This document shows, one piece after another, positions 1 to 64,000 of a stretch of DNA of 64,000 nt. The notes below the pieces were generated by a model. It did no database searches. It saw only the letters and a list, made by a program, of their open reading frames with translations, and was not told where the DNA came from. Origin of the DNA: a virus. Its lineage: Duplodnaviria > Caudoviricetes. The DNA lies in IMG/VR virus record IMGVR_UViG_3300031555_001519, positions 1-64,000 of that record; one strand, 5' to 3'. Positions within the stretch are counted from its first letter, which is position 1, and each line of letters starts with the position of its first letter. The translations under genes were made by a program, and so were the position numbers.

Positions 1-88
1 AAAGCCCATGCGTTATTAGACGGTAATATCTTACCGTCTACTTACGCCTTGGCTTCGACACCTCCTGTTATATGAAACAATTAGAGAA
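1..88 (+). ncRNA. Truncated hairpin unit of the same type as the 2363-3171 array
   Basis: Nested inverted repeats AAGCC..GCGT..TAGACGGTAA-tatc-TTACCGTCTA..ACGC..GGCTT, then ATGAAAC at 72 followed by aatTAgAGAa. Motif and loop-to-motif distance match the array units. Confidence 0.7.
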
Positions 89-127
89 ATGTGCCAGTGT
101 TATGAGTTGGATGAGAAAGGAGAATAT

Positions 128-385
128 ATGAAAAGTAAATCCGAAAGAATTATGGAAGCAGTAGATAGGATTCGCAACTTTGATGATGAAGACCTATTAG
201 GTTTTGTAATCTCGGAAAGTATTGATAATTATACCGAAACTGGACAGGATGTATTACGATTATTTGAAACATATCCAGAACATGCCGAATTACTCGATAA
301 AATGTTGATTGCAATATGTGGTTGGAGCATTGAGAGTTTAGAAGATGAGATGGAAGAGAAAAGAGATTACTTTGAGTGTTTGTAG
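128..385 (+). CDS. Hypothetical phage protein
   Basis: ORF 89..385; AAAGGAG RBS favours ATG 128. Confidence 0.75.
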   Translation: MKSKSERIMEAVDRIRNFDDEDLLGFVISESIDNYTETGQDVLRLFETYPEHAELLDKMLIAICGWSIESLEDEMEEKRDYFECL

Positions 386-397
386 AAAGGAGAAAAT

Positions 398-853
398 ATG
401 ACAATCTATGAAGAATTACTCTCACGAGTAGGACAAGGTGAAAAGTTTCATATTGATTTTGAGAAACGAAATATGAAAGTTGGTAAGGATTGGTTAATTA
501 AGAATGGTGAATGGGAAGAGGGGCGAGAGCTTGGAGCTGATTGGATGGATCGTGGCACAGATATGAGCTATGTAGAAATGCTATACCACTATTATAAATT
601 TTCAACTCCGTCAGAAAGAAGTGATAGCAAGAGAAGAATTTATTTTAAGGCTCTTCCGGTTGATGAATTAACAGATGGCCAATTGGTTAAAGGTGAATCA
701 AGAGAAAGAACACAAGCAGAATTGGAAGGATATATATTGATTAACATTATCAGAGGAAGTCTTAAATGGAAAGATGAATGGGGGAATTGGTTCTGGCAGT
801 CGCCTAATTACAAAGATTTAATAATATTAAAATCATGGGTAGAAGGGAGGTAA
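398..853 (+). CDS. Hypothetical protein (151 aa, Trp-rich C-terminus)
   Basis: ORF with AAAGGAG RBS, closely packed with neighbours. Confidence 0.85.
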   Translation: MTIYEELLSRVGQGEKFHIDFEKRNMKVGKDWLIKNGEWEEGRELGADWMDRGTDMSYVEMLYHYYKFSTPSERSDSKRRIYFKALPVDELTDGQLVKGESRERTQAELEGYILINIIRGSLKWKDEWGNWFWQSPNYKDLIILKSWVEGR

Positions 854-857
854 TAGT

Positions 858-1013
858 ATGGATGCACAGCGGTTAAAAGCGATTGCTTATAATGCAATTG
901 TAATGTGGAAAGAGGATTCCTACACACTTTATGAAGAAGATGAATTTAGGCAACGTGTAATGGAAGAACTCGGTATTACTGAGGAAGAATACAAAGAAAT
1001 TATGGAGGATTAA
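858..1013 (+). CDS. Small hypothetical protein (51 aa)
   Basis: GGGAGG RBS, ATG 858, TAA 1011-1013; read manually, below the ORF-track cutoff. Confidence 0.7.
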   Translation: MDAQRLKAIAYNAIVMWKEDSYTLYEEDEFRQRVMEELGITEEEYKEIMED

Positions 1014-1015
1014 CT

Positions 1016-2308
1016 ATGGATGATAGGAAGTTATGGGAGAAAGCACAGATACTTGCAAAGGAAAACTTCTCTGAGATATATGATGCAGACGATTGGGAAG
1101 AGCTTGATAAATATGAAAGAGAAGATTGTGTGTGGTATTACTATAAGGAATTATTAAAAGAAAAGGAGAATGATACTATGAGCACTAAATTAATTTGCCC
1201 TAATTGTGGCACAGAAATGAAATTGCCGGAGAAAAGTGAGGTTGTTATGGGTGCAACACTTTCAAAAGAAACTGGCGGTACACATGTTTTACAAGCTGAT
1301 GTTATTAAAAATAACAATATAAACACAACAAAATTAAACAAAGAGGAGAATAAGAATATGAATTCAAGAGATGCAAGAATGGAAACTTTAAAGGTTAATG
1401 GAGTAAGTGTAGGTAAGTATTTTGACGTTCAGTTACCTGATGGCGGTTCAATAAGAATGATGCTTAATGAGAGTGGAGTTCCGGTTGTAGCTAATGATGA
1501 CCCTATTCTTAGTCAGATTATTGAGGACGGATACGTAAGAAATACAAAGTTACATAGAAGATGGGTTATGGCTCAGATGTTCAAGATGTTGAATTATGTT
1601 TCTTATAATGGAAGAGAAAAAGGCTATGATGCTTGTTTAAGAAACCATTATGGTTATATGTATCAGTTCGACATGATGCTTGAGGAAGTAAGAGTTCTTA
1701 GTAAGTTAGAGGATAGAGACATGGAAAGCTTCAATGAGAGAAGTCACTTCTTTACAAAGAATGTTATTGCTGTGACTTGCAATGATTATTTGAGTAAATT
1801 GAAATTAAGTATTGAAGCACAGAAGCCTAAGAATTGTAAGGGGGTTCCATATAAGAGAGTAAAAGGTAAAAACATTTTCGTAGCTGATTTGGAGAAGAAG
1901 ATATATCAACCTATTCGTAGAAAGATTTGGGCGATTGAAAGAGCAAAGAGTTATAAGGAATTATATAGAGAGTTGAAAAAGTTTAATGATGGTATGATTA
2001 ATCTTCCTTGGAATACTCCAAAGTGCAAGATGTGGATTGATGCTTTCAAGGGAAGTGGTGCTTATTATACTTTGAAGAACCTTGTTATGTTCCATTCTTG
2101 TAAAATTGTTGATGAACAGTATGTTGGTTGGAGAGAGCCACGTAAGGTAACTACATACGCAGCTGGCATTGAAGCTACTAACTTTATTAAATCTAAGTTA
2201 GATGAGTATAGATGTGAGGGATGGAGATATATGGCAATGCTCAGAAAGTGTATTGCAGATAACGAATTCTCATTTGAACAGAGAATGAAAGAGATTTACA
2301 ATGATTAA
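1016..2308 (+). CDS. Hypothetical protein with CPNCG zinc-ribbon-like segment; internal RBS+ATG at 1178 and 1358
   Basis: 430-aa ORF; internal AAAGGAG-ATG and GAGGAG-ATG in frame. Confidence 0.8.
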   Translation: MDDRKLWEKAQILAKENFSEIYDADDWEELDKYEREDCVWYYYKELLKEKENDTMSTKLICPNCGTEMKLPEKSEVVMGATLSKETGGTHVLQADVIKNNNINTTKLNKEENKNMNSRDARMETLKVNGVSVGKYFDVQLPDGGSIRMMLNESGVPVVANDDPILSQIIEDGYVRNTKLHRRWVMAQMFKMLNYVSYNGREKGYDACLRNHYGYMYQFDMMLEEVRVLSKLEDRDMESFNERSHFFTKNVIAVTCNDYLSKLKLSIEAQKPKNCKGVPYKRVKGKNIFVADLEKKIYQPIRRKIWAIERAKSYKELYRELKKFNDGMINLPWNTPKCKMWIDAFKGSGAYYTLKNLVMFHSCKIVDEQYVGWREPRKVTTYAAGIEATNFIKSKLDEYRCEGWRYMAMLRKCIADNEFSFEQRMKEIYND

Positions 2309-2313
2309 TTAAA

Positions 2314-2330
2314 ACTGAATAGAATTAAAC
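2314..2330 (+). promoter_or_regulatory. Copy of dispersed 17-bp motif ACTRRAYAAAATTAAAY just upstream of the hairpin array
   Basis: ACTGAATAGAATTAAAC, one mismatch to consensus. Confidence 0.55.
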
Positions 2331-2362
2331 TTGGTGCAAAGTAAATATAATAAATGCTATTA

Positions 2363-3171
2363 TTCAATGCAGTATCCAACACTACAGCAAACTGGATGCA
2401 GACAAATCTCTTAACAGAGATGTCTGTCATCCATCATGCTGTATACAAGATACTGCACATGAAACCAATAAAGATATGTACTAAGAGCAGACGTTATATT
2501 TAAATGCGGAAAGGCAAATATATATCAAACACTTACATTCAATATCCCGACTATTAACCTGTACTCAAGGCAGTTAAAACCGGTTTATTCAACCGGTTAC
2601 AACTGCCTTCACTACAGGCATATTCGGGAAATATGAAACTAATATAGATACTTTCTAAAAGTGGACGGTATATAACATACGGAAAGGTAAATACATATTA
2701 AACACTCATATTTAATGTGCCGTATTATTAACCTGTTCTCATGCAGGTACATTTGCAGCATATCTGACTGCAATTCTACCTGCAGACAACAGGCATCTAC
2801 GGCATATATGAAACTGGTATAGAAACTTTCTGAGAGTGGACGATGTGTAAAAGCAGATAGATACTGCAAATACATAAGGCAAATTAATTCACTGATGATC
2901 CGTCATATATATGAGGCTGCAGGGTATAGGCTGGGTATCCCCAGCCTCTTCCCTGCTTCCTCATCTTCGCAGGATCATTACATGAAACAGTTAAAGACAT
3001 ATCTACAGATTTGCAGAATGTATTGGTATAAGCAACCGGATATACAAGAGAAATAAATTTAATCATTCAGGATCTTTATTCCTGGAAATACTGGTCTCAC
3101 CCGGTTTAATCAGACCGGGTTCCACCAGTCTCTCCAGGAAACATCCTGAATAATATGAAACGGTTATAGAA
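2363..3171 (+). repeat. Tandem array of five ~174-nt structured non-coding units (long imperfect hairpin plus conserved 3' motif); probable ncRNA array
   Basis: ATGAAAC at 2459, 2633, 2808, 2982, 3155 (spacing 174/175/174/173). Each is preceded by a ~100-nt multi-helix hairpin opening with TTCA/TTTA at 2363, 2538, 2711, 2888, 3058. G:U pairs and compensatory changes are present. Confidence 0.85.
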
Positions 3172-3229
3172 ATGCTTACAGATTTCATGAGTATATCAAA
3201 AAATAAAATAGAGAAAGGAGAATCAAAAA

Positions 3230-3412
3230 ATGTGTAAGGAAGTACGGTTTAGAGAAGCTGAGAAGGTGCTTCGTAATAATGGATTTAGATTAGAGAGAAT
3301 TAAGGGAAGTCATCATTATTATGTAAAAGATAATAAGAAAGTAACTATCAACTTAAAACTTAACCGGATGGTTTGGCAGCGGATTAAGAAAGAAAATGAT
3401 TTAATAGATTAG
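3230..3412 (+). CDS. hicA: HicA-family (dsRBD-like fold) protein without an adjacent HicB
   Basis: 60 aa, basic, GFRLERIKGSHHYY HicA signature; AAAGGAG RBS. Confidence 0.75.
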   Translation: MCKEVRFREAEKVLRNNGFRLERIKGSHHYYVKDNKKVTINLKLNRMVWQRIKKENDLID

Positions 3413-3432
3413 TTAATTATAAGGAGAAAAAC

Positions 3433-3684
3433 ATGGCAAAAGAAATTAATAGAGTATCATTTGAAGTAGAGCATTACAATGGAAATACTTATATGGGATT
3501 CATGTTAGCAATCATGGATGAAGGCAGTGTTGAAGTGATTAATACATCAGAGTGTAGTCTTGCAGATGTGGATGGTGATTATATTTTTGATACCGAAAAC
3601 GATTTGTTTAGAATTCAAGCAGACGAACCAATATCAGAACAGACATATGAAGAGATATGTGAATGCTACGAAGAACATAAATAG
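3433..3684 (+). CDS. Hypothetical acidic protein
   Basis: ORF with AAGGAG RBS. Confidence 0.75.
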   Translation: MAKEINRVSFEVEHYNGNTYMGFMLAIMDEGSVEVINTSECSLADVDGDYIFDTENDLFRIQADEPISEQTYEEICECYEEHK

Positions 3685-3712
3685 AGTGGCAATTTAATAG
3701 GAGGTAATTATT

Positions 3713-3982
3713 ATGGCAATGACAGAGAAACAGATAAAAAGACGTATGGATGAAGCGTGGGAGCTTCATTATAAACAGCATGAAATGGAAGCTGAGTGGT
3801 ACGGAATTGAAGATGACCATGTTTGGGTGTGTGATATTCCGTCAAAGCAGATTACGGTTAAGATGGAATTGAACGAGGAATATAAAGATATTGTTGTCTA
3901 TGAAGCACCTTTACAGAAGCAAAGCGATTACAGATATGTAAGGGACACTGAATGGAAAGTTAGAAGTCATTACAGTTGGTAA
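3713..3982 (+). CDS. Hypothetical protein
   Basis: ORF with AGGAGG RBS. Confidence 0.75.
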   Translation: MAMTEKQIKRRMDEAWELHYKQHEMEAEWYGIEDDHVWVCDIPSKQITVKMELNEEYKDIVVYEAPLQKQSDYRYVRDTEWKVRSHYSW

Positions 3983-4042
3983 ATAAATAGAGTAGACCGT
4001 AAATCCGTGCTTATCAGTCCTATAAATGGTACTCATTACCTC

Positions 4043-4071
4043 TTGACTATATGAAAAAAATGTAATATAAT
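4043..4071 (+). promoter_or_regulatory. sigmaA-type promoter
   Basis: TTGACT-17 bp-TATAAT. Confidence 0.75.
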
Positions 4072-4079
4072 TCTACATA

Positions 4080-4091
4080 GAACGGGTGTTC
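4080..4091. promoter_or_regulatory. Firmicutes LexA (SOS) box
   Basis: GAAC-GGGT-GTTC just downstream of the -10 element. Confidence 0.6.
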
Positions 4092-4224
4092 TGTTTTCGA
4101 ATGTTGACGAAAGTGAATATTTATTGTATTAAAAGCAATAAAAATATACTACGATATATGCTTGTCAATTCAAAAAAAACAGAAGATAATACTATTACAG
4201 AACTGATTTGGAGGGAATAATCTT

Positions 4225-4455
4225 ATGGAAACAATTTTAGCCATCACAAACAGTACAAGCAGTGCAATAAAATTAATTGTATGTAAAAGTACAGAAGATG
4301 CGATCAAACTTATGGAAAAAACATATGATAAACTATGCAAAGAAAATAGTTATGATTATGATAATACATATATTGACGAAGATTTAGGATATGCTCAAGT
4401 TGCAAATGGATTTGAGCTAACAGAGTTCAGAATAGGTAAACTATCTTTTGCATAG
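4225..4455 (+). CDS. Hypothetical protein in its own transcription unit (moron-like)
   Basis: GGAGG RBS, own promoter and terminator. Confidence 0.75.
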   Translation: METILAITNSTSSAIKLIVCKSTEDAIKLMEKTYDKLCKENSYDYDNTYIDEDLGYAQVANGFELTEFRIGKLSFA

Positions 4456-4482
4456 AATGGAAAAATTAAATATAGAGAGGAG

Positions 4483-4507
4483 AGAGCATCTTAATGATGC
4501 TCTTTTT
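4483..4507 (+). terminator. Rho-independent terminator
   Basis: AGAGCATC-ttaat-GATGCTCT plus T tract. Confidence 0.7.
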
Positions 4508-4549
4508 AATGTAACTAGTTGTAAAATATTGTAATTATGAGGTATAATT

Positions 4550-4783
4550 ATGACAAGAGATGAATTAAGAAGAGAACCGGGTTATATTGAGGCTCATAAG
4601 AAAATAGAAAGTTATAAAAAGGGATTTAAGTTCACAGTCTATTATAATGAAATGCCTGCGCCCAAGCGGAAAGCAATGGAATATCTGTTGAGTGATTGTG
4701 AAAAGGAAGGATTAATTGAAAGTATCTCTATAGGTGTTGCATTAAACGGTGAACGAGTAGACGAAACATTTGTTAAATTATAG
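4550..4783 (+). CDS. Hypothetical protein
   Basis: ORF with GAGG RBS. Confidence 0.7.
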   Translation: MTRDELRREPGYIEAHKKIESYKKGFKFTVYYNEMPAPKRKAMEYLLSDCEKEGLIESISIGVALNGERVDETFVKL

Positions 4784-4865
4784 TAATAACATGTCTAGGT
4801 CATGTGATATAAACAAGTTTAAGTGGTTTGACGCACGTCAAATAAAGATATTAGGAGATGGTAAA

Positions 4866-5096
4866 ATGGATATAGCTACATATCAAACGACACCAGAAAA
4901 ACATGGTGCAGGAAATTTTTTCTTTACAGATTGTGGTCATAAGATGTATTCTGTAAAAGATGAAATGGCATACCATGGATGTTATTGTCCAGGTTGCTTT
5001 TATAATGGAAAACAGACGGTGTTATATATTAGAGGTTCTAAGGAAGCAAATGAATATTGGCACAAGAAGTTGAAGCATATTGATTCAATTAATTAA
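4866..5096 (+). CDS. Hypothetical Cys-containing (zinc-ribbon-like) protein
   Basis: ORF 4770..5096; AGGAG RBS favours ATG 4866; DCGH..CPGC. Confidence 0.65.
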   Translation: MDIATYQTTPEKHGAGNFFFTDCGHKMYSVKDEMAYHGCYCPGCFYNGKQTVLYIRGSKEANEYWHKKLKHIDSIN

Positions 5097-5114
5097 CAGT
5101 CTGGACAGGAGGAC

Positions 5115-5360
5115 GTGAATATGAAAAAAGCAAATGCACTCGTAATGAACTATGAAGATTTTGAAGAGCTTATTGACAAAGCATCAAACGAACATGCTGG
5201 AGTTGGTCTTGGAGCACGTAGTTGGTTTTATGTATCAGATGATGATTATGATATAAAAAACATCAATAATGACTTATCAAGATATATTGGTGTAAATGTA
5301 ATAGCGGTAAGAATTGATATGTCAGTAAACGAAGATGATGTAATTATTATCTACGAATAA
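5115..5360 (+). CDS. Hypothetical protein
   Basis: AGGAGG RBS. Confidence 0.7.
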   Translation: MNMKKANALVMNYEDFEELIDKASNEHAGVGLGARSWFYVSDDDYDIKNINNDLSRYIGVNVIAVRIDMSVNEDDVIIIYE

Positions 5361-5392
5361 ATGGAATCTCAGTTAAATTAAATAAAGACACG

Positions 5393-5421
5393 AGACATCA
5401 GAAATATCTGGTGTCTTTTTT
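5393..5421 (+). terminator. Rho-independent terminator
   Basis: AGACATCAGA-aata-TCTGGTGTCT plus T tract. Confidence 0.65.
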
Positions 5422-5446
5422 ATTGCAGAAAATGGAGGAAGAAAAA

Positions 5447-6166
5447 ATGGGACAGAAACCAAAGAAGATAAAGAATATGAATATGGACGTTATTATGGGT
5501 AGAGTGCAGAAGATGGTAGAGTTACGAGAGGAATTTATGAAGAATATTGATAATGTTCATGTAAAGTTGCAACAAGGGAACTCTAAGACCGGTAAAAATG
5601 TATATACTGTTAGCTTTATTCCAATAGCTGATTGCAGCCATAATTGTAAAGAGTGTAAGAAGGAGTGTTATGATGTAATTAATGTATGTTTCCAGCCTAA
5701 GGTACAGGTTGACCGTGCCAGAAACTCTGCTATTCATAAAGCAGATATACATAGGTTCTGGGAAGAAGTAAGTTATGGAATTAAATATAATTGTGTTCAG
5801 GCGTTAAGATTATGCGTTGGTGGAGATGTTTGCAAAGAGGATCTTCCTTTGATTAATAAAGTGGCAAAGGAAAATCCGAAATGCGACATCTTATTTTTTA
5901 CCAAAACTTACGAAGCTGTAAATGAATTCTTAGATTCTAATATTTTTGAACCAAATGTTCATTGTATTATGAGTGCTTGGAAAGACACAGAAATGGATAA
6001 TAGACATAACTTGCCGGTTAGTCATGTTTTATATGAAGATGGCAGTACAACAGCTCCTGTATATGGAAGTTATTATTGTCAGGGTAATTGTGCTCATTGC
6101 CATTATAACGAAGAAGGATGTTTTCGATTAAAGAAAGGAGAATCGGTTATTTTCCCTGCACATTAA
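5447..6166 (+). CDS. Gp88-like (radical-SAM-related, Cys-rich) phage protein
   Basis: GNSKTG, CSHNCKECKKECY, R-x3-GGD, FFTK and C-terminal CQGNCAHC motifs; GGAGG RBS before ATG 5447. Confidence 0.6.
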   Translation: MGQKPKKIKNMNMDVIMGRVQKMVELREEFMKNIDNVHVKLQQGNSKTGKNVYTVSFIPIADCSHNCKECKKECYDVINVCFQPKVQVDRARNSAIHKADIHRFWEEVSYGIKYNCVQALRLCVGGDVCKEDLPLINKVAKENPKCDILFFTKTYEAVNEFLDSNIFEPNVHCIMSAWKDTEMDNRHNLPVSHVLYEDGSTTAPVYGSYYCQGNCAHCHYNEEGCFRLKKGESVIFPAH

Positions 6167-6228
6167 ACTAGATAAAATTAAACGAAATGCTTAAAACACT
6201 AGACAAATCATAGAAAGGGTGGTATAAT
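6167..6228 (+). promoter_or_regulatory. 17-bp motif plus extended -10 promoter
   Basis: ACTAGATAAAATTAAAC 6167-6183; TAGACA(6200)-17-TATAAT(6223) with TG. Confidence 0.6.
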
Positions 6229-6287
6229 ATGGTATAGGAAATATTATTTACTTAACATTTTTAAGTAAAATAGAAGAGGAGAATTAT

Positions 6288-6851
6288 ATGGGATTGTTCA
6301 GTTTGATTGCATCACTGTTTACATGTGGAATTTTAGTAAGTAATACAATTAAAGATGCGTCATTTGATTCAAAGAGTAAAGAAAATGCGATTAATAAAGG
6401 TAATATAACATGGATGGATAGTCACGGGAATACTTATTTAATTTCTACAGGGGAGAAAGTCTATTTTATTAATGATAAGCTAGTATCGGTGAAGGATGGT
6501 AAAATAATTATTGATTATAGCTTAAACAGAACAAAATTAATTAATGAAAAAAGAATCAAAAAAGCAAATGAAAAAAGTTCTAAATATGTTTTACTTACCT
6601 ATTATGAATTCAATAATAGAGTCTATTATACGGAAATTGCTACAATGAAGAGATATTATTTAACAGGTAGTAAAAGTATTAGTGGTGACTATTCTAAATT
6701 TACAAAAACCTATTATGCAGTAGGATGTGAAAAAGCAAAGCTTTGGAACGATGATCCAGATGAAATCTCGATAGAGATCACAGAAGAAGAATTTAAGGCT
6801 TTAGGAGGAATCATGACACAATCGTATTACAATACGATTGGTAAATATTAA
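6288..6851 (+). CDS. Hypothetical membrane-anchored protein
   Basis: Hydrophobic N-terminus; GAGGAG RBS. Confidence 0.75.
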   Translation: MGLFSLIASLFTCGILVSNTIKDASFDSKSKENAINKGNITWMDSHGNTYLISTGEKVYFINDKLVSVKDGKIIIDYSLNRTKLINEKRIKKANEKSSKYVLLTYYEFNNRVYYTEIATMKRYYLTGSKSISGDYSKFTKTYYAVGCEKAKLWNDDPDEISIEITEEEFKALGGIMTQSYYNTIGKY

Positions 6852-6872
6852 ATTTTGTAGGAGGTTATAAAT

Positions 6873-7097
6873 ATGAACAAAGAAAGAAGAAGTAAAATTC
6901 TACAGGTTATTAAGGAAATTGAAATTGTAAAAAATTCTTTGCAAAGTATTCTAGACGATGAAGAAAATGTTTTTGATAATATGCCAGAAAATTTACAGTG
7001 TTCAGCAAGAGGAGAAGAGTCAGAAGAAAGTATAGAATATATGGATGAAGCAGTTGAAGCATTAAATACTGCTATTGAACAACTAGAAAATATTTAA
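6873..7097 (+). CDS. Hypothetical coiled-coil protein
   Basis: AGGAGG RBS. Confidence 0.75.
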   Translation: MNKERRSKILQVIKEIEIVKNSLQSILDDEENVFDNMPENLQCSARGEESEESIEYMDEAVEALNTAIEQLENI

Positions 7098-7108
7098 GGA
7101 GACAATAT

Positions 7109-8089
7109 ATGAACGGTAAAGAAGAATACGAACAAAAATATATAAGAAAAATAAACAATATTATTCAGAATAATTCAGATAAACCGTATTTACGAGGTTT
7201 TTATAATTATATGGGGAGTAGGTTATCTTATTCTACAAAATATGATTATTTAAATTATGTGATAAATTTTATGAACTTTAACAACAAAGATGTAGAAAAT
7301 CTCACATTAGATGATTATACAAATTTTTTGGCTCAAATTACAAATAAGACAGCTGCTTATCAAATTAATATGCATTCCGGACTTAAAAAGTTTTCCATGT
7401 ATTTATTAGCAAGTCAAAGAACAAATCATAATCCTATGAAGTATATTGAAAGACCAAAATTTATTGAAAGGCCTGAAACAATCGAAAAACGAGAAAAAGG
7501 TTTTTTGGAAAAGAAAGAGATTAAACAATATATGGAGAATATTCAAACCGGTTCAGGTTCGCAAAGAGCAATTGCAAGACAAGAATCTTGGAAAGAGCGA
7601 GATTTGTCCATTATATTAATATTTATGATAACCGGAATGAGATGTTCTGCGCTATATAAGTTAAATATAGACAATATTGATTTTGATAAAAAAATACTGA
7701 TTACAGTGGACAAAGGAGATAAAATACAAGAACATTCATTAACAGATGAGGCATTGTTATGTATTAGCGAATGGATATTAAAAAGAAATGATATATTAGG
7801 AGATAAAAAAGAAGATGCCTTATTTATTTCAAATCAAAGAACTCGTATGGATCAAAGTTCTATTTACCGTATTGTAAATAAATACTCCCATTCGATAAAG
7901 GGGAAGCATATTACACCACATAAATTACGAGCTACTTATGGCACACAGTTATATGATAAAACAAAAGATTTATATTTTGTGCAAAAATGTATGGGGCATA
8001 AAAATCCTAAAACAACGGAAAATTATATTAGAGGAGGAAAAGATAAGGATAGAAGCACTGCAGCAAATATAATGTCAGAGTTGTTCTAA
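7109..8089 (+). CDS. XerC/D-like tyrosine recombinase
   Basis: TGMRCS, HKLRATY, MGHKNPKTTENY: intact R-H-R-H-Y catalytic set. Confidence 0.9.
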   Translation: MNGKEEYEQKYIRKINNIIQNNSDKPYLRGFYNYMGSRLSYSTKYDYLNYVINFMNFNNKDVENLTLDDYTNFLAQITNKTAAYQINMHSGLKKFSMYLLASQRTNHNPMKYIERPKFIERPETIEKREKGFLEKKEIKQYMENIQTGSGSQRAIARQESWKERDLSIILIFMITGMRCSALYKLNIDNIDFDKKILITVDKGDKIQEHSLTDEALLCISEWILKRNDILGDKKEDALFISNQRTRMDQSSIYRIVNKYSHSIKGKHITPHKLRATYGTQLYDKTKDLYFVQKCMGHKNPKTTENYIRGGKDKDRSTAANIMSELF

Positions 8090-8093
8090 AAAC

Positions 8094-8124
8094 ACTAGAC
8101 AAAATTAAACAATTATTGTATAAT
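8094..8124 (+). promoter_or_regulatory. Promoter whose -35 is overlapped by the 17-bp motif
   Basis: ACTAGACAAAATTAAAC 8094-8110 contains TAGACA; TATAAT at 8119 (17-bp spacer). Confidence 0.65.
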
Positions 8125-8154
8125 AAAAGTAATGTACAAAAAGGAGGCACCTGT

Positions 8155-9372
8155 ATGTTAAAAAGTAGACAAGAATTAATAGCTTTTTTAGAAACAAAAA
8201 GTGAAAAATTAGTATTTAACAACGAGCTTTGCCAAACAATAAGAGAATATATATTAGAAAAATACAAAATACCTACTGGAACAACCATGGATATGATTGC
8301 AAGAGGTATGTTTGATGGACAGACCGAATTCACATTGTTTTGTTTAACAGATGGTATAGATTATGCAACTAATTCTAATTATAAAACAACATTTTTTAGC
8401 GAGATAGAAATTAATCAATATAGTAAAGAAAAAATGGAATCAGGGAAAATTAAGTTCCCTATTGTAATAAAATGCGACAAAGTTGCTGAGGATCAGTGGA
8501 TAGGTGCTAGTAATAGCCAATTCTTCATGGAGCTTCGAAGAGCACAATTAATAAAATATAATGCAAATGCTCAACGTATAATGAAGAAAATCATAAAGGG
8601 TGAGAACATATTATTTAAGATTGTACCTAATAAAATAGCAATTAATGCAATAAGATTCTTAATGCAAAAGAATATGTATATACCAACTGCTATTACATTA
8701 AATATTCCTTATGATTCTAATGCAAACTTTTATTTTGATGAGAAAGCAAGAGAACTTGTTATTAACGAGATAGAATCGTTTGATATATCCGATGGTTATC
8801 ATAGATATCTAGCTATGAGTGAAGAGAGCGATGTAAATGAACAGTTTAATTATCCAATGGAAATTCGCATCATTAATTTCACGGATGAAAAAACTCGTCA
8901 GTTTATATTCCAGGAAGACCAAAAAACAAAAATGGCACGTTCTAATTCAAATACCATGAACTTAAATAGACCTTCCAATAATGTTATTGATAGGTTGAAT
9001 GAAATGGTTACATTTGATTTTAAAGGGCAAATTGGTAGAAATGAAGGAACCATTGATTATGCTGCATTGTCAGATCTTATTGAATATTTCTACTTTAAAG
9101 AGAAGAAAACTTATAGTAATTTAGAAATAAGAAATGTAGCTAATGATTTAAAAGATAAATTTAATGCATTATCTGAGTATAATCCTGAGTATATTAATAA
9201 AGTTATGGGAATAAGAGAATTGGCAATTATTTTCTACGTGTTTGATACTGTAACAGATTTGTCTAAAGCAGTAGTTGTGATTGACGATGCATTAAATAAA
9301 GGAGTAGAAAAAGGTTTTAGACACACTAAGGTTTCTAAACCAATGTTTAATGCTATAAGCAAATTATTATAA
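8155..9372 (+). CDS. DGQHR/DndB-like (ParB-related) protein, at the SPbeta YopQ position
   Basis: ISDGYHR motif; AAGGAGG RBS before ATG 8155. Confidence 0.6.
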   Translation: MLKSRQELIAFLETKSEKLVFNNELCQTIREYILEKYKIPTGTTMDMIARGMFDGQTEFTLFCLTDGIDYATNSNYKTTFFSEIEINQYSKEKMESGKIKFPIVIKCDKVAEDQWIGASNSQFFMELRRAQLIKYNANAQRIMKKIIKGENILFKIVPNKIAINAIRFLMQKNMYIPTAITLNIPYDSNANFYFDEKARELVINEIESFDISDGYHRYLAMSEESDVNEQFNYPMEIRIINFTDEKTRQFIFQEDQKTKMARSNSNTMNLNRPSNNVIDRLNEMVTFDFKGQIGRNEGTIDYAALSDLIEYFYFKEKKTYSNLEIRNVANDLKDKFNALSEYNPEYINKVMGIRELAIIFYVFDTVTDLSKAVVVIDDALNKGVEKGFRHTKVSKPMFNAISKLL

Positions 9373-9385
9373 GGAGGTACGTTTT

Positions 9386-10312
9386 ATGTATAATGAAGAG
9401 ATTAAGAAAAGATATATTATAGAAAAAGAAAGTACCACTTGCACTCCTAAAGATTATTTGTCAAGGCAATTTAATAAAATAGAAGAGTTTGAAATACGAC
9501 TAAATAAAGATATTAGTTGTTTTACTGTATATGAAATAGTTGATTTATATAAGACGTTAAATTTTGCTTCTATTGAATCTTTAACAGTTTTGAATAGTCA
9601 TTTTGCTTTGTATACAGATTGGTGTTTAAGACAAAATATGGTACCTGATTGCCAAAATCATTTTATGGAGATAACTCCGGATGTTGTACGCAGCTGTGTA
9701 AATACAATTGCATTAAAAAAATCTATTGTTACAAGAGAAACTTTATACAAGTGGTTTAATGAATTGGAAAATCCCAGTGATGCTTTTATAATGTTAGCTT
9801 TATTTGAAGGAATCAAAGGAAAAGAATTCTGTGAGATAGTTAATCTCAAAATGTCTGATTTTTCTGGTAATAAGGTAAAATTATGTACAGGTAGAGAGTT
9901 AATTGTATCAGACAAACTTGTTGAATTGGCTAAAAAAACAGATGAAACATTAGAATATTATGCAGTAAAAGCTGGAAGTTTAAAAACATATCGTCTAGAG
10001 GACGAGGGTTATATAATAAAAAATTTTCATAACTGTGAAAGTGCGGTAAGCGATTTCCAAAGGGGAAGAAGAATATATAGCAAACTTATAAGAAGTTTTG
10101 AATATTTGGGTGTTGCAGAATGGATGAAACCCAATTCTTTGGTAGAGAGTGGAAAGATTGAATATATTAATACTAGAAGTAAAGAGTTAGGTATTACTGG
10201 TAAAGAGTTTATTTATTCGGAATATGCAAGTGAAATAATGCATAGATATGAATATAATATGCCAAGACTTAGAGCACCATACTATAGTAAATTTGGAGAG
10301 TACCTAACATAA
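9386..10312 (+). CDS. MrpR/YopR-like repressor (degenerate tyrosine-recombinase fold)
   Basis: MYNEEIKKRY start and LALFEGIKG..EIVNLKMSDF integrase-like box lacking the catalytic Arg and HxxR; synteny with SPbeta yopP-yopQ-yopR. Confidence 0.6.
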   Translation: MYNEEIKKRYIIEKESTTCTPKDYLSRQFNKIEEFEIRLNKDISCFTVYEIVDLYKTLNFASIESLTVLNSHFALYTDWCLRQNMVPDCQNHFMEITPDVVRSCVNTIALKKSIVTRETLYKWFNELENPSDAFIMLALFEGIKGKEFCEIVNLKMSDFSGNKVKLCTGRELIVSDKLVELAKKTDETLEYYAVKAGSLKTYRLEDEGYIIKNFHNCESAVSDFQRGRRIYSKLIRSFEYLGVAEWMKPNSLVESGKIEYINTRSKELGITGKEFIYSEYASEIMHRYEYNMPRLRAPYYSKFGEYLT

Positions 10313-10324
10313 TTTAGGTACTCT
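10297..10324 (+). terminator. Stem-loop at the end of the repressor operon
   Basis: AGAGTACCTAA/TTAGGTACTCT 11-bp inverted repeat. Confidence 0.5.
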
Positions 10325-10338
10325 TGCATAAAGATTAA

Positions 10339-10396
10339 ACTTAATAAAATTAAACGCAGAACAATATTGACAATCTGAGGGGGATTGTTATAAAAT
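10339..10396 (+). promoter_or_regulatory. 17-bp motif plus promoter
   Basis: ACTTAATAAAATTAAAC then TTGACA (10367) and TG-n-TATAAA. Confidence 0.55.
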
Positions 10397-10434
10397 AAAT
10401 ACAACTTATTAAAACATTAATTAATAGGAGGAGA

Positions 10435-10698
10435 ATGGAAATGGTCTTAAAATTAGTTGAAAAGGTGAATGAAAAAATTAACAACGGACAGAGTTTACAT
10501 GTGGCTTGTGATTGTGGAGCAAGTCGTATTATGGACGCAGTTGTACCGGATTCAATTAATACAGAAGATGGAATTTATATTGAAGGGGAAAATTTAATAT
10601 TGAATATTACAAATGACAAGGAAATTAATATCGACTTCGATGAAATTGAAGAAGAGTTTATTATACATCAGGGAAGTGTTACTTACTTTTTGTCTTAA
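10435..10698 (+). CDS. Hypothetical protein
   Basis: AGGAGGAG RBS. Confidence 0.7.
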   Translation: MEMVLKLVEKVNEKINNGQSLHVACDCGASRIMDAVVPDSINTEDGIYIEGENLILNITNDKEINIDFDEIEEEFIIHQGSVTYFLS

Positions 10699-10727
10699 CT
10701 AAACTAAATTAAACAAAAGGAGAATGT

Positions 10728-12746
10728 ATGAAAAATAAGATTAATAGAATTAAAGAGTTAACAGAGATATTACATAAGGCTTCAATTGCATATTATCAAA
10801 ATGACAATCCAATTTATACTGATAAGCAGTATGATGATATGTATGACGAATTGGAGCAGTTAGAAAGAGAAATGAATTTGGTATTGGCGAATAGTCCTAC
10901 AAATAAAGTTCAAGGATTTATCTTAGAAGGGTTAGATAAAGTAACTCATAGTAAACCAATGTTATCATCTAATAAAACAAAAGATATTAACGAAATCAAG
11001 AGTTTTATTGGAAGCAGAAGTACTATGGGATCTTACAAATTGGACGGACTCACTCTCGTAACTAGATATTCAGAAGGTAAACTTATTAAAGCTATCACAA
11101 GAGGTAACGGTACGGAAGGCGAAGATGTGACAGAACAGGCAAAGATGATTTCAAATCTTCCTTTAACAATTCCTTTTAATGGTCAGCTTGAACTTCGTGG
11201 AGAATGTGTTATTTCTTGGGATAATTTTAATAAGATTAATGAATCTTTAGAAGTACCTTATTCTCATCCACGTAGTCTTGCAGCTGGAAGTTTAAGAACA
11301 TTAGATACTAATATTACAAGAGAACGTAAACTTGAATATATAGTATTTGAATTAGTAAGTTATAACAATAATGATGCATATAAAACATTTGGTTATAGAA
11401 ATCAGACATTGAATTGGTTAGATTCGCTTGGATTTACAACAGTAGAAAGAGTAAGTATTCCGGCACCTGGATGTGAAACTTCTTTTTGTTTTGAAAATTC
11501 GATGATCTGTACTGATATAAATGAAGTTGTTGATAACATGACTGCTGAAAATAGTAAGTATGCAGTTGATGGATTAATTTTTAATTATGAAAATCTTGAA
11601 TATGCAAAGTCATTAGGAAGTACCTCACATCATCCTTTGGATATGATTGCCCTCAAATGGAAAAATGAAACATATGAAACAGAGTTGTTGGATATTGAAT
11701 GGAATACTACTAGAATAGGTCGTATTAATCCCACTGCAATATTTAAACCGGTATTGATTGAAGGAAGTTCCGTTTCTAGAGCTACTGTACATAATGTGAG
11801 TATTATGGAAGAATTAAGGTTGGGTAAAGGAGATACAATTACTGTATATAAGAGTAATCAGATTATTCCGGCAATTGATGAGAACCTAATCATGTCAGGA
11901 ACATTTATGCCTCCTTCAGTGTGTCCTTGTTGTGGCAAAGATACAGAAATTCATAATGAAAATGGAACTAAGACATTGTATTGTACTAATCCAGATTGTG
12001 AGGCGAAATTATTATCTAAGCTGTCTCATGCAGTAAGCAAGAATGCTTTGAATATTGAAAACATGAGTGAGGCTACTCTTGAGTTTATGATTAATGAATT
12101 AGGTGTGAAGTCAATCAAAGACTTATATCAGATTCCTTTCTATAAAGAAGTATATGAAAGATGGATTGAGACTCCTGGATTCGGAAAGAGAAGTGTAGAT
12201 AAGTTAAGAGATGCGATTGAGAAGAGTAGAAATACTACACTTGAAAGATTCCTTTATGCTCAGAGTATTAACCTAATCGGCAAAACTGCAAGTAAAGATA
12301 TTGCGAAATACTGTAAGGGCAGCGTTGATACCTTCTGTGACATCATGGCAAATGGCAATCAAAGAGAATTCTTATCTATTGATGGCTTTGGCCAGACTAA
12401 GTTCGAGTCACTTAATAATTGGTATGAGAATCATTGGATTGATTTCTTGGCGCTGAAGAGTGAATTCATTTTTAAGGAAGAAACGGAACAGAAGAACACT
12501 GGTGGTGTAGATCTATCTGGTTTGACATTTGTTATCACCGGTTCACTTAACCATTTTACTAATAGAGATGCGTTGGTTGACAAAATTACATCTTTTGGTG
12601 GCAAAGTAAGCGGTTCTGTAAGTGCTAAAACTTCATATTTAATTAATAATGATATAAATAGCTCTACCGGCAAAAATGCCAAAGCGAAATCCCTTGGAAT
12701 TTCAATTATTGCCGAAGAAGATTTCTTAAAAATGATTGGAGAATAA
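10728..12746 (+). CDS. ligA: NAD-dependent DNA ligase
   Basis: YYQNDNPIYTDKQYD, KLDG adenylation motif, TRGNGTEGEDVT, Zn finger CPCC..C..C, C-terminal BRCT. Confidence 0.97.
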   Translation: MKNKINRIKELTEILHKASIAYYQNDNPIYTDKQYDDMYDELEQLEREMNLVLANSPTNKVQGFILEGLDKVTHSKPMLSSNKTKDINEIKSFIGSRSTMGSYKLDGLTLVTRYSEGKLIKAITRGNGTEGEDVTEQAKMISNLPLTIPFNGQLELRGECVISWDNFNKINESLEVPYSHPRSLAAGSLRTLDTNITRERKLEYIVFELVSYNNNDAYKTFGYRNQTLNWLDSLGFTTVERVSIPAPGCETSFCFENSMICTDINEVVDNMTAENSKYAVDGLIFNYENLEYAKSLGSTSHHPLDMIALKWKNETYETELLDIEWNTTRIGRINPTAIFKPVLIEGSSVSRATVHNVSIMEELRLGKGDTITVYKSNQIIPAIDENLIMSGTFMPPSVCPCCGKDTEIHNENGTKTLYCTNPDCEAKLLSKLSHAVSKNALNIENMSEATLEFMINELGVKSIKDLYQIPFYKEVYERWIETPGFGKRSVDKLRDAIEKSRNTTLERFLYAQSINLIGKTASKDIAKYCKGSVDTFCDIMANGNQREFLSIDGFGQTKFESLNNWYENHWIDFLALKSEFIFKEETEQKNTGGVDLSGLTFVITGSLNHFTNRDALVDKITSFGGKVSGSVSAKTSYLINNDINSSTGKNAKAKSLGISIIAEEDFLKMIGE

Positions 12747-12763
12747 GTAAAATTATGATTGAT

Positions 12764-12789
12764 TTGCCGTAGATAAATTTCTGCGGCAA
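12764..12789. other. Intergenic stem-loop after ligA
   Basis: TTGCCGTAGA/TCTGCGGCAA. Confidence 0.5.
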
Positions 12790-12817
12790 TTAATCAAAGT
12801 TTTGATGGAGGATTAAT

Positions 12818-13216
12818 ATGGCACGTTATTATACAGATTTTAAACTAATTGAACAATATCCAAATAAGTATAATCTAACACCAAAAGGAATTAAGAAGTT
12901 AAAAGTTCTTGATTGGGAGAGATTGAAGAAGTATACATGGTACAACAACGCTATGAATAAAACAGGAAGATGGTGGTGTCATCTAGAAGGCTGCCAGCTC
13001 ACAGGTAGTTATAATGATGAAGATGAATTTTGGATCGGATTTGATGAAGAACATAACCGAATTGATTATCATTTTACTAGTTATGGTGGCATGTGTGGTT
13101 ATGTTTTTGATGATTTTTACAAGGAAACTGAGAATAAGTATGATTTACATGTGCAAGTGAACGCAATTAGATATTTAAATAGGTTGATTGATGAAGGTAT
13201 TTTAGGACTAGAATGA
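12818..13216 (+). CDS. Hypothetical protein
   Basis: GGAGG RBS. Confidence 0.75.
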   Translation: MARYYTDFKLIEQYPNKYNLTPKGIKKLKVLDWERLKKYTWYNNAMNKTGRWWCHLEGCQLTGSYNDEDEFWIGFDEEHNRIDYHFTSYGGMCGYVFDDFYKETENKYDLHVQVNAIRYLNRLIDEGILGLE

Positions 13217-13249
13217 ATCAATCAAATTTGATTTTATTGAAAGGAAAAT

Positions 13250-13528
13250 GTGAGTATGGCAACAGAAAAATTAATACGGTACAGATTCAAAACAAAGGCA
13301 GTAGATGATTTTAGACCATTGATTGATATGAAAGAAATCCAAATGCCTTGGTGGTGTACTTCAACAGCAGGTGATGACAGTTATGTGACTATTGTTTGTT
13401 ATCTGCCAAAGGGTGAAGATTTATTCAAGTATTGGGATGATGCGTATGATATTGATTCAGAAGAAGTAGATTGTATTAAATATACAGGCAGATTTCCAAA
13501 ACCTAAATGGATCAGTGAAGGAGAATGA
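13250..13528 (+). CDS. Hypothetical protein
   Basis: ORF with AAAGGA RBS. Confidence 0.7.
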   Translation: MSMATEKLIRYRFKTKAVDDFRPLIDMKEIQMPWWCTSTAGDDSYVTIVCYLPKGEDLFKYWDDAYDIDSEEVDCIKYTGRFPKPKWISEGE

Positions 13529-14052
13529 GCATGACGGAGAATGAAGTTTTTGAAGGAATACATAAAGATTGCGGAAGTTTAGAAATATGCGATTACAAAA
13601 ATACAGGATGTAGTGATTGTATTATTAGACAAACTCTTATAAAAGCAGAAAAAGCAATTGAAGAAATCCAGCAGTACAGAGCTATCGGCACAGTGGAAAG
13701 TTTAAAAGGCTTGCCTGCTATTTGTGATTCATTGGCTGAATCGGGTATGAAAGCTGAAAAATTGATTGAAGAATTAAAGGCATACCGGGCAATTGGCACA
13801 GTTGAAGGATATAAACGAGCAGTTGAAGTGTCTAAAGAAAATTATTATCTATGTGCAGAATATAAGGCAAGATTGAAAAAATTTGAAGCAATCGGCACTA
13901 TTGATGAATTTAAGGCATTGAAGGAGAAGAACGAGCCGAAGAAAGTGAATGAAGATGATTGTTGTCCTATATGCCACACATACGGCAAAGATGATAACGA
14001 AGTAGCCGGAGATTATTGTCCTGAGTGTGGACAGAAACTTGACTGGCAATGA
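13525..14052 (+). CDS. Phage protein with three AIGT(V/I) repeats and a C-terminal zinc ribbon
   Basis: YRAIGTVE twice, FEAIGTID; CPIC..YCPECGQKLDW. Confidence 0.75.
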   Translation: MSMTENEVFEGIHKDCGSLEICDYKNTGCSDCIIRQTLIKAEKAIEEIQQYRAIGTVESLKGLPAICDSLAESGMKAEKLIEELKAYRAIGTVEGYKRAVEVSKENYYLCAEYKARLKKFEAIGTIDEFKALKEKNEPKKVNEDDCCPICHTYGKDDNEVAGDYCPECGQKLDWQ

Positions 14053-14345
14053 AAGGAGAAGATATGGCAGAAGTATTAGAAAAGACTTGTGAAAATTGTG
14101 AGTACGAACATGAAGATATAGAAGGTTCACATTGTAGGCATTGCATCCATAATGCAGAAGAACATTTTGAACCGAAAATCAATCATGAAAAGGAAATCAG
14201 AGATAAGGCTATTGATGAATTTGCAGAAGCATTATATAACAAGTCAACTTTTTTAAAGTTTATTGAAAGTGACGATTACGGAATGCTTCATTTTGAGGAA
14301 GTGTATGAACTTGCAGAGCAAATGAAGGGAGAACAGAATGGGTGA
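14049..14345 (+). CDS. Hypothetical Cys-containing protein
   Basis: CENC..CRHC; packed ORF. Confidence 0.7.
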   Translation: MKGEDMAEVLEKTCENCEYEHEDIEGSHCRHCIHNAEEHFEPKINHEKEIRDKAIDEFAEALYNKSTFLKFIESDDYGMLHFEEVYELAEQMKGEQNG

Positions 14346-14685
14346 TTTGATTAGCAGAAACTCTTTGGATAATTTCTTTTATTCAGAAACCAGTGGAACA
14401 GAAGAAGTGATAGAAGATGCAGTAATGAAATATCCTAATATGGAAATAGAGTATCCTGATGATTGTAGAACATTATGCAAAGATATTATAGAAATGTGCA
14501 GAAATGTTATTAGAACGGAACCAATGGCCTATGATGTGGATGCAGTTGTATCAGAAATCAAGAAGAAATACTGTCAGAAATGCAGAAATATTCTAAGTGT
14601 TGCAGGAGCAGAAGAATATTGCAAAGAGCAGAAATGCAGAATAGACGATATTTGCGACATAGTGAAAAGGGGTGGTGTGGAATGA
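14338..14685 (+). CDS. Hypothetical phage protein
   Basis: MGDLISR..AYDVDAVV pattern typical of small phage genes. Confidence 0.7.
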   Translation: MGDLISRNSLDNFFYSETSGTEEVIEDAVMKYPNMEIEYPDDCRTLCKDIIEMCRNVIRTEPMAYDVDAVVSEIKKKYCQKCRNILSVAGAEEYCKEQKCRIDDICDIVKRGGVE

Positions 14686-15077
14686 AAGAATTTATAGATA
14701 AGCTGATAGAGAGGTTGGAAGAATTAAAAGAACTTCATGCAGAGTTGATAAAAGATGGATTGGAAGAGGATTATCATAGCGGTTGTGAAGGAATGTGCGT
14801 AGATATAATAGAAATAATCAACGAACTTGCAGAGGAATATAAGGTGTCGGAAATGCCGACAGGTTGGATTTCAGTATCAGAGAGATTGCCAAGCAAGGAA
14901 GAATATCAAAAGAGTAATGGACAATTCATTGTTTCAGATGGCAATAGAACTTATGCAACTTATTTTGATATTTATGACACTTTGAAGTTTGGTGAACCAA
15001 CAATGGATAAATTTAAAGTTGATAAGTGTGTTCTTGCATGGATGCCACTTCCTGCACCTTATACGGAAGGAGAGTAG
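14682..15077 (+). CDS. DUF551-like phage protein
   Basis: WISVSERLP..VLAWMPLPAPY; start re-called to ATG 14682. Confidence 0.75.
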   Translation: MKEFIDKLIERLEELKELHAELIKDGLEEDYHSGCEGMCVDIIEIINELAEEYKVSEMPTGWISVSERLPSKEEYQKSNGQFIVSDGNRTYATYFDIYDTLKFGEPTMDKFKVDKCVLAWMPLPAPYTEGE

Positions 15078-15079
15078 TT

Positions 15080-15346
15080 ATGGTAGATTGTAAAAGTTGC
15101 GAATATGAAAATGTATGCGAAATGCCAGATTTTGTGAGAAACAATTTGAAAATGTGCAAAACACATACACCTAAAGTCAAGCAGACCAATGCTGACAGAA
15201 TCCGTAGTATGACCGATGAAGAATTAGCAAGATTTTTTGATTGTGGATTAGGTGATGTTTCTATAAATTTTCATTGCGAAGAATGCGACAATCACCTGAA
15301 TTGTGATGTTTGCTATTTAGAGTGGCTTCAATCAGAAGTAAAATAG
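15080..15346 (+). CDS. Hypothetical Cys-rich protein
   Basis: TNADRIRSMTDEELA motif; AGGAG RBS before ATG 15080. Confidence 0.7.
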   Translation: MVDCKSCEYENVCEMPDFVRNNLKMCKTHTPKVKQTNADRIRSMTDEELARFFDCGLGDVSINFHCEECDNHLNCDVCYLEWLQSEVK

Positions 15347-15356
15347 GAGAGTAGAT

Positions 15357-15521
15357 ATGGATAACAGATGGAGAAACATTTTCAGAGAATTTGTAGCTTG
15401 CTATGAAGCTATTGAAATATTAGAAAGAAATGGTGTTATTCGGGATAATGAAGTGGAAACACATAAATATCAATTGTTGGATAACATTATTGAAGCGATG
15501 AAAAATGAAGTAGAGGAATGA
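15357..15521 (+). CDS. Small hypothetical protein (54 aa)
   Basis: AGGAG RBS, ATG 15357, TGA overlapping the next start. Confidence 0.6.
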   Translation: MDNRWRNIFREFVACYEAIEILERNGVIRDNEVETHKYQLLDNIIEAMKNEVEE

Positions 15522-16435
15522 TTATGGTTAAAATGGTAATGCTCTGCGGCTTGTCAGGTGCCGGTAAGAGTCTATACGCAGAAGAATTAAAAGAAGAAGG
15601 TTATATTATCCATTCTTCTGATAAGATTAGAGAAGAGCTGGGTGATGTAAATGATCAAAGCAAGAATCAAGAAGTTTTTGTTACCTTACATAAAAGGATT
15701 AAAGAGGATTTAAGAAATGGAAAGAATGTTGTGTATGACGCAACAAACTTAAGCCGGAAAAGAAGAGTGGCTTTTCTTAATGAACTGAAATATATTCCTT
15801 GTGAAAGAGTATGTATATTGGTAGCTACTCCTTTTGAAGTATGTTTAGAACAGAATTCAAAGAGAAATCGTATTGTTCCTGAAGAAGTATTGCATCGGAT
15901 GTACAGAAGTTTTCAAATACCTTGTGTTCAGGAGGGATTCGATGACGTTATTATTCATTATCCGAATAAAGAATGGACAGAATATTATGGTGATATTATT
16001 ACATATGTAGATTCATTATGTTGTTTTGACCAGTGTAATCATCATCATGCTTTAACACTTGGAGAGCATATGATAAAAGCTGCAGACTATATGTTGCATA
16101 TTACTGGTAGACATTATAATAGTGCGGTATTGGCTGCATATTCTCATGATATTGGTAAGGTAGATACAAAGGAATTTAAAAATGCAAAGGGAGAATCTAC
16201 GGAAGAAGCTCACTTTCTATATCATCAGAATGTTGGTTGCTATAAGAGTTTATTCTTTTCTTATCCCCAATATGGTGATAAACAATATATTGCTCTATTA
16301 ATTGAGTTGCATATGAACCCATGGTTGGTATGGGAACAGTCTGAAAAGGCAAAACAGAGAGAATTTGAGCTGTTTGGTTCAAAGGTTATTAATGATATAA
16401 TAGCCATTCATGAGTCTGATCTTGCAGCGCATTGA
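15518..16435 (+). CDS. Polynucleotide kinase (P-loop) fused to an HD phosphohydrolase
   Basis: GLSGAGKS, SSDKIR, YDATNL..RR; HD motif SHDIGK. Confidence 0.85.
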   Translation: MIMVKMVMLCGLSGAGKSLYAEELKEEGYIIHSSDKIREELGDVNDQSKNQEVFVTLHKRIKEDLRNGKNVVYDATNLSRKRRVAFLNELKYIPCERVCILVATPFEVCLEQNSKRNRIVPEEVLHRMYRSFQIPCVQEGFDDVIIHYPNKEWTEYYGDIITYVDSLCCFDQCNHHHALTLGEHMIKAADYMLHITGRHYNSAVLAAYSHDIGKVDTKEFKNAKGESTEEAHFLYHQNVGCYKSLFFSYPQYGDKQYIALLIELHMNPWLVWEQSEKAKQREFELFGSKVINDIIAIHESDLAAH

Positions 16436-16438
16436 AAA

Positions 16439-16635
16439 ACTAAATAAAATTAAACAAAAGTATTGACATTTGGTTTTGGATGTGGTAATATACAATTGTT
16501 CCGAGCAGGAACATAAAAAATAAAATTAACTAAATAAAATTAAACAAAGGTATTGACAAATGCAAAATAATATGTTAAGATGTAGTTGTTCCGAAAGGAA
16601 TGTTTAAAAACATATTGAACTAAATAAAATTAAAC
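16439..16635 (+). promoter_or_regulatory. 90-bp-period tandem promoters with 17-bp motif, driving the tRNA cluster
   Basis: Motif at 16439, 16529, 16619; TTGACA-17-TAATAT and TTGACA-17-TAAGAT, both with TG. Confidence 0.75.
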
Positions 16636-16708
16636 AACATACGCAATTAACAAACTTTTGTTGATAAATACCTCCTTTCTAGTTTGGCAGAACTTAAAAC
16701 TGCCATCT

Positions 16709-16779
16709 AGCCCCTTGTTGTAATGGTAGCAAACATGGCTTTGACCCATGAGGCAGAGGATCGTAACCTCTAGGGGCTG
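16709..16779 (+). tRNA. tRNA-Gln(UUG) with atypical T-loop ATCGTAA
   Basis: Acceptor AGCCCCT/AGGGGCT; anticodon arm CATGG-ctTTGac-CCATG. Confidence 0.8.
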
Positions 16780-16873
16780 CTAAGAATATCTAAATGGTAT
16801 TCTTGTGATAATTTTTTCACAACAATCTCCTCTTTAGTGTACAACCGTGCTAGGCGGTTTATCCTAGCGAAAC

Positions 16874-16960
16874 GGAGCATTAGCTTAAATGGTTAAAGCC
16901 ACCGGCTCATAACCGGTAGACCGAGGAGGCATAGTGTAGGTTCGAGTCCTACATGCTCCA
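16874..16960 (+). tRNA. tRNA-Met/Ile2(CAU) with an 18-nt variable region
   Basis: GGAGCAT/ATGCTCC, ACCGG-ctCATaa-CCGGT, GTAGG-TTCGAGT-CCTAC. Confidence 0.8.
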
Positions 16961-17047
16961 TTAAAGTTATATAACTTCCTTCCAAATTATAATAAAAATC
17001 TGTGATATGTTCTTCGTTAGTGGAGATTACAGCATATTACAGACCAA

Positions 17048-17121
17048 GTGCCATTAGCTCAATTGGTAGTAGCACTACACTTTTAATGTAGGGGTTATCC
17101 GTTCAAGTCGGATATGGCACA
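17048..17121 (+). tRNA. tRNA-Lys(UUU)
   Basis: GTGCCAT/ATGGCAC, CTACA-ctTTTaa-TGTAG, ATCCG-TTCAAGT-CGGAT. Confidence 0.9.
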
Positions 17122-17193
17122 TTCGGTTGACATACCGAACCTCCTCAATAATATATGTAATCGGTGGGATGCGCATACCTAAAACGCATATAT

Positions 17194-17275
17194 GGTAGAT
17201 TAGCTTAGTGGTTAAAGCAGTACCCTAAACGGGTATGTAGGTCGCTCCTGACTGGTTCGATTCCGGTATCTACCT
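17194..17275 (+). tRNA. Atypical class-II-like tRNA (loop CTAAACG, apparent anticodon AAA)
   Basis: Perfect acceptor GGTAGAT/ATCTACC, D and T arms present, 14-nt variable arm; identity unclear. Confidence 0.6.
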
Positions 17276-17284
17276 TTTACATAT

Positions 17285-17353
17285 AGGTATCTCATCTAGT
17301 GGATAGGATGTCCCCTCTGAAGGGAATAGATGGGTTCGAATCCCATGATACAC
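17285..17353 (+). tRNA. Degenerate tRNA-Gln(CUG)
   Basis: TCCC-ctCTGaa-GGGA and ATGGG-TTCGAAT-CCCAT; only ~5 bp of acceptor stem. Confidence 0.45.
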
Positions 17354-17696
17354 TGCAGCGATATGTATTCTGAGGCTTTTACAGATTGTGCCAACATTGA
17401 CAGAGAAACAATACTGTATACTGGGCGAGTTGATCATAGCCTGGGGATGCATCTTAAAAAGACTTGGCAGTTGGAGCGTCTGACGTATTCAGACTTAGTT
17501 GTGGTTAAACTGTCCGGTGTGAGTTACTGTTAACTCCGTTTTCGGTGAGGGCGATTAAACCGAATAAATAAAATCCATTTGACGAGGTATTAGAGTGTGG
17601 GAAATTTTGGTGGGTGTAGGCGTGTAGTACTGCATGAGTAGTCAAATGCAAATTAATATTTACTTAAAGAGGCATGGATCTCGTAATTTAAGTAAA
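17354..17696 (+). ncRNA. Candidate structured ncRNA within the tRNA cluster
   Basis: GC-richer region without a credible ORF; several hairpins and a possible pseudoknot. Confidence 0.4.
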
Positions 17697-17698
17697 GT

Positions 17699-17764
17699 TC
17701 TGGTGTAGCTCAGTTGGGAGAGCAGAGTTCTACGGAGTCGATGGTTCGAGTCCATCCATCAGAA
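17699..17764 (+). ncRNA. tRNA-like RNA lacking an anticodon arm
   Basis: Acceptor TCTGGTG/CATCAGA with canonical D and T arms, but only 15 nt between them, containing cTACGg. Confidence 0.65.
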
Positions 17765-17819
17765 TTAAAACTACTGTTTCACCAGTTTCAAGTGTCTAAA
17801 ATGAAAGGAAACATAAAAG

Positions 17820-18575
17820 ATGAAAAACAAATTGATTACATTATTGTCTTTTGTAGCAATTCTAATAATATGGTATTTTGCATCACTAAAATATAATCCG
17901 TTATTTATTCCGAATCCAATAACAGTTTTTGAAGATGCTAAGTTACTTTTATCTACCGGACAATTACAAATTGCTATCTTGTATACTTTTAGAAGAATCT
18001 TAATTGCTTCTGTGTTAGCTGGGTGTGCTGCTTTACCGTTGGGATTATTGGTATATAATTTTAAATTTGTAAGATATTCAATTAATCCGATTATAAGTCT
18101 TATGAGATACATCCCAATAACTGCATTTCATCCTTTGTTAATTATGTGGTTAGGGATTGATGAACAAATGAAAATAGCTTTTTTGTTTATAGCAGCATTT
18201 GTATATATGATGCCTTCGGTTGTTTTATCTTTAGAGGAAATTAATCAAGATTTGATAGAAACTGGATATACGATTGGCATGAGTAAACTACAAACTATAA
18301 CAAGAATACAGTTACCAGCTATGTTACCTAGTATATTAAACAGTTTTGTAATGTGTTTCGGAATAGGATTTACATATAGTGCAGTTGTTGAAAGTATTAA
18401 TGCTAAATATGGACTGGGTTATATGATACAACAATCATCTGCAAGAGGTAAAACCGATTTAGTGTTTCTTGGAATTATAGCAATTATGATTGTTAGTTTT
18501 GTATTTGACAATCTTGCAAAATGGTTAATTAAGAAATGTTTTAGATGGAGGTATTTAAATGATTCAGTTGAATAA
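17820..18575 (+). CDS. ABC transporter permease (NitT/TauC/SsuC type)
   Basis: Multiple TM segments; EAA-like LIETGYTIGMS..IQLPAMLP. Confidence 0.9.
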   Translation: MKNKLITLLSFVAILIIWYFASLKYNPLFIPNPITVFEDAKLLLSTGQLQIAILYTFRRILIASVLAGCAALPLGLLVYNFKFVRYSINPIISLMRYIPITAFHPLLIMWLGIDEQMKIAFLFIAAFVYMMPSVVLSLEEINQDLIETGYTIGMSKLQTITRIQLPAMLPSILNSFVMCFGIGFTYSAVVESINAKYGLGYMIQQSSARGKTDLVFLGIIAIMIVSFVFDNLAKWLIKKCFRWRYLNDSVE

Positions 18576-19176
18576 CATTACTACTGGTTATAGCAGAGAC
18601 AAGCCATTGAAAAAGAACTTCTCTTATGTTTTTGAAGACAATAAAATTTATGGAATCTTAGGAGAGTCTGGTTGTGGAAAATCAACTTTATTTAAAACAA
18701 TTGCAGGGCTGATTTATCCACTTCAAGGAGAAATATTTATTGATGGAAAGATACTACAAAAAGCAGATAAAAATGATGTCTATATGATGCATCAAAATTA
18801 TACATCATTTGATTGGTTAACATGTTTGGACAATATCTTGATTGTTGAAAAGATAAATCATAGAAGAATCACAGACGAAGCTAAAAAGAATGCACTAGAA
18901 TGGCTTGATAAAGTTGGATTAAAAGAATATGCAAATAAATATCCTAAACAGCTTTCCGGTGGAATGAGACAAAGACTTGCTCTTGCACGTACTTTATATA
19001 TAAAACCATCCATAATTTTAATGGATGAACCGCTATCTGCTTTAGATGAAGAAACTAGAATAGAAATGCAACAGTTAATTTTGGATATTCATAATGAAAC
19101 AAAAAATACAATCATTATGATTACTCACAGTAAGGACGAAGCACATAAAATGTGTGATGTTATATTAAATTTTTAG
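18559..19176 (+). CDS. ABC transporter ATP-binding protein
   Basis: GESGCGKST, LSGGMRQR, MDEPLSALD, ITH. Confidence 0.95.
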   Translation: MIQLNNITTGYSRDKPLKKNFSYVFEDNKIYGILGESGCGKSTLFKTIAGLIYPLQGEIFIDGKILQKADKNDVYMMHQNYTSFDWLTCLDNILIVEKINHRRITDEAKKNALEWLDKVGLKEYANKYPKQLSGGMRQRLALARTLYIKPSIILMDEPLSALDEETRIEMQQLILDIHNETKNTIIMITHSKDEAHKMCDVILNF

Positions 19177-19190
19177 GAGGATAAATAAAA

Positions 19191-19718
19191 ATGGGTTTTT
19201 TAAAGAAATTATTAGTTGAAGAGATTCCAGAGGAGATTCCTGTATACGATGAGGAACTTTATATGGAAGAAACAGTAGTAGAGGTTAATACAGATTCTGT
19301 ATCGCAGGACAACCTGGTAGTGGACATTTACAATCAGAATAATTTGTCTGATTTGTCTAAGTCAATTTTTAAGGTAGAAGAACTTATTAATTCATTACCT
19401 AAAGAGATGCCAAGTGATACAAAGAAGGCTACAGTATTGTCTATTTTGGGTAGTTTTGGTTTGACGGTAGATGAGGTAGTGGCAGATGGTATTTCTAGAA
19501 AAGATATGCTTAACGCCGCATTAGATGAGATTACTGCTGACAACGAGAACGTTATTGCAGAAAATAATTCAAATATTGAATTTAAAAAACAAGAAATCCA
19601 AGAACTTGAAAAGGATAATGCAAATCGAGAATCTGTTATTAAGAACACAGAAGACAAGATTAAGATTGAGACGAAGAGAATTTCAGATTTGATTGTATTT
19701 ATTGGAGGTGAGAAGTAA
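19191..19718 (+). CDS. Hypothetical coiled-coil protein of the ABC/PspA cassette
   Basis: AGGAGG RBS; helical C-terminus. Confidence 0.8.
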   Translation: MGFLKKLLVEEIPEEIPVYDEELYMEETVVEVNTDSVSQDNLVVDIYNQNNLSDLSKSIFKVEELINSLPKEMPSDTKKATVLSILGSFGLTVDEVVADGISRKDMLNAALDEITADNENVIAENNSNIEFKKQEIQELEKDNANRESVIKNTEDKIKIETKRISDLIVFIGGEK

Positions 19719-20455
19719 TGAATTTGAGTACTTTATTAGTAATGATTGCAGTTGTGGTATTTATTGGATTGTTGATTCTTTTTCCTGAGTTCCGTTGCCT
19801 TTGTTTTGGATGGACTCGTCTATTTATTAAAGATATGGCGACAACTCCTGAAGGAGCAGAAGCCATTTATGCAGAAAAAATTAACGAAGCGCAAGATAAG
19901 TATAATAAGGCAGATAATGCTTTGAGAATTGCTGCAGGTAAACTTGATGTTGAAGAAAATAGGCTTAAGACATTATTAAAACAGTTGAAAGATGTGGAGT
20001 CTAAATGCGAGGCACTGGTTCAAGCTGGAAAAATGGAAATGGCGCAGATTAAAGCTGACGAGAGAGCAGAAATCTTGTCTGACATCGAAAGAAGTAAGAA
20101 ATTAATTGAAGCTTATACGGCTGCCAAAAGTGATGCAGAAGAAGTACATAAGGTTTGTGGTGTAACACTTCGTAAATTGAAGAGAGAGTCTAAGGAAGTA
20201 GTTGAAAACATGAGAGTAAAGGCACAGCTTAATGAAGTGTATGATAGTATGGATGATCTTAAGAATGTTACTGCTACTGACAAGCTTCTTGATTCTATTA
20301 AGGAAAAGAATGATGATTTAAACGCATCGGTAGCTGGTGCAAGAGTTATTCACGAGAATAGAACTTCTACGAAAGTACAGAGAGCAAATGATGAGGCCAA
20401 GAAGCTTCAGAGCGATGATTATTTGGTTTCTTTACAAAAGAAATATCATAAGTAA
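19718..20455 (+). CDS. PspA/IM30-like coiled-coil protein with N-terminal TM
   Basis: TM segment, TPEGAEAIY then a long coiled coil. Confidence 0.6.
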   Translation: MNLSTLLVMIAVVVFIGLLILFPEFRCLCFGWTRLFIKDMATTPEGAEAIYAEKINEAQDKYNKADNALRIAAGKLDVEENRLKTLLKQLKDVESKCEALVQAGKMEMAQIKADERAEILSDIERSKKLIEAYTAAKSDAEEVHKVCGVTLRKLKRESKEVVENMRVKAQLNEVYDSMDDLKNVTATDKLLDSIKEKNDDLNASVAGARVIHENRTSTKVQRANDEAKKLQSDDYLVSLQKKYHK

Positions 20456-20492
20456 AAATAATATAATAATTTAAAATTATAAGGAGTATAAA

Positions 20493-22088
20493 ATGAGAAG
20501 ATTTAGATTGACAAAAGTAGCAAAAATTTTGATTATTATTGTTGCATTGGTATTGATTGGAGTCGGCGTATTTGTTGGTGTAAAAACTGGATTTATTAAG
20601 ACTTCAAATGATAAAATGAGCGAGACTACAATGACCGGATCTGAAAGTAAGGTCGATTATGACGAGAATGGAAATGTTATGAATACTACTAAGGTAGATT
20701 CTACTACAATTAACCTGTCTCTTGATGAGTGGATCGGTTGGAAGAGTTGTATTGATGCTAATGGAGGCTTAACTACTCAGCCTGGTTCTATCTATGACCA
20801 ACTTGGTATTACTGTAAATATTAGTGTAATCAATGACGCAACTCAGAGTTCTAATGCTTTGATTAAGGGTGATTTGGATGCCGCTGGTTATACAATTAAT
20901 AGAACTGCATTCTTGTCTCAGAAATTTTCAAATGCAGGTGTTGATGTGATTATGCCTTTCATTACCAATTATTCAAATGGTGGTGATGGTATCATTGCGA
21001 AGTCTAATATCCAAACAGTAGAAGATTTAGTTAAAGCTAAGATTGGTGTTCCTCAATTCTCTGAGGCACATACCTTGGTAGCATGGTTTGTACAGCAGTC
21101 TGATTTGTCTCGTGAAGAGAAAGATACTATTATGAACAATCTTATCTTCTTTGCGACTCCTGATGAAGCAGCAAAAGCTTTCTTCGCCGGAGAAGTAGAC
21201 GTAGCAGCTACATGGGAGCCATACTTAACACAGGCTCAGAATATGACTGATGCTCATATCTTCTTTAGTACAGCTAGTTCTTCTAGCCTTGTAATGGATG
21301 GTATTTTATTTAACAAAGATTTTGCAGAGGCTAATCCTGACGTAGTAAATAAGTTTATCCAAGGTGCTTTGATGGCTTCTGATAAGTATAATACTGAGTT
21401 TGATGCTATTAGAAAGGTCATGCCTATGTTCTCTACTGCATCTGATGAGGATATTATTGCAAACTGTGTTTCTGCTAAGTTAACTACTTGGAAAGACAAT
21501 AGCGATTTGCTTAATGGTACTGCCAAGACAATTTATACAGATATGTGTGATATTTGGAGTTCGCTCGGAGAAACATCAAATAAGGATATTGTAAATGTAC
21601 TTTTTGATGATACTTATATTAATAATATTGCAAATAATTTTAGTTCTACTGAAACTTCTGTGAATACTAATAAAGTTGTAGTAACAGAGGAAAATAAGCA
21701 GGAAATATTGGATGCACAGTCACTTTTAACAAAGTTTGCTTCTGTAACTTTCGTAGTAAATACTGCAAAATTCTCTGATTCTGCTTCTGCATCTAAGGAG
21801 TTGGATGAGTTTATTGAAGTAGCAAAGGTTCTTGATGGAGCAATTATTGAGATTGCTGGTAACACAGATCCTAATCCGGTATCTGATCCTACAGATGAAT
21901 ATAATATTAAACTTTCTTATCAGAGAGCAGAAGCTGTTAAACAGTACTTTGTGATGAACGGGGTTTCTCCTGATAGAATCGTAACTGTGGGTAGAGGTTC
22001 TAGCAATCCTATTGTTGAGAATGATACTGAGGAGCATAGAGCAATGAATAGACGTACTGATGTATCATTTAAGATTATTGAGCAGTAG
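20493..22088 (+). CDS. SsuA/NMT1-like substrate-binding protein fused to an OmpA-like peptidoglycan-binding domain
   Basis: N-terminal TM; GEVDVAATWEPY; C-terminal IEIAGNTD..NIKLSYQRAEAVK..G.G..NP..NRRTD. Confidence 0.85.
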   Translation: MRRFRLTKVAKILIIIVALVLIGVGVFVGVKTGFIKTSNDKMSETTMTGSESKVDYDENGNVMNTTKVDSTTINLSLDEWIGWKSCIDANGGLTTQPGSIYDQLGITVNISVINDATQSSNALIKGDLDAAGYTINRTAFLSQKFSNAGVDVIMPFITNYSNGGDGIIAKSNIQTVEDLVKAKIGVPQFSEAHTLVAWFVQQSDLSREEKDTIMNNLIFFATPDEAAKAFFAGEVDVAATWEPYLTQAQNMTDAHIFFSTASSSSLVMDGILFNKDFAEANPDVVNKFIQGALMASDKYNTEFDAIRKVMPMFSTASDEDIIANCVSAKLTTWKDNSDLLNGTAKTIYTDMCDIWSSLGETSNKDIVNVLFDDTYINNIANNFSSTETSVNTNKVVVTEENKQEILDAQSLLTKFASVTFVVNTAKFSDSASASKELDEFIEVAKVLDGAIIEIAGNTDPNPVSDPTDEYNIKLSYQRAEAVKQYFVMNGVSPDRIVTVGRGSSNPIVENDTEEHRAMNRRTDVSFKIIEQ

Positions 22089-22097
22089 GAGAAAGAT

Positions 22098-22184
22098 ATG
22101 ATTATTCTTAATATTGGGGCTTTTCTATTAGTCTTGTCTATAACTTTTGTTATAGGCTGGCTAATTGGAAAAAGAAAAAAATAA
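22098..22184 (+). CDS. 28-aa single-TM peptide
   Basis: AGGAG RBS; MIILNIGAFLLVLSITFVIGWLIGKRKK. Confidence 0.6.
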   Translation: MIILNIGAFLLVLSITFVIGWLIGKRKK

Positions 22185-22233
22185 AAGGAAAAACTACACC
22201 TATTTAAATAAGCGGAGATTTTCTCCGCACCCT

Positions 22234-22301
22234 CTCCACATAGTTTAATGGTAAAACATTGTGTGTACAGCAATACATCGGTTCAAATCCGATTGTGGGG
22301 G
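22234..22301 (+). tRNA. Degenerate tRNA-like element (loop GTGTACA, apparent GUA)
   Basis: CTCCACA/TGTGGGG, D arm, ATCGG-TTCAAAT-CCGAT; shortened anticodon/variable region. Confidence 0.55.
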
Positions 22302-22395
22302 TTTAGTCATACATGTGCGCAGTGTATGGCTTTGGTAAAAAAATTATGAAGAGATATATAAATTTATTTACTGTCACTGAGGAGGGTGAAACTTA

Positions 22396-23598
22396 GTGAT
22401 AGGCTCTGCAAAGCAGGGTAGTGAAGCCAGGGTGGCAAATGAAAGAGCATTAGCTCATATTGAAAAGGTCGCTTGGATTAAGCCTATTGAAGGTGCAGAT
22501 AATATTGAACTTATTGGTGTCTTAGGATGGGTATGTATCGCTAAGAAAGGTGAGTTTAAAGAAAATGATATGTGTGTCTACTTTGAGATTGATTCAAAGT
22601 TACCTGAAAAAGAATGGTCTGAATTTATGAGGCCAAAACACTTCAAAGTGAAAACTATGAAGTTAGGAAAATTTAATGTTATTAGCCAGGGGTTGGCATT
22701 ACCGGTATCAGCAGTTCCAGAGTTACAAGATAAGGATTTGAAAATTGGTACAAATGTTACAGAATTACTTGGTGTTACATATTCAGTAGAAGAAGATAAC
22801 CATCGTAAATCCAAGAACGGTGATCCGAATGCTAAATACAAATCTATGGCAGCAAGACATCAGAAACTTTTCAAGACTAAACCGTTTAGATGGTTAATGA
22901 AAAAGTCTTGGGGAAGAAAAATGTTATTTTTATTCTTTGGTAAAAAGAAAGATAAACCAAAAGCGTTTCCGGATTGGATTATAAAGACAGATGAAACGAG
23001 AATCGAGAATGCACCATTTTATCTTGAAAGTACAGAGCCTTGGATTAAAACTGAGAAGATAGATGGTACTTCTAGCACATACTTTATTGATTACACTAAA
23101 AATAAAAAGGGTGAATTTGGTGTATGTTCTCGTAATGTAAGGCAAGCAGATGAAAAACAAGAATGTTATCATACTTGTGGAAATGTTTATTGGGAAATGG
23201 TTGGTAAATACAATATCGAATATGCCTTAAGAAGTATTGCAGGTGTTAGAAATGCAAAAAGAGTAGTACTTCAAGGAGAGACTTATGGAGAGTCAATTCA
23301 AGGAAATCCATATAAGTTAAAAGAAAGAAGATTCGCAGCTTTTAATCTTATTGTAGATGGAGTTAGATTAAACTCTTCAGAAGCAAAGGATGCTTTATTT
23401 AGCTACAGTATTCCTTTTGTACCAATTATTGATACTAATTACTATCTTCCAAAAGATATGGAAACTTTTAAATTAGAAGCAGATGGCAAATCAACTGTTT
23501 CTAATGTGCCAAGAGAAGGATTTGTTTACAGAAGTTTAGATGGGACTAGAAGCTTCAAAAATGTAAGCAGAGAATTTTTGCTAAAACATAACTCCTAA
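22396..23598 (+). CDS. ATP-dependent RNA ligase (Rnl2/DRB0094-like) with N-terminal OB domain
   Basis: TEKIDGTS motif I, CSRN, LQGETYG, REGFV, SFKNVS. Confidence 0.85.
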   Translation: MIGSAKQGSEARVANERALAHIEKVAWIKPIEGADNIELIGVLGWVCIAKKGEFKENDMCVYFEIDSKLPEKEWSEFMRPKHFKVKTMKLGKFNVISQGLALPVSAVPELQDKDLKIGTNVTELLGVTYSVEEDNHRKSKNGDPNAKYKSMAARHQKLFKTKPFRWLMKKSWGRKMLFLFFGKKKDKPKAFPDWIIKTDETRIENAPFYLESTEPWIKTEKIDGTSSTYFIDYTKNKKGEFGVCSRNVRQADEKQECYHTCGNVYWEMVGKYNIEYALRSIAGVRNAKRVVLQGETYGESIQGNPYKLKERRFAAFNLIVDGVRLNSSEAKDALFSYSIPFVPIIDTNYYLPKDMETFKLEADGKSTVSNVPREGFVYRSLDGTRSFKNVSREFLLKHNS

Positions 23599-23630
23599 GC
23601 AACAGGTCAGTCAATATTAAGGAAAGGAGA

Positions 23631-23837
23631 ATGGAATGGGTGCGAGAATCAAATAAACACAATAAAGATTGTATTAAATGTAAACAAAATTTCGTATGGT
23701 TTCCGGAACAGACCTGGTGGGATTATTCTGGAACAATTGATACAAAATTAGTTAGATGCCCGAACTGTGGCTGTATACAAAGTATCCAGTATAGGGAACA
23801 AATAAATCCAAATTATGATAAAAGATTATATAAATAA
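23631..23837 (+). CDS. Small zinc-ribbon protein
   Basis: CIKC..CPNC. Confidence 0.65.
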   Translation: MEWVRESNKHNKDCIKCKQNFVWFPEQTWWDYSGTIDTKLVRCPNCGCIQSIQYREQINPNYDKRLYK

Positions 23838-23910
23838 TAAGTCGCTGGTAAGCGATTTAAATAATACCTTAAACTAAATAAAATTAAACAAACATGAAAG
23901 GAAAAGAAAA

Positions 23911-24804
23911 ATGGCAGAAACAACACAAACAAATTTAAGACAGAGTACAGCGAAGGCATTGGCAGAAGGTATTGTAAGTGAAATTGACCTTAAAGAAGTA
24001 GTAGAGGATGGTAAGAAGGCCATAGAAGGTAGTGTGACTATTAAAACTGGCGACACAAATTTTATCCGTTATAATGTAAAGGTTAACGAGAAGACAAAGA
24101 GTGGCGCTGATAACAAGACCTATGCAGGGATTATCACAGTAATGAATGAATATAAGTCAATTGCACAGGTTGGCGAAGAAGAGGCAGATAAAGTAAGAGT
24201 AAGTGGTGATTTAAACATTTACACAAGTGCTATGAATGGCAATGTCAATGTTGGCTACAAGAGCAATTTCTTCAATAGATTAAAGAATCCTGATGAATTT
24301 GAGCCTAAAGCGGAATTCACACTTGAAGTATTTATTTCTTCAATTACTCCTGAAGTAGATAGCGAAGGAGAAGAGACTGGTAGAACCTTAGTTAAAGGAT
24401 GGACAGTAACTTATGCAGGTGTAGAACCAATCACTTTAGTAGCTGAGGGCGATGTAGCTGCAGCTGTAGATAGTACCTTTGAGCCTGGCCAGACTGTAGA
24501 ATTCTACGGTGATATGGTAAATAGTAGAATAGAGAAGATTACAGAGATTCCGGTTGCTATTGGTAAGCCTAGAAGAAAGGTAGAAACTTCTTATAAAAAT
24601 GAGTTGGTTATTACCGGTGCATCTGAAGCTTATGAAGAAGGTGTAAGTGCTGAAAAACCTTATGAAGCAGATATAATTAAAGCTGCTATTCAGGAGAGAC
24701 AGAATAAGCTTGAAGAGGCTAAGGCAAAGGCTCAGAACGCAAGTAAACCTGCCGGTGCAGCAAAACCTTCGGGTGCCCGTTCTGGAAGAACATTGGGATT
24801 TTAG
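23911..24804 (+). CDS. Putative ssDNA-binding (OB-fold) protein
   Basis: Beta-rich, flexible C-terminus, located before the Sak4-like ATPase. Confidence 0.5.
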   Translation: MAETTQTNLRQSTAKALAEGIVSEIDLKEVVEDGKKAIEGSVTIKTGDTNFIRYNVKVNEKTKSGADNKTYAGIITVMNEYKSIAQVGEEEADKVRVSGDLNIYTSAMNGNVNVGYKSNFFNRLKNPDEFEPKAEFTLEVFISSITPEVDSEGEETGRTLVKGWTVTYAGVEPITLVAEGDVAAAVDSTFEPGQTVEFYGDMVNSRIEKITEIPVAIGKPRRKVETSYKNELVITGASEAYEEGVSAEKPYEADIIKAAIQERQNKLEEAKAKAQNASKPAGAAKPSGARSGRTLGF

Positions 24805-24843
24805 GAGAAGCTAGAGCTGGTTTGACTTGCATGGATTATGATT

Positions 24844-24874
24844 TTTAGAGGATGATGTAGAATCATCCTCTAAA
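24844..24874. other. 13-bp perfect intergenic stem-loop
   Basis: TTTAGAGGATGAT/ATCATCCTCTAAA. Confidence 0.6.
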
Positions 24875-24923
24875 CAAAATGAAATTAAATGAAAATAATT
24901 GATTATAGATAAGGAGAATTAGA

Positions 24924-25925
24924 ATGGCAGTAAATGTTGATATTTTTAATCCGCAGAAAACAGTAATTGCAAAGGGATTGGAAGGTAAATCTTTCTTAAT
25001 CTACGGAAGTAACTCATTAGGTAAGACAGCACAATGTGTTCGCATGTCTAAACCTTTTGTAATTGCAACAGAAAGTGGTTTGAATGCAACAGTAGGCGTT
25101 GCATATAATCGTGTAAATACTTGGGCAGATTTTAAGAAATTGGTTAAGCAGTTTACTAGCAAGGCTACTGTAGATAAGGCAAGAGAGTTATACGACACAA
25201 TTATTATTGATGAATTATATGCATCTGCATTATTGTGTCAGGATTATATTCAGACAGTAATTGGTGGAGGAGCTTTAACATTAGGTGATACAGTCGATGG
25301 TGGTAAAGTAAATCTCTACCAAGCATATGAGAAGGAGTTCTTCAAGATGGTAAACACTTTATTATCTTGTAATTATACTGTGGTATTCATTGGACATGAG
25401 CAGGAAAAGGATGGCAAGATGTATCCGAAGGGTGACAAGAGATCCGTTGACCCGGTTAAGGATTTTGTAGATTACGTTATTTATCTTAAGAGTAATGGTG
25501 TAGATGATGAAGGTAGAGTAGTTCCTTCTTCTGCATATTTAGCTGAAACAGATACTTTCTTTGCTCGTTCAAGATTTGATACAACTCCTACATATCTTCC
25601 TGTTTGGAGTGCCGAAGCTTTAGAGGAAGCTGTAAATATCGGTATTGCTGGCAAGGAAAAAGAAAGCGGAGTAAAAGCTGTTTCTTATGAAGAGCAGAAA
25701 GCTCAGAATACTTCAGTATCTTATGATTATGATGAAGTTATGGATCAGCTTCAGGAAGTAGGACAAAGATTTGCCGGTGCCGGAAAGATGGATGAATTAA
25801 CAGAGATTGTTGAGGAAACCCTTGGACGTGGCAAGAAGGTATCCGAGTGTACCAAGAAGCAACTGGATGCTATGGTAATTATTCTTGATAATCTTCAAGA
25901 CAGAGCTAATGAATTAGGTATCTAA
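24924..25925 (+). CDS. AAA_24 / Sak4-like recombination ATPase
   Basis: YGSNSLGKT Walker A, TIIIDE, VFIGHE. Confidence 0.75.
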   Translation: MAVNVDIFNPQKTVIAKGLEGKSFLIYGSNSLGKTAQCVRMSKPFVIATESGLNATVGVAYNRVNTWADFKKLVKQFTSKATVDKARELYDTIIIDELYASALLCQDYIQTVIGGGALTLGDTVDGGKVNLYQAYEKEFFKMVNTLLSCNYTVVFIGHEQEKDGKMYPKGDKRSVDPVKDFVDYVIYLKSNGVDDEGRVVPSSAYLAETDTFFARSRFDTTPTYLPVWSAEALEEAVNIGIAGKEKESGVKAVSYEEQKAQNTSVSYDYDEVMDQLQEVGQRFAGAGKMDELTEIVEETLGRGKKVSECTKKQLDAMVIILDNLQDRANELGI

Positions 25926-25926
25926 T

Positions 25927-26526
25927 ATGGCAAAACGTAAATGCGTGATTTGTAATGAATGGATTGAGGATGAAACTCAGTCCATTCCCTACAAAGGAAG
26001 ATATGCTCATACTAAATGTTTTAACATTGCCATGAAGACCATTAAAAAAGACAAGGACGAAAAGCTTGCAGAAAAGTCTAAGTCTAAAACAAAAACTAAA
26101 TCAACACCAAAGCCGAAAGCAGAGCTTAAGGATGCGGTTTCAGAAGAAGAATATGCAGAAAAGAAACAATATTATCAATATCTTAGGGAATTGATTAATG
26201 ATGAATTATCTGCAAAGGTTTATGCATTATCAGACCAGTACATTTCCCGGTATAATTTTACTTTTAAAGAGATGTATCAGACTTTAGTGTATCTGCATGA
26301 AATTATTGAAAAAGAACTTGTAGGCGATGTTGTAGGTCTTATACCGTATTATTTATCAGAAGCTCAGAATTACTTTAGAAGTATTGAGCAGGTAGAAGAA
26401 ACAAACAAAGACATAGATGTGAGCAAAATGTACAAAGAAAAGGTTATTAAGATTCAACCTAAGAAAAGAATTGCAAAACAATTAGATATAGAGAGTATAG
26501 GGAAAGGAGAAGAGAATGGAAGTTAG
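25927..26526 (+). CDS. Zn-finger replication accessory protein (possible helicase loader)
   Basis: CVIC..HTKC; directly before the helicase. Confidence 0.5.
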   Translation: MAKRKCVICNEWIEDETQSIPYKGRYAHTKCFNIAMKTIKKDKDEKLAEKSKSKTKTKSTPKPKAELKDAVSEEEYAEKKQYYQYLRELINDELSAKVYALSDQYISRYNFTFKEMYQTLVYLHEIIEKELVGDVVGLIPYYLSEAQNYFRSIEQVEETNKDIDVSKMYKEKVIKIQPKKRIAKQLDIESIGKGEENGS

Positions 26527-28141
26527 TGGACTTGTTGATAAAAGGGCTATCTTGCAGGTAATTGGTTGTCTATTACAAGATAGTAGTCTGATTGATGATA
26601 TAGACAGACCGTTAGACAGAACTGATTTTAACACTGAAAACTTTTATGAACTTCTCTTTGTTGCTATTTATAATTTACATATGCAAGGAGTAGGAAACGT
26701 AGATGAATTTGCTATAGATTCCTATCTTAGTAATTATAAAGAACAGTACAAAATCTTTCAGGATAATAACGGATTAGACTATCTAGGTTCAGCTCGTGAA
26801 ATGAGTGATATAAGTAATTATGAATATAACTATCATCGTCTGCGTAAGTATAGTCTTTTGCGATATTATGAAAAGCAAGGATTAGATACTCGTTTTATAT
26901 ATGATAGTACAATCACAGAAAGTAACAAAGCTGAAGCGGAACAAGTTAAATTTGATAATTATACCGAACAAGACATTGTGGAAATGGTAGAAGCAACTTT
27001 TGTTATCACCCCTAATATGAAATATTGTGCTAATACTTTAAGTACAGATATTCAAGCGGCAGATGGCATGAGAACATTGGTAACTGATTTAATGGAAGTT
27101 CCAGATGTGGGACTTGCTTTAAATAACGAAGGGTTAAATACGGTTTCGAGGGGTGCGAGATTAGGTTGTTTATTTATGCGTTCATGTCCCCAGGGTGGTG
27201 GAAAAACCCGTATGGCGGCAGGAGATGCATGTAAAATAGCTGTTCCATATTTTTATGATGTGGATAGCAAAAGTTTTGTATATACCGGAAATTGCGAACC
27301 TACAACAATCTTTAGTACAGAAATGCCGGTTGATGAGATTCAGACATTGGTTATTGCTGCAGTAAGTAAGGTAAATGAGGAACATATTCTTTATGGTATA
27401 TATGAAGATGACGAGTGGGATAGAGTGCAACAAGCTATTGAATATATTGAGGCCTCCCCTTTGTATATCGTACACATTCCTGATTTTTCTATTGAAGATA
27501 TTAAAAATCAGATTAAAAAATATAACAGAGAGTTTTCTGTGAGATATTTTTTCTTTGATTATATTCACACTTCGTTGAGACTTATGGCAGAAGTAAACGG
27601 TAAATCTGGAATGGGATTAAAAGAACACCAGTTATTATTGGTTTTTGCAACAGAACTCAAAACCATAGCACAACAGTTGGACGTATTTATTTTTACTGCA
27701 AGTCAGTTGAATGGCGAAGCGCAAAATGCTCTATATAAAGACCAGAATCTATTAGCTGGTAGTAAGGCATTAGCTAATAAATTAGATATGGGTATCATTT
27801 CAATGGCTCCAACAAAAGCAGAACTGAAGAAAATTGAACCAGTGCTGCATAAAATGGTAGGAGTTCCAGTGCCAAACATGTGCCATTGGGTGTACAAGGT
27901 AAGACGAGGAAGAATTACAAGAATTGTAATATGGACAAAAGCTGATTTGGGAACCATGGATGAAAGAGCTTTATTTGTTACCGACTACGACTTTGGACTT
28001 ATAGATATTGACTTTACCAAGATTGAGCAAGTTGAGGAGAAAATTAAAGAACATTCTGTGTTGATATCTCAAGTTCCGGATAAACCAGTAGAGATCCAGG
28101 ATGATGAAGAAGAAATAGTTGAACGCAAATTTGATTGGTAA
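26516..28141 (+). CDS. DnaB-like replicative helicase
   Basis: PQGGGKT, FSTEM, FFDYI, TASQLN. Confidence 0.9.
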   Translation: MEVSGLVDKRAILQVIGCLLQDSSLIDDIDRPLDRTDFNTENFYELLFVAIYNLHMQGVGNVDEFAIDSYLSNYKEQYKIFQDNNGLDYLGSAREMSDISNYEYNYHRLRKYSLLRYYEKQGLDTRFIYDSTITESNKAEAEQVKFDNYTEQDIVEMVEATFVITPNMKYCANTLSTDIQAADGMRTLVTDLMEVPDVGLALNNEGLNTVSRGARLGCLFMRSCPQGGGKTRMAAGDACKIAVPYFYDVDSKSFVYTGNCEPTTIFSTEMPVDEIQTLVIAAVSKVNEEHILYGIYEDDEWDRVQQAIEYIEASPLYIVHIPDFSIEDIKNQIKKYNREFSVRYFFFDYIHTSLRLMAEVNGKSGMGLKEHQLLLVFATELKTIAQQLDVFIFTASQLNGEAQNALYKDQNLLAGSKALANKLDMGIISMAPTKAELKKIEPVLHKMVGVPVPNMCHWVYKVRRGRITRIVIWTKADLGTMDERALFVTDYDFGLIDIDFTKIEQVEEKIKEHSVLISQVPDKPVEIQDDEEEIVERKFDW

Positions 28142-28153
28142 TGAGGTGAGGAT

Positions 28154-29320
28154 ATGTGCTATTTAGATAAAAACGCTATCCTCGACTCATTATCAAAAGA
28201 GGATATAAAAAAGGTAGTAATGTCACTTGGTTCTGATGAACCTAAAACAGACAACAGTGGAAATTTAATATTTCAAACCATTTGTCATAACGATATCAAT
28301 CCTAATAATTCATATAAGCTTTATTATTATCATGAACCAAATGGAGAACATAAAGGGCGCTTGTTCCATTGTTATTCCGGTTGTAATGAAAGTTTTGGTA
28401 TCATTGAATTGGTTATCAGAGCAAAACGTAATCAAGGTAGCAATTTTACATGGTACAAGAGCCTCCGTTACATAGCTGAAATAACTGGTAAAATCATCAC
28501 ATCTTCAGCAGAAGACATAGAACAGAAATCTCAGCGTATTGATGATTTCACTTGGATTAACCGGCTAAAAAACATCAAGAAGAAACAGAAAGCTGCACCT
28601 ACACTTTCAGAGATAAATGAATGTATTTTAGAGATATTCTGTTATTATCCATATCAACCTTGGACAGAAGATTATATCAGTGCCGAAGCAATGTCTCAAT
28701 TTGAGATAGGATATTATGGTTATCAACATAGTATTACTATTCCACACAGAGATATTAATGGTAGATTAATTGGGATTCGTCAAAGAATGTTAGATGATTG
28801 GGATATTGAGAATATTGGTAAATATACTCCAGTTCAAATATCTGGCAAGTTCTTAGCCCATTCACTTGGTAACAATCTCTATGGACTACATGTTGTAAAA
28901 GATAAGGTGCAGCGTTGTAAAAAGATTATGCTTGTTGAATCTGAAAAAGGAGCGTTGCAATCGTATTCTTACTTTGGAGATGATTCATTTACCGTTAGTG
29001 TATGTGGAAGTAATTTAACTCGGAACCAGATTAAACTAATTTTAGGACTTGGTGTAGAAGAAGTAATGATTGCTTTTGATAGAATGTATCATGATGCTCA
29101 AAGTTTTGAAGCAGAATTATATCTAAGGAAGTTAATTAAGCTCGTGGCACCGATTGTACCATTTGTTAGAGTATATCTGATTTTAGATAATAAAGACAGA
29201 ATACCCTATAAACAAGCACCTACAGACTGTGGAAAAGAAGTTCTTGTAGAATTAATGAAAGAAAAGACATTGGTAACAATGGATATGGTTAGAGAAATTT
29301 TAGAAGAAAACAAAAGATAA
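28154..29320 (+). CDS. DNA primase (Zn finger plus TOPRIM)
   Basis: TICH..FHCYSGC, IPHRD..LIGIRQR, LVESEK, IAFD. Confidence 0.85.
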   Translation: MCYLDKNAILDSLSKEDIKKVVMSLGSDEPKTDNSGNLIFQTICHNDINPNNSYKLYYYHEPNGEHKGRLFHCYSGCNESFGIIELVIRAKRNQGSNFTWYKSLRYIAEITGKIITSSAEDIEQKSQRIDDFTWINRLKNIKKKQKAAPTLSEINECILEIFCYYPYQPWTEDYISAEAMSQFEIGYYGYQHSITIPHRDINGRLIGIRQRMLDDWDIENIGKYTPVQISGKFLAHSLGNNLYGLHVVKDKVQRCKKIMLVESEKGALQSYSYFGDDSFTVSVCGSNLTRNQIKLILGLGVEEVMIAFDRMYHDAQSFEAELYLRKLIKLVAPIVPFVRVYLILDNKDRIPYKQAPTDCGKEVLVELMKEKTLVTMDMVREILEENKR

Positions 29321-29352
29321 CTATAATTAACAATAGTTAGGAGTGTAGTATT

Positions 29353-29601
29353 ATAACAGCCAAAGAACGTATCGAAAACGAAGGTTTTGAGGATATCATT
29401 ATATTTGATAATCCATCTTATGATGATGCTCTCATAGGTGTTACAAAAGATAACAGAGCAGTGTACGATTACGATAAAATGATTGAATGGCTAGTTACAA
29501 AAGAAAACATGGACTATGAAGAAGCTGCCGATTTTGTGTGTTGGAATGACAGTTTCTATTATGGAGAGGGATATCCGCTTATAATTTTTAGCATTAACTA
29601 A
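29353..29601 (+). CDS. Hypothetical phage protein with non-ATG (ATA/ATT) start
   Basis: AGGAG RBS then an open frame of 82 codons filling the gap; missed by the ORF track. Confidence 0.6.
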   Translation: MTAKERIENEGFEDIIIFDNPSYDDALIGVTKDNRAVYDYDKMIEWLVTKENMDYEEAADFVCWNDSFYYGEGYPLIIFSIN

Positions 29602-29649
29602 ATAAAATTAAACAAAATACTTGAATTAATAAGAGAAACGTGATATATT
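29597..29649 (+). promoter_or_regulatory. 17-bp motif plus promoter
   Basis: Motif 29597-29613; TTGAAT-17-TATATT with TG. Confidence 0.6.
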
Positions 29650-29662
29650 AAAGGAGAACAAA

Positions 29663-30664
29663 ATGAACGAAGAAATTCTAAAACAATATGTTCGTCCGGT
29701 AACTGAGGAGGACAGGAAGAGATTACCTGTCTTTTCCTATAGTAAGATGGAAGTATATAAGAATTGTCCGTATCAATATAATTTGAAATATAATCAAAAG
29801 AAATTTACTGATGATACAAGTATTGCTTTGGATATTGGTGGTTTGCTACATTATGTTTTAGAACAGAAGGGCAAGACATTGGTATCGGGTCAATTAATAG
29901 ATTACGACATATTAAACGGAATCATACAAAATGGTACAGTAGAAACGGATGAAAAGACAAAAGAACGATTACCAGGTATCAAAGATTTAAAGAAGAAGTA
30001 TTGGGAAGTTTGGAGTACACCAGATACTGAAGGACGTACATACGACCAAAAATTAGAACTATTTAATAAAGTGCTGCATGCCGAGATGGAAGAAAACGAT
30101 GGATGGACACCTTATTTATTTGAACACCCTTTTGAGTTTGTGTGGCATAATAGAGTTATTATCAAAGGATTTATTGATAGGATTGATCAAAGAGACGAAG
30201 AATTCAGAACAGTAGATTACAAGACAAGTAAAAAGACTTATGATTCAAGTAAACTTGCTACATCTTTACAGTTTGGTATTTATGCTTTGGGAATTCTTAA
30301 TGAATTTGATGCATTGCCTGAAGAGAGTATTTATAGATTTATTCTTTTAGACGAAACACAGAAAGCTCTTACTAAAGGTTGGGAAAAGCGTTTAATAAAA
30401 GCATTAGATGGTATATTTGACAAAATTGATGCTGATAATGCAAGTGGTATATGGGTTCCCAAAAGCTCGCCTTTGTGTTACTATTGTAATTTCTGTAAAA
30501 ACAACCCATCTGCTCATGAATTTAATAATGAATGTGAATATTATTCATTATGGAGACCAGATAATAAAACATTTGAGTGTAATCGAAAATGGAATGCATT
30601 AGAAAATGCCATAAACACAACTAAATTAAACACAAGCAATGTGAAAAGGAAATTAATTTTTTAA
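29663..30664 (+). CDS. PD-(D/E)XK RecB/AddB-like nuclease
   Basis: FSYSK..CP, GFIDRID..VDYKT, QFGIY, C-terminal CYYC..C. Confidence 0.85.
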   Translation: MNEEILKQYVRPVTEEDRKRLPVFSYSKMEVYKNCPYQYNLKYNQKKFTDDTSIALDIGGLLHYVLEQKGKTLVSGQLIDYDILNGIIQNGTVETDEKTKERLPGIKDLKKKYWEVWSTPDTEGRTYDQKLELFNKVLHAEMEENDGWTPYLFEHPFEFVWHNRVIIKGFIDRIDQRDEEFRTVDYKTSKKTYDSSKLATSLQFGIYALGILNEFDALPEESIYRFILLDETQKALTKGWEKRLIKALDGIFDKIDADNASGIWVPKSSPLCYYCNFCKNNPSAHEFNNECEYYSLWRPDNKTFECNRKWNALENAINTTKLNTSNVKRKLIF

Positions 30665-31365
30665 TGGGAAGAAAAGGAAAAGATTTAATTGAAGAAAAAT
30701 TCGGGAAATTAACAGTAATAAAAAGAGTACCCTCTCACGGAAGTAGTAAATGTATTTACTGGCTGTGTCACTGTGACTGCGGAAAAGATATAGAGGTAAG
30801 AGGTTCTAGTTTAACTTCTGGTCATACAACTTCTTGTGGATGTTATGTTTCTGAGAGATTGATAAAGGCCAATACCAAACATAATGGGTTTGGCACTAGG
30901 CTATATAACATTTGGCAAGGAATGAAAAGAAGATGTTACAAAAAAGATGATAAAGATTATTCCAATTACGGAGGTCGAGGGATACAAATTTGTGATGAAT
31001 GGAAAGATGATTTTTCATGTTTTCAAAAATGGGCAATAAATAGCGGATACCAAGAGTATTTAACTATAGACAGAATCAATAACAATGGAAATTATGAACC
31101 ATACAATTGTAGATGGGCAACAGTAAAAGAACAATCAAACAATAAAAGAAATAATCATTTAATTACCATTGCTAATCGAACCCAAACATTATCACAATGG
31201 CTTGATGAAATTGGTATCTCTAAAGACAAATATTTATGGAGAATTAACAATGGATGGAGTGAATTAGAAGCCTTGGAATATATACCAAGAAACAAAAATC
31301 ATAAACAAAGAAAGGAAGTTGATATTTCAATGAAGGAGATTTTAAATGACACAAGAACAGTATAA
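30664..31365 (+). CDS. Free-standing HNH-type homing endonuclease
   Basis: WLCHCDCG, TSCGC, YGGRGI, TIDRINNNGNYEPYNCRWAT. Confidence 0.85.
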   Translation: MGRKGKDLIEEKFGKLTVIKRVPSHGSSKCIYWLCHCDCGKDIEVRGSSLTSGHTTSCGCYVSERLIKANTKHNGFGTRLYNIWQGMKRRCYKKDDKDYSNYGGRGIQICDEWKDDFSCFQKWAINSGYQEYLTIDRINNNGNYEPYNCRWATVKEQSNNKRNNHLITIANRTQTLSQWLDEIGISKDKYLWRINNGWSELEALEYIPRNKNHKQRKEVDISMKEILNDTRTV

Positions 31366-32077
31366 GTTGGTAGAACCTATTTTAGATACAATTGAAAATG
31401 AAGACCTCCGAGAATTATGTATAGCAGTTCTCGAAGATTTTCCAGAATATATTTGGGAAGTTGCTGGTTCTTCTTCAGGCAAGTATCATCCGGCGCAGGA
31501 TCTTGGTCAAGGTGGCTTGATGAGACATCAGATTTGTGTAGCAAGAATGTGTAATTACAAATTAGAACTGGAACAAAATCAAAACAAATTTACTTCAAGG
31601 CAGCGAGACTGTTTAAGGATTGCATGTTTAGTTCATGATGGAAGAAAATCTGGAGATGAGGATACAGGACACACAGTACATGACCATCCATGCTTAATGA
31701 GTTTAGCTATCGAATCAATGAAAGAACGCTTTCCTTTATTAGTTGATGAGATATGTGACATTGCAGAATGTGTCATTAGTCATATGGGACAGTGGAATAC
31801 AAGTAAAAGGTCTGATTTAATTTTACCAAAACCTGAAACAATGATGCAAGAATTTGTACATGAATGCGATTATCTTGCTTCACGCAAAGACATTGAAATG
31901 CTCTTTGACGACTGGAAGAAACCTGAGTTACCTGACATTAATGAGTATAAATTGAATTTTGGTAAGCATAACGGAATGACATTACCTGAAGTCAAAGAAA
32001 TTGATTTAGGATATATTGAATGGCTTAAAGAGAATTACGGAAGAGAACCGGTTAGGAGCTTGTTAAAACAAATATAA
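31346..32077 (+). CDS. HD-domain phosphohydrolase with C-terminal FGKH domain
   Basis: SSSGKYH, HDGRK, SHMG, CDYLASR; LNFGKHNG..YIEWL. Confidence 0.8.
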   Translation: MTQEQYKLVEPILDTIENEDLRELCIAVLEDFPEYIWEVAGSSSGKYHPAQDLGQGGLMRHQICVARMCNYKLELEQNQNKFTSRQRDCLRIACLVHDGRKSGDEDTGHTVHDHPCLMSLAIESMKERFPLLVDEICDIAECVISHMGQWNTSKRSDLILPKPETMMQEFVHECDYLASRKDIEMLFDDWKKPELPDINEYKLNFGKHNGMTLPEVKEIDLGYIEWLKENYGREPVRSLLKQI

Positions 32078-32089
32078 AGGAGACATGAG

Positions 32090-35000
32090 ATGAGTTTTTT
32101 TGGAATACATAATCATACAGCTCAAGATAGTAATTTAAGACTTAGAGATTCAATTAATAAAATAGAAGATATGATTGACTATGCTCATGAATTGGGTCAC
32201 AAAGGAATTGTGTTCACAGGGCATGAATCCATAACTTCTCATCTTGATGCTTTAAAATATTATAACAACAAAAAAGAATTAGAGGATTGGCAAGGATTTA
32301 AAGTTGCATTAGGCAATGAAATCTATTTGTGTAATGAGTCTGTTACGGCTGAAAATATTGGCCATAACAGATATCCTCATTTTATTCTTGTTGCTTTAGA
32401 TGAACTTGGACATAAAGCTATTCGAGAACTAAGTACAAGAGCATGGACGCATAATGCTTTTATGCATGTAATGTACAGAGTACCTACCTATTACTCTGAT
32501 TTGGAAGAAATAATGGAGCAGTATAAGGGGCATCTTGTAGGAAGTTCTGCGTGTTTGGGTGGAGCTTTACCACATAGGATTCTTGAATATTTGGCAACGA
32601 AAGATATTAGTATTTGGGATTCTTGCGTTGGTTGGATTGAGTACATGAATGAGTTATTTGGACAAGGTTACTTTTTCTTGGAGCTGCAGCCTGGTGAAAC
32701 CGAAGAACAAATTTATGTAAATACATGTTTGGTAAGTTTATCAGAACAAACAGGAACTCCTTATATTATTTCAACAGATGCTCATTACCTTAAGAAAGAA
32801 GATAGAATTATTCACAAAACCTATCTCAATGCGGAAGATGGAGATCGTGAAGTAGATGATTTTTATGCGACTACTTATATTATGAGTGAAGAAGAAATTC
32901 ATGAGTATATGGATAAGTATCTTAATAAGGACGTTGTTCAAAAGGGTATAGATAATACTATGTTAATCTATGACATGATTCAAGATTATCAGTTAGTCAA
33001 GGATTTGGAAATACCTTATATCCCCTTGAATACAGAAGAACCGGATAAAATTCTTTACGAGAAGTATCGTTCACACATTGAATTGTTAAACGATTTTGCT
33101 AGTTCAGAATATGATTGTGACAGACATTTGGTTCGTGAAATTATTTCATATATTGATACAGACCCATATTATCAAACAGAAGAAGCATATTATAAAATTA
33201 ATGAATGTTTATCATACATTAAAGATTCTTCTGAAAAGATGAAAGTGCGTTGGTCAGCTTATTTGTTACAAGTTGCCGATTATGTGAATATAGCCTGGGA
33301 AGCTGGTTCATTGGTAGGAGCTGGTCGAGGTTCTGGTGTAGGTTTCTGTTTGTTGCATATCCTAGGCATTACTCAAATTAATCCTTTAAGAGAAAAAACA
33401 CAAACATTTCCATGGCGTTTTTTGAATCCGGAACGTGCTTCTGTTTTGGATATTGATATTGATATTATGTCCAGTAAAAGAGATACTGTAATTCAAGCTT
33501 TAAAAGGCACATATGGTGAGGATAGAGTATCAAAAGTAATGACACTTTCTACTGAAAAGAGTAAGAGTGCAATCTTAACCGCAGCTCGTGGATTGGGAAT
33601 TGATAATGATACAGCTTCTTATATTGCTTCGTTGGTAGTATTTGATAGAGGAAACCCACGTTCTTTAAAGCAAATGTATTATGGTGACGATGATAATTCA
33701 CCGGTAGCAGAATTTGTTAGAGAGATGGATGCTAGACCAGAGTTATGGGCTACAGCTCAAAAGATTGAAGGTTTGGTATGTGGTGTTGGTTCTCATGCTG
33801 GTGGTGTTATTATTGTAGATAAGCCGTTTACAGATTCTACAGCTTTAATGAGAACTAAATCTGGAGATGTGATTACACAGTTTGACCTGCATATGTGTGA
33901 GGATTGTTCGTTAATTAAAATCGACTTACTGTGTATTGATGCATTAGATAAGATATATACAACATTGATGTTGTTATTAAAAGATAAAGTAATAGAGTGG
34001 CAAGGTTCTTTGAAAAAAACATATGATAAATATCTTGGAGTGTATACTTTAGAACGTGATTCAGAAAAAATGTGGCAGATGTTATGGGATCATAAAGTAC
34101 TCTCTTTCTTTCAGATGGAAAAAGAATCGGGAAAACAAGCTATTGCATTATCAAAACCTCATTCTGTGGATGATTTAGCTGCATTAAACTCGGTTATGAG
34201 ACTTATGGCACAAGAAAAAGGTGGGGAAGCACCTTTACAAAAATATGCTCGTTTTAAAAATGATATCAACCAATGGTATGAAGAAATGACATCCATGGGA
34301 TTAACAGTAGAAGAGCAAGATATTTTGAAGGAAATTTTAGGTACATCTTATGGAATTTGTGAGGCACAAGAACTATTGTTTTTGTTAGTAATGCATCCTA
34401 AAATCGGAGGTTTTTCATTAGCATGGGCAGACAAACTTAGAAAATCAGTAGCTAAAAAGAATCCAAAGGATTTTGATAAATTGCAAGAAGAATATCTTCA
34501 AAACGCAATAGAAAAGCAACTTTCAAATAAGTTGGTACAGTATGTGTGGTTTGTGTTAATTTTCATGCAGCGTGGATATGGTTTTAATAAGAGCCATACG
34601 CTCGCATATAGTATCATTGGTTTGCAAGAGTTAAATCTTTGCTATAAATATAATCCTATATATTGGAATACAGCAAATCTGATTGTCGATTCCGGCTCTT
34701 TGGACGAAGAATCAAATGACTCAACTAACTATGGAAAGATGGCAGTTGCAATTGCTTCTGTACAAAAAGAAGGTGTAAGTGTAAATCTTCCAGTTGTGAA
34801 CGAAGCTGATTTTGGGTTCAAGCCTGACACAGAAAACGATAGAATTATTTTTGGTTTAAAGGGTATTAATGGTATAAATACTGATATGTCTCAGGCTATT
34901 ATTCAGAATCGCCCATACACTTCTATGGAAGATTTTGCAGAAAAAATGTTTGCTAAAGAGATTCTACAAGGAACAGATCCTTTAACTGGACTAAATATTA

Positions 35001-36064
35001 TAGAAAAAATTCCGGCGGTAATTACCAATTCTAAAATGATACAGCTTATTAAAGGTGGCTGCTTCACGGAACTCCATAACCCAGACCGTAGAGTAACAAT
35101 GGAATGGTACTTACGAAATTATGTATTTAAACCATGCGATGGCTTAACAATGCAGCAATTCAATAAAATGAAAGAGCTTGATTTTATTCCTGAGAGTATG
35201 GATTTACCTCTTCGTATGATTAACTTTAAAAATTACGTGTTGGATGATGAAGGATTATATGAAAGGCACATTGAAGAAGGTAAGAAGATTCCAAAGAGAG
35301 GATATCATGACGGATATTATCTCTTAGATAATAATTCACAACCTTTCTTTAAACAGCACTTTACAGAAGATAGTGTAGTAGGCATCAAGGGCGAATATTA
35401 CATCGTGTCAGAGAAGAAGTTTACCAAAGAAGCTGATACACACATTCAACCCTTAAAAGATTGGATGGCATTGCCAGAAACACTGGAAGCATATAATGAA
35501 AGACTGTTTCAAGAGCTTTGGAATAAACATGCAGATGGTTCTGTTCCTCATTGGAATATGGAAGCACTTTGTTATTACGATGGAGAGCATGAATTGGAAC
35601 ATGTTGATGAAAAACTATATGGAATAGTGAACTTCTTTGATTTGCCGGAAGAACCGGAACCATATGAATGGTATACCAGATATATTAATGGAGAGCCTAA
35701 AGCGATTCCGAAGTATAAGATTTCAAGAATTGCTGGAACGGTGCTTAATGCGGATAATAATCATCATCTTGTTACAATTCTTACAAAGCACGGAAGTGTA
35801 AATGTAAAGATGAATAAAGGACACTACGCTTTTTATAATAAGACTATCTCAGAAGTTGGAGAAGACGGTAAAAAGAAAAGACTTGAAGAGAGTTGGTTAA
35901 AGCGTGGTAATCTTATTACTTGTCAAGGTATAAGACGAGGCGATCAGTTTGTGCCTATGATATATAATGATACGATTTATAAGCATACAGTTAACTTAAT
36001 CAAGGAAGTATATGAAGATGGTACATTATTAATGCAGACGGAAAGAACGTATGTTGATAATTAA
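32090..36064 (+). CDS. dnaE: DNA polymerase III alpha subunit (PHP plus PolIII core)
   Basis: HNHT PHP, GRGSG, DIDID, SHAGGV, YGFNKSH. Confidence 0.95.
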   Translation: MSFFGIHNHTAQDSNLRLRDSINKIEDMIDYAHELGHKGIVFTGHESITSHLDALKYYNNKKELEDWQGFKVALGNEIYLCNESVTAENIGHNRYPHFILVALDELGHKAIRELSTRAWTHNAFMHVMYRVPTYYSDLEEIMEQYKGHLVGSSACLGGALPHRILEYLATKDISIWDSCVGWIEYMNELFGQGYFFLELQPGETEEQIYVNTCLVSLSEQTGTPYIISTDAHYLKKEDRIIHKTYLNAEDGDREVDDFYATTYIMSEEEIHEYMDKYLNKDVVQKGIDNTMLIYDMIQDYQLVKDLEIPYIPLNTEEPDKILYEKYRSHIELLNDFASSEYDCDRHLVREIISYIDTDPYYQTEEAYYKINECLSYIKDSSEKMKVRWSAYLLQVADYVNIAWEAGSLVGAGRGSGVGFCLLHILGITQINPLREKTQTFPWRFLNPERASVLDIDIDIMSSKRDTVIQALKGTYGEDRVSKVMTLSTEKSKSAILTAARGLGIDNDTASYIASLVVFDRGNPRSLKQMYYGDDDNSPVAEFVREMDARPELWATAQKIEGLVCGVGSHAGGVIIVDKPFTDSTALMRTKSGDVITQFDLHMCEDCSLIKIDLLCIDALDKIYTTLMLLLKDKVIEWQGSLKKTYDKYLGVYTLERDSEKMWQMLWDHKVLSFFQMEKESGKQAIALSKPHSVDDLAALNSVMRLMAQEKGGEAPLQKYARFKNDINQWYEEMTSMGLTVEEQDILKEILGTSYGICEAQELLFLLVMHPKIGGFSLAWADKLRKSVAKKNPKDFDKLQEEYLQNAIEKQLSNKLVQYVWFVLIFMQRGYGFNKSHTLAYSIIGLQELNLCYKYNPIYWNTANLIVDSGSLDEESNDSTNYGKMAVAIASVQKEGVSVNLPVVNEADFGFKPDTENDRIIFGLKGINGINTDMSQAIIQNRPYTSMEDFAEKMFAKEILQGTDPLTGLNIIEKIPAVITNSKMIQLIKGGCFTELHNPDRRVTMEWYLRNYVFKPCDGLTMQQFNKMKELDFIPESMDLPLRMINFKNYVLDDEGLYERHIEEGKKIPKRGYHDGYYLLDNNSQPFFKQHFTEDSVVGIKGEYYIVSEKKFTKEADTHIQPLKDWMALPETLEAYNERLFQELWNKHADGSVPHWNMEALCYYDGEHELEHVDEKLYGIVNFFDLPEEPEPYEWYTRYINGEPKAIPKYKISRIAGTVLNADNNHHLVTILTKHGSVNVKMNKGHYAFYNKTISEVGEDGKKKRLEESWLKRGNLITCQGIRRGDQFVPMIYNDTIYKHTVNLIKEVYEDGTLLMQTERTYVDN

Positions 36065-36088
36065 ACAAAATTAAATTGAGGAAATAAA

Positions 36089-38353
36089 ATGGCAGAAAAA
36101 GATATAATTAAAGTAACAGTAGCGGTAGAACGTATCCGCTTTTATAAAAACGAATGGGGCATTATTGAATGTAGTATTGACCCTAAAAGAATAAAAGAAG
36201 GTACACCAAAACTTGACAGAAATGGCATAGCTATCTTTAAAGGAGTTATGCCACAACTTCAAGAAAAAAATCTATACAACATAACTGCCGAATATACAGA
36301 AGATCCAAAGTACGGTGGACAGTATAATATATTGTCCATCTTTACTGCTTTGGATTTTGGAACTGGTGATCCTGAAGGTCAAAAGAAATTTCTTTCTTCT
36401 ATATATACACCTTTGCAAGTTACGAATATGTATGAGGCATTGGATAATCCATTTAAAGCTTTAAAGGATAAAGATGTAGCTTCTCTTATTAAAATTAAAG
36501 GTTGTGGCATGGATACAGCAGACAGATGGATTCGTAAATTTGAACAACATATTGGAGAAGCCAAGATTTACACAGAATTGGAAGATTATAATCTTACCAC
36601 TAATATGATTAAGAAATTAATGGATAGATACGCTTCTCCAGAGTTGGTTATTGAAAAGGTAAAGAATAATCCTTATGTGCTTTGTAATGAAGTAAAAGGT
36701 ATTGGTTGGAAGACTGCTGATAAGATAGCGTTAGAAGGTGGAATAGGAGAATTTTCTACAAAACGAATTGCGGCATATATTGTTCATTATCTTGATGAAG
36801 CAGGTGAAAACGGTTGTTCATGGATTACGCCTGACGAGTTAATGGGAGCTATTCTTGAAGGCATAGGAGAAGAAGTTCCCGATGCGAATGTTACAGAAGC
36901 GATTCATGAACTCGGTGAAGAGTTATGGTGGAATGATGATAAGAGTAAGATTGGACTTAGACGATATTTTAATATTGAACATAAAATAGCAGAGGAGCTA
37001 CTTCGAATCCGTGATGCTGAAAGTAAAATTTCTTATATAGATTGGGAAGATACGATTAAGCATTTAGAGCATAAGCAAGGTTGGGAGTACACCGATGAAC
37101 AAAAGAATGGTGTTAAGACAGTATTAGATAATAATATCACAGTTGTTCAAGGACTCGCAGGAACCGGTAAATCTACTTTAGTATCTGCTATGATTGAAGT
37201 TCTTCGCAGCTACAGTTATGTACAATGTGCCTTGAGTGGCCGAGCTAGTTCCAGAATGTCAGAGATTACAGGGCAAGAAGGTTTTACAATACATAGGTTG
37301 CTAGGTTATCCTCAAGGAGATAAACAAGGATTTAAGTTCCATGACGAGAATCCTTTGCCTTATGATATTTATATATTAGACGAGATTTCAATGGTAGATG
37401 CTTACTTATTTTATTACCTATTGAGAGCGATTCCGGATGGAGCGAAACTAGTTTGTCTTGGAGATCCAGGTCAGCTTGAAAGTATTGGTTGCGGTAATAT
37501 TGCTCATGACATGATAAATAGCGAAGAAATTCCTACAGTAACATTAACCAAGATTCATAGACAAGCTGCTAAATCAGCTATTATTACAGAGAGTATTAAA
37601 ATTAGAAACGGTCAGCAGATTATCAATAAAGATTGGGTTGGTACAGAAACTAGAGGAGAGCTTCAAGACTTGCATATAGATTGTTTCTCGGACAAGACCA
37701 ATACTTATTATAAAGTTATCCAGGCTTTTTCTTCTACTATGGCACAAGATGATTTTAATATTATGGAAACTCAGATTATAGTGCCTATTAAAAATAATGG
37801 AGCTGCTTGCACTTATGAGTTAAATAACTCGGTGCAAGAATTATATAATCCTGAAGATAGACACAAAAAAGAACATAATGGTTTTTCAAATGGTAAATCT
37901 TATATTCTAAGAGAAGGTGACAAAGTTATGAACGTGGTAAATAACTATAAAACCTCTCCACCTATTTACAATGGAAACATAGGTATCATTAGAAGTATAT
38001 ATTATGATGAGATTTTAGATGAAGAAATAATGCTTATTGATTTTAAAGGAATAGGTGAAGTAAAAGTGCCGAGAGAAGCATGGAATAATATTGAACTTGG
38101 ATATGCAATTACGGTACATAAATCCCAAGGCGATCAAGCTAATCATGTGATTTTTGGTATAGACTTTACATCATATTCATTACTTTCTCGTGAAATGATT
38201 TATACCGGTATTACTCGTGCAAAGAAGAAATGCGACCTTATAGCACAGACAGGAGCGTTACGCATGGCAATTAGCAAAGAAGGAGTAAGTAAGAAACAAA
38301 CGCATTTACAGCAATGTTTATATGATGTAGCGCATCCAAAATTAATTTTTTAA
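36089..38353 (+). CDS. recD2: RecD2/TraA-family SF1 helicase
   Basis: NPY..GIGWKTAD, GLAGTGKS, DEISM, GDPGQL, YAITVHKSQG. Confidence 0.92.
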   Translation: MAEKDIIKVTVAVERIRFYKNEWGIIECSIDPKRIKEGTPKLDRNGIAIFKGVMPQLQEKNLYNITAEYTEDPKYGGQYNILSIFTALDFGTGDPEGQKKFLSSIYTPLQVTNMYEALDNPFKALKDKDVASLIKIKGCGMDTADRWIRKFEQHIGEAKIYTELEDYNLTTNMIKKLMDRYASPELVIEKVKNNPYVLCNEVKGIGWKTADKIALEGGIGEFSTKRIAAYIVHYLDEAGENGCSWITPDELMGAILEGIGEEVPDANVTEAIHELGEELWWNDDKSKIGLRRYFNIEHKIAEELLRIRDAESKISYIDWEDTIKHLEHKQGWEYTDEQKNGVKTVLDNNITVVQGLAGTGKSTLVSAMIEVLRSYSYVQCALSGRASSRMSEITGQEGFTIHRLLGYPQGDKQGFKFHDENPLPYDIYILDEISMVDAYLFYYLLRAIPDGAKLVCLGDPGQLESIGCGNIAHDMINSEEIPTVTLTKIHRQAAKSAIITESIKIRNGQQIINKDWVGTETRGELQDLHIDCFSDKTNTYYKVIQAFSSTMAQDDFNIMETQIIVPIKNNGAACTYELNNSVQELYNPEDRHKKEHNGFSNGKSYILREGDKVMNVVNNYKTSPPIYNGNIGIIRSIYYDEILDEEIMLIDFKGIGEVKVPREAWNNIELGYAITVHKSQGDQANHVIFGIDFTSYSLLSREMIYTGITRAKKKCDLIAQTGALRMAISKEGVSKKQTHLQQCLYDVAHPKLIF

Positions 38354-38358
38354 ATCCT

Positions 38359-38434
38359 ACTGAATAAAATTAAACAAACCTATTGACATTTGTAAAAAAC
38401 AGTGTTATATTGACTATACTAAACAAAATTAAAC
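38359..38434 (+). promoter_or_regulatory. Promoter flanked by two 17-bp motifs
   Basis: Motifs 38359-38375 and 38418-38434; TTGACA-17-TATATT. Confidence 0.7.
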
Positions 38435-38452
38435 AAACGAGAGGTATAAGTA

Positions 38453-38626
38453 ATGTTATGTCCTAAATGTAATAAGCCAATGAAAAATACAATGCACTTC
38501 GAACAAGGAAGGCAATATCAATATAATAGATGCCCCAGTTGTTTGGAAAGAACAAAGAACAAGCGTATACATTTTGAAGATATCTTAAAAGACGAGATAT
38601 CTAATAATAGTTCTGGAACTAAATAA
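38453..38626 (+). CDS. Small zinc-ribbon protein (57 aa)
   Basis: GAGG RBS; MLCPKC..CPSC. Confidence 0.65.
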   Translation: MLCPKCNKPMKNTMHFEQGRQYQYNRCPSCLERTKNKRIHFEDILKDEISNNSSGTK

Positions 38627-38652
38627 AATTAAATAGAAAGGACAAGTGACTA

Positions 38653-39348
38653 ATGATGAAGAAAGTATTATGTATACTTGCAATCTTGCTATCTATGTTA
38701 TTAAGTGTAATATCAGTAAATGACAAAGAACAAGCAGAACCAATAGAACAAGAAGTCATCTATGTAAAAACAGAAAAGATAGAACCAGTAAAGCAAAATG
38801 AGAAACCAAAAGTAGAAGAAGTTAAAGAGATTACAAAGACAACTGAAGAGATTAAATTAGAAGAATTCAATTCTAAACTAGATAAAATTAAACATCTTAA
38901 AGAAGAAAATAAAGAGGAATGGTTTATAGCTTATAAAGATTTAACCTATGAATATGTAGAATGGATTGAACAATCAGAAACGGTTTTTGATGCATTTACA
39001 GAAGACGAAGTTAGGTTAATTTGTAGAGTGGTTGAGACCGAGACATATGACCAAGATTTTGATTCAAAAGTGAACGTTGCTAATGTGGTTTTCAATAGAC
39101 TAGACGATGGCAGATTTGGTGACACCATTACAGAGATTATTACAGCTCCAAAACAGTTTTGTTATGGGAGAAAAAATATAACAGAGAGTACTATTTGGGC
39201 AGTGATGTATGCATATGAAATGGAAGACACAACGCAAGGAGCTTTATACTTCCATTCTTTTGAAGAAGCCACACAGACTTTTAATAGGGCAAGTTATTTA
39301 TTTAGCGATAAGGCTATTCATCACTTTTACGGTTTTAAGGAGGAATAA
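38653..39348 (+). CDS. Exported SleB/Hydrolase_2-type cell wall hydrolase
   Basis: Signal peptide; VVETE, VANVVFNR, QF, GALYF. Confidence 0.8.
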   Translation: MMKKVLCILAILLSMLLSVISVNDKEQAEPIEQEVIYVKTEKIEPVKQNEKPKVEEVKEITKTTEEIKLEEFNSKLDKIKHLKEENKEEWFIAYKDLTYEYVEWIEQSETVFDAFTEDEVRLICRVVETETYDQDFDSKVNVANVVFNRLDDGRFGDTITEIITAPKQFCYGRKNITESTIWAVMYAYEMEDTTQGALYFHSFEEATQTFNRASYLFSDKAIHHFYGFKEE

Positions 39349-39351
39349 CAA

Positions 39352-39528
39352 ATGAGTTTTTTAACAGGGTTAGCGGCAGGATTTTTAATTGGTGTATTAA
39401 TATCACTCGTATTCTTGCGTTTCATTATGCGTAGCGGAGGTCGCAACAAGGAATATGATGCATATATGCAAGGATATTGTGAAGGACTTAAAAGAGCTGA
39501 TAAAGATAAAGAAAAGGAAGTGGCGTAA
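39352..39528 (+). CDS. Small membrane protein (58 aa)
   Basis: AAGGAGG RBS, N-terminal TM. Confidence 0.6.
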   Translation: MSFLTGLAAGFLIGVLISLVFLRFIMRSGGRNKEYDAYMQGYCEGLKRADKDKEKEVA

Positions 39529-39531
39529 CAT

Positions 39532-40122
39532 ATGAATTATACAGAAATGATTTCAGATGTAGAAGTATATGGACTAGAACAAAGTGTTAAAGCAAGTAAA
39601 TACCCAATGTGTGTTGATACATTTAAAGTAACTAATGAAATTGTAGACAGAACAATTAAGTTGGCTAGTGCTCCAAAGGGTAGTGGTCATGACAATTTCC
39701 TTAAAGGAATTATTGTTCAATTTGATTTAGCAATGACAGTAAAGATGAGTGTGGAAGAAGAAAGATATCACTTTATTGATTTTGTTTCAAGTCAGTCAAC
39801 AATGCACAAAATTACACAATTTGATTTAGATAAAGCATATATCAAGTATGTTGATAAACGTATGATTGAGATTATGAAAGAAAAAGTTTCTGAGTATAAC
39901 GAATTAACTGATAAAACATCTGAAGATGCTAAAGAAAAATATCTTGAAATTCTTTACTCTAATCCATGTGGATTTAGATTAACTTCAAGAATGACAACAA
40001 ATTATCAACAGTTAAAAACAATATACTCTCAAAGAAAAACTCATAGATTGCCAGAATGGAGAGCATTTTGTGATTGGATAGAAACTTTACCTTATGCGAA
40101 AGAATTCATTATAGGAGGTTAA
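39532..40122 (+). CDS. ThyX-like (flavin-dependent thymidylate synthase-related) protein
   Basis: GHDNFL, RYHF..SSQSTMH, NYQQL..QRKTHRLPEW. Confidence 0.55.
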   Translation: MNYTEMISDVEVYGLEQSVKASKYPMCVDTFKVTNEIVDRTIKLASAPKGSGHDNFLKGIIVQFDLAMTVKMSVEEERYHFIDFVSSQSTMHKITQFDLDKAYIKYVDKRMIEIMKEKVSEYNELTDKTSEDAKEKYLEILYSNPCGFRLTSRMTTNYQQLKTIYSQRKTHRLPEWRAFCDWIETLPYAKEFIIGG

Positions 40123-40125
40123 ATA

Positions 40126-40371
40126 ATGCTTTTATATTTCGAAGATAGTAAAGGACGCAGACGTTTAATATCAAACCCAACTACAGTAAGTGATATGTGG
40201 AAAGATATTAATAATTTTCTAGATGAACATAATTATAAATCAAAATATTCCAGAATTAATTTTGGTGAAACTGAATGGGTAATAGACGTAGGAAGTCATA
40301 GTGAGTTCTTTATAATAAAGGATTTTGATGAAGAAGATTTGAATGAAATTAAAGGAGGATATAATCAATGA
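40126..40371 (+). CDS. Hypothetical phage protein
   Basis: AGGAGG RBS; IDVGSHSEFF. Confidence 0.7.
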   Translation: MLLYFEDSKGRRRLISNPTTVSDMWKDINNFLDEHNYKSKYSRINFGETEWVIDVGSHSEFFIIKDFDEEDLNEIKGGYNQ

Positions 40372-40592
40372 GTTTTGATACAGTAAATAATCCAAAACAT
40401 TATACAGACAGTTCTATTGAATGTATTGATGCAATGGAAGCTGCTTATGGTGTAGAAGCAGTAAAACATTTTTGCATCTGTAATGCTTTTAAATATCAAT
40501 GGAGATTTGAGAAGAAGAATGGAGTAGAGGATCTTAAAAAGTCTCAGTGGTATCAGAATAAATACATAGAATTGTGCAATAGAGAAAAATAA
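40368..40592 (+). CDS. DUF3310-like phage protein
   Basis: VNNPKHY..IECID..KYQWR..KNGVEDLKK. Confidence 0.8.
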   Translation: MSFDTVNNPKHYTDSSIECIDAMEAAYGVEAVKHFCICNAFKYQWRFEKKNGVEDLKKSQWYQNKYIELCNREK

Positions 40593-40612
40593 GAATTTAA
40601 AGGAGATAGAAA

Positions 40613-40852
40613 ATGTTCAAAGTTAAATTAGATATTGATAATATTAAATATTTTCTTGTTGAGGTCACCAAGCTTGATAGTGATGTATCGCTTGTATCCG
40701 GTAGGTATAAGATAGATGCTAAAAGTATTATGGGTATTTTTAGTCTTGATTTATCAAAACCTGTAGATGTTGTATTCGAAGAAGATGCAATAGAAGGTGA
40801 ATATGAAGCTTTATACGACAAGTTAAAAGAACTAAAGATTGTAGCTGAATAG
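40613..40852 (+). CDS. HPr-family protein lacking the catalytic His
   Basis: IDAKSIMGIFSL (Ser46 motif); no His in the sequence. Confidence 0.75.
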   Translation: MFKVKLDIDNIKYFLVEVTKLDSDVSLVSGRYKIDAKSIMGIFSLDLSKPVDVVFEEDAIEGEYEALYDKLKELKIVAE

Positions 40853-40858
40853 ATTGGA

Positions 40859-43066
40859 GTGAGTGGTTTGAAAGTTATAAAGAAAGACAGAACATTAGAA
40901 CAATATAATGAACAAAAGATAATTAATGCATGTGGTTTAGCTGCACAGAGAGCATTATATGATTTGAATGACAATGATTATGCAAATATTTGTAAACACG
41001 TTTTCGAAAGAATCAATGAAGAAGATTATTATAATGAAGATCTTGATGACGAATTAGTGCCAGTTGAAGATATGCATTCTATTGTAGAGAATGTTCTAAT
41101 GGAACTTTTTCCACAAGTTGGTGAAAGATATATTCAATATAGAAACTATAAACAAGATTTTGTGAAAATGCTTGATACTGTTTATACCAAGGAGCAAGAA
41201 CAAAGATATATTGGCGATGTAAGTAATGCAAATACTGATAGCACAATGGTTAGTACCCAGAGAAGTTTATCATATGGATTACTTAGTAAAGAATTATATA
41301 AGCATTTCTTTTTAACGAAAGATGAGCTTCAAGCAAGTAATGATGGATATATTTATATTCATGATATGAAAGATAGACGTGATGCTATCAACTGTTGCTT
41401 GTTTAATATGTCAAATGTAATCAAAGATGGATTTGAAATGGGCAATATTTGGTACAACGAACCTAACACTCTTGATACTGCATTTGATGTTATTGGAGAT
41501 GTAACTTTTGGAGCATCTGCACAGCAGTATGGTGGCTTTACTATCCCTCAAGTAGATAAGATTCTTGCTCCTTATGCAGAGAAGAGTTATCAGAAGTACA
41601 AAGAAGAATATTTGAATATAGCATCTGAATTAACTAATGATAAATTTACAAAAGATGATTATGTTCACATAGATTGGGAATATATTTCTGATAATTTGGC
41701 AAATGCTTATGCGACAGAAAAAGTTCGCAGAGAGTTTGAACAAGGATTTCAGGGATGGGAGTATAAGTTTAATACCGTAGCTTCTAGTCGTGGCGATTAT
41801 CCATTCATTGCAATTTCGTTTGGCGTAGGAACCTCCAAGTGGGAGTCTATGGCTTCTGAAATGGCGTTAAGGGTTCGTATGAAAGGTCAGGGTAAAAAAG
41901 GATTTAAGCGTCCAGTATTATTCCCTAAATTAACATTCTTATATGATGAAAATCTTCATGGAGAAGGAAAAGATTTAGAGTGGTTATTTGATGTTGCTAT
42001 CGAGTGTAGCAGCAAATCCATGTATCCTGATTTCCTTTCTCTTACAGGTAAAGGTTATATTCCTAGCATGTATAAGAAATATGGTAAAGTGATTAGTTTA
42101 ATGGGCTGTAGAGCAAGTTTATCTCCTTGGTATGAGAGAGGTGGTATGCATCCAGCAGATGAAAATGATGTTCCAATCTTTGAAGGACGTTTTAACTTAG
42201 GAGCTATTTCACTTCATTTACCAATGATTCTTGCAAAAGCAAGACAAGAAAACAAGGACTTCTATGAAGTATTAATGTATTATTTAGAACTAATTAGGAA
42301 TCTTCATAAACGTACATATGCATTTTTAGGTGAAAAGAAAGCAAGTACTAATCCATTGGGATTTACACAAGGTGGTTTCCTTGGTGGAACATTAAAGCCT
42401 GATGAAAAGATTAAATCTATATTACCACCAATGACAATGAGCTTTGGAATCACAGCGTTAAATGAATTACAAAGATTATATAATGGAAAATCAATCACGG
42501 AAGATGGAAGTTTCGCATTAGAAGTTATGAACTTCATTAACAATTATGTGAATCGAATTAAAGTAGAAGATAATATTTTATATGCTATTTATGGTACACC
42601 GGCAGAAAGTTTATGTGGTCTTCAGGTAGAGCAATTCCGTAAGAAATACGGAATTATTGAAAATGTTTCTGATAAAGCATATGTATCAAATTCATTCCAT
42701 TGTCATGTTTCAGAAGATATTACACCTATCGAGAAACAAGATTTAGAAGATAGATTTTGGGATTTGTTTAACGGTGGGAAAATTCAGTATTGCAGATATC
42801 CAATTGATTATAACAAAACTGCTATTAAAACATTAATTCGTAGAGCTATGGATAAAGGTTTCTATGAAGGAGTAAATCTTTCATTGGCTTATTGTGAGGA
42901 TTGTGGATATCAGCAGTTAGAAATGGATACATGTCCTAAATGTGGAAGTTCTATGATTACGAAGATTGATAGAATGAATGGGTACCTTGGATATTCTAGA
43001 GTTCATGGTAAGAGTAGATATAATGCTTCCAAGATGAACGAGATTGCAGATAGAAAAAGCATGTAA
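40859..43066 (+). CDS. nrdD: Anaerobic (class III) ribonucleoside-triphosphate reductase
   Basis: ATP cone, IYIHD..NCC, MGCR, YGTPAESL, CxxC..CxxC, RMNGYLG. Confidence 0.96.
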   Translation: MSGLKVIKKDRTLEQYNEQKIINACGLAAQRALYDLNDNDYANICKHVFERINEEDYYNEDLDDELVPVEDMHSIVENVLMELFPQVGERYIQYRNYKQDFVKMLDTVYTKEQEQRYIGDVSNANTDSTMVSTQRSLSYGLLSKELYKHFFLTKDELQASNDGYIYIHDMKDRRDAINCCLFNMSNVIKDGFEMGNIWYNEPNTLDTAFDVIGDVTFGASAQQYGGFTIPQVDKILAPYAEKSYQKYKEEYLNIASELTNDKFTKDDYVHIDWEYISDNLANAYATEKVRREFEQGFQGWEYKFNTVASSRGDYPFIAISFGVGTSKWESMASEMALRVRMKGQGKKGFKRPVLFPKLTFLYDENLHGEGKDLEWLFDVAIECSSKSMYPDFLSLTGKGYIPSMYKKYGKVISLMGCRASLSPWYERGGMHPADENDVPIFEGRFNLGAISLHLPMILAKARQENKDFYEVLMYYLELIRNLHKRTYAFLGEKKASTNPLGFTQGGFLGGTLKPDEKIKSILPPMTMSFGITALNELQRLYNGKSITEDGSFALEVMNFINNYVNRIKVEDNILYAIYGTPAESLCGLQVEQFRKKYGIIENVSDKAYVSNSFHCHVSEDITPIEKQDLEDRFWDLFNGGKIQYCRYPIDYNKTAIKTLIRRAMDKGFYEGVNLSLAYCEDCGYQQLEMDTCPKCGSSMITKIDRMNGYLGYSRVHGKSRYNASKMNEIADRKSM

Positions 43067-43081
43067 CAAAGGAGTAGATAT

Positions 43082-43645
43082 ATGAATTATCACAATATTT
43101 TGCATGATGATATGAGAAATGGGGACGGGTTACGTGTAACCCTCTTCGTTTCCGGCTGTGCTCACTATTGCAATAATTGTCAAAATCCACAGACATGGGA
43201 TTGTAATAGTGGTATTGAATTTGATTTAGCAGCGAAAGAAGAAATATACGAACAATTAAATAATGAGTACATTAGTGGGATAACTTTTACTGGTGGAGAT
43301 CCATTGTATGATGGAAATTTAAATGATGTCCTAGATTTAATTCGTGAAATAAAAAACAAATTTCCAAACAAAACTATATGGCTATATACAGGCTATTCAG
43401 TAGATATGTATGAATTATATGAATCCGACCATACAGAAATTGTTGTAAACCCTAGAAGTAATAATATAGAGAATGATTTGAAGAGAGCAAACATTGTTAG
43501 TAAATGCGATGTTGTTATAGACGGACGTTATGAAGAAGATAAAAGAGACGTTTCATTACACTGGAGAGGGTCATCAAATCAGCGTATTATAGATATTCAA
43601 AAATCACTTTTTAAAGGAGAGATAGTTCCATGGGATATGTTTTAA
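43082..43645 (+). CDS. nrdG: Anaerobic RNR activase (radical SAM)
   Basis: NGDGLRVTLFVSGCAHYCNNCQN, GGDP, WRGSSNQ. Confidence 0.95.
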   Translation: MNYHNILHDDMRNGDGLRVTLFVSGCAHYCNNCQNPQTWDCNSGIEFDLAAKEEIYEQLNNEYISGITFTGGDPLYDGNLNDVLDLIREIKNKFPNKTIWLYTGYSVDMYELYESDHTEIVVNPRSNNIENDLKRANIVSKCDVVIDGRYEEDKRDVSLHWRGSSNQRIIDIQKSLFKGEIVPWDMF

Positions 43646-43953
43646 AAACAACCAAGGATGATTTATATAGCAAAGGATTTCGCTATAACAAGGTAATGAG
43701 TGATGATGTTACTGATTGTTACTCGCTTCGGTTTCCAGTACATAGATATAAAAAGACTATAGTGTTAGAGTGTGAAATAATTGTAGAACTGCAAACAGGT
43801 CGTGTTATTACAAATGTGTTTAATTATGGGACAAATGATATTTATGCTCCTTATTATAACACAGAATATGGTAACCATTTTCCATTATTAAATTCAATAA
43901 ACGCAGCTATTAAAGCACAGTTCAAGAAGCTTGGAGTGAAGGAAAAGAAATGA
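43630..43953 (+). CDS. Hypothetical protein
   Basis: AAGGAG RBS. Confidence 0.7.
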   Translation: MGYVLKTTKDDLYSKGFRYNKVMSDDVTDCYSLRFPVHRYKKTIVLECEIIVELQTGRVITNVFNYGTNDIYAPYYNTEYGNHFPLLNSINAAIKAQFKKLGVKEKK

Positions 43954-44114
43954 GTGATGTAATATTAACTAGTCAATGTGAGAACTGCATGTACGGAAGT
44001 GCAGATGATTCAGACAAGGCAAGAGTAAAGGTGTATTGCAGCTATAAGGATAAGACCTATTATTTTGGACAATGTGTACCTTGTGATAACTACACAAAAA
44101 GACGAGAAGAATAA
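43950..44114 (+). CDS. Small Cys-rich protein (54 aa)
   Basis: ATGA overlap; CENC..C..CVPC. Confidence 0.6.
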   Translation: MSDVILTSQCENCMYGSADDSDKARVKVYCSYKDKTYYFGQCVPCDNYTKRREE

Positions 44115-46362
44115 ATCGAGATTTGATTAGAAGGTAAAGGACAAGGTTATGTATGATTTTGTTTATGAACTTAATGACTTACAAATAAGAAAATGTACAA
44201 GAAGTTGCAGTTGTAAAATTTGTGATAAAGAAGTAATGGGTAAAGATATTGTATATTTAAAGTCTTTTAGATTACAGGCTCAACCTTTTCATATCTGTTT
44301 GGATTGCTGGGAAAAGATAAATGAATTGGTTATAAATTATAAGAAGGAGAAGAATCAATGACAAAAACAGATAGAAAACAAGAAATGATTCAGAGAATTA
44401 AAGAATGCGGACAATATATTATTGATAATGCAGAAGCAATTATAGGAGATGAGAAATATATTAGAGAGTTATATTTAACCTGTGACTTCTTTGATATAAG
44501 TGAACCACCATATGTAACTATTACAAAGGATGTAATTCCGGATAATTTTATTAAGCGCATAGGTTGATAAAACTGAGTTTGATTTACCGAAAACTAAACA
44601 AAATTAAATAGGAGATTAAAAATGGAAAGATATTATTGGGAATCAGAAGATGGACATTTAACACCGGTACATGAATTAACAGATTTACATATATGCCACA
44701 TTGTTATGAAGTTCGGAAAGGATAGATTAGCTAATATGGGACATGCAGTAATAGTTGATAAATTCAATGAACTTAATAAGAAATTTAAGTTTTTTGATGT
44801 TGTCAGGGGGAATTAATATGCATTTAAGTAAGACAGAAATAGAGTGGTTGCAGTTGGCAATCGAAGATAATAACAAATATCATATTGCAGTAGACAACGA
44901 TTGCATTTCTATTGATGAATGTATTGATGAAGAAAACGATGAATGGGATAGCGTATTTGTTTTTGACAATTACGGTCAAGATCTGATTGTGCAGTTATTC
45001 AATTACATCGGCTGCAATGCGGATAGAGTATAGGTGGCAGACATGAGATATCTTATTGAATGGCACGAAGCTATATGGGATGAGTGGAATGATAGCTGGA
45101 AACTTTATCCCATAGGCGAAGTGCATAGAGAAGTATTTGAAGATGAATGTGAATTTAATGCTCGTATCACAGAATTAGAGAATTATGAAAACGGACTGAT
45201 TACAGATGTAATTATTGACGGTCTTTATACTTGTGAACTTCATAAAATTACGAGCAGATAGAAATGCAGTTTGATAGTCGGAGGATATATGAATTTTAAA
45301 GCATTAAATTACATACACGAGTTATTAATTAAAAATGTTAATGATACCAGAAAAGATTGGCAGCAAGCACATAACAAGAAAAAAGAAACCGAAATGGATG
45401 ATGAACATTATCAACTTCTTGAAGAGGTATGCTTTGAAAAACATTGCAGCTTAAAAGATGCGGAAGAGGTGCTTAGAGCTTTTGAAGAACATGAGTGGTA
45501 AATGAAACTGAGTTTGATTTCCGGAGGTGAGAAGATGACTAAATGTGATTTTTGTACAAAATATCATAATGGTAAATGTTTTTGGACGTCTGCTTCAGCA
45601 GCAACATCAGATTGCGAAAAAGCAATAAAACTTATGATTAAAACGTTGCAAAATATAGGTATAGACAAGAAGAGTACTAAATAGAATATCGGTTTGGTTG
45701 TGAGGTGATTATAAAATGAAATGTCCTAATTGTGGTAAGGAAATGATTGATAAGAGTTATTCAAAAAGAGAACGTTTTTATCATTGGGAAGATGAAGAAT
45801 TCTATTATAGAGATAACTACTATGAAAAGTTTGTTTGCAATGATTGCAAAATCTCTTTTGAAAATGATACATGGAATATTCCAAATAAATTATTACCAAC
45901 GGAAAAACAAAAGAAGACAATCTTATTTATAAATAATCATCTCAGTATGGATTTAAAAGCTTTAACAAAACATCAGTGTTGGTTGGATATAGGAAAGTAT
46001 TTTGATAAAGCAAAGAAAACACCATAGCATTCCAGTGAGTATTATGAAGACTTGCAAGAATACTTTGGAATGTGTGAAGGAGATTTTTGTTAATAGAATA
46101 TCAATCTGGTTAAAAGAAAGGAAAACAAAATGGCAAATATAATTCCAATGTATCCAAAGTTTACAGAAAATGAATATACATTTATTTTCAGAACAGATAG
46201 ACCATTAACTCATGATGAAAAAATGATAATTTCTTCAAAAGGGCTATCTGCATTAAATGAAATTTTAAAAACAGAATTGGGTAATATTGCAGAACATAAT
46301 AGTAGTTTTAGTTTTAAGTAACAATCAGTTTTCATTTGATAATATTGGAAAGGTAGACATGT

Positions 46363-46635
46363 ATGACGGAGAGCGAAGCAATCAAAATTTTAGCTGGCGA
46401 TATATTAGTTTTAAATCTACATAATTCGCCTGTTATATATAAAAGTAACCAAGCACATGAGATGGCTATCAAAGCACTTGAAAAACAGATGTCGAAGGAG
46501 CCAACAGATGTTAGATACTTTGGAGAAGCCGGATATTATATTGGGTTGTGTCCGACTTGCAAGAGTGGTAATAATTCAGAATATCAATATTGTGGTGACT
46601 GCGGACAAAAGCTTGATTGGGAGAGCAAGACATGA
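46363..46635 (+). CDS. Zinc-ribbon protein related to 13525..14052
   Basis: MTESEA start and CPTC..YCGDCGQKLDW end. Confidence 0.7.
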   Translation: MTESEAIKILAGDILVLNLHNSPVIYKSNQAHEMAIKALEKQMSKEPTDVRYFGEAGYYIGLCPTCKSGNNSEYQYCGDCGQKLDWESKT

Positions 46636-48154
46636 CATTAGAAGACGTTAGAAACGATACAGAGCATAACAATTATATTATCCACTACATAAATAAAGAT
46701 GGTGAAGTCGATTGGATTTGGTTATCAAAAGAACAAATCTTAAATTGTGAATGGGCACAATTTTATTTTAATGGTGGTTATAAAGATAAGAAATTTCATT
46801 GTTAGATTGGAGAAGCAAAATGGATTGGAAAATGAGAGCTTTAATAGTTATCGGTATTCATGTAATTGGTGCAATAATCACACTAATAGCATGGTATAAA
46901 GATGGTACTTTTGAATGGCACGCAAAAAATGGAGATGGTTATTATTGGGCAGCTCCTTCTGATGTTGTGTTTCATGCTGTGGTTGCATGGGAAATTCATT
47001 TACTTTTATACATCATATGTACTATTGATGAGCTTATTGATGATTTCTTTTATAAGAAGTATGAAGAAGATAAAGATGAAGAAATCGCAGAAGAATTTGA
47101 AAAGAATTAATAAGGAAAGAGGAGAGTAGAGTATGAAAGAATTAAAGTATAAAGTTGGCGATGAAGTATTGATTAAGGGTGTTGTTACAAACATACTTTG
47201 TGGCGATTATCCGTATGATATTGCGTTCAATAAAAACAATAAGAATCTAGTTTGTTGGAGTGAAACTTTTAATCCTGAATGCGTTGTTGGGGAAGTTGAA
47301 GATTTTGTTAAGGTAGATGATCAGAAAACCTATGAACAGGGTCTGAATGATGCCTGGAAGATGGCTAAAAAGATTTGTATGACTATAAATAAAGGTGGTT
47401 TACCATCAGATCAATTGGAAGATATTTATGACGGTTATGATTTGACAGACGATATATTGGACAACTTCTCCGCTCAAGAAGCTATCGACTTATACAACGC
47501 CTGGAAAGAACGTAATGAGTTAAAGATGGGAGACATTGTGGAGTGGTCTAACGATAGCTACAGTTACAAGGGTATATTCTATTCAAAAGAAGGTAACGGC
47601 TGGTGGATACTAGATTCGGATTTAATAGCACCACAATTCTTATATTCTACCGAATGGAAGTTACGTAAACTCGAAGATGCTCCTATTGATATTTTAGGAG
47701 TTTTCAGAGATATTGGCAAGGAGGTTTAGGATATGAAAGAATATACTAACAAAACAATGTATGGAACTTATGGCGAGATATACGATCAGTTTAAAGAAAG
47801 AACTGCCATTAACAGTGATATGATAGTCGATTGGAGACCGGCTGCTAATTTCTACACAGACATTGGAGTTGATATAAGGAACGCTATCGTAGTTCAGTTA
47901 AAAAGTGGTGGTTGGATTATATACACTCCTGATAAAGAGTTTCATGTGGAGAAATAAGGAGGACTCATGGGTTTAACTAGCAAATTCTATTGTAAGAAAT
48001 GTCGCCAAATCAAATCTAGGTTTCAAGTTAAATGTGTTGACAACTATTACAACTATTATTACGAATGCAAATATTGTCATGAAAAAACGGAAAGTGTTGA
48101 GCACATGTTGATTCGATTAGAACAAGGGCGAGAGGTAATGAAATTGGAGGAAAC

Positions 48155-48472
48155 ATGGTAGGAAAATATAAAGTAATTACTTTGTGTGGTAGCACGAAGT
48201 TTAAAGATGATTTCATGGAACAACAGAAGTTATTAACTCTACAAGGATATATTGTAATTTCGGTAGGATTATTTGGTCATTCCGGTGACAATGAGGTTTG
48301 GTCAGAAGGAACAAAAGAAATGCTGGATGATATGCATAAGAGAAAGATTGATATAGCAGATGAGATTTTTGTAATTAATAAAAATGGTTATATTGGAAGC
48401 TCTACAAAGTCTGAAATCGAGTATGCGAAGTCTAAAGGGATGCCAATTACATATATGGAGGAGTTAATATGA
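48155..48472 (+). CDS. Nucleoside deoxyribosyltransferase-like (DUF4406-like) protein
   Basis: ITLCGS, KIDIADEIFV, GYIGSSTKSEIEYA. Confidence 0.6.
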   Translation: MVGKYKVITLCGSTKFKDDFMEQQKLLTLQGYIVISVGLFGHSGDNEVWSEGTKEMLDDMHKRKIDIADEIFVINKNGYIGSSTKSEIEYAKSKGMPITYMEELI

Positions 48473-49381
48473 TGACAACAAAATCTACATCAAAAAGAGA
48501 TAAGGATATTATTACTTTTGAATTTAAGAGTAATAATCCTAGACATATAAAAAGGGTACATGATGCTATAGAAAGTTGTTTGAAAGAACAACAAAAGATG
48601 GACGAGTTTAATTCATCGCAAATAAAAAACGCTAAACCCAGTAGATCGGTATTAGATTTGGAGGTGATTAAATGATTTGTTACCATTGTGAGAATGCTCC
48701 GGGGTGTAGTGTATTTAGAAATTTGTATTCTATTTCTGAAGAGTTTAGTATAAATCAATGTTGTAAATATCAAGAACCGAATGCTAACAAGTATAAAAAG
48801 ATAGCACAAAATGACCACTTGTTAAAACTTATCTATGACTATTTCACGCATCAAGTTGTGGGGCATAGTGAAAAAGAAGCAAAACAAGCCATTACAAGTG
48901 CTATATGGAACTTGTAAATAAAACAAGGCTTGATTGTAATAGAGGTGATAAATATATGGTAGAAGTAAAAGAAAAAAGAATATGTGATGGATATGATTGT
49001 TGGGGTAGACCTGAATACATTTATGTTTATGTGGTATTAGATGAAAGTGGTAATGAGATTTTTAGGTCAAAAAACGATCCTACAAGATTAATTAATATTG
49101 TTAGAAATGAGGTGCGTTAATGAGAAAACCAGAAAGATTAGATTCATTTTATGCAGAATTAAAAGAAATACATAAACATAGTTTTCCGGATATGAGATTC
49201 GGTCAGTTCATGATGAATGCTTTAGGTTGGATTAATTCGACCAAAGGATACGACCCATTCTTCCCGGAAGAAGATGAGATGCTTGACCTAATTAAAGAGT
49301 ATGCTAACTCTAATTCAATGTGGTATCAGGGATGGGATGTATTAAATAAGAAGTAAAGTTTAAAATAAAAAGGAGAAGGAA

Positions 49382-49819
49382 ATGATAGATTGTTTTGATG
49401 GTAAGTATGCATTTTTAAGTAATTTTTATGAAAATCCAGTGACGTACAATGGGTTGACTTACTTAAATAATGAAGCTGCGTTTCAAGCACAGAAAACATT
49501 AGATGAAGAAATTAGAAAAAAATTTACAACATTACCACCTAATTTAGCTAAGAAAAAGGGAAGAAAGATTACACTTAGACCTGATTGGGAAGAAGTAAAA
49601 GATACAATAATGTATGAGATTTGTAGACAAAAATTTATGAATCCCAAGAATGATTATCTTGGTGGAAAACTTGATATGACTGGGCTAGAAGAAATTGTAG
49701 AAGGTAATTATTGGCATGATAATTATTGGGGCAATTGCACTTGCGATAAGTGTAAAAATATCGAAGGACAGAACAAACTTGGTAAAATTCTTATGAAAAT
49801 TAGAATGATAAGATACTAA
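49382..49819 (+). CDS. NADAR (YbiA-like) family protein
   Basis: FLSNFY, EAAFQAQK, LRPDWEEVK, KF, DNYWG, GQNKLGKILM. Confidence 0.9.
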   Translation: MIDCFDGKYAFLSNFYENPVTYNGLTYLNNEAAFQAQKTLDEEIRKKFTTLPPNLAKKKGRKITLRPDWEEVKDTIMYEICRQKFMNPKNDYLGGKLDMTGLEEIVEGNYWHDNYWGNCTCDKCKNIEGQNKLGKILMKIRMIRY

Positions 49820-49876
49820 AACAGTCTTAAGACTGAATTTTAGGTAAGGGCATAATGGTGGAAGAGGCAATACTTA

Positions 49877-50200
49877 ATGAAATGGAACGTGTATATCTAT
49901 GATATTAATCAACAGAAGATGGCAGATTTTAATATTTTTGATCATGGTAGTTTTGTAGAATATGTCAAAAAGGCTATCAAGAAATTTAAGAATAAAGAAG
50001 TTTTTGCAAACCAATTAAAATCTGAACTAATGTATTATTTTTGGAGCAAATCAGAATGGGAGATTATTATTTCTCCTTGGTGTGGTAATAAAAAACCTTG
50101 TGACGTTAAGATAGATGTTTTTGACCAGGTGATGATGAATTGGGATGTGTTTGTTGATTATTGTTGGGAAAATAGAAAGGAAATTTTGAAATTAGATTAA
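49877..50200 (+). CDS. Hypothetical phage protein
   Basis: ORF with GAGG RBS. Confidence 0.7.
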   Translation: MKWNVYIYDINQQKMADFNIFDHGSFVEYVKKAIKKFKNKEVFANQLKSELMYYFWSKSEWEIIISPWCGNKKPCDVKIDVFDQVMMNWDVFVDYCWENRKEILKLD

Positions 50201-50222
50201 ACAAAATCTTAGGATGAACAAT

Positions 50223-50384
50223 ATGAAAATAAAAATAATTAAATATGATGGCACAGAAATGTTTTATGACGCTTTATCTTTTGAGTTTAGAACTAATCAA
50301 GTTTCAAATTGGATTAAAATTAAATTTAATAATGGTGAAACAATTGTTATTGATAATGTTTGTGTTATTAAGACAATTGATTAA
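50223..50384 (+). CDS. Small hypothetical protein
   Basis: Open frame with AGGA RBS, read manually. Confidence 0.5.
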   Translation: MKIKIIKYDGTEMFYDALSFEFRTNQVSNWIKIKFNNGETIVIDNVCVIKTID

Positions 50385-50415
50385 AAAAATAAATGACATA
50401 AAGGAGACTGAAATT

Positions 50416-50865
50416 ATGATAAGAACTAGAGGATTTGAAGTAGTAAAAGATGAAATGAGAAAGACAACCGGAGAGATTACTTTACCAACGAGAGGTACAT
50501 CAAAAGCAGCTGCGTATGATTTTTATTCTAATGGTGAATATACAATTGAACCTAATAAGATTGCAAAGATTTGGACAGATGTAAAAGCTTATATGGGTGA
50601 TGATGAAGTATTATTATTAGATGTTAGAAGTTCTATGGGTGGTAAGTTTATGCTCGCTAATACAATTGGTGTAGTGGATGCTGATTATTATTCTAATGAA
50701 AATAATGACGGTAATATTGGTATCTTCTTAAAAAATATTAGTGATGAAACTCTACATATTAATAATGGTGAGCGTGTTGCACAAGGAATGTTTTTTAAAT
50801 ATTTGGTTGCTGATAACGGTAATACTGATGTTGTTCGTAATGGTGGTTTTGGTAGTACGAATTAA
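50416..50865 (+). CDS. dut: Trimeric dUTPase
   Basis: AAYDF, RSS, GVVDADY, RVAQG, RNGGFGST; AAGGAG RBS before ATG 50416. Confidence 0.93.
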   Translation: MIRTRGFEVVKDEMRKTTGEITLPTRGTSKAAAYDFYSNGEYTIEPNKIAKIWTDVKAYMGDDEVLLLDVRSSMGGKFMLANTIGVVDADYYSNENNDGNIGIFLKNISDETLHINNGERVAQGMFFKYLVADNGNTDVVRNGGFGSTN

Positions 50866-50880
50866 TTTGGAGTTGATGTT

Positions 50881-51081
50881 ATGAGTGATACTGGTAATAA
50901 AATGCTTTTATCCATAAAGGATATAATGGAAATGACAGGTCTTGGTGAAAAGAAAATACGTCAAATGTTAAAAAGTCCGACAAGTACATTCACAATTCGT
51001 AATGGGAACAGATTATATGCACATAGAGAGTTATTTGAAGATTATATGGAAAAATGTGCAAAGTTCCATTTGACTTTGTAA
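50881..51081 (+). CDS. Excisionase-like HTH protein
   Basis: LLSIKDIMEMTGLGEKKIR; directly upstream of the integrase. Confidence 0.75.
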   Translation: MSDTGNKMLLSIKDIMEMTGLGEKKIRQMLKSPTSTFTIRNGNRLYAHRELFEDYMEKCAKFHLTL

Positions 51082-51158
51082 TTGCGACACCTTATAATTA
51101 AAGCATCAAGAAAATTACCCATAAATATTATTTGAAACAAGAAAGGATGATAATATAT

Positions 51159-52364
51159 ATGGGAAAAGACTTAAAAGGTAAAGAATTAGGAGTTGGATTA
51201 GGACAAAGAAAGGATGGTAGATACGAAGCAAGAGCAGTTGTTAATGGTGTTAAAATTGCTATATATGATTTTAATTTGAATGAATTAAAAAGAGAGTTTG
51301 AGAGAGAAAAAGAAAAAGCAAAAAGAAGCAATGTTGTACATTGTCCCGATGTTACAGTTATGGAATGGTTTGATGCATGGTTCGAGCAATATAAAAAACC
51401 AACATTAAAACCGACAGGCGTAGTAGGGTATAAAAGAAAGTTTGTCAATACATACGGTGCTCAATTGGGCTTCGTTAAAGTCAAGGAATTAAATCAGTTC
51501 ATAGTTCAAACCGCAACATCTGAACTAGTTAATAAAGGATATAAGTTTAAAACAATTCGAGATGCACTGGCTGTATTAAAACTTATGTTAGAAGCTGCTG
51601 TAGGGAATTGTGTAATTGATTATAATCCAGCTTTAGGTATTATTGTACCAACATATGCAGAAACTAAAGAAGAAAGAAGAGTGTTATCAAAGCAAGAACA
51701 AAAAACTTTTCTCGATAAAATTGAATCTTCTTTTTATAAAGAGCTTTATCATTTTATGTTATTAACCGGTGTACGTGTTGGTGAAATGGGTGCATTACAA
51801 TGGTCTGATATAGACTTTGAAAATGAATTCATTAACATATATCACTCACTAACTTGTCATTATGTTAAAGGTAAAAAGACTCTCATGATGTCCACACCAA
51901 AAACAAAAAACTCTTTCAGGAAAATACCATTTTTCGGAGAAACAAAACAAATACTTTTAGCACAAAAAGAAAAACAAAAAGAATTAAAAAAGCAACTTGG
52001 TGACAGATGGAGAGGCTCTGAAGAACTTGATAATGCCGATTTGGTATTTACTACATCTATGGGTTCTCCGGTTACTCGTTACGTTCTAGAGCATGATATG
52101 AGACAAGTAGCGAAAGATATCAATACTATTGAATTATATAATGCTACAAGAGAAGGAAGAGAAACAGTTGCTTTTGATCATCTACACCCTCATGCACTAA
52201 GACATACTTTTGCTACAAGATGTTTTGAAAAAGGCATGAGTGTAGAAACAGTCCAGAAAATAATGGGACACGCAAATATTAATATGACTATGAGTTACAC
52301 ACACGTTTTAGACGACATGTTAAAGAAAGCTGCAGTAGATGTGGGTAATTTCTTAGATGCGTAA
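51159..52364 (+). CDS. Phage integrase (tyrosine recombinase)
   Basis: N-terminal arm-binding QRKDGRYEAR; TGVRVGE, HALRHTFAT, MGHANINMTMSY. Confidence 0.93.
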   Translation: MGKDLKGKELGVGLGQRKDGRYEARAVVNGVKIAIYDFNLNELKREFEREKEKAKRSNVVHCPDVTVMEWFDAWFEQYKKPTLKPTGVVGYKRKFVNTYGAQLGFVKVKELNQFIVQTATSELVNKGYKFKTIRDALAVLKLMLEAAVGNCVIDYNPALGIIVPTYAETKEERRVLSKQEQKTFLDKIESSFYKELYHFMLLTGVRVGEMGALQWSDIDFENEFINIYHSLTCHYVKGKKTLMMSTPKTKNSFRKIPFFGETKQILLAQKEKQKELKKQLGDRWRGSEELDNADLVFTTSMGSPVTRYVLEHDMRQVAKDINTIELYNATREGRETVAFDHLHPHALRHTFATRCFEKGMSVETVQKIMGHANINMTMSYTHVLDDMLKKAAVDVGNFLDA

Positions 52365-52740
52365 AACTGTTGCGACAGATTACGATTTGCGTATAAAAAT
52401 TGAACTAACCAAGATTTATTTTAATATATGTTGCGTAAAAGTTGCGTAAAAATCGCAAGCAAGTGTTGCGAAGCCAGTAAAATCAAGGCTTCCCAAAAAA
52501 CTTATCAAAACAAATGTTAGGATAAATTCTTCGGCAAAGTTGTATGAGAACAACGGTTCAAATCCCTTTATTTTCTAGGGTTTGAGCCGTTTTTCTATGT
52601 GCAAAAACTAAATCTTGATGCGAAATTATTTTAGTAAAACACGGCATAAAATGGCATATTTTTTCCATGATTTGCGTATAGAATTGCAACGGATTTGCGT
52701 AAATTCAGAATACAAGAATCTGCGGCTAAGTTACGCAAAA
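52358..52740. other. Probable attP with arm-type repeats
   Basis: TGCGTAWA repeats near 52358, 52388, 52432, 52443, 52673, 52696 and inverted TTACGCAA at 52731, surrounding a central region. Confidence 0.65.
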
Positions 52741-52786
52741 TAAAGCTATGAAACTGGGTAATTTTCTTGTAATAACACTTCAAACA

Positions 52787-52835
52787 AAAATCAAAAAAGG
52801 GGGATATCTCAGTGAGATAACCCCCCTTTGATTTT
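52787..52835. terminator. Bidirectional terminator between convergent int and rep
   Basis: GGGGG.TATCTC-agt-GAGATA.CCCCC with A/T tracts on both sides. Confidence 0.7.
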
Positions 52836-52838
52836 ATC

Positions 52839-53642
52839 TTACATACTAACTAAATTCTGATAATGAATATCTAATGTTAATACTGAATTGTATAAAACAG
52901 ATAAGACAAAATTCCTCATATTAGTTATTTTGGTTTTATAATTGTTAATAGCATCAATGGTATAATTGATATGATTCATATTAACTTTCAATAATATAGT
53001 TTTCAAATGTTCGCTATTTATTTCCCCATTATTAATTTTAATACTTTTATAATTGTTAGCTAATATGTCTACCATTATATCCACTATATTATCTACTAAC
53101 TCTTTGTTAGACGAACTAACAAACACCGGATCATAATCAATATTGTTTCGTATGATGTTTGTATATAAAGTATTATTATTTATATTATTATTACTTAAGT
53201 TCTTATTATACGAGTGGGTTTCCCACTGTATAGGTAAGCTACCATGTGGGAATTCCACAGGTGGAGAATCCACAAGTGGGTTTTCAACATATGGACTAGT
53301 AGGAGTATGAGCCACACGTTGATTTTCAACATGTGGGTTATCACACACTTCGTATTCATAATAAAATTGTTTTGATTCTTCATCACGTAATTTATATTGA
53401 ATAAGATATCCATTGTCTTTTAATTCTTTCCATGCACCTCTAAATGCGGTTTCTCCATCCTTTGATTTGTTAATTAAAAATTGTTTGTAGAGCACAAAGT
53501 TGTCTAAGCTAATATAAGATTCAATAAGTGATAATAACCCCTTGGCTTTCAAAGACAAATTCTCGTCTCTAAGAGCAATATTACTAACTTGAGCAAATGA
53601 TGTCTTTTTCTTTCTGAAAGCTCCTGCCGGCATGTAAATCAC
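52839..53642 (-). CDS. Replication initiator (N-terminal HTH, DUF6017-like C-terminus)
   Basis: VSNIALRDENLSLKAKGLL..ELKDNGY; P.VEN repeats; C-terminal ITNMRNFVLSVLYN. Confidence 0.75.
   Translation of the reverse strand: MIYMPAGAFRKKKTSFAQVSNIALRDENLSLKAKGLLSLIESYISLDNFVLYKQFLINKSKDGETAFRGAWKELKDNGYLIQYKLRDEESKQFYYEYEVCDNPHVENQRVAHTPTSPYVENPLVDSPPVEFPHGSLPIQWETHSYNKNLSNNNINNNTLYTNIIRNNIDYDPVFVSSSNKELVDNIVDIMVDILANNYKSIKINNGEINSEHLKTILLKVNMNHINYTIDAINNYKTKITNMRNFVLSVLYNSVLTLDIHYQNLVSM
53235..53336 (-). repeat. 15-bp iterons inside rep (probable origin)
   Basis: CCACATGTTGAAAAT, CCATATGTTGAAAAC, CCACTTGTGGATTCT, CCACCTGTGGAATTC, CCACATGGTAGCTTA, followed by an AT-rich tract. Confidence 0.65.
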
Positions 53643-53645
53643 TCC

Positions 53646-54701
53646 CTATTTAATTAATTTCATTAATTTCTCTCTTGCAGAAAGTTCTTGAGTTGCTTTT
53701 TTATTTTGTGTGGGTATAATATTATAATCGTCTTTAAATACAAATTCAGAACTAAATTGCATATCCATTTCAATTTTCTTTTTATCTTCTTGAATAGAAT
53801 CATATAAGCGATTAATTACAGTTACCGGATATTGTAAACCACTCATGAACACCATATCTGATTTTGTTTGATAACCTTGGAAAACATCTCTCCAATATCC
53901 GAATGATAATTGTAATTCATCATAATCAATCCTTACCGTCTTGCGCATGGTAGTAGATTTAATTCCACAGTAATATAATGTATTGCGTAATTCTATATCT
54001 GCAAAAATATTATTTGTAATAGCAGCTTTAATTGATGGAGTAATATCTGCTTGTGTTGGTTTGCGTACAAAATGATTAAGTACTCCATATCCCTTTTGTT
54101 CTAACATTGCACAAATCTCTGAATAATCATATATGCCATCAATAGAAGTGGACACATCAGATATAAGTGAATATATTAAATTGGCAAGTGTTTCATTACT
54201 TCTAACAAAATTAGATTCTTTATTATTATCAACAATGAATACAGTATGTTGAGCACATCCGAATAATTCTTTTAACAATTCATATGAATTAGTCTTTGCT
54301 TGTAATGACTCTGATAAACTTGGGATAGTAATAACTGGAATAACAATTTTCCCAAGTTCGTTTTCTAATAACTCTGTCATCAACGCACACATTCCGGAAG
54401 AAGTACCACCACCAGTAGAACCAAATAAGAATACATATTTACCAGTTAAATAGCGTTCTATATGTTTTAAGATGTCTTCATAATTATGTGCTAAATAAGC
54501 CTTAGATACATTTCTATCTTTATGACAACCAATTGCGCCTTTAACATGATAGTAGTGCATATCTTGTAATCCTAAACTATTCAAATCTTCCATAGCAGAG
54601 TTAATATAAAAACTTGCTAAATTATATTTTTTAAAAGCTGCAACTTGATTTCCACCACAAGCGCCAATTCCTAATAATCCAAAATCTTTTAAATCATGCA
54701 T
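53646..54701 (-). CDS. tubZ: Tubulin/FtsZ-family GTPase (TubZ-like partition motor)
   Basis: GIGACGGN, INS..D, GSTGGGTSSG tubulin signature, VDN. Confidence 0.8.
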   Translation of the reverse strand: MHDLKDFGLLGIGACGGNQVAAFKKYNLASFYINSAMEDLNSLGLQDMHYYHVKGAIGCHKDRNVSKAYLAHNYEDILKHIERYLTGKYVFLFGSTGGGTSSGMCALMTELLENELGKIVIPVITIPSLSESLQAKTNSYELLKELFGCAQHTVFIVDNNKESNFVRSNETLANLIYSLISDVSTSIDGIYDYSEICAMLEQKGYGVLNHFVRKPTQADITPSIKAAITNNIFADIELRNTLYYCGIKSTTMRKTVRIDYDELQLSFGYWRDVFQGYQTKSDMVFMSGLQYPVTVINRLYDSIQEDKKKIEMDMQFSSEFVFKDDYNIIPTQNKKATQELSAREKLMKLIK

Positions 54702-54703
54702 AA

Positions 54704-54964
54704 TTAAACCCCCTTAATTAAATTAATACCATCTTCAGTAATGTAATACATTTTTTGTTTCCCATAATTCCCTGATTGGCACACTAACTGTTTATTAATT
54801 AATTTTGATAAATGTTTCCAAACACAAGCTCTTTTTACTTCGGTGATATTCATTTCTTTAATTGTCAACCCAAGTATGTGATTTGTTGCGCCATTAGAAT
54901 CCAAGGAGCTTAAAATAAGATAGTCAATTCTGGAAAGTTCCGTTTGGTTCTTTGCTGTTCCCAT
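54704..54964 (-). CDS. Winged-helix protein (TubR-like adaptor)
   Basis: wHTH pattern ending YYITEDG; directly upstream of tubZ. Confidence 0.65.
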   Translation of the reverse strand: MGTAKNQTELSRIDYLILSSLDSNGATNHILGLTIKEMNITEVKRACVWKHLSKLINKQLVCQSGNYGKQKMYYITEDGINLIKGV

Positions 54965-55031
54965 GTGTTCCCTCCTTTTCTTTGTGGTTCCAAAGTGTTA
55001 TAAAGTGTTACAAAGTGTTCCTTTGATGTTC
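54931..55031. repeat. 10-bp-period repeats (centromere-like tubC)
   Basis: Ten consecutive units, most ending in GTTC/GTTA, including CAAAGTGTTA TAAAGTGTTA CAAAGTGTTC. Confidence 0.65.
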
Positions 55032-55033
55032 AT

Positions 55034-55062
55034 ATTATAAACAGTAATGTTCATAAAGTCAA
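55034..55062 (-). promoter_or_regulatory. Promoter of tubR-tubZ-rep
   Basis: Minus-strand TTGACT-17-TATAAT. Confidence 0.75.
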
Positions 55063-55113
55063 CAGATATATTTTTTATTTTATGATATAATATAAATGGA
55101 AGGAGAGAAGAGT

Positions 55114-55311
55114 ATGGAAGTTAATTATGATAAATTGTTTGCATATATGTTCAAAAACAATATAAGTAAAAGTGCATTGGCTGAAAAGGCAGGAATTAGC
55201 AGAAATACAATTATAAAAATGACAAAAGGCGAGCCGGTACATTTATCTGTAATAATGGCAATTTGTGAAGCGTATGGCCTACCATTAACTGATGTAATCC
55301 AAGAAAAATAA
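55114..55311 (+). CDS. Cro/CI (XRE) HTH regulator
   Basis: YDKLF..ISKSALAEKAGISRNTI..V.L..I.AIC. Confidence 0.85.
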   Translation: MEVNYDKLFAYMFKNNISKSALAEKAGISRNTIIKMTKGEPVHLSVIMAICEAYGLPLTDVIQEK

Positions 55312-55343
55312 AAAAAGGGGACTACTCGTTTGAGTAATCCCCT
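55310..55343 (-). terminator. Terminator of the tail/radical-SAM operon
   Basis: AGGGGACTACTC-gttt-GAGTAATCCCCT with an upstream A tract. Confidence 0.7.
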
Positions 55344-55349
55344 AATATT

Positions 55350-56678
55350 TCATTCAGACAAATCTAATAACATATTATACTCATCTTCAGAAATAATCTT
55401 TAAAGCCCATTCTTTAGGACAATGCATTTTAAATCTTTTATTAATATTATTCTTCTTATGATACATGTTCCATAAATAAACATTAGCTAAAGAACGTGCT
55501 TTATGCATTTCACAAATATGAGTAACACGCTTATCTGCTGAACCTGTTTCTTGATAATTATTTGCACTACACCAAGCACAACCTTCAGCAATAGGGCAGT
55601 AGAAGCACTCATCAGTGCTTTGAGTTCTTCTATCAATGCAGTTCAAACATTTAATACATTTCTGTTCACATTTTTTAGACGCAATTCCGGTATTAACACT
55701 GCCAATTCTTAAGGGCTTACGAGAACTTCCTAACGAACTTTCCATATATCTGATGCATGGGTATAAATATCCATCCGGATCACAAGATAACATAAACCCA
55801 GTACCACCACACCAATTCTGCAAATCATTTTCATCCTTAGGCTTAAAGAAAATTTCTTCAAATAAAGAACAATAAGTATTGCCAACTAAGTCATTATCTA
55901 CAAAGTAGTCAGCTATCTTTTTTAACTGTTTATAAAACTCAATTGCATGTTCTTGTTCCCAACCTTTTTCATAAACACAATTTGCATTAATATCTAAATA
56001 CCCTAATTCAACCATATGTATAATTGCATCATAAAGATAGTTTATATTACCAGGTGCAATAGTAATTTTACTCCCCATATAATTACCTTTTTCAATCCAG
56101 TCATTAGCACCAGCAATAGCAATATCATAACTAGGACTTCCATTAGGAAATACTCTGCATGAATCATGCAATTCTTTATTACCATCTATTGTAATAGAGA
56201 AAGACATGTGTTCTTTATTTTTATTTAAAAAATTCTGAACTTTTTCATCAAAGTAAAGAACACCATTTGAGCAAATGCTAATGCAATAATTGGTTGCCCA
56301 TGGATGCATTAATTCAATAGCTCGAACTCTAAAATAGTCTACAATCTGGTCTATTAATTCTACTTCAAGAAATGGTTCTCCACCTATAAACTCAAGTACA
56401 ATTGCTGGAGAAGTATCAGTATTTATATATTCTTTAAATCCTTTTTCACCAGATAGAAGAAGGTCTATAAATTTTTTAGCAATGTCAAAAGACATTCTTC
56501 TTTTACCTTTATTAATTTGATAACAGTATGTACATGCAAGATTACATGCGTCTGTCACTTGAAATGTTACAGTTCTTGATAATATTCTTTCCTTTTGATT
56601 CTCTGACAATGTTTCAGGATACAATCTTGCGATCATATCCTGCCATTGTTCCATACGTCTTAACTTTTTCTCTGACAT
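55350..56678 (-). CDS. Radical SAM/SPASM peptide maturase, CXXX-repeat target family
   Basis: CNLACTYCY, FIGGEP, SPASM NWCGG..YPC..CFYCPIAEGCAWC..C. Confidence 0.88.
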   Translation of the reverse strand: MSEKKLRRMEQWQDMIARLYPETLSENQKERILSRTVTFQVTDACNLACTYCYQINKGKRRMSFDIAKKFIDLLLSGEKGFKEYINTDTSPAIVLEFIGGEPFLEVELIDQIVDYFRVRAIELMHPWATNYCISICSNGVLYFDEKVQNFLNKNKEHMSFSITIDGNKELHDSCRVFPNGSPSYDIAIAGANDWIEKGNYMGSKITIAPGNINYLYDAIIHMVELGYLDINANCVYEKGWEQEHAIEFYKQLKKIADYFVDNDLVGNTYCSLFEEIFFKPKDENDLQNWCGGTGFMLSCDPDGYLYPCIRYMESSLGSSRKPLRIGSVNTGIASKKCEQKCIKCLNCIDRRTQSTDECFYCPIAEGCAWCSANNYQETGSADKRVTHICEMHKARSLANVYLWNMYHKKNNINKRFKMHCPKEWALKIISEDEYNMLLDLSE

Positions 56679-56689
56679 AAAAACTCCCT

Positions 56690-57043
56690 TTACTCTGTTA
56701 TTTCTTCGTCTAATGCTTTAATTCCACATTCGCATAACACATCAATTGTCATTTCATTTGTTTGAAAATCTATTGCCCAATTATATTGATGTTTGCCATA
56801 TAAGATTTCTGGTACATATAATTTTTCTACTTCTATTTTGGCAACTTCAAATTCTGCGTTAATCCTAGATAACTCCTCTGAATATTTTAAAAATGGTTTA
56901 CTTACAAACAAACTATCATCCGCATCATTCTTGTGTGACTCGATTAGTTTTGCTATTACTTCCTCCCTAGTTTTTACCTCAAACTGTAATCTCTGAATAT
57001 AGTTAATCATTTCCTGTTCAATATTTACTTTAATTGTTTTCAT
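56690..57043 (-). CDS. Accessory protein of the CXXX-repeat modification system
   Basis: Lies between precursor and maturase; WAIDFQTNEM C-terminus. Confidence 0.55.
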   Translation of the reverse strand: MKTIKVNIEQEMINYIQRLQFEVKTREEVIAKLIESHKNDADDSLFVSKPFLKYSEELSRINAEFEVAKIEVEKLYVPEILYGKHQYNWAIDFQTNEMTIDVLCECGIKALDEEITE

Positions 57044-57080
57044 TTATAAAATCTCCTTTTATTATTTTTATGTTAAATTG

Positions 57081-58214
57081 TTAAGCAATTCCAGTTGCAC
57101 TACCAAAACATTGTGAAGTACAAGAGGAGTAGCAAGTGGAACTACATGTGCTACTGCAAGAGTTTTGGCAACCAGTTTGACATGAACTACTACAGTTTGA
57201 ACCACAGCTTCCGCCACAGCTACTACATCCACTACAACCTGAGCATCCTTCACATGAGCTTGTACAACCTGAACAACCTAAGCATCCACTTGTGCATCCT
57301 GTACACCCCAAATAGCAACTTGAGCCACATCCGGCTGTACATGCAGTACAACTAGAACATCCTGTACAGCTTCCACTACATCCTGCACATGATGAACCAC
57401 ATGAATACAAACACATACCTGTACATGTACCAACACATCCACCACATCCTGAGCATCCATTACAACTTGCAGCACAGTCACTACACGAAGACCAGCTATT
57501 ATTATTACAAGTAGCACTACACGAATTACCACACGATGAAGAACAGTTTCCGGTACAAGAGTTGCAACCAGAGCTACACCCTCTACTACAAGTACCAGAA
57601 CACGAACCTGTACAAGCAGCTCCACATGAGGAACCACAGTCGCCACATGATGTACATCCTGTACAACCACTACATTTTGACATACAAGAATACCCACATG
57701 TTCCAGTACAGCTAATACATCCACCAGAACATTGTGAATCACAGGAGCCACCACAACCAGAACAAGATCCACAGGCATTACCACAGCCCCCACATCCAGA
57801 ACAACCTGAAGAACAACCTGAGCATCCACTACAAGTTCCACTGCAACCACTACAAACACTAAAGCATGTACCGACACATAATCCAGTACACGCCCCTCTG
57901 CATGATGAAGAGGCACCCGTTGTAGATTCTTTTGCTAAGTTGTCAACATAAGTTAATAAACTTGAAGTGATATTTTTATCTGGAATGGGTTCGCCTTTCA
58001 CTACATTTTTTAAACCACTTATGTCTTTTATTTTTAATAGTAAATCAATTGTTTTTTGTCCTTGTTCAGCATATATTTTACTCCCTGAACTTGGTGTGTT
58101 TGAAAAATCATACGTGGATGTAGCATATGTACTTAAAGAACCATAACCTGACCTTCTTGCCATTTCTGCTTTTACTTTTGATTTTAAAGATATCAATTCT
58201 TGTGCTGTTATCAT
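57081..58214 (-). CDS. Cys-rich CxxC/CxxxC-repeat protein, probable maturase substrate
   Basis: 104-aa Cys-free N-terminus, then ~73 Cys in Ser/Gly/Thr-rich repeats; AAGGAGG RBS. Confidence 0.85.
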
Positions 58215-58229
58215 TTATCCACCTCCTTA

Positions 58230-58745
58230 TTAAGACCATGTTCCATAACCAGTACCTACAACTCCTAATACAGTTTTACCGGCAACAAGCTTGTCTGCTG
58301 TGAGTCCAATTGCGCTTGCTAATGCAGAATAAGATACATACACATATGCATTTGTATCATAATATCCTGAAGCAGGTATTTGTAATCTTACTCTACTGTT
58401 TGTAGTATCCAAAGATGAAACAGCAGATGTATTTGAACTTGCTTTATTGGCCATCGTACCGGTAATTTTTATATCATTAACATAAGCAGTATAACCGGAT
58501 AGAATATTACTTGCAGTTGCAGTAGCATCGGAAGTTTTTACTCCTGTTTGAATAACCATAATATTCTCAGCCATTGTAGCAAATGTAGCTGTTGCATCTG
58601 TAGCAACACCTTTGTCAGTAATAGCAGATGCAACTACTTTTTTTCCATTACTGACAGATTGAAAAAGTTCATTATACTTCGTATCTATGTAAGATTTTGC
58701 TTTTTGCCAGAAATATAACAAACCATCATGAGTTAAAAATTTCAT
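58230..58745 (-). CDS. Tail fibre-associated protein
   Basis: FQSVSNGKKVVASAITDKGV and DATATASNILSGYTAYV..ITGTM motifs. Confidence 0.7.
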   Translation of the reverse strand: MKFLTHDGLLYFWQKAKSYIDTKYNELFQSVSNGKKVVASAITDKGVATDATATFATMAENIMVIQTGVKTSDATATASNILSGYTAYVNDIKITGTMANKASSNTSAVSSLDTTNSRVRLQIPASGYYDTNAYVYVSYSALASAIGLTADKLVAGKTVLGVVGTGYGTWS

Positions 58746-58759
58746 AATTAGTCCCCCTT

Positions 58760-59566
58760 TTATACAATAATTTCATCAATTTCTGTATTCGTAATCGCTA
58801 CAATTCCCAATGCACTTTCATCGATAGTTATTGTTACTGCATTAGAACCATCATATGAAGTTGTAGTACCGTTAATATCAAATGATAATGCGGTTGGATT
58901 TTTTAATGTAGTTGGGAAATTTGTTATATCAGATAATATATGAGTGTGGATAGAGGGGATATATTCTGATGGCTTTCCTGTAATACCACTCCAATCAACA
59001 GAAGTAGCAGTACCAGCAGTATATTGCTCATAACCATTTTCTACTGTTAATTGAGTATCATCTATTACAAAGTACATCAATCCGGTTTCATTTACTTTTA
59101 CAGTATCACCTTTTTGAACATCATTTATTGTTAATGAAAACCTATCCATATCTGTTGCAACTACGACAAGTCTTTCTAATGCACCGACAGGCAATCTTGC
59201 AATATCAATAGTACCAGTTAATTTAGTGGCATCTAAGCTTATAATATCTGCATCCGTATGATTATGAATTATTTTTGCGGCATCGGTAATTCCATATTCA
59301 TTTAAAGTAGTTGGGTTACTACCACTTATGATATGTCCGTTTATATCAACGGTAACTTTTGTATAATCACCTGTCTCTACACCGCTTGTTGGATGAATAT
59401 ATTTGTTTGCACCTTCTTCAATTTCTGTTAATTTATTTTTCTCCTCAGTGGTATAATCATTTGTACTTAAATCTTTACCATCAACTTTATCTACTTTAGT
59501 TAACATTCTTGTTTTAATTTGTTCCCACAAATAAGTAAGACCGTTCATATCCAAATATTTAGCCAT
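58760..59566 (-). CDS. Tail fibre protein
   Basis: KVDKVDGKDLSTNDYT, YTKVTVDINGH, HxH repeats, VDWSGITGKP. Confidence 0.8.
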   Translation of the reverse strand: MAKYLDMNGLTYLWEQIKTRMLTKVDKVDGKDLSTNDYTTEEKNKLTEIEEGANKYIHPTSGVETGDYTKVTVDINGHIISGSNPTTLNEYGITDAAKIIHNHTDADIISLDATKLTGTIDIARLPVGALERLVVVATDMDRFSLTINDVQKGDTVKVNETGLMYFVIDDTQLTVENGYEQYTAGTATSVDWSGITGKPSEYIPSIHTHILSDITNFPTTLKNPTALSFDINGTTTSYDGSNAVTITIDESALGIVAITNTEIDEIIV

Positions 59567-59583
59567 AGTACATCTGCCTCCTA

Positions 59584-60345
59584 TTAATTATTTAAAACAT
59601 TATCAATTTCTTCCCTTGAAATGCTACTATTATCATTTTCACCAACACCTGCGTCATCATCTGCTAAAGATGCAGTACCATCAATAATTTTATCTATTTC
59701 TTCGTTTTTTATTTTTATAGAACCTAATAAAATATTCATTGATAAAACAGGAGTCCAAACAGGAGATGTATCATTTGGAAAATAACCAATATTATCATAA
59801 TTTGCAGTCCATAAAACATTATTACTGCTTACTAGGTCATATTGATAATATTGTGTAAATCCGTTCCACTCACCCCTTGGCGTTAATCCAAATCCAGATT
59901 CACCTTGGTCTCCACGAATAACTCTTGGAACCCAATAGGTTGTATTAGTTGGTGCAACTCCGATTGGCGTATCATCCCTTAAACATTCATAAGTTTGGAC
60001 AATATCACCTACTGTGTGAGTTACAAAATTATATTTCACATACTTAGACGCTGCGTTCCATTCTCCTTTATGAACTACAGTTTCGTGAATATAAGCCTGA
60101 ATATTATTCAAAAACAAGTCCTCAATTTCTTCCACTGTTTTAGTTACGTTGTTCATATAAACGCTATCAATAATACATTTTTTCAACTCGGCATTATTTT
60201 GTAGAAGAGTAGTAGCATTAGCAAATTGTCCATTGGCAATATGAGTATTAAATTGTTTCCAGTCGTTATATACACTACTTGATACATCAGTTTTCAAATC
60301 AAATCTTTGTACACTATCTGGAAAAGTTGTATAAGCATTTGCCAT
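59584..60345 (-). CDS. Tail/baseplate protein with carbohydrate-binding-like repeats
   Basis: Two GEWN...Y..Y..V....W repeats. Confidence 0.65.
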   Translation of the reverse strand: MANAYTTFPDSVQRFDLKTDVSSSVYNDWKQFNTHIANGQFANATTLLQNNAELKKCIIDSVYMNNVTKTVEEIEDLFLNNIQAYIHETVVHKGEWNAASKYVKYNFVTHTVGDIVQTYECLRDDTPIGVAPTNTTYWVPRVIRGDQGESGFGLTPRGEWNGFTQYYQYDLVSSNNVLWTANYDNIGYFPNDTSPVWTPVLSMNILLGSIKIKNEEIDKIIDGTASLADDDAGVGENDNSSISREEIDNVLNN

Positions 60346-60356
60346 ATTTTTCCCTC

Positions 60357-61769
60357 CTAACTGTACGGATCTTGGTCATAAAAAAGAACCATAGATACAT
60401 CTATGATTCCTCCAATCGTTGATCCGGTTATTTGTTTTATTACATATCTTTTTGTATCTTTAGTAGTGTAAGATTGATATTCTATCAACCAATTAACATC
60501 AAGCCATGGTATATCAATCATATTTATATTCGTAGTTTCTTGTAATCTACAAGCATGATATAGTTCATAATTTGCTCTGTCTTGAGCCAGCGAATTAGAA
60601 TATATCTTCTCAAATTCTCCACCGGTACATATTTTAGTCACTTCTTTAATCTTGTTCTTATGAAAAGGTGAACGTAGATTTGTTTCACTTGCTTCGGCAT
60701 ATACTTGATAAGAGCCTAATAAATAAAAATTATTATCAGCCTTCCTATACTTAAACACATTATATCCATTATTTAATGAATTTGCTTTTAATCTGTCACC
60801 ATTATCATAAGTAATGGGAAGTGCTATTCCGTTTAGGCTTAATATGGGATTTTCGCTATTTGTTTGAGGCATATAAACAGCATACTTACCAAAATTATTC
60901 AATCCATCTACCGTAGTAATAGTAGCAGTATAAGTATTAGTTGCAGCATTATATGTACATTGGTCTGTAGAATAATCTGGTTCAATTGATTGTCCCCATA
61001 CAATAATTCTGTTATAGACATCCTTAAATGAGGTATTAGACGTTTCACTAATAACTAATGGTGTGATAAACGAACTGTCCAGCATTATATTCGCACTATC
61101 TTGATGAGGGATTTTTTGAATTACAAATGTTCCATCAATATCAAAGAACATTTCAAAATAAGAGAAGAGTGATACTATTTCATTTAACGCATCATAGTAT
61201 GTTTTACTTTCATCAAATTCCATTTCGTATGGTATTTTCAAATTATCCATATCTGAAATAACAAATTTTCTAACCATTGTCTCAGATAACAATTTAACAA
61301 TAACGTCTCGAACTTTTTCACCTTCTTCAATCTTAATAGAACTTTTCAATGCGCCATTTCGTTCTCCATTTAATTCACTCATTAAATCTGAACATGACAA
61401 TGATAAAACATTGGTAGATACGTCAAAAGTGTAATTGCTATCTAACATAGTGAAAGTACCTTTAAGATATTTTATAATATTAGATGTTCTATTTTCTTTG
61501 ATTCCAATATATGGTCTTATATATTTATCCATCCATATGCGTTTATCATAACCAATTAGCATAGAAGAGTCAGTGACTAATAACTCCATAGAATAAGTTC
61601 TTCTTATTGCCGAATTTGCATCAATAGAAAATGAATCTGAAATCAATTTTCCCTCAATATAATCTATAACCTTAAAATCAGAATTAAGAAGCTCTACAAT
61701 TATAGATAGATCTTTTGTAGATTGATTTACAATATTTTTATCAGTTTGAGTGATTATCATAAATATCAC
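60357..61769 (-). CDS. Tail hub/baseplate protein (DUF5048-like)
   Basis: IRRT, CSDLMSELNGERNG, MFFDIDGTF; tail-operon context. Confidence 0.65.
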   Translation of the reverse strand: MIFMIITQTDKNIVNQSTKDLSIIVELLNSDFKVIDYIEGKLISDSFSIDANSAIRRTYSMELLVTDSSMLIGYDKRIWMDKYIRPYIGIKENRTSNIIKYLKGTFTMLDSNYTFDVSTNVLSLSCSDLMSELNGERNGALKSSIKIEEGEKVRDVIVKLLSETMVRKFVISDMDNLKIPYEMEFDESKTYYDALNEIVSLFSYFEMFFDIDGTFVIQKIPHQDSANIMLDSSFITPLVISETSNTSFKDVYNRIIVWGQSIEPDYSTDQCTYNAATNTYTATITTVDGLNNFGKYAVYMPQTNSENPILSLNGIALPITYDNGDRLKANSLNNGYNVFKYRKADNNFYLLGSYQVYAEASETNLRSPFHKNKIKEVTKICTGGEFEKIYSNSLAQDRANYELYHACRLQETTNINMIDIPWLDVNWLIEYQSYTTKDTKRYVIKQITGSTIGGIIDVSMVLFYDQDPYS

Positions 61770-62653
61770 ACACCTTCCACATCAACATCTGATAGTCCGG
61801 CATTGAATAAATCTGTAGTACTATCACAATCGCCAACTTCAGTAAATACTATATTACAAACCACATTATCAGGATGACCATCAACAGTCTGAGTAATAGT
61901 ATTACCAGCACTAACTAACCATCTTTGTCCTTGGTCATCTTTAAGAACAATAGAATCATTTTCTGCTAAAAAATTCATAACTTCTCTACGATAAGCCGGA
62001 GCATTATCTATATCAAGTTCACAACCAATCATGGGAATAAAACTCGCACTCATTGAAATAGAGTCGTATTGTGATATTCCATTAGTGATTACAAAAGGTT
62101 TCTTTTTTCCTAAAGTGGTTATGAATTCTCTATTCTGATTACTTGTCACTTCTAAAGATAAATTAACAAACGCTTTATATTGTTTTGTCTGAGTACATAA
62201 ATAGCAACCGTCAAAATCTGATACCACGGTATTAGTTATATAGCTTGATTCTATATTATTTAAAACTGGAACAATTGCAAGTTCATATACTGTTTTATTA
62301 CCTTTTAGAAAATAATAAGTTCTAGCAAAATCAAAATCTTCTTCTGAATGAACCTCGTATTCATAAATAGTTGTCCACAGCGTTTTCCCATATTCACGAA
62401 CTTTAATACGCATAGAAGTTATTGCACTGATAGGGATAAGTATATTTCCGGCAAGTAAATTACCTTTAAATGTAGCCCAGAATATCGTGTTCATATCCCA
62501 TACCAAGTCACCTGGCATTTTATTATAATCAGCATTTGAACTTACATACAAATCATTTATGCAAAAATTAGTAATGTCAACAGAATATAAAGTATCGGCC
62601 TTACTTGGTTTTAAAATGTCTGAGCCAATAGATGTAGCACCTAAAAATATCAT
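61766..62653 (-). CDS. Tail/baseplate structural protein
   Basis: Operon context; FTEVGD C-terminus. Confidence 0.6.
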   Translation of the reverse strand: MIFLGATSIGSDILKPSKADTLYSVDITNFCINDLYVSSNADYNKMPGDLVWDMNTIFWATFKGNLLAGNILIPISAITSMRIKVREYGKTLWTTIYEYEVHSEEDFDFARTYYFLKGNKTVYELAIVPVLNNIESSYITNTVVSDFDGCYLCTQTKQYKAFVNLSLEVTSNQNREFITTLGKKKPFVITNGISQYDSISMSASFIPMIGCELDIDNAPAYRREVMNFLAENDSIVLKDDQGQRWLVSAGNTITQTVDGHPDNVVCNIVFTEVGDCDSTTDLFNAGLSDVDVEGV

Positions 62654-63663
62654 ACGTCCACCTCCATATCAAATAAGGTGTTTTTCCTTTTTACACGTAG
62701 AACAATCTCTTGTGAATGATAGGGATTGATTCTGGTTATCATATATGTGTTATTGATATATCTTGCAATAAGTTCAAAATAATATATATCTTTATACTTA
62801 TCATATTTGTACGCAACAATTATAGATTCATCATTCCCTGATAAGTACAATATATTTGAACCTACTTCAAATCCATAACCTCGTATCAATAATGAGAAAT
62901 CATTAGAAATAACAAATCCCTTATTAAAATGAACTACATTGTTTGTTAGGTCTGCGATCTCATTATCAATATAAGTCACTTCGGATTCAGATGTGCCTTC
63001 TACCGATACAATATTAGACTTAATATATACACCACCAGTGTCATACATATTCTGAAGCTCGCATACAAAATATGTTTCGGATTTAACAAAATCAACTGAA
63101 AAACTTATTTGTCCGGTAGTTAATTGCATACCATTGATTGTTTCACCGGTAGCAATAATAATATAATGACTATTATCTTGCAAATTAGTTACTCTTACAG
63201 TGTCCAAAATATATCTAATATTTGAGTCATATACAATTGCATTTGCAGAATTATATACTCTAATCCTATAAGATTGTAATAGCTCGTCTTCTGGCTGTGA
63301 ATAAGTAATATTTACCCCATATGTTTGTGCTCTAATAATTTGGTCTGGAGCAATATTTATTTGAAAGGTTGGTGTGGTAATACAGTAGAAGAGAAGTGTA
63401 TCAGACCATTCAGAATCTTTCCCATCAACATCTGTTACTTTTACAGATGCATTATATAATGTTCCATTTCTTAATCCGGACGAAGCCGGTACAGAATGCT
63501 CAGGCCTCATTGTAAGTAACGTTTTTTCATACATAATAACATTTGTATTGTTATCTCTTATAATTAAAGTGTTACTATAAATTTGATTACCAAGCCATGA
63601 AAATTTAATAGTACTTCCATATGCAGAATCGAAGGATGGTATTAAAAATAAACTAGGTTTCAT
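62650..63663 (-). CDS. Baseplate protein with FnIII/Ig-like domains
   Basis: Beta-rich; LRNGTLY..V....SEWS pattern. Confidence 0.6.
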   Translation of the reverse strand: MKPSLFLIPSFDSAYGSTIKFSWLGNQIYSNTLIIRDNNTNVIMYEKTLLTMRPEHSVPASSGLRNGTLYNASVKVTDVDGKDSEWSDTLLFYCITTPTFQINIAPDQIIRAQTYGVNITYSQPEDELLQSYRIRVYNSANAIVYDSNIRYILDTVRVTNLQDNSHYIIIATGETINGMQLTTGQISFSVDFVKSETYFVCELQNMYDTGGVYIKSNIVSVEGTSESEVTYIDNEIADLTNNVVHFNKGFVISNDFSLLIRGYGFEVGSNILYLSGNDESIIVAYKYDKYKDIYYFELIARYINNTYMITRINPYHSQEIVLRVKRKNTLFDMEVDV

Positions 63664-63675
63664 AAATACCTCCTT

Positions 63676-63918
63676 TTATAATATAATTGCATTTGTCCAG
63701 TTATTTTCCGGCAATAATACGTAAACAAATTGATTAGGTTCATAGGTATTTTTACCGATAACGGTATGTTCAACATTGTCTTTTATAACTATGTACTTGT
63801 TATCCGATATTCTTGATACAACCCTACATTTGTATGTTTTATCAAACTTAGCTGTTTCAATTATTTTATTGCAAACTGCAAAGATTGTATCGGATAAAGC
63901 ATTGCTTATTTCTCGCAT
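63676..63918 (-). CDS. Small baseplate/tail protein
   Basis: AAGGAGG RBS before ATG 63918; VLLPENNW. Confidence 0.65.
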   Translation of the reverse strand: MREISNALSDTIFAVCNKIIETAKFDKTYKCRVVSRISDNKYIVIKDNVEHTVIGKNTYEPNQFVYVLLPENNWTNAIIL

Positions 63919-63942
63919 GTTATCCCTCCTTAACGAAAAAGT

Positions 63943-63980
63943 AAAAAAAGGGGCAATCATAAATTAATATGATCGCCCCT
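63943..63980 (-). terminator. Rho-independent terminator
   Basis: AGGGGCAATCATA/TATGATCGCCCCT with an A tract on the + strand. Confidence 0.7.
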
Positions 63981-64000
63981 TACATTATTTAGAGTGTAGT

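Follow-up and report, generated by a model that had tools for sequence, protein, structure and literature searches.

A radical SAM/SPASM maturase and a cysteine-ladder protein encoded among phage tail genes suggest an enzymatically stapled tail appendage

One of the tail-gene operons of the large gut phage studied here ends in three genes, for a protein with 73 regularly spaced cysteines, a small helper protein and a radical SAM/SPASM enzyme. The co-conservation of this trio and its linkage to tail genes across phage lineages suggests, at the level of sequence, that these phages carry an enzymatically stapled tail appendage. The cassette was identified in a 64,000-nucleotide stretch (hereafter the window) representing positions 1 to 64,000 of IMG/VR record IMGVR_UViG_3300031555_001519. 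We establish here the family membership of the enzyme, the anatomy of the genes, the co-conservation of the trio and its tail linkage. The system type itself is already known (TIGR04115/TIGR04116), and by sequence comparison it is here placed among the tail genes of many unrelated uncultured phages.

The operon comprises ten minus-strand genes running from 63960 to 55350 with intergenic gaps of -4 to 37 nt. Its baseplate and tail genes (470, 295 and 337 aa; 60357–63663, minus strand) have start/stop overlaps of 4 nt, and the 470-aa product is a DUF5048 protein that matches phrog_1887 ("tail protein"). Three tail-fibre-like genes (171, 268 and 253 aa; 58230–60345, minus strand) have gaps of 14–17 nt and match tail-fibre and tail-protein families (phrog_26419, 32680, 9574, 5073 and others). 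These lie directly upstream of the gene for the 377-aa two-part protein that we presume to be the substrate (57081–58214, minus strand), which is followed on the same strand by the genes for the 117-aa helper (56690–57043) and the 442-aa radical SAM/SPASM maturase (55350–56678). The trio is thus downstream of the baseplate and fibre genes and, as the original prediction had it, is packed against the fibre genes at gaps of 11–37 nt without an intervening terminator. No terminator with a proper T-run was found on the minus strand from 63948 to 55343, and an intrinsic-terminator-like hairpin (12 stem pairs, six of them G-C, then TTTTTTT; 55316–55343, minus strand) is present immediately past the stop codon of the enzyme gene, at the operon end. 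Sigma-70-like matches were not above background (50 found versus 55.8 expected from shuffled sequence). A Shine-Dalgarno-like purine run was found upstream of nine of the ten genes; the run is weak in the tenth, a gene that starts with GTG at 61769 and overlaps the one beside it. As the last unit of the operon, the cassette adjoins a maintenance module (TubR, TubZ, replication and integrase genes). Neither a signal peptide nor a gene for a protease or an exporter was identified in the window cassette from the ORF list and Pfam searches.

The two-part architecture originally described for the 377-aa protein was upheld in all its coordinates and counts. Residues 1–104 (57903–58214, minus strand) form a Cys-free N-domain with predicted helices at residues 4–20, 28–31, 49–62 and 81–95, and residues 105–369 (57108–57902, minus strand) form a cysteine ladder of 43 CXXX and 28 CXX units, the first of its 73 cysteines being residue 105 and the last residue 369. 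The 72 Cys-to-Cys gaps comprise 43 of four residues, 28 of three and one of eight (71 of 72 being three or four). Cysteine makes up 27.5% of the tract, the remainder is mainly Ser, Gly and Thr, and Asp, Glu and Asn are scarce. Searches of the 377-aa protein against Pfam, NCBIfam and PHROG gave no match, and AlphaFold2 confidence over the tract was low (pLDDT mainly <50). The low complexity of the tract and its low prediction confidence would be expected if it were a slippage artefact or non-coding, with the radical SAM neighbour a coincidence, but we regard this explanation as scarcely credible. All 377 codons are open in frame and are preceded by a Shine-Dalgarno site, and the DNA that encodes the tract, with just three short repeats of 2–2.6 copies, does not form a recent tandem array. 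Moreover, gaps of three or four residues account for 98.6% of those observed; when the tract was shuffled 20,000 times, they averaged 25% and never exceeded 46%. This shuffle test, together with the recurrence of the same architecture in 234 clusters and the co-conservation of the trio in about 100 loci, effectively refutes an artefact.

The ladder opens with a conserved entry motif, C-x3-C-x-G-L-C-x3-C, whose residues C105, C109, G111 and C113 never vary among 93 relatives and whose L112 seldom does. The motif was identified in 83 of 91 family representatives and in all 85 N-domain ORFs of the related loci. The substrate had also been considered unusually long; this stands in comparison with classical RiPP precursors but not within its own family, where relatives are 168 to about 570 aa long and the cysteine count reaches 105.

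The proposal that the third gene encodes a radical SAM/SPASM maturase was borne out by its membership of an NCBI family that is named for CXXX-repeat targets. The enzyme scored 507.2 bits (E = 3.1e-152) against NCBIfam TIGR04115 ("CXXX-repeat target family"), covering model positions 2–358 of 359, and the match was also confirmed on the genome record. Since the curated cut-off for TIGR04115 is 350 bits, the system type can be considered already catalogued. The CX3CX2C motif (C45/C49/C52) and the C-terminal SPASM cysteines (C290, C308, C344, C358, C361, C367, C370 and C389) are invariant in 15 relatives and align with the SPASM region of CteB, a thioether-forming enzyme whose structure (5WGG; E = 1.3e-21) is the nearest solved. 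The target gene, with its 73-Cys tract, is two genes upstream of the enzyme gene, and the same layout is present in about 100 related loci.

The next-best models were all of thioether-forming enzymes (PapB, 165 bits; QhpD, 108; SCIFF maturase, 108). The enzyme is far below the curated cut-offs of these and other models (PapB 165 versus 340, SCIFF 108 versus 425, QhpD 108 versus 453 and TIGR04463 61 versus 525 bits), and judged by these scores PapB, SCIFF, QhpD and TIGR04463 are relatives or functional analogues in separate families. The window enzyme has no RiPP recognition element (RRE, a PqqD-like winged helix): its core starts at approximately residue 35, and the alignment with CteB begins at CteB residue 83, past the RRE of that protein. 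Anaerobic sulfatase maturases were among the distant matches. Matches to proteins of Erwinia and Salmonella jumbo phages (21–25% identity) were set aside as a different radical SAM group. Our literature searches identified no study of the TIGR04115/TIGR04116 CXXX-repeat system or of its link to phages, no experimental study of either the phage or the cellular form, and no biochemical or proteomic data on any TIGR04115 system. TIGR04115 was named once, in an unrelated paper on the pig microbiome. The ranthipeptide literature found concerns SCIFF, and no study combining radical SAM chemistry, the virion and thioethers was found.

The N-domain is predicted by AlphaFold2 as a confident block (pLDDT 86–98) and was found in 234 clusters at 50% identity, in most of which a Cys ladder follows. 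The helper, whose gene is conserved alongside that of the enzyme in nearly all related loci, was also confidently predicted (pLDDT 94), as a strand, a long helical hairpin, a beta-hairpin and a helix. The best PDB match to the N-domain, a fimbrin CH domain (Z 5.8, rmsd 4.7 over 87 residues), was unconvincing, and the best matches to the helper (Z 6.8) were generic helical hairpins, with no Foldseek match at E ≤ 0.001. These matches are below chance level for helical folds and therefore no fold was assigned to either protein. A search of a viral structure library returned only uncharacterised members of the family from gut viromes. The predicted helper model is not the winged helix of an RRE, and the helper had no PqqD Pfam match. 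The window helper did not match the TIGR04116 model even at E ≤ 1; that model matched one of 24 aligned helpers (2.3e-30), presumably the protein of the cellular locus L003 discussed below. The profile of the phage helpers aligned weakly with this TIGR04116 member (hhalign probability 33%, E 4.7e-4), and a C-terminal W-x-[ILV]-[DN]-F motif is common to both. The retention of the N-domain across phages with unrelated baseplates would fit a role in docking of the maturase better than one as a baseplate adaptor.

Among 106 related loci gathered by enzyme alignment, the trio of N-domain/Cys protein, helper and enzyme was present in nearly all, down to approximately 54% enzyme identity. The tail linkage anticipated for the relatives was found in many divergent phages and prophages, in which the cassette lies among tail, baseplate and fibre genes; its neighbours match tail-fibre, baseplate wedge, minor-tail and virion structural PHROGs and represent unrelated tail types. 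In three loci (L002, L057 and L085) fibre genes flank the cassette on both sides, and in two (L046 and L049) an endolysin gene is downstream. The exception is L108, which has a terminase gene a few genes upstream rather than tail genes. A few family members have additional domains. In P0150, from a contig of 2.9 kb, an adsorption-protein-like domain lies between the N-domain and the Cys tract, with matches (E 2.5e-14) to PHROGs annotated as tail or as "host range and adsorption". P0232 and P0129 have large C-terminal domains without cysteine, and P0232 is encoded in a fibre cluster with a radical SAM enzyme of the TIGR04115 type that is 54% identical to the window enzyme. The family was found in two of 399 sampled Clostridia genomes versus 171 confirmed viral contigs, and the host genomes with relatives are those of strict anaerobes, such as Lachnospiraceae and Oscillospiraceae. 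Cultured hosts with prophage relatives include Anaerolentibacter hominis CSJ-1 (L085) and Eubacterium pyruvativorans i6 (L096). Within the GenBank phage set, the cassette DNA had no match and no cultured carrier was found, while the N-domain search identified one metagenomic contig only.

The classical traits of a RiPP cluster are absent from the window, as the substrate has 377 residues, the three genes are followed by a terminator, and no peptidase or transporter gene is adjacent. The best characterised homologues of the window enzyme are PapB (freyrasin) and CteB (thermocellin), whose substrates are leader-bearing peptides of approximately 40–50 residues. Both enzymes have an N-terminal RRE, unlike the window enzyme, whose cassette also lacks protease and exporter genes. 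In the PapB substrate six tandem C-x3-D units are stapled, an array that is a small-scale analogue of the Cys ladder. QhpD, the SPASM radical SAM enzyme of the quinohemoprotein amine dehydrogenase system, puts Cys thioethers into a protein subunit that is retained in a larger assembly; however, QhpC is an enzyme subunit of approximately 80–100 aa with three cross-links, no repeat ladder and no phage context.

The cellular form of TIGR04115/TIGR04116 at L003 is similar to the window cassette in having Cys every 3–4 residues in the adjacent target, with a small helper in the same position, and its target tract opens with the same C-x3-C-x-G-L-C-x3-C as the phage ladder. It differs in that a twin-arginine signal peptide replaces the 104-aa helical domain of the phage form, and in that TatA/TatC genes are adjacent and a further SPASM protein is present, unlike in the phage form. 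The phage cassette, unlike L003, lies within tail modules. Experimentally, the closest precedent comes from Methanococcus voltae, in which the SPASM radical SAM enzyme CrpC installs multiple intramolecular thioethers (ranthionines) on CrpA, a 28.8 kDa Cys-rich repeat protein suspected of metal binding; an N-terminal domain of CrpA aids engagement and the product of a third small gene boosts modification (PMC13692751, 2026). As in the window, a SPASM enzyme is paired with a large Cys-rich protein rather than a peptide. There are also clear differences: CrpC is a member of TIGR04463, a model that gives the window enzyme just 61 bits (cut-off 525), and CrpC has its own RRE domain, whereas the window enzyme has none. 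The CrpA repeats are of 17 residues with C-x-x-Q/D, compared to CX2-3 with Ser, Gly and Thr in the window tract, and CrpA and CrpC come from an archaeal cell, with no connection to phages.

The most likely reading of these observations, to which we give about an even chance, is that of a thioether-stapled tail appendage, for which we infer the substrate role, the chemistry and the virion placement. The trio would constitute a maturation system akin to those of RiPPs, but with a protein as its target instead of a peptide, and co-expressed with the late tail genes. The TIGR04115 enzyme would work in the host cytoplasm, which is anoxic, together with the 117-aa helper, which may recognise the substrate, and would engage the substrate at or near the entry motif. 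Many of the 73 cysteines would then become linked, through thioethers within the same chain, to Ser, Thr or Gly residues nearby, so that a flexible tract of Ser, Gly, Thr and Cys would become a covalently stapled, redox-insensitive rod. The product, probably uncleaved, would be attached as an appendage to the baseplate or fibres or close to them, with the phage-specific helical N-domain as a putative assembly or docking module. Any part that it played in receptor binding or protection, as the original prediction had it, would be conjectural. Support for a stapled appendage includes the curated TIGR04115 match, the thioether-forming nearest relatives with CteB as the closest structure, the invariant cofactor-site cysteines, the conservation of the trio, the tail-gene neighbours, the fibre-like fusions, the lack of secretion machinery, the sporadic occurrence in bacteria, the anaerobic hosts and the CrpC/CrpA precedent. 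Several observations count against it. The window protein had no similarity to known fibre domains in Pfam, NCBIfam, PHROG or PDB. Asp, Glu and Asn are the usual ranthionine acceptors, and the tract is poor in these residues and also metallothionein-like in composition. There is no cultured carrier in the GenBank phage set, L108 has its terminase neighbour, and the N-domain is kept across unrelated baseplates. In addition, the cassette is at the operon end beside a maintenance module, a typical site of accessory "moron" genes.

That location would also be explained if the modified protein were a late non-structural product, released at lysis or intracellular (it might, for example, scavenge metal, serve as an adhesive or matrix protein, or act like a bacteriocin) and encoded by an accessory insert of the moron kind that closes the tail module. 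We consider this unlikely, although to be taken seriously. The window cassette abuts the TubR/TubZ/replication/integrase module, those of L046 and L049 are at the tail-lysis junction, which is a common moron site, and the N-domain is kept whatever the tail type. Furthermore, the L003 relative is Tat-exported and therefore secreted rather than part of a virion. Such a product is difficult to reconcile, however, with the position of the cassette between fibre genes in L002, L057 and L085, and with the fibre-like architecture of the adsorption-like and large C-terminal fusions. The phage forms also have no signal peptide, protease or transporter, promoter-like sequence for separate expression was not above background, and only 11–37 nt separate the cassette genes and the tail genes.

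It is also conceivable that the tract is not stapled, and that its cysteines bind metal or iron-sulfur clusters or form disulfides after release while the radical SAM enzyme performs other chemistry, such as formylglycine formation, epimerisation or C-C links. A composition of 27.5% Cys with Ser and Gly is like that of metallothioneins, the few Asp, Glu and Asn residues leave few acceptors, and anaerobic sulfatase maturases are among the distant matches of the enzyme. The cellular variant at L003 is exported by Tat, a route typical of cofactor-bearing proteins. CrpA itself is a suspected metal binder (PMC13692751). Tat export would be equally expected, though, of a covalently cross-linked protein, which would therefore be incompatible with Sec. 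The strongest characterised relatives (PapB, QhpD and SCIFF/CteB) all form Cys thioethers, and simple metal binding needs no maturase and helper that are co-inherited with every tract. On balance an unstapled tract appears improbable to us, if not negligibly so.

Enzymatic thioether stapling is known from small antimicrobial peptides and a handful of cellular proteins, and to our knowledge no virus particle protein matures in this manner. We propose, tentatively and with somewhat less than even confidence, that in many phages of strictly anaerobic gut bacteria the shaft of a tail appendage is not a folded protein but consists of dozens of thioether rings, installed by a radical SAM enzyme of the phage before assembly. 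If the stapled appendage is correct, it would be the first example of a virion component that matures through radical chemistry, and would represent a new class of virion post-translational modification, providing a redox-independent stand-in for disulfides where oxygen is absent. It would also supply a natural enzyme-substrate pair with tens of cross-links per chain, of interest for protein engineering. Lastly, it would explain why the cassette recurs in hundreds of uncultured gut phages, and would assign the TIGR04115 family, so far unstudied, a biological function.

The Cys-repeat protein of the window (377 aa; 57081-58214) was encoded by the eighth of ten closely spaced minus-strand genes running from 63960 to 55350. 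Upstream of it were genes for an unassigned 94-aa protein, two proteins of the tail/baseplate module (337 and 295 aa), a 470-aa protein assigned in family searches to DUF5048 and phrog_1887 "tail protein", and three proteins (253, 268 and 171 aa) that matched tail-fibre PHROGs; downstream were those for a 117-aa helper (56690-57043) and a 442-aa radical SAM/SPASM enzyme (55350-56678). Intergenic gaps were -4 to 37 nt, nine of the ten genes had a Shine-Dalgarno-like site, and a strong hairpin with a T-run (55343-55316) lay immediately 3' of the enzyme stop codon. No proper terminator was found inside the operon, and sigma-70-like matches in the region were in no excess over the shuffled background.

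At the upstream end, a 14-bp hairpin with a T-run (63948-63981, minus strand) was positioned four bases past the stop of a 1534-aa ORF, apparently the tape-measure-like gene heading the tail module (63985-68589 in G000, the genome record of the window; also given as 985-5589 in L113). This hairpin overlapped the ATG annotated for the 94-aa ORF, which may really start at an internal Met, and could attenuate transcription from the tape-measure gene into the baseplate/fibre/Cys operon. At the other end, immediately downstream, the cassette was adjoined by a plasmid-prophage-type maintenance module (51132-54964). It encoded an 86-aa TubR-like regulator, a 351-aa tubulin-like GTPase of the TubZ type (PF00091 and TubZ_C_3) and a 267-aa DUF6017/DnaD-like replication initiator, with a protein of 410 aa on the opposite strand that resembles, on inspection by eye only, a tyrosine recombinase. 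The same TubR/TubZ-type module was downstream of the cassette in related loci L005 and L050.

Residues 1-104 of the 377-aa protein were free of Cys; its 73 Cys all fell within residues 105-369, a tract whose other residues were chiefly Ser, Gly and Thr. Successive Cys were four residues apart in 43 cases, three in 28 and eight in one; gaps of three or four made up 98.6% of the total, versus at most 46% in any of 20,000 shuffles of the tract, and no recent tandem array was found in its DNA. These shuffle statistics and the conservation of the tract across relatives exclude an artefact. The original prediction proved correct in all its observed details (ORFs, Cys counts, spacing, operon and terminator). 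Its description of the substrate as very large holds against RiPP precursors, but ladder proteins 350-570 aa long and carrying 60-105 Cys were common in the loci retrieved with the enzyme, and the window protein is therefore of ordinary size for its clade.

AlphaFold2 modeled the N-domain (residues 1-104) as a four-helix unit (pLDDT 86-98) and gave the ladder pLDDT values below 50. A PDB fold search with the N-domain yielded no convincing match (best Z 5.8), and a viral structure library returned uncharacterised gut-virome proteins only. Among 1.84 billion representatives, N-domain matches formed 234 clusters at 50% identity; in the 150 clusters listed, nearly every complete-length protein ran into a Cys ladder. 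Most measured 150-230 aa and carried 10-30 Cys; a few were longer, at 435-543 aa, and carried 56-68. Of 91 family representatives, 83 had a ladder opening with C-x3-C-x-G-L-C-x3-C, as did all 85 N-domain ORFs of the loci, and the same motif starts the ladder of the Tat-signal substrate in a cellular system (L003). This motif is likely the enzyme's entry site, and the helical N-domain is likely a phage-specific addition.

With the NCBIfam model TIGR04115 ("radical SAM peptide maturase, CXXX-repeat target family"), whose curated cut-off is 350 bits, the enzyme reached 507 bits, so the system type is one already catalogued. The runner-up models, all of thioether-forming enzymes (PapB, 165 bits; QhpD, 108; SCIFF maturase, 108), scored far under their own cut-offs, and TIGR04463 gave 61 bits. 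The CX3CX2C motif (C45, C49, C52) and eight C-terminal Cys were invariant in 15 relatives. The closest solved structure was thioether-forming CteB (5WGG, E 1.3e-21), with the alignment starting at query residue 20 and CteB residue 83, which indicates that the enzyme is without the N-terminal peptide-recognition (RRE) domain of CteB. Inteins interrupted several TIGR04115-type enzymes: in locus L114 (12170-14113) one split the CX3CX2C motif itself (C-N-L-A-C-T-Y / intein / C-Y-Q), and related proteins P0006, P0083 and P0088 contained Hint or LAGLIDADG Pfam domains.

The helper had no match in family searches and was co-conserved with the enzyme in nearly all related loci. Its AlphaFold2 model (pLDDT 94) ran from a strand through a long helical hairpin and a beta-hairpin to a helix, a topology on which a winged-helix RRE was rejected, and a PDB search returned nothing above noise. 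The phage-helper profile aligned weakly (probability 33%, E 4.7e-4) with the one aligned helper that NCBIfam recognised as TIGR04116, which is presumably the small L003 protein, and both shared a C-terminal W-x-[ILV]-[DN]-F motif; homology is plausible. The C-terminal end of P0121 (334 aa) resembled the W-x-L-D-F motif of the helper, and this protein may be a fusion of substrate and helper, or else the product of a gene call that reads through. L003 (2222-6270; MT837480.1), filed as "Bacteriophage sp." and of cellular appearance, encoded a CXXX protein with a twin-arginine signal, a TIGR04115-like enzyme, another SPASM-like protein (321 aa) and a TIGR04116 helper. TatA-like and TatC-like genes followed, so that the modified protein appears to have a Tat export route of its own.

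In IMG/VR the enzyme alignment gave 171 confirmed places, 80 of them retained; another 26 came from species-representative genomes, all of Clostridia-type anaerobes (including Lachnospiraceae, Oscillospiraceae and Eubacterium). The trio of genes occurred together in nearly all loci retrieved. Upstream matches, from distinct lineages, were to tail fibres (L039, L049, L085, L089, L106), a tail protein (L047), baseplate wedge phrog_6 (L057, L095), a minor tail protein (L085) and virion structural families (L009, L046); the cassette lay between fibre genes in L002 (whose enzyme is 37% identical), L057 and L085, and an endolysin was downstream in L046 and L049. An exception was L108, with a terminase three genes upstream in place of tail genes. 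These neighbors bore out, in relatives, the tail linkage that had been proposed from the window. TIGR04115 members occurred in 2 of 399 sampled Clostridia genomes, a rarity that fits the expectation for a mobile, phage-borne trait. None of the cultured phages in the GenBank phage set carried the cassette.

Several relatives had additional domains. P0232 (715 aa) and P0129 (522 aa) had large non-Cys C-terminal domains beyond the ladder, a predicted layout of N-domain, shaft and head that is like a fibre. The cluster containing P0232 also encoded a Phage_fiber_rpt protein, another protein with the N-domain, a leaderless ladder protein of 101 aa and an enzyme split by an intein (54% identical to that of the window). 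P0150 had an inserted domain with matches to PHROGs annotated as "tail protein" and as "host range and adsorption protein", and the more distant L109 (11017-13770) encoded a 917-aa protein with a 93-Cys ladder and two PG_binding_1 domains, a putative cell-wall-anchored variant. Judged from these domain assignments, the fusions make it more likely that the proteins act extracellularly and touch the cell surface. The L109 protein also had a C-terminal glycine-zipper segment and no N-domain, beside an enzyme 48% identical. Split substrates were seen in L062 (7362-8345), L090 (2289-3409), L093 (7242-8290) and L098 (5765-6840), one ORF carrying the N-domain and a short ladder (11-16 Cys) and the other being leaderless, with 44-54 Cys and the C-terminal ending of the window protein; in the last three the ORFs overlapped in different frames, which could be a frameshift, genuine or an assembly error. 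The L108 substrate (7850-8668) was permuted, with the ladder first and a segment like the N-domain start (...IRNEMTRRG...) C-terminal.

The best experimental precedent, by analogy, is CrpC of Methanococcus voltae, a SPASM radical SAM enzyme that forms several ranthionine thioethers on CrpA, a 28.8-kDa Cys-rich repeat protein whose N-terminal domain contributes to engagement; a third small protein raises the extent of modification (PMC13692751). The comparison is one of analogy and not of membership, because the window enzyme falls outside the CrpC family (61 versus 525 bits). We consider the 377-aa protein very probably the substrate of the enzyme. From the CrpC analogy and the enzyme's nearest relatives, we propose that thioether formation is somewhat favored as the chemistry: helper and enzyme would convert many of the 73 thiols to intramolecular thioethers in the anoxic cytoplasm, giving a stapled rod independent of disulfides. 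A different chemistry, or metal binding by the tract, is an unlikely alternative to which the metallothionein-like composition, the scarcity of Asp, Glu or Asn acceptors and Tat export in the cellular form lend some support.

It is also rather improbable that the protein is a late product that is released or stays intracellular. Consistent with such a fate, the cassette ends the operon, adjoins the TubR/TubZ, replication and integrase module, and sits at tail-lysis junctions in some relatives, and phages with unrelated baseplates share the conserved N-domain, a pattern that suits docking of the maturase better than a baseplate adaptor. On the other side, no protease, exporter or signal peptide was found in the window cassette, and the product is thus probably intact and tail-joined. 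We lean modestly toward the 377-aa protein being a virion component, one that would remain uncleaved and become part of the tail, and give the complete proposal of substrate, thioethers and virion component about an even chance. We found no publication on the TIGR04115 system or a phage-tail association. Radical-SAM thioether maturation of a protein is of a known kind; what would be new here is its coupling to phage tail modules via a dedicated helical N-domain.
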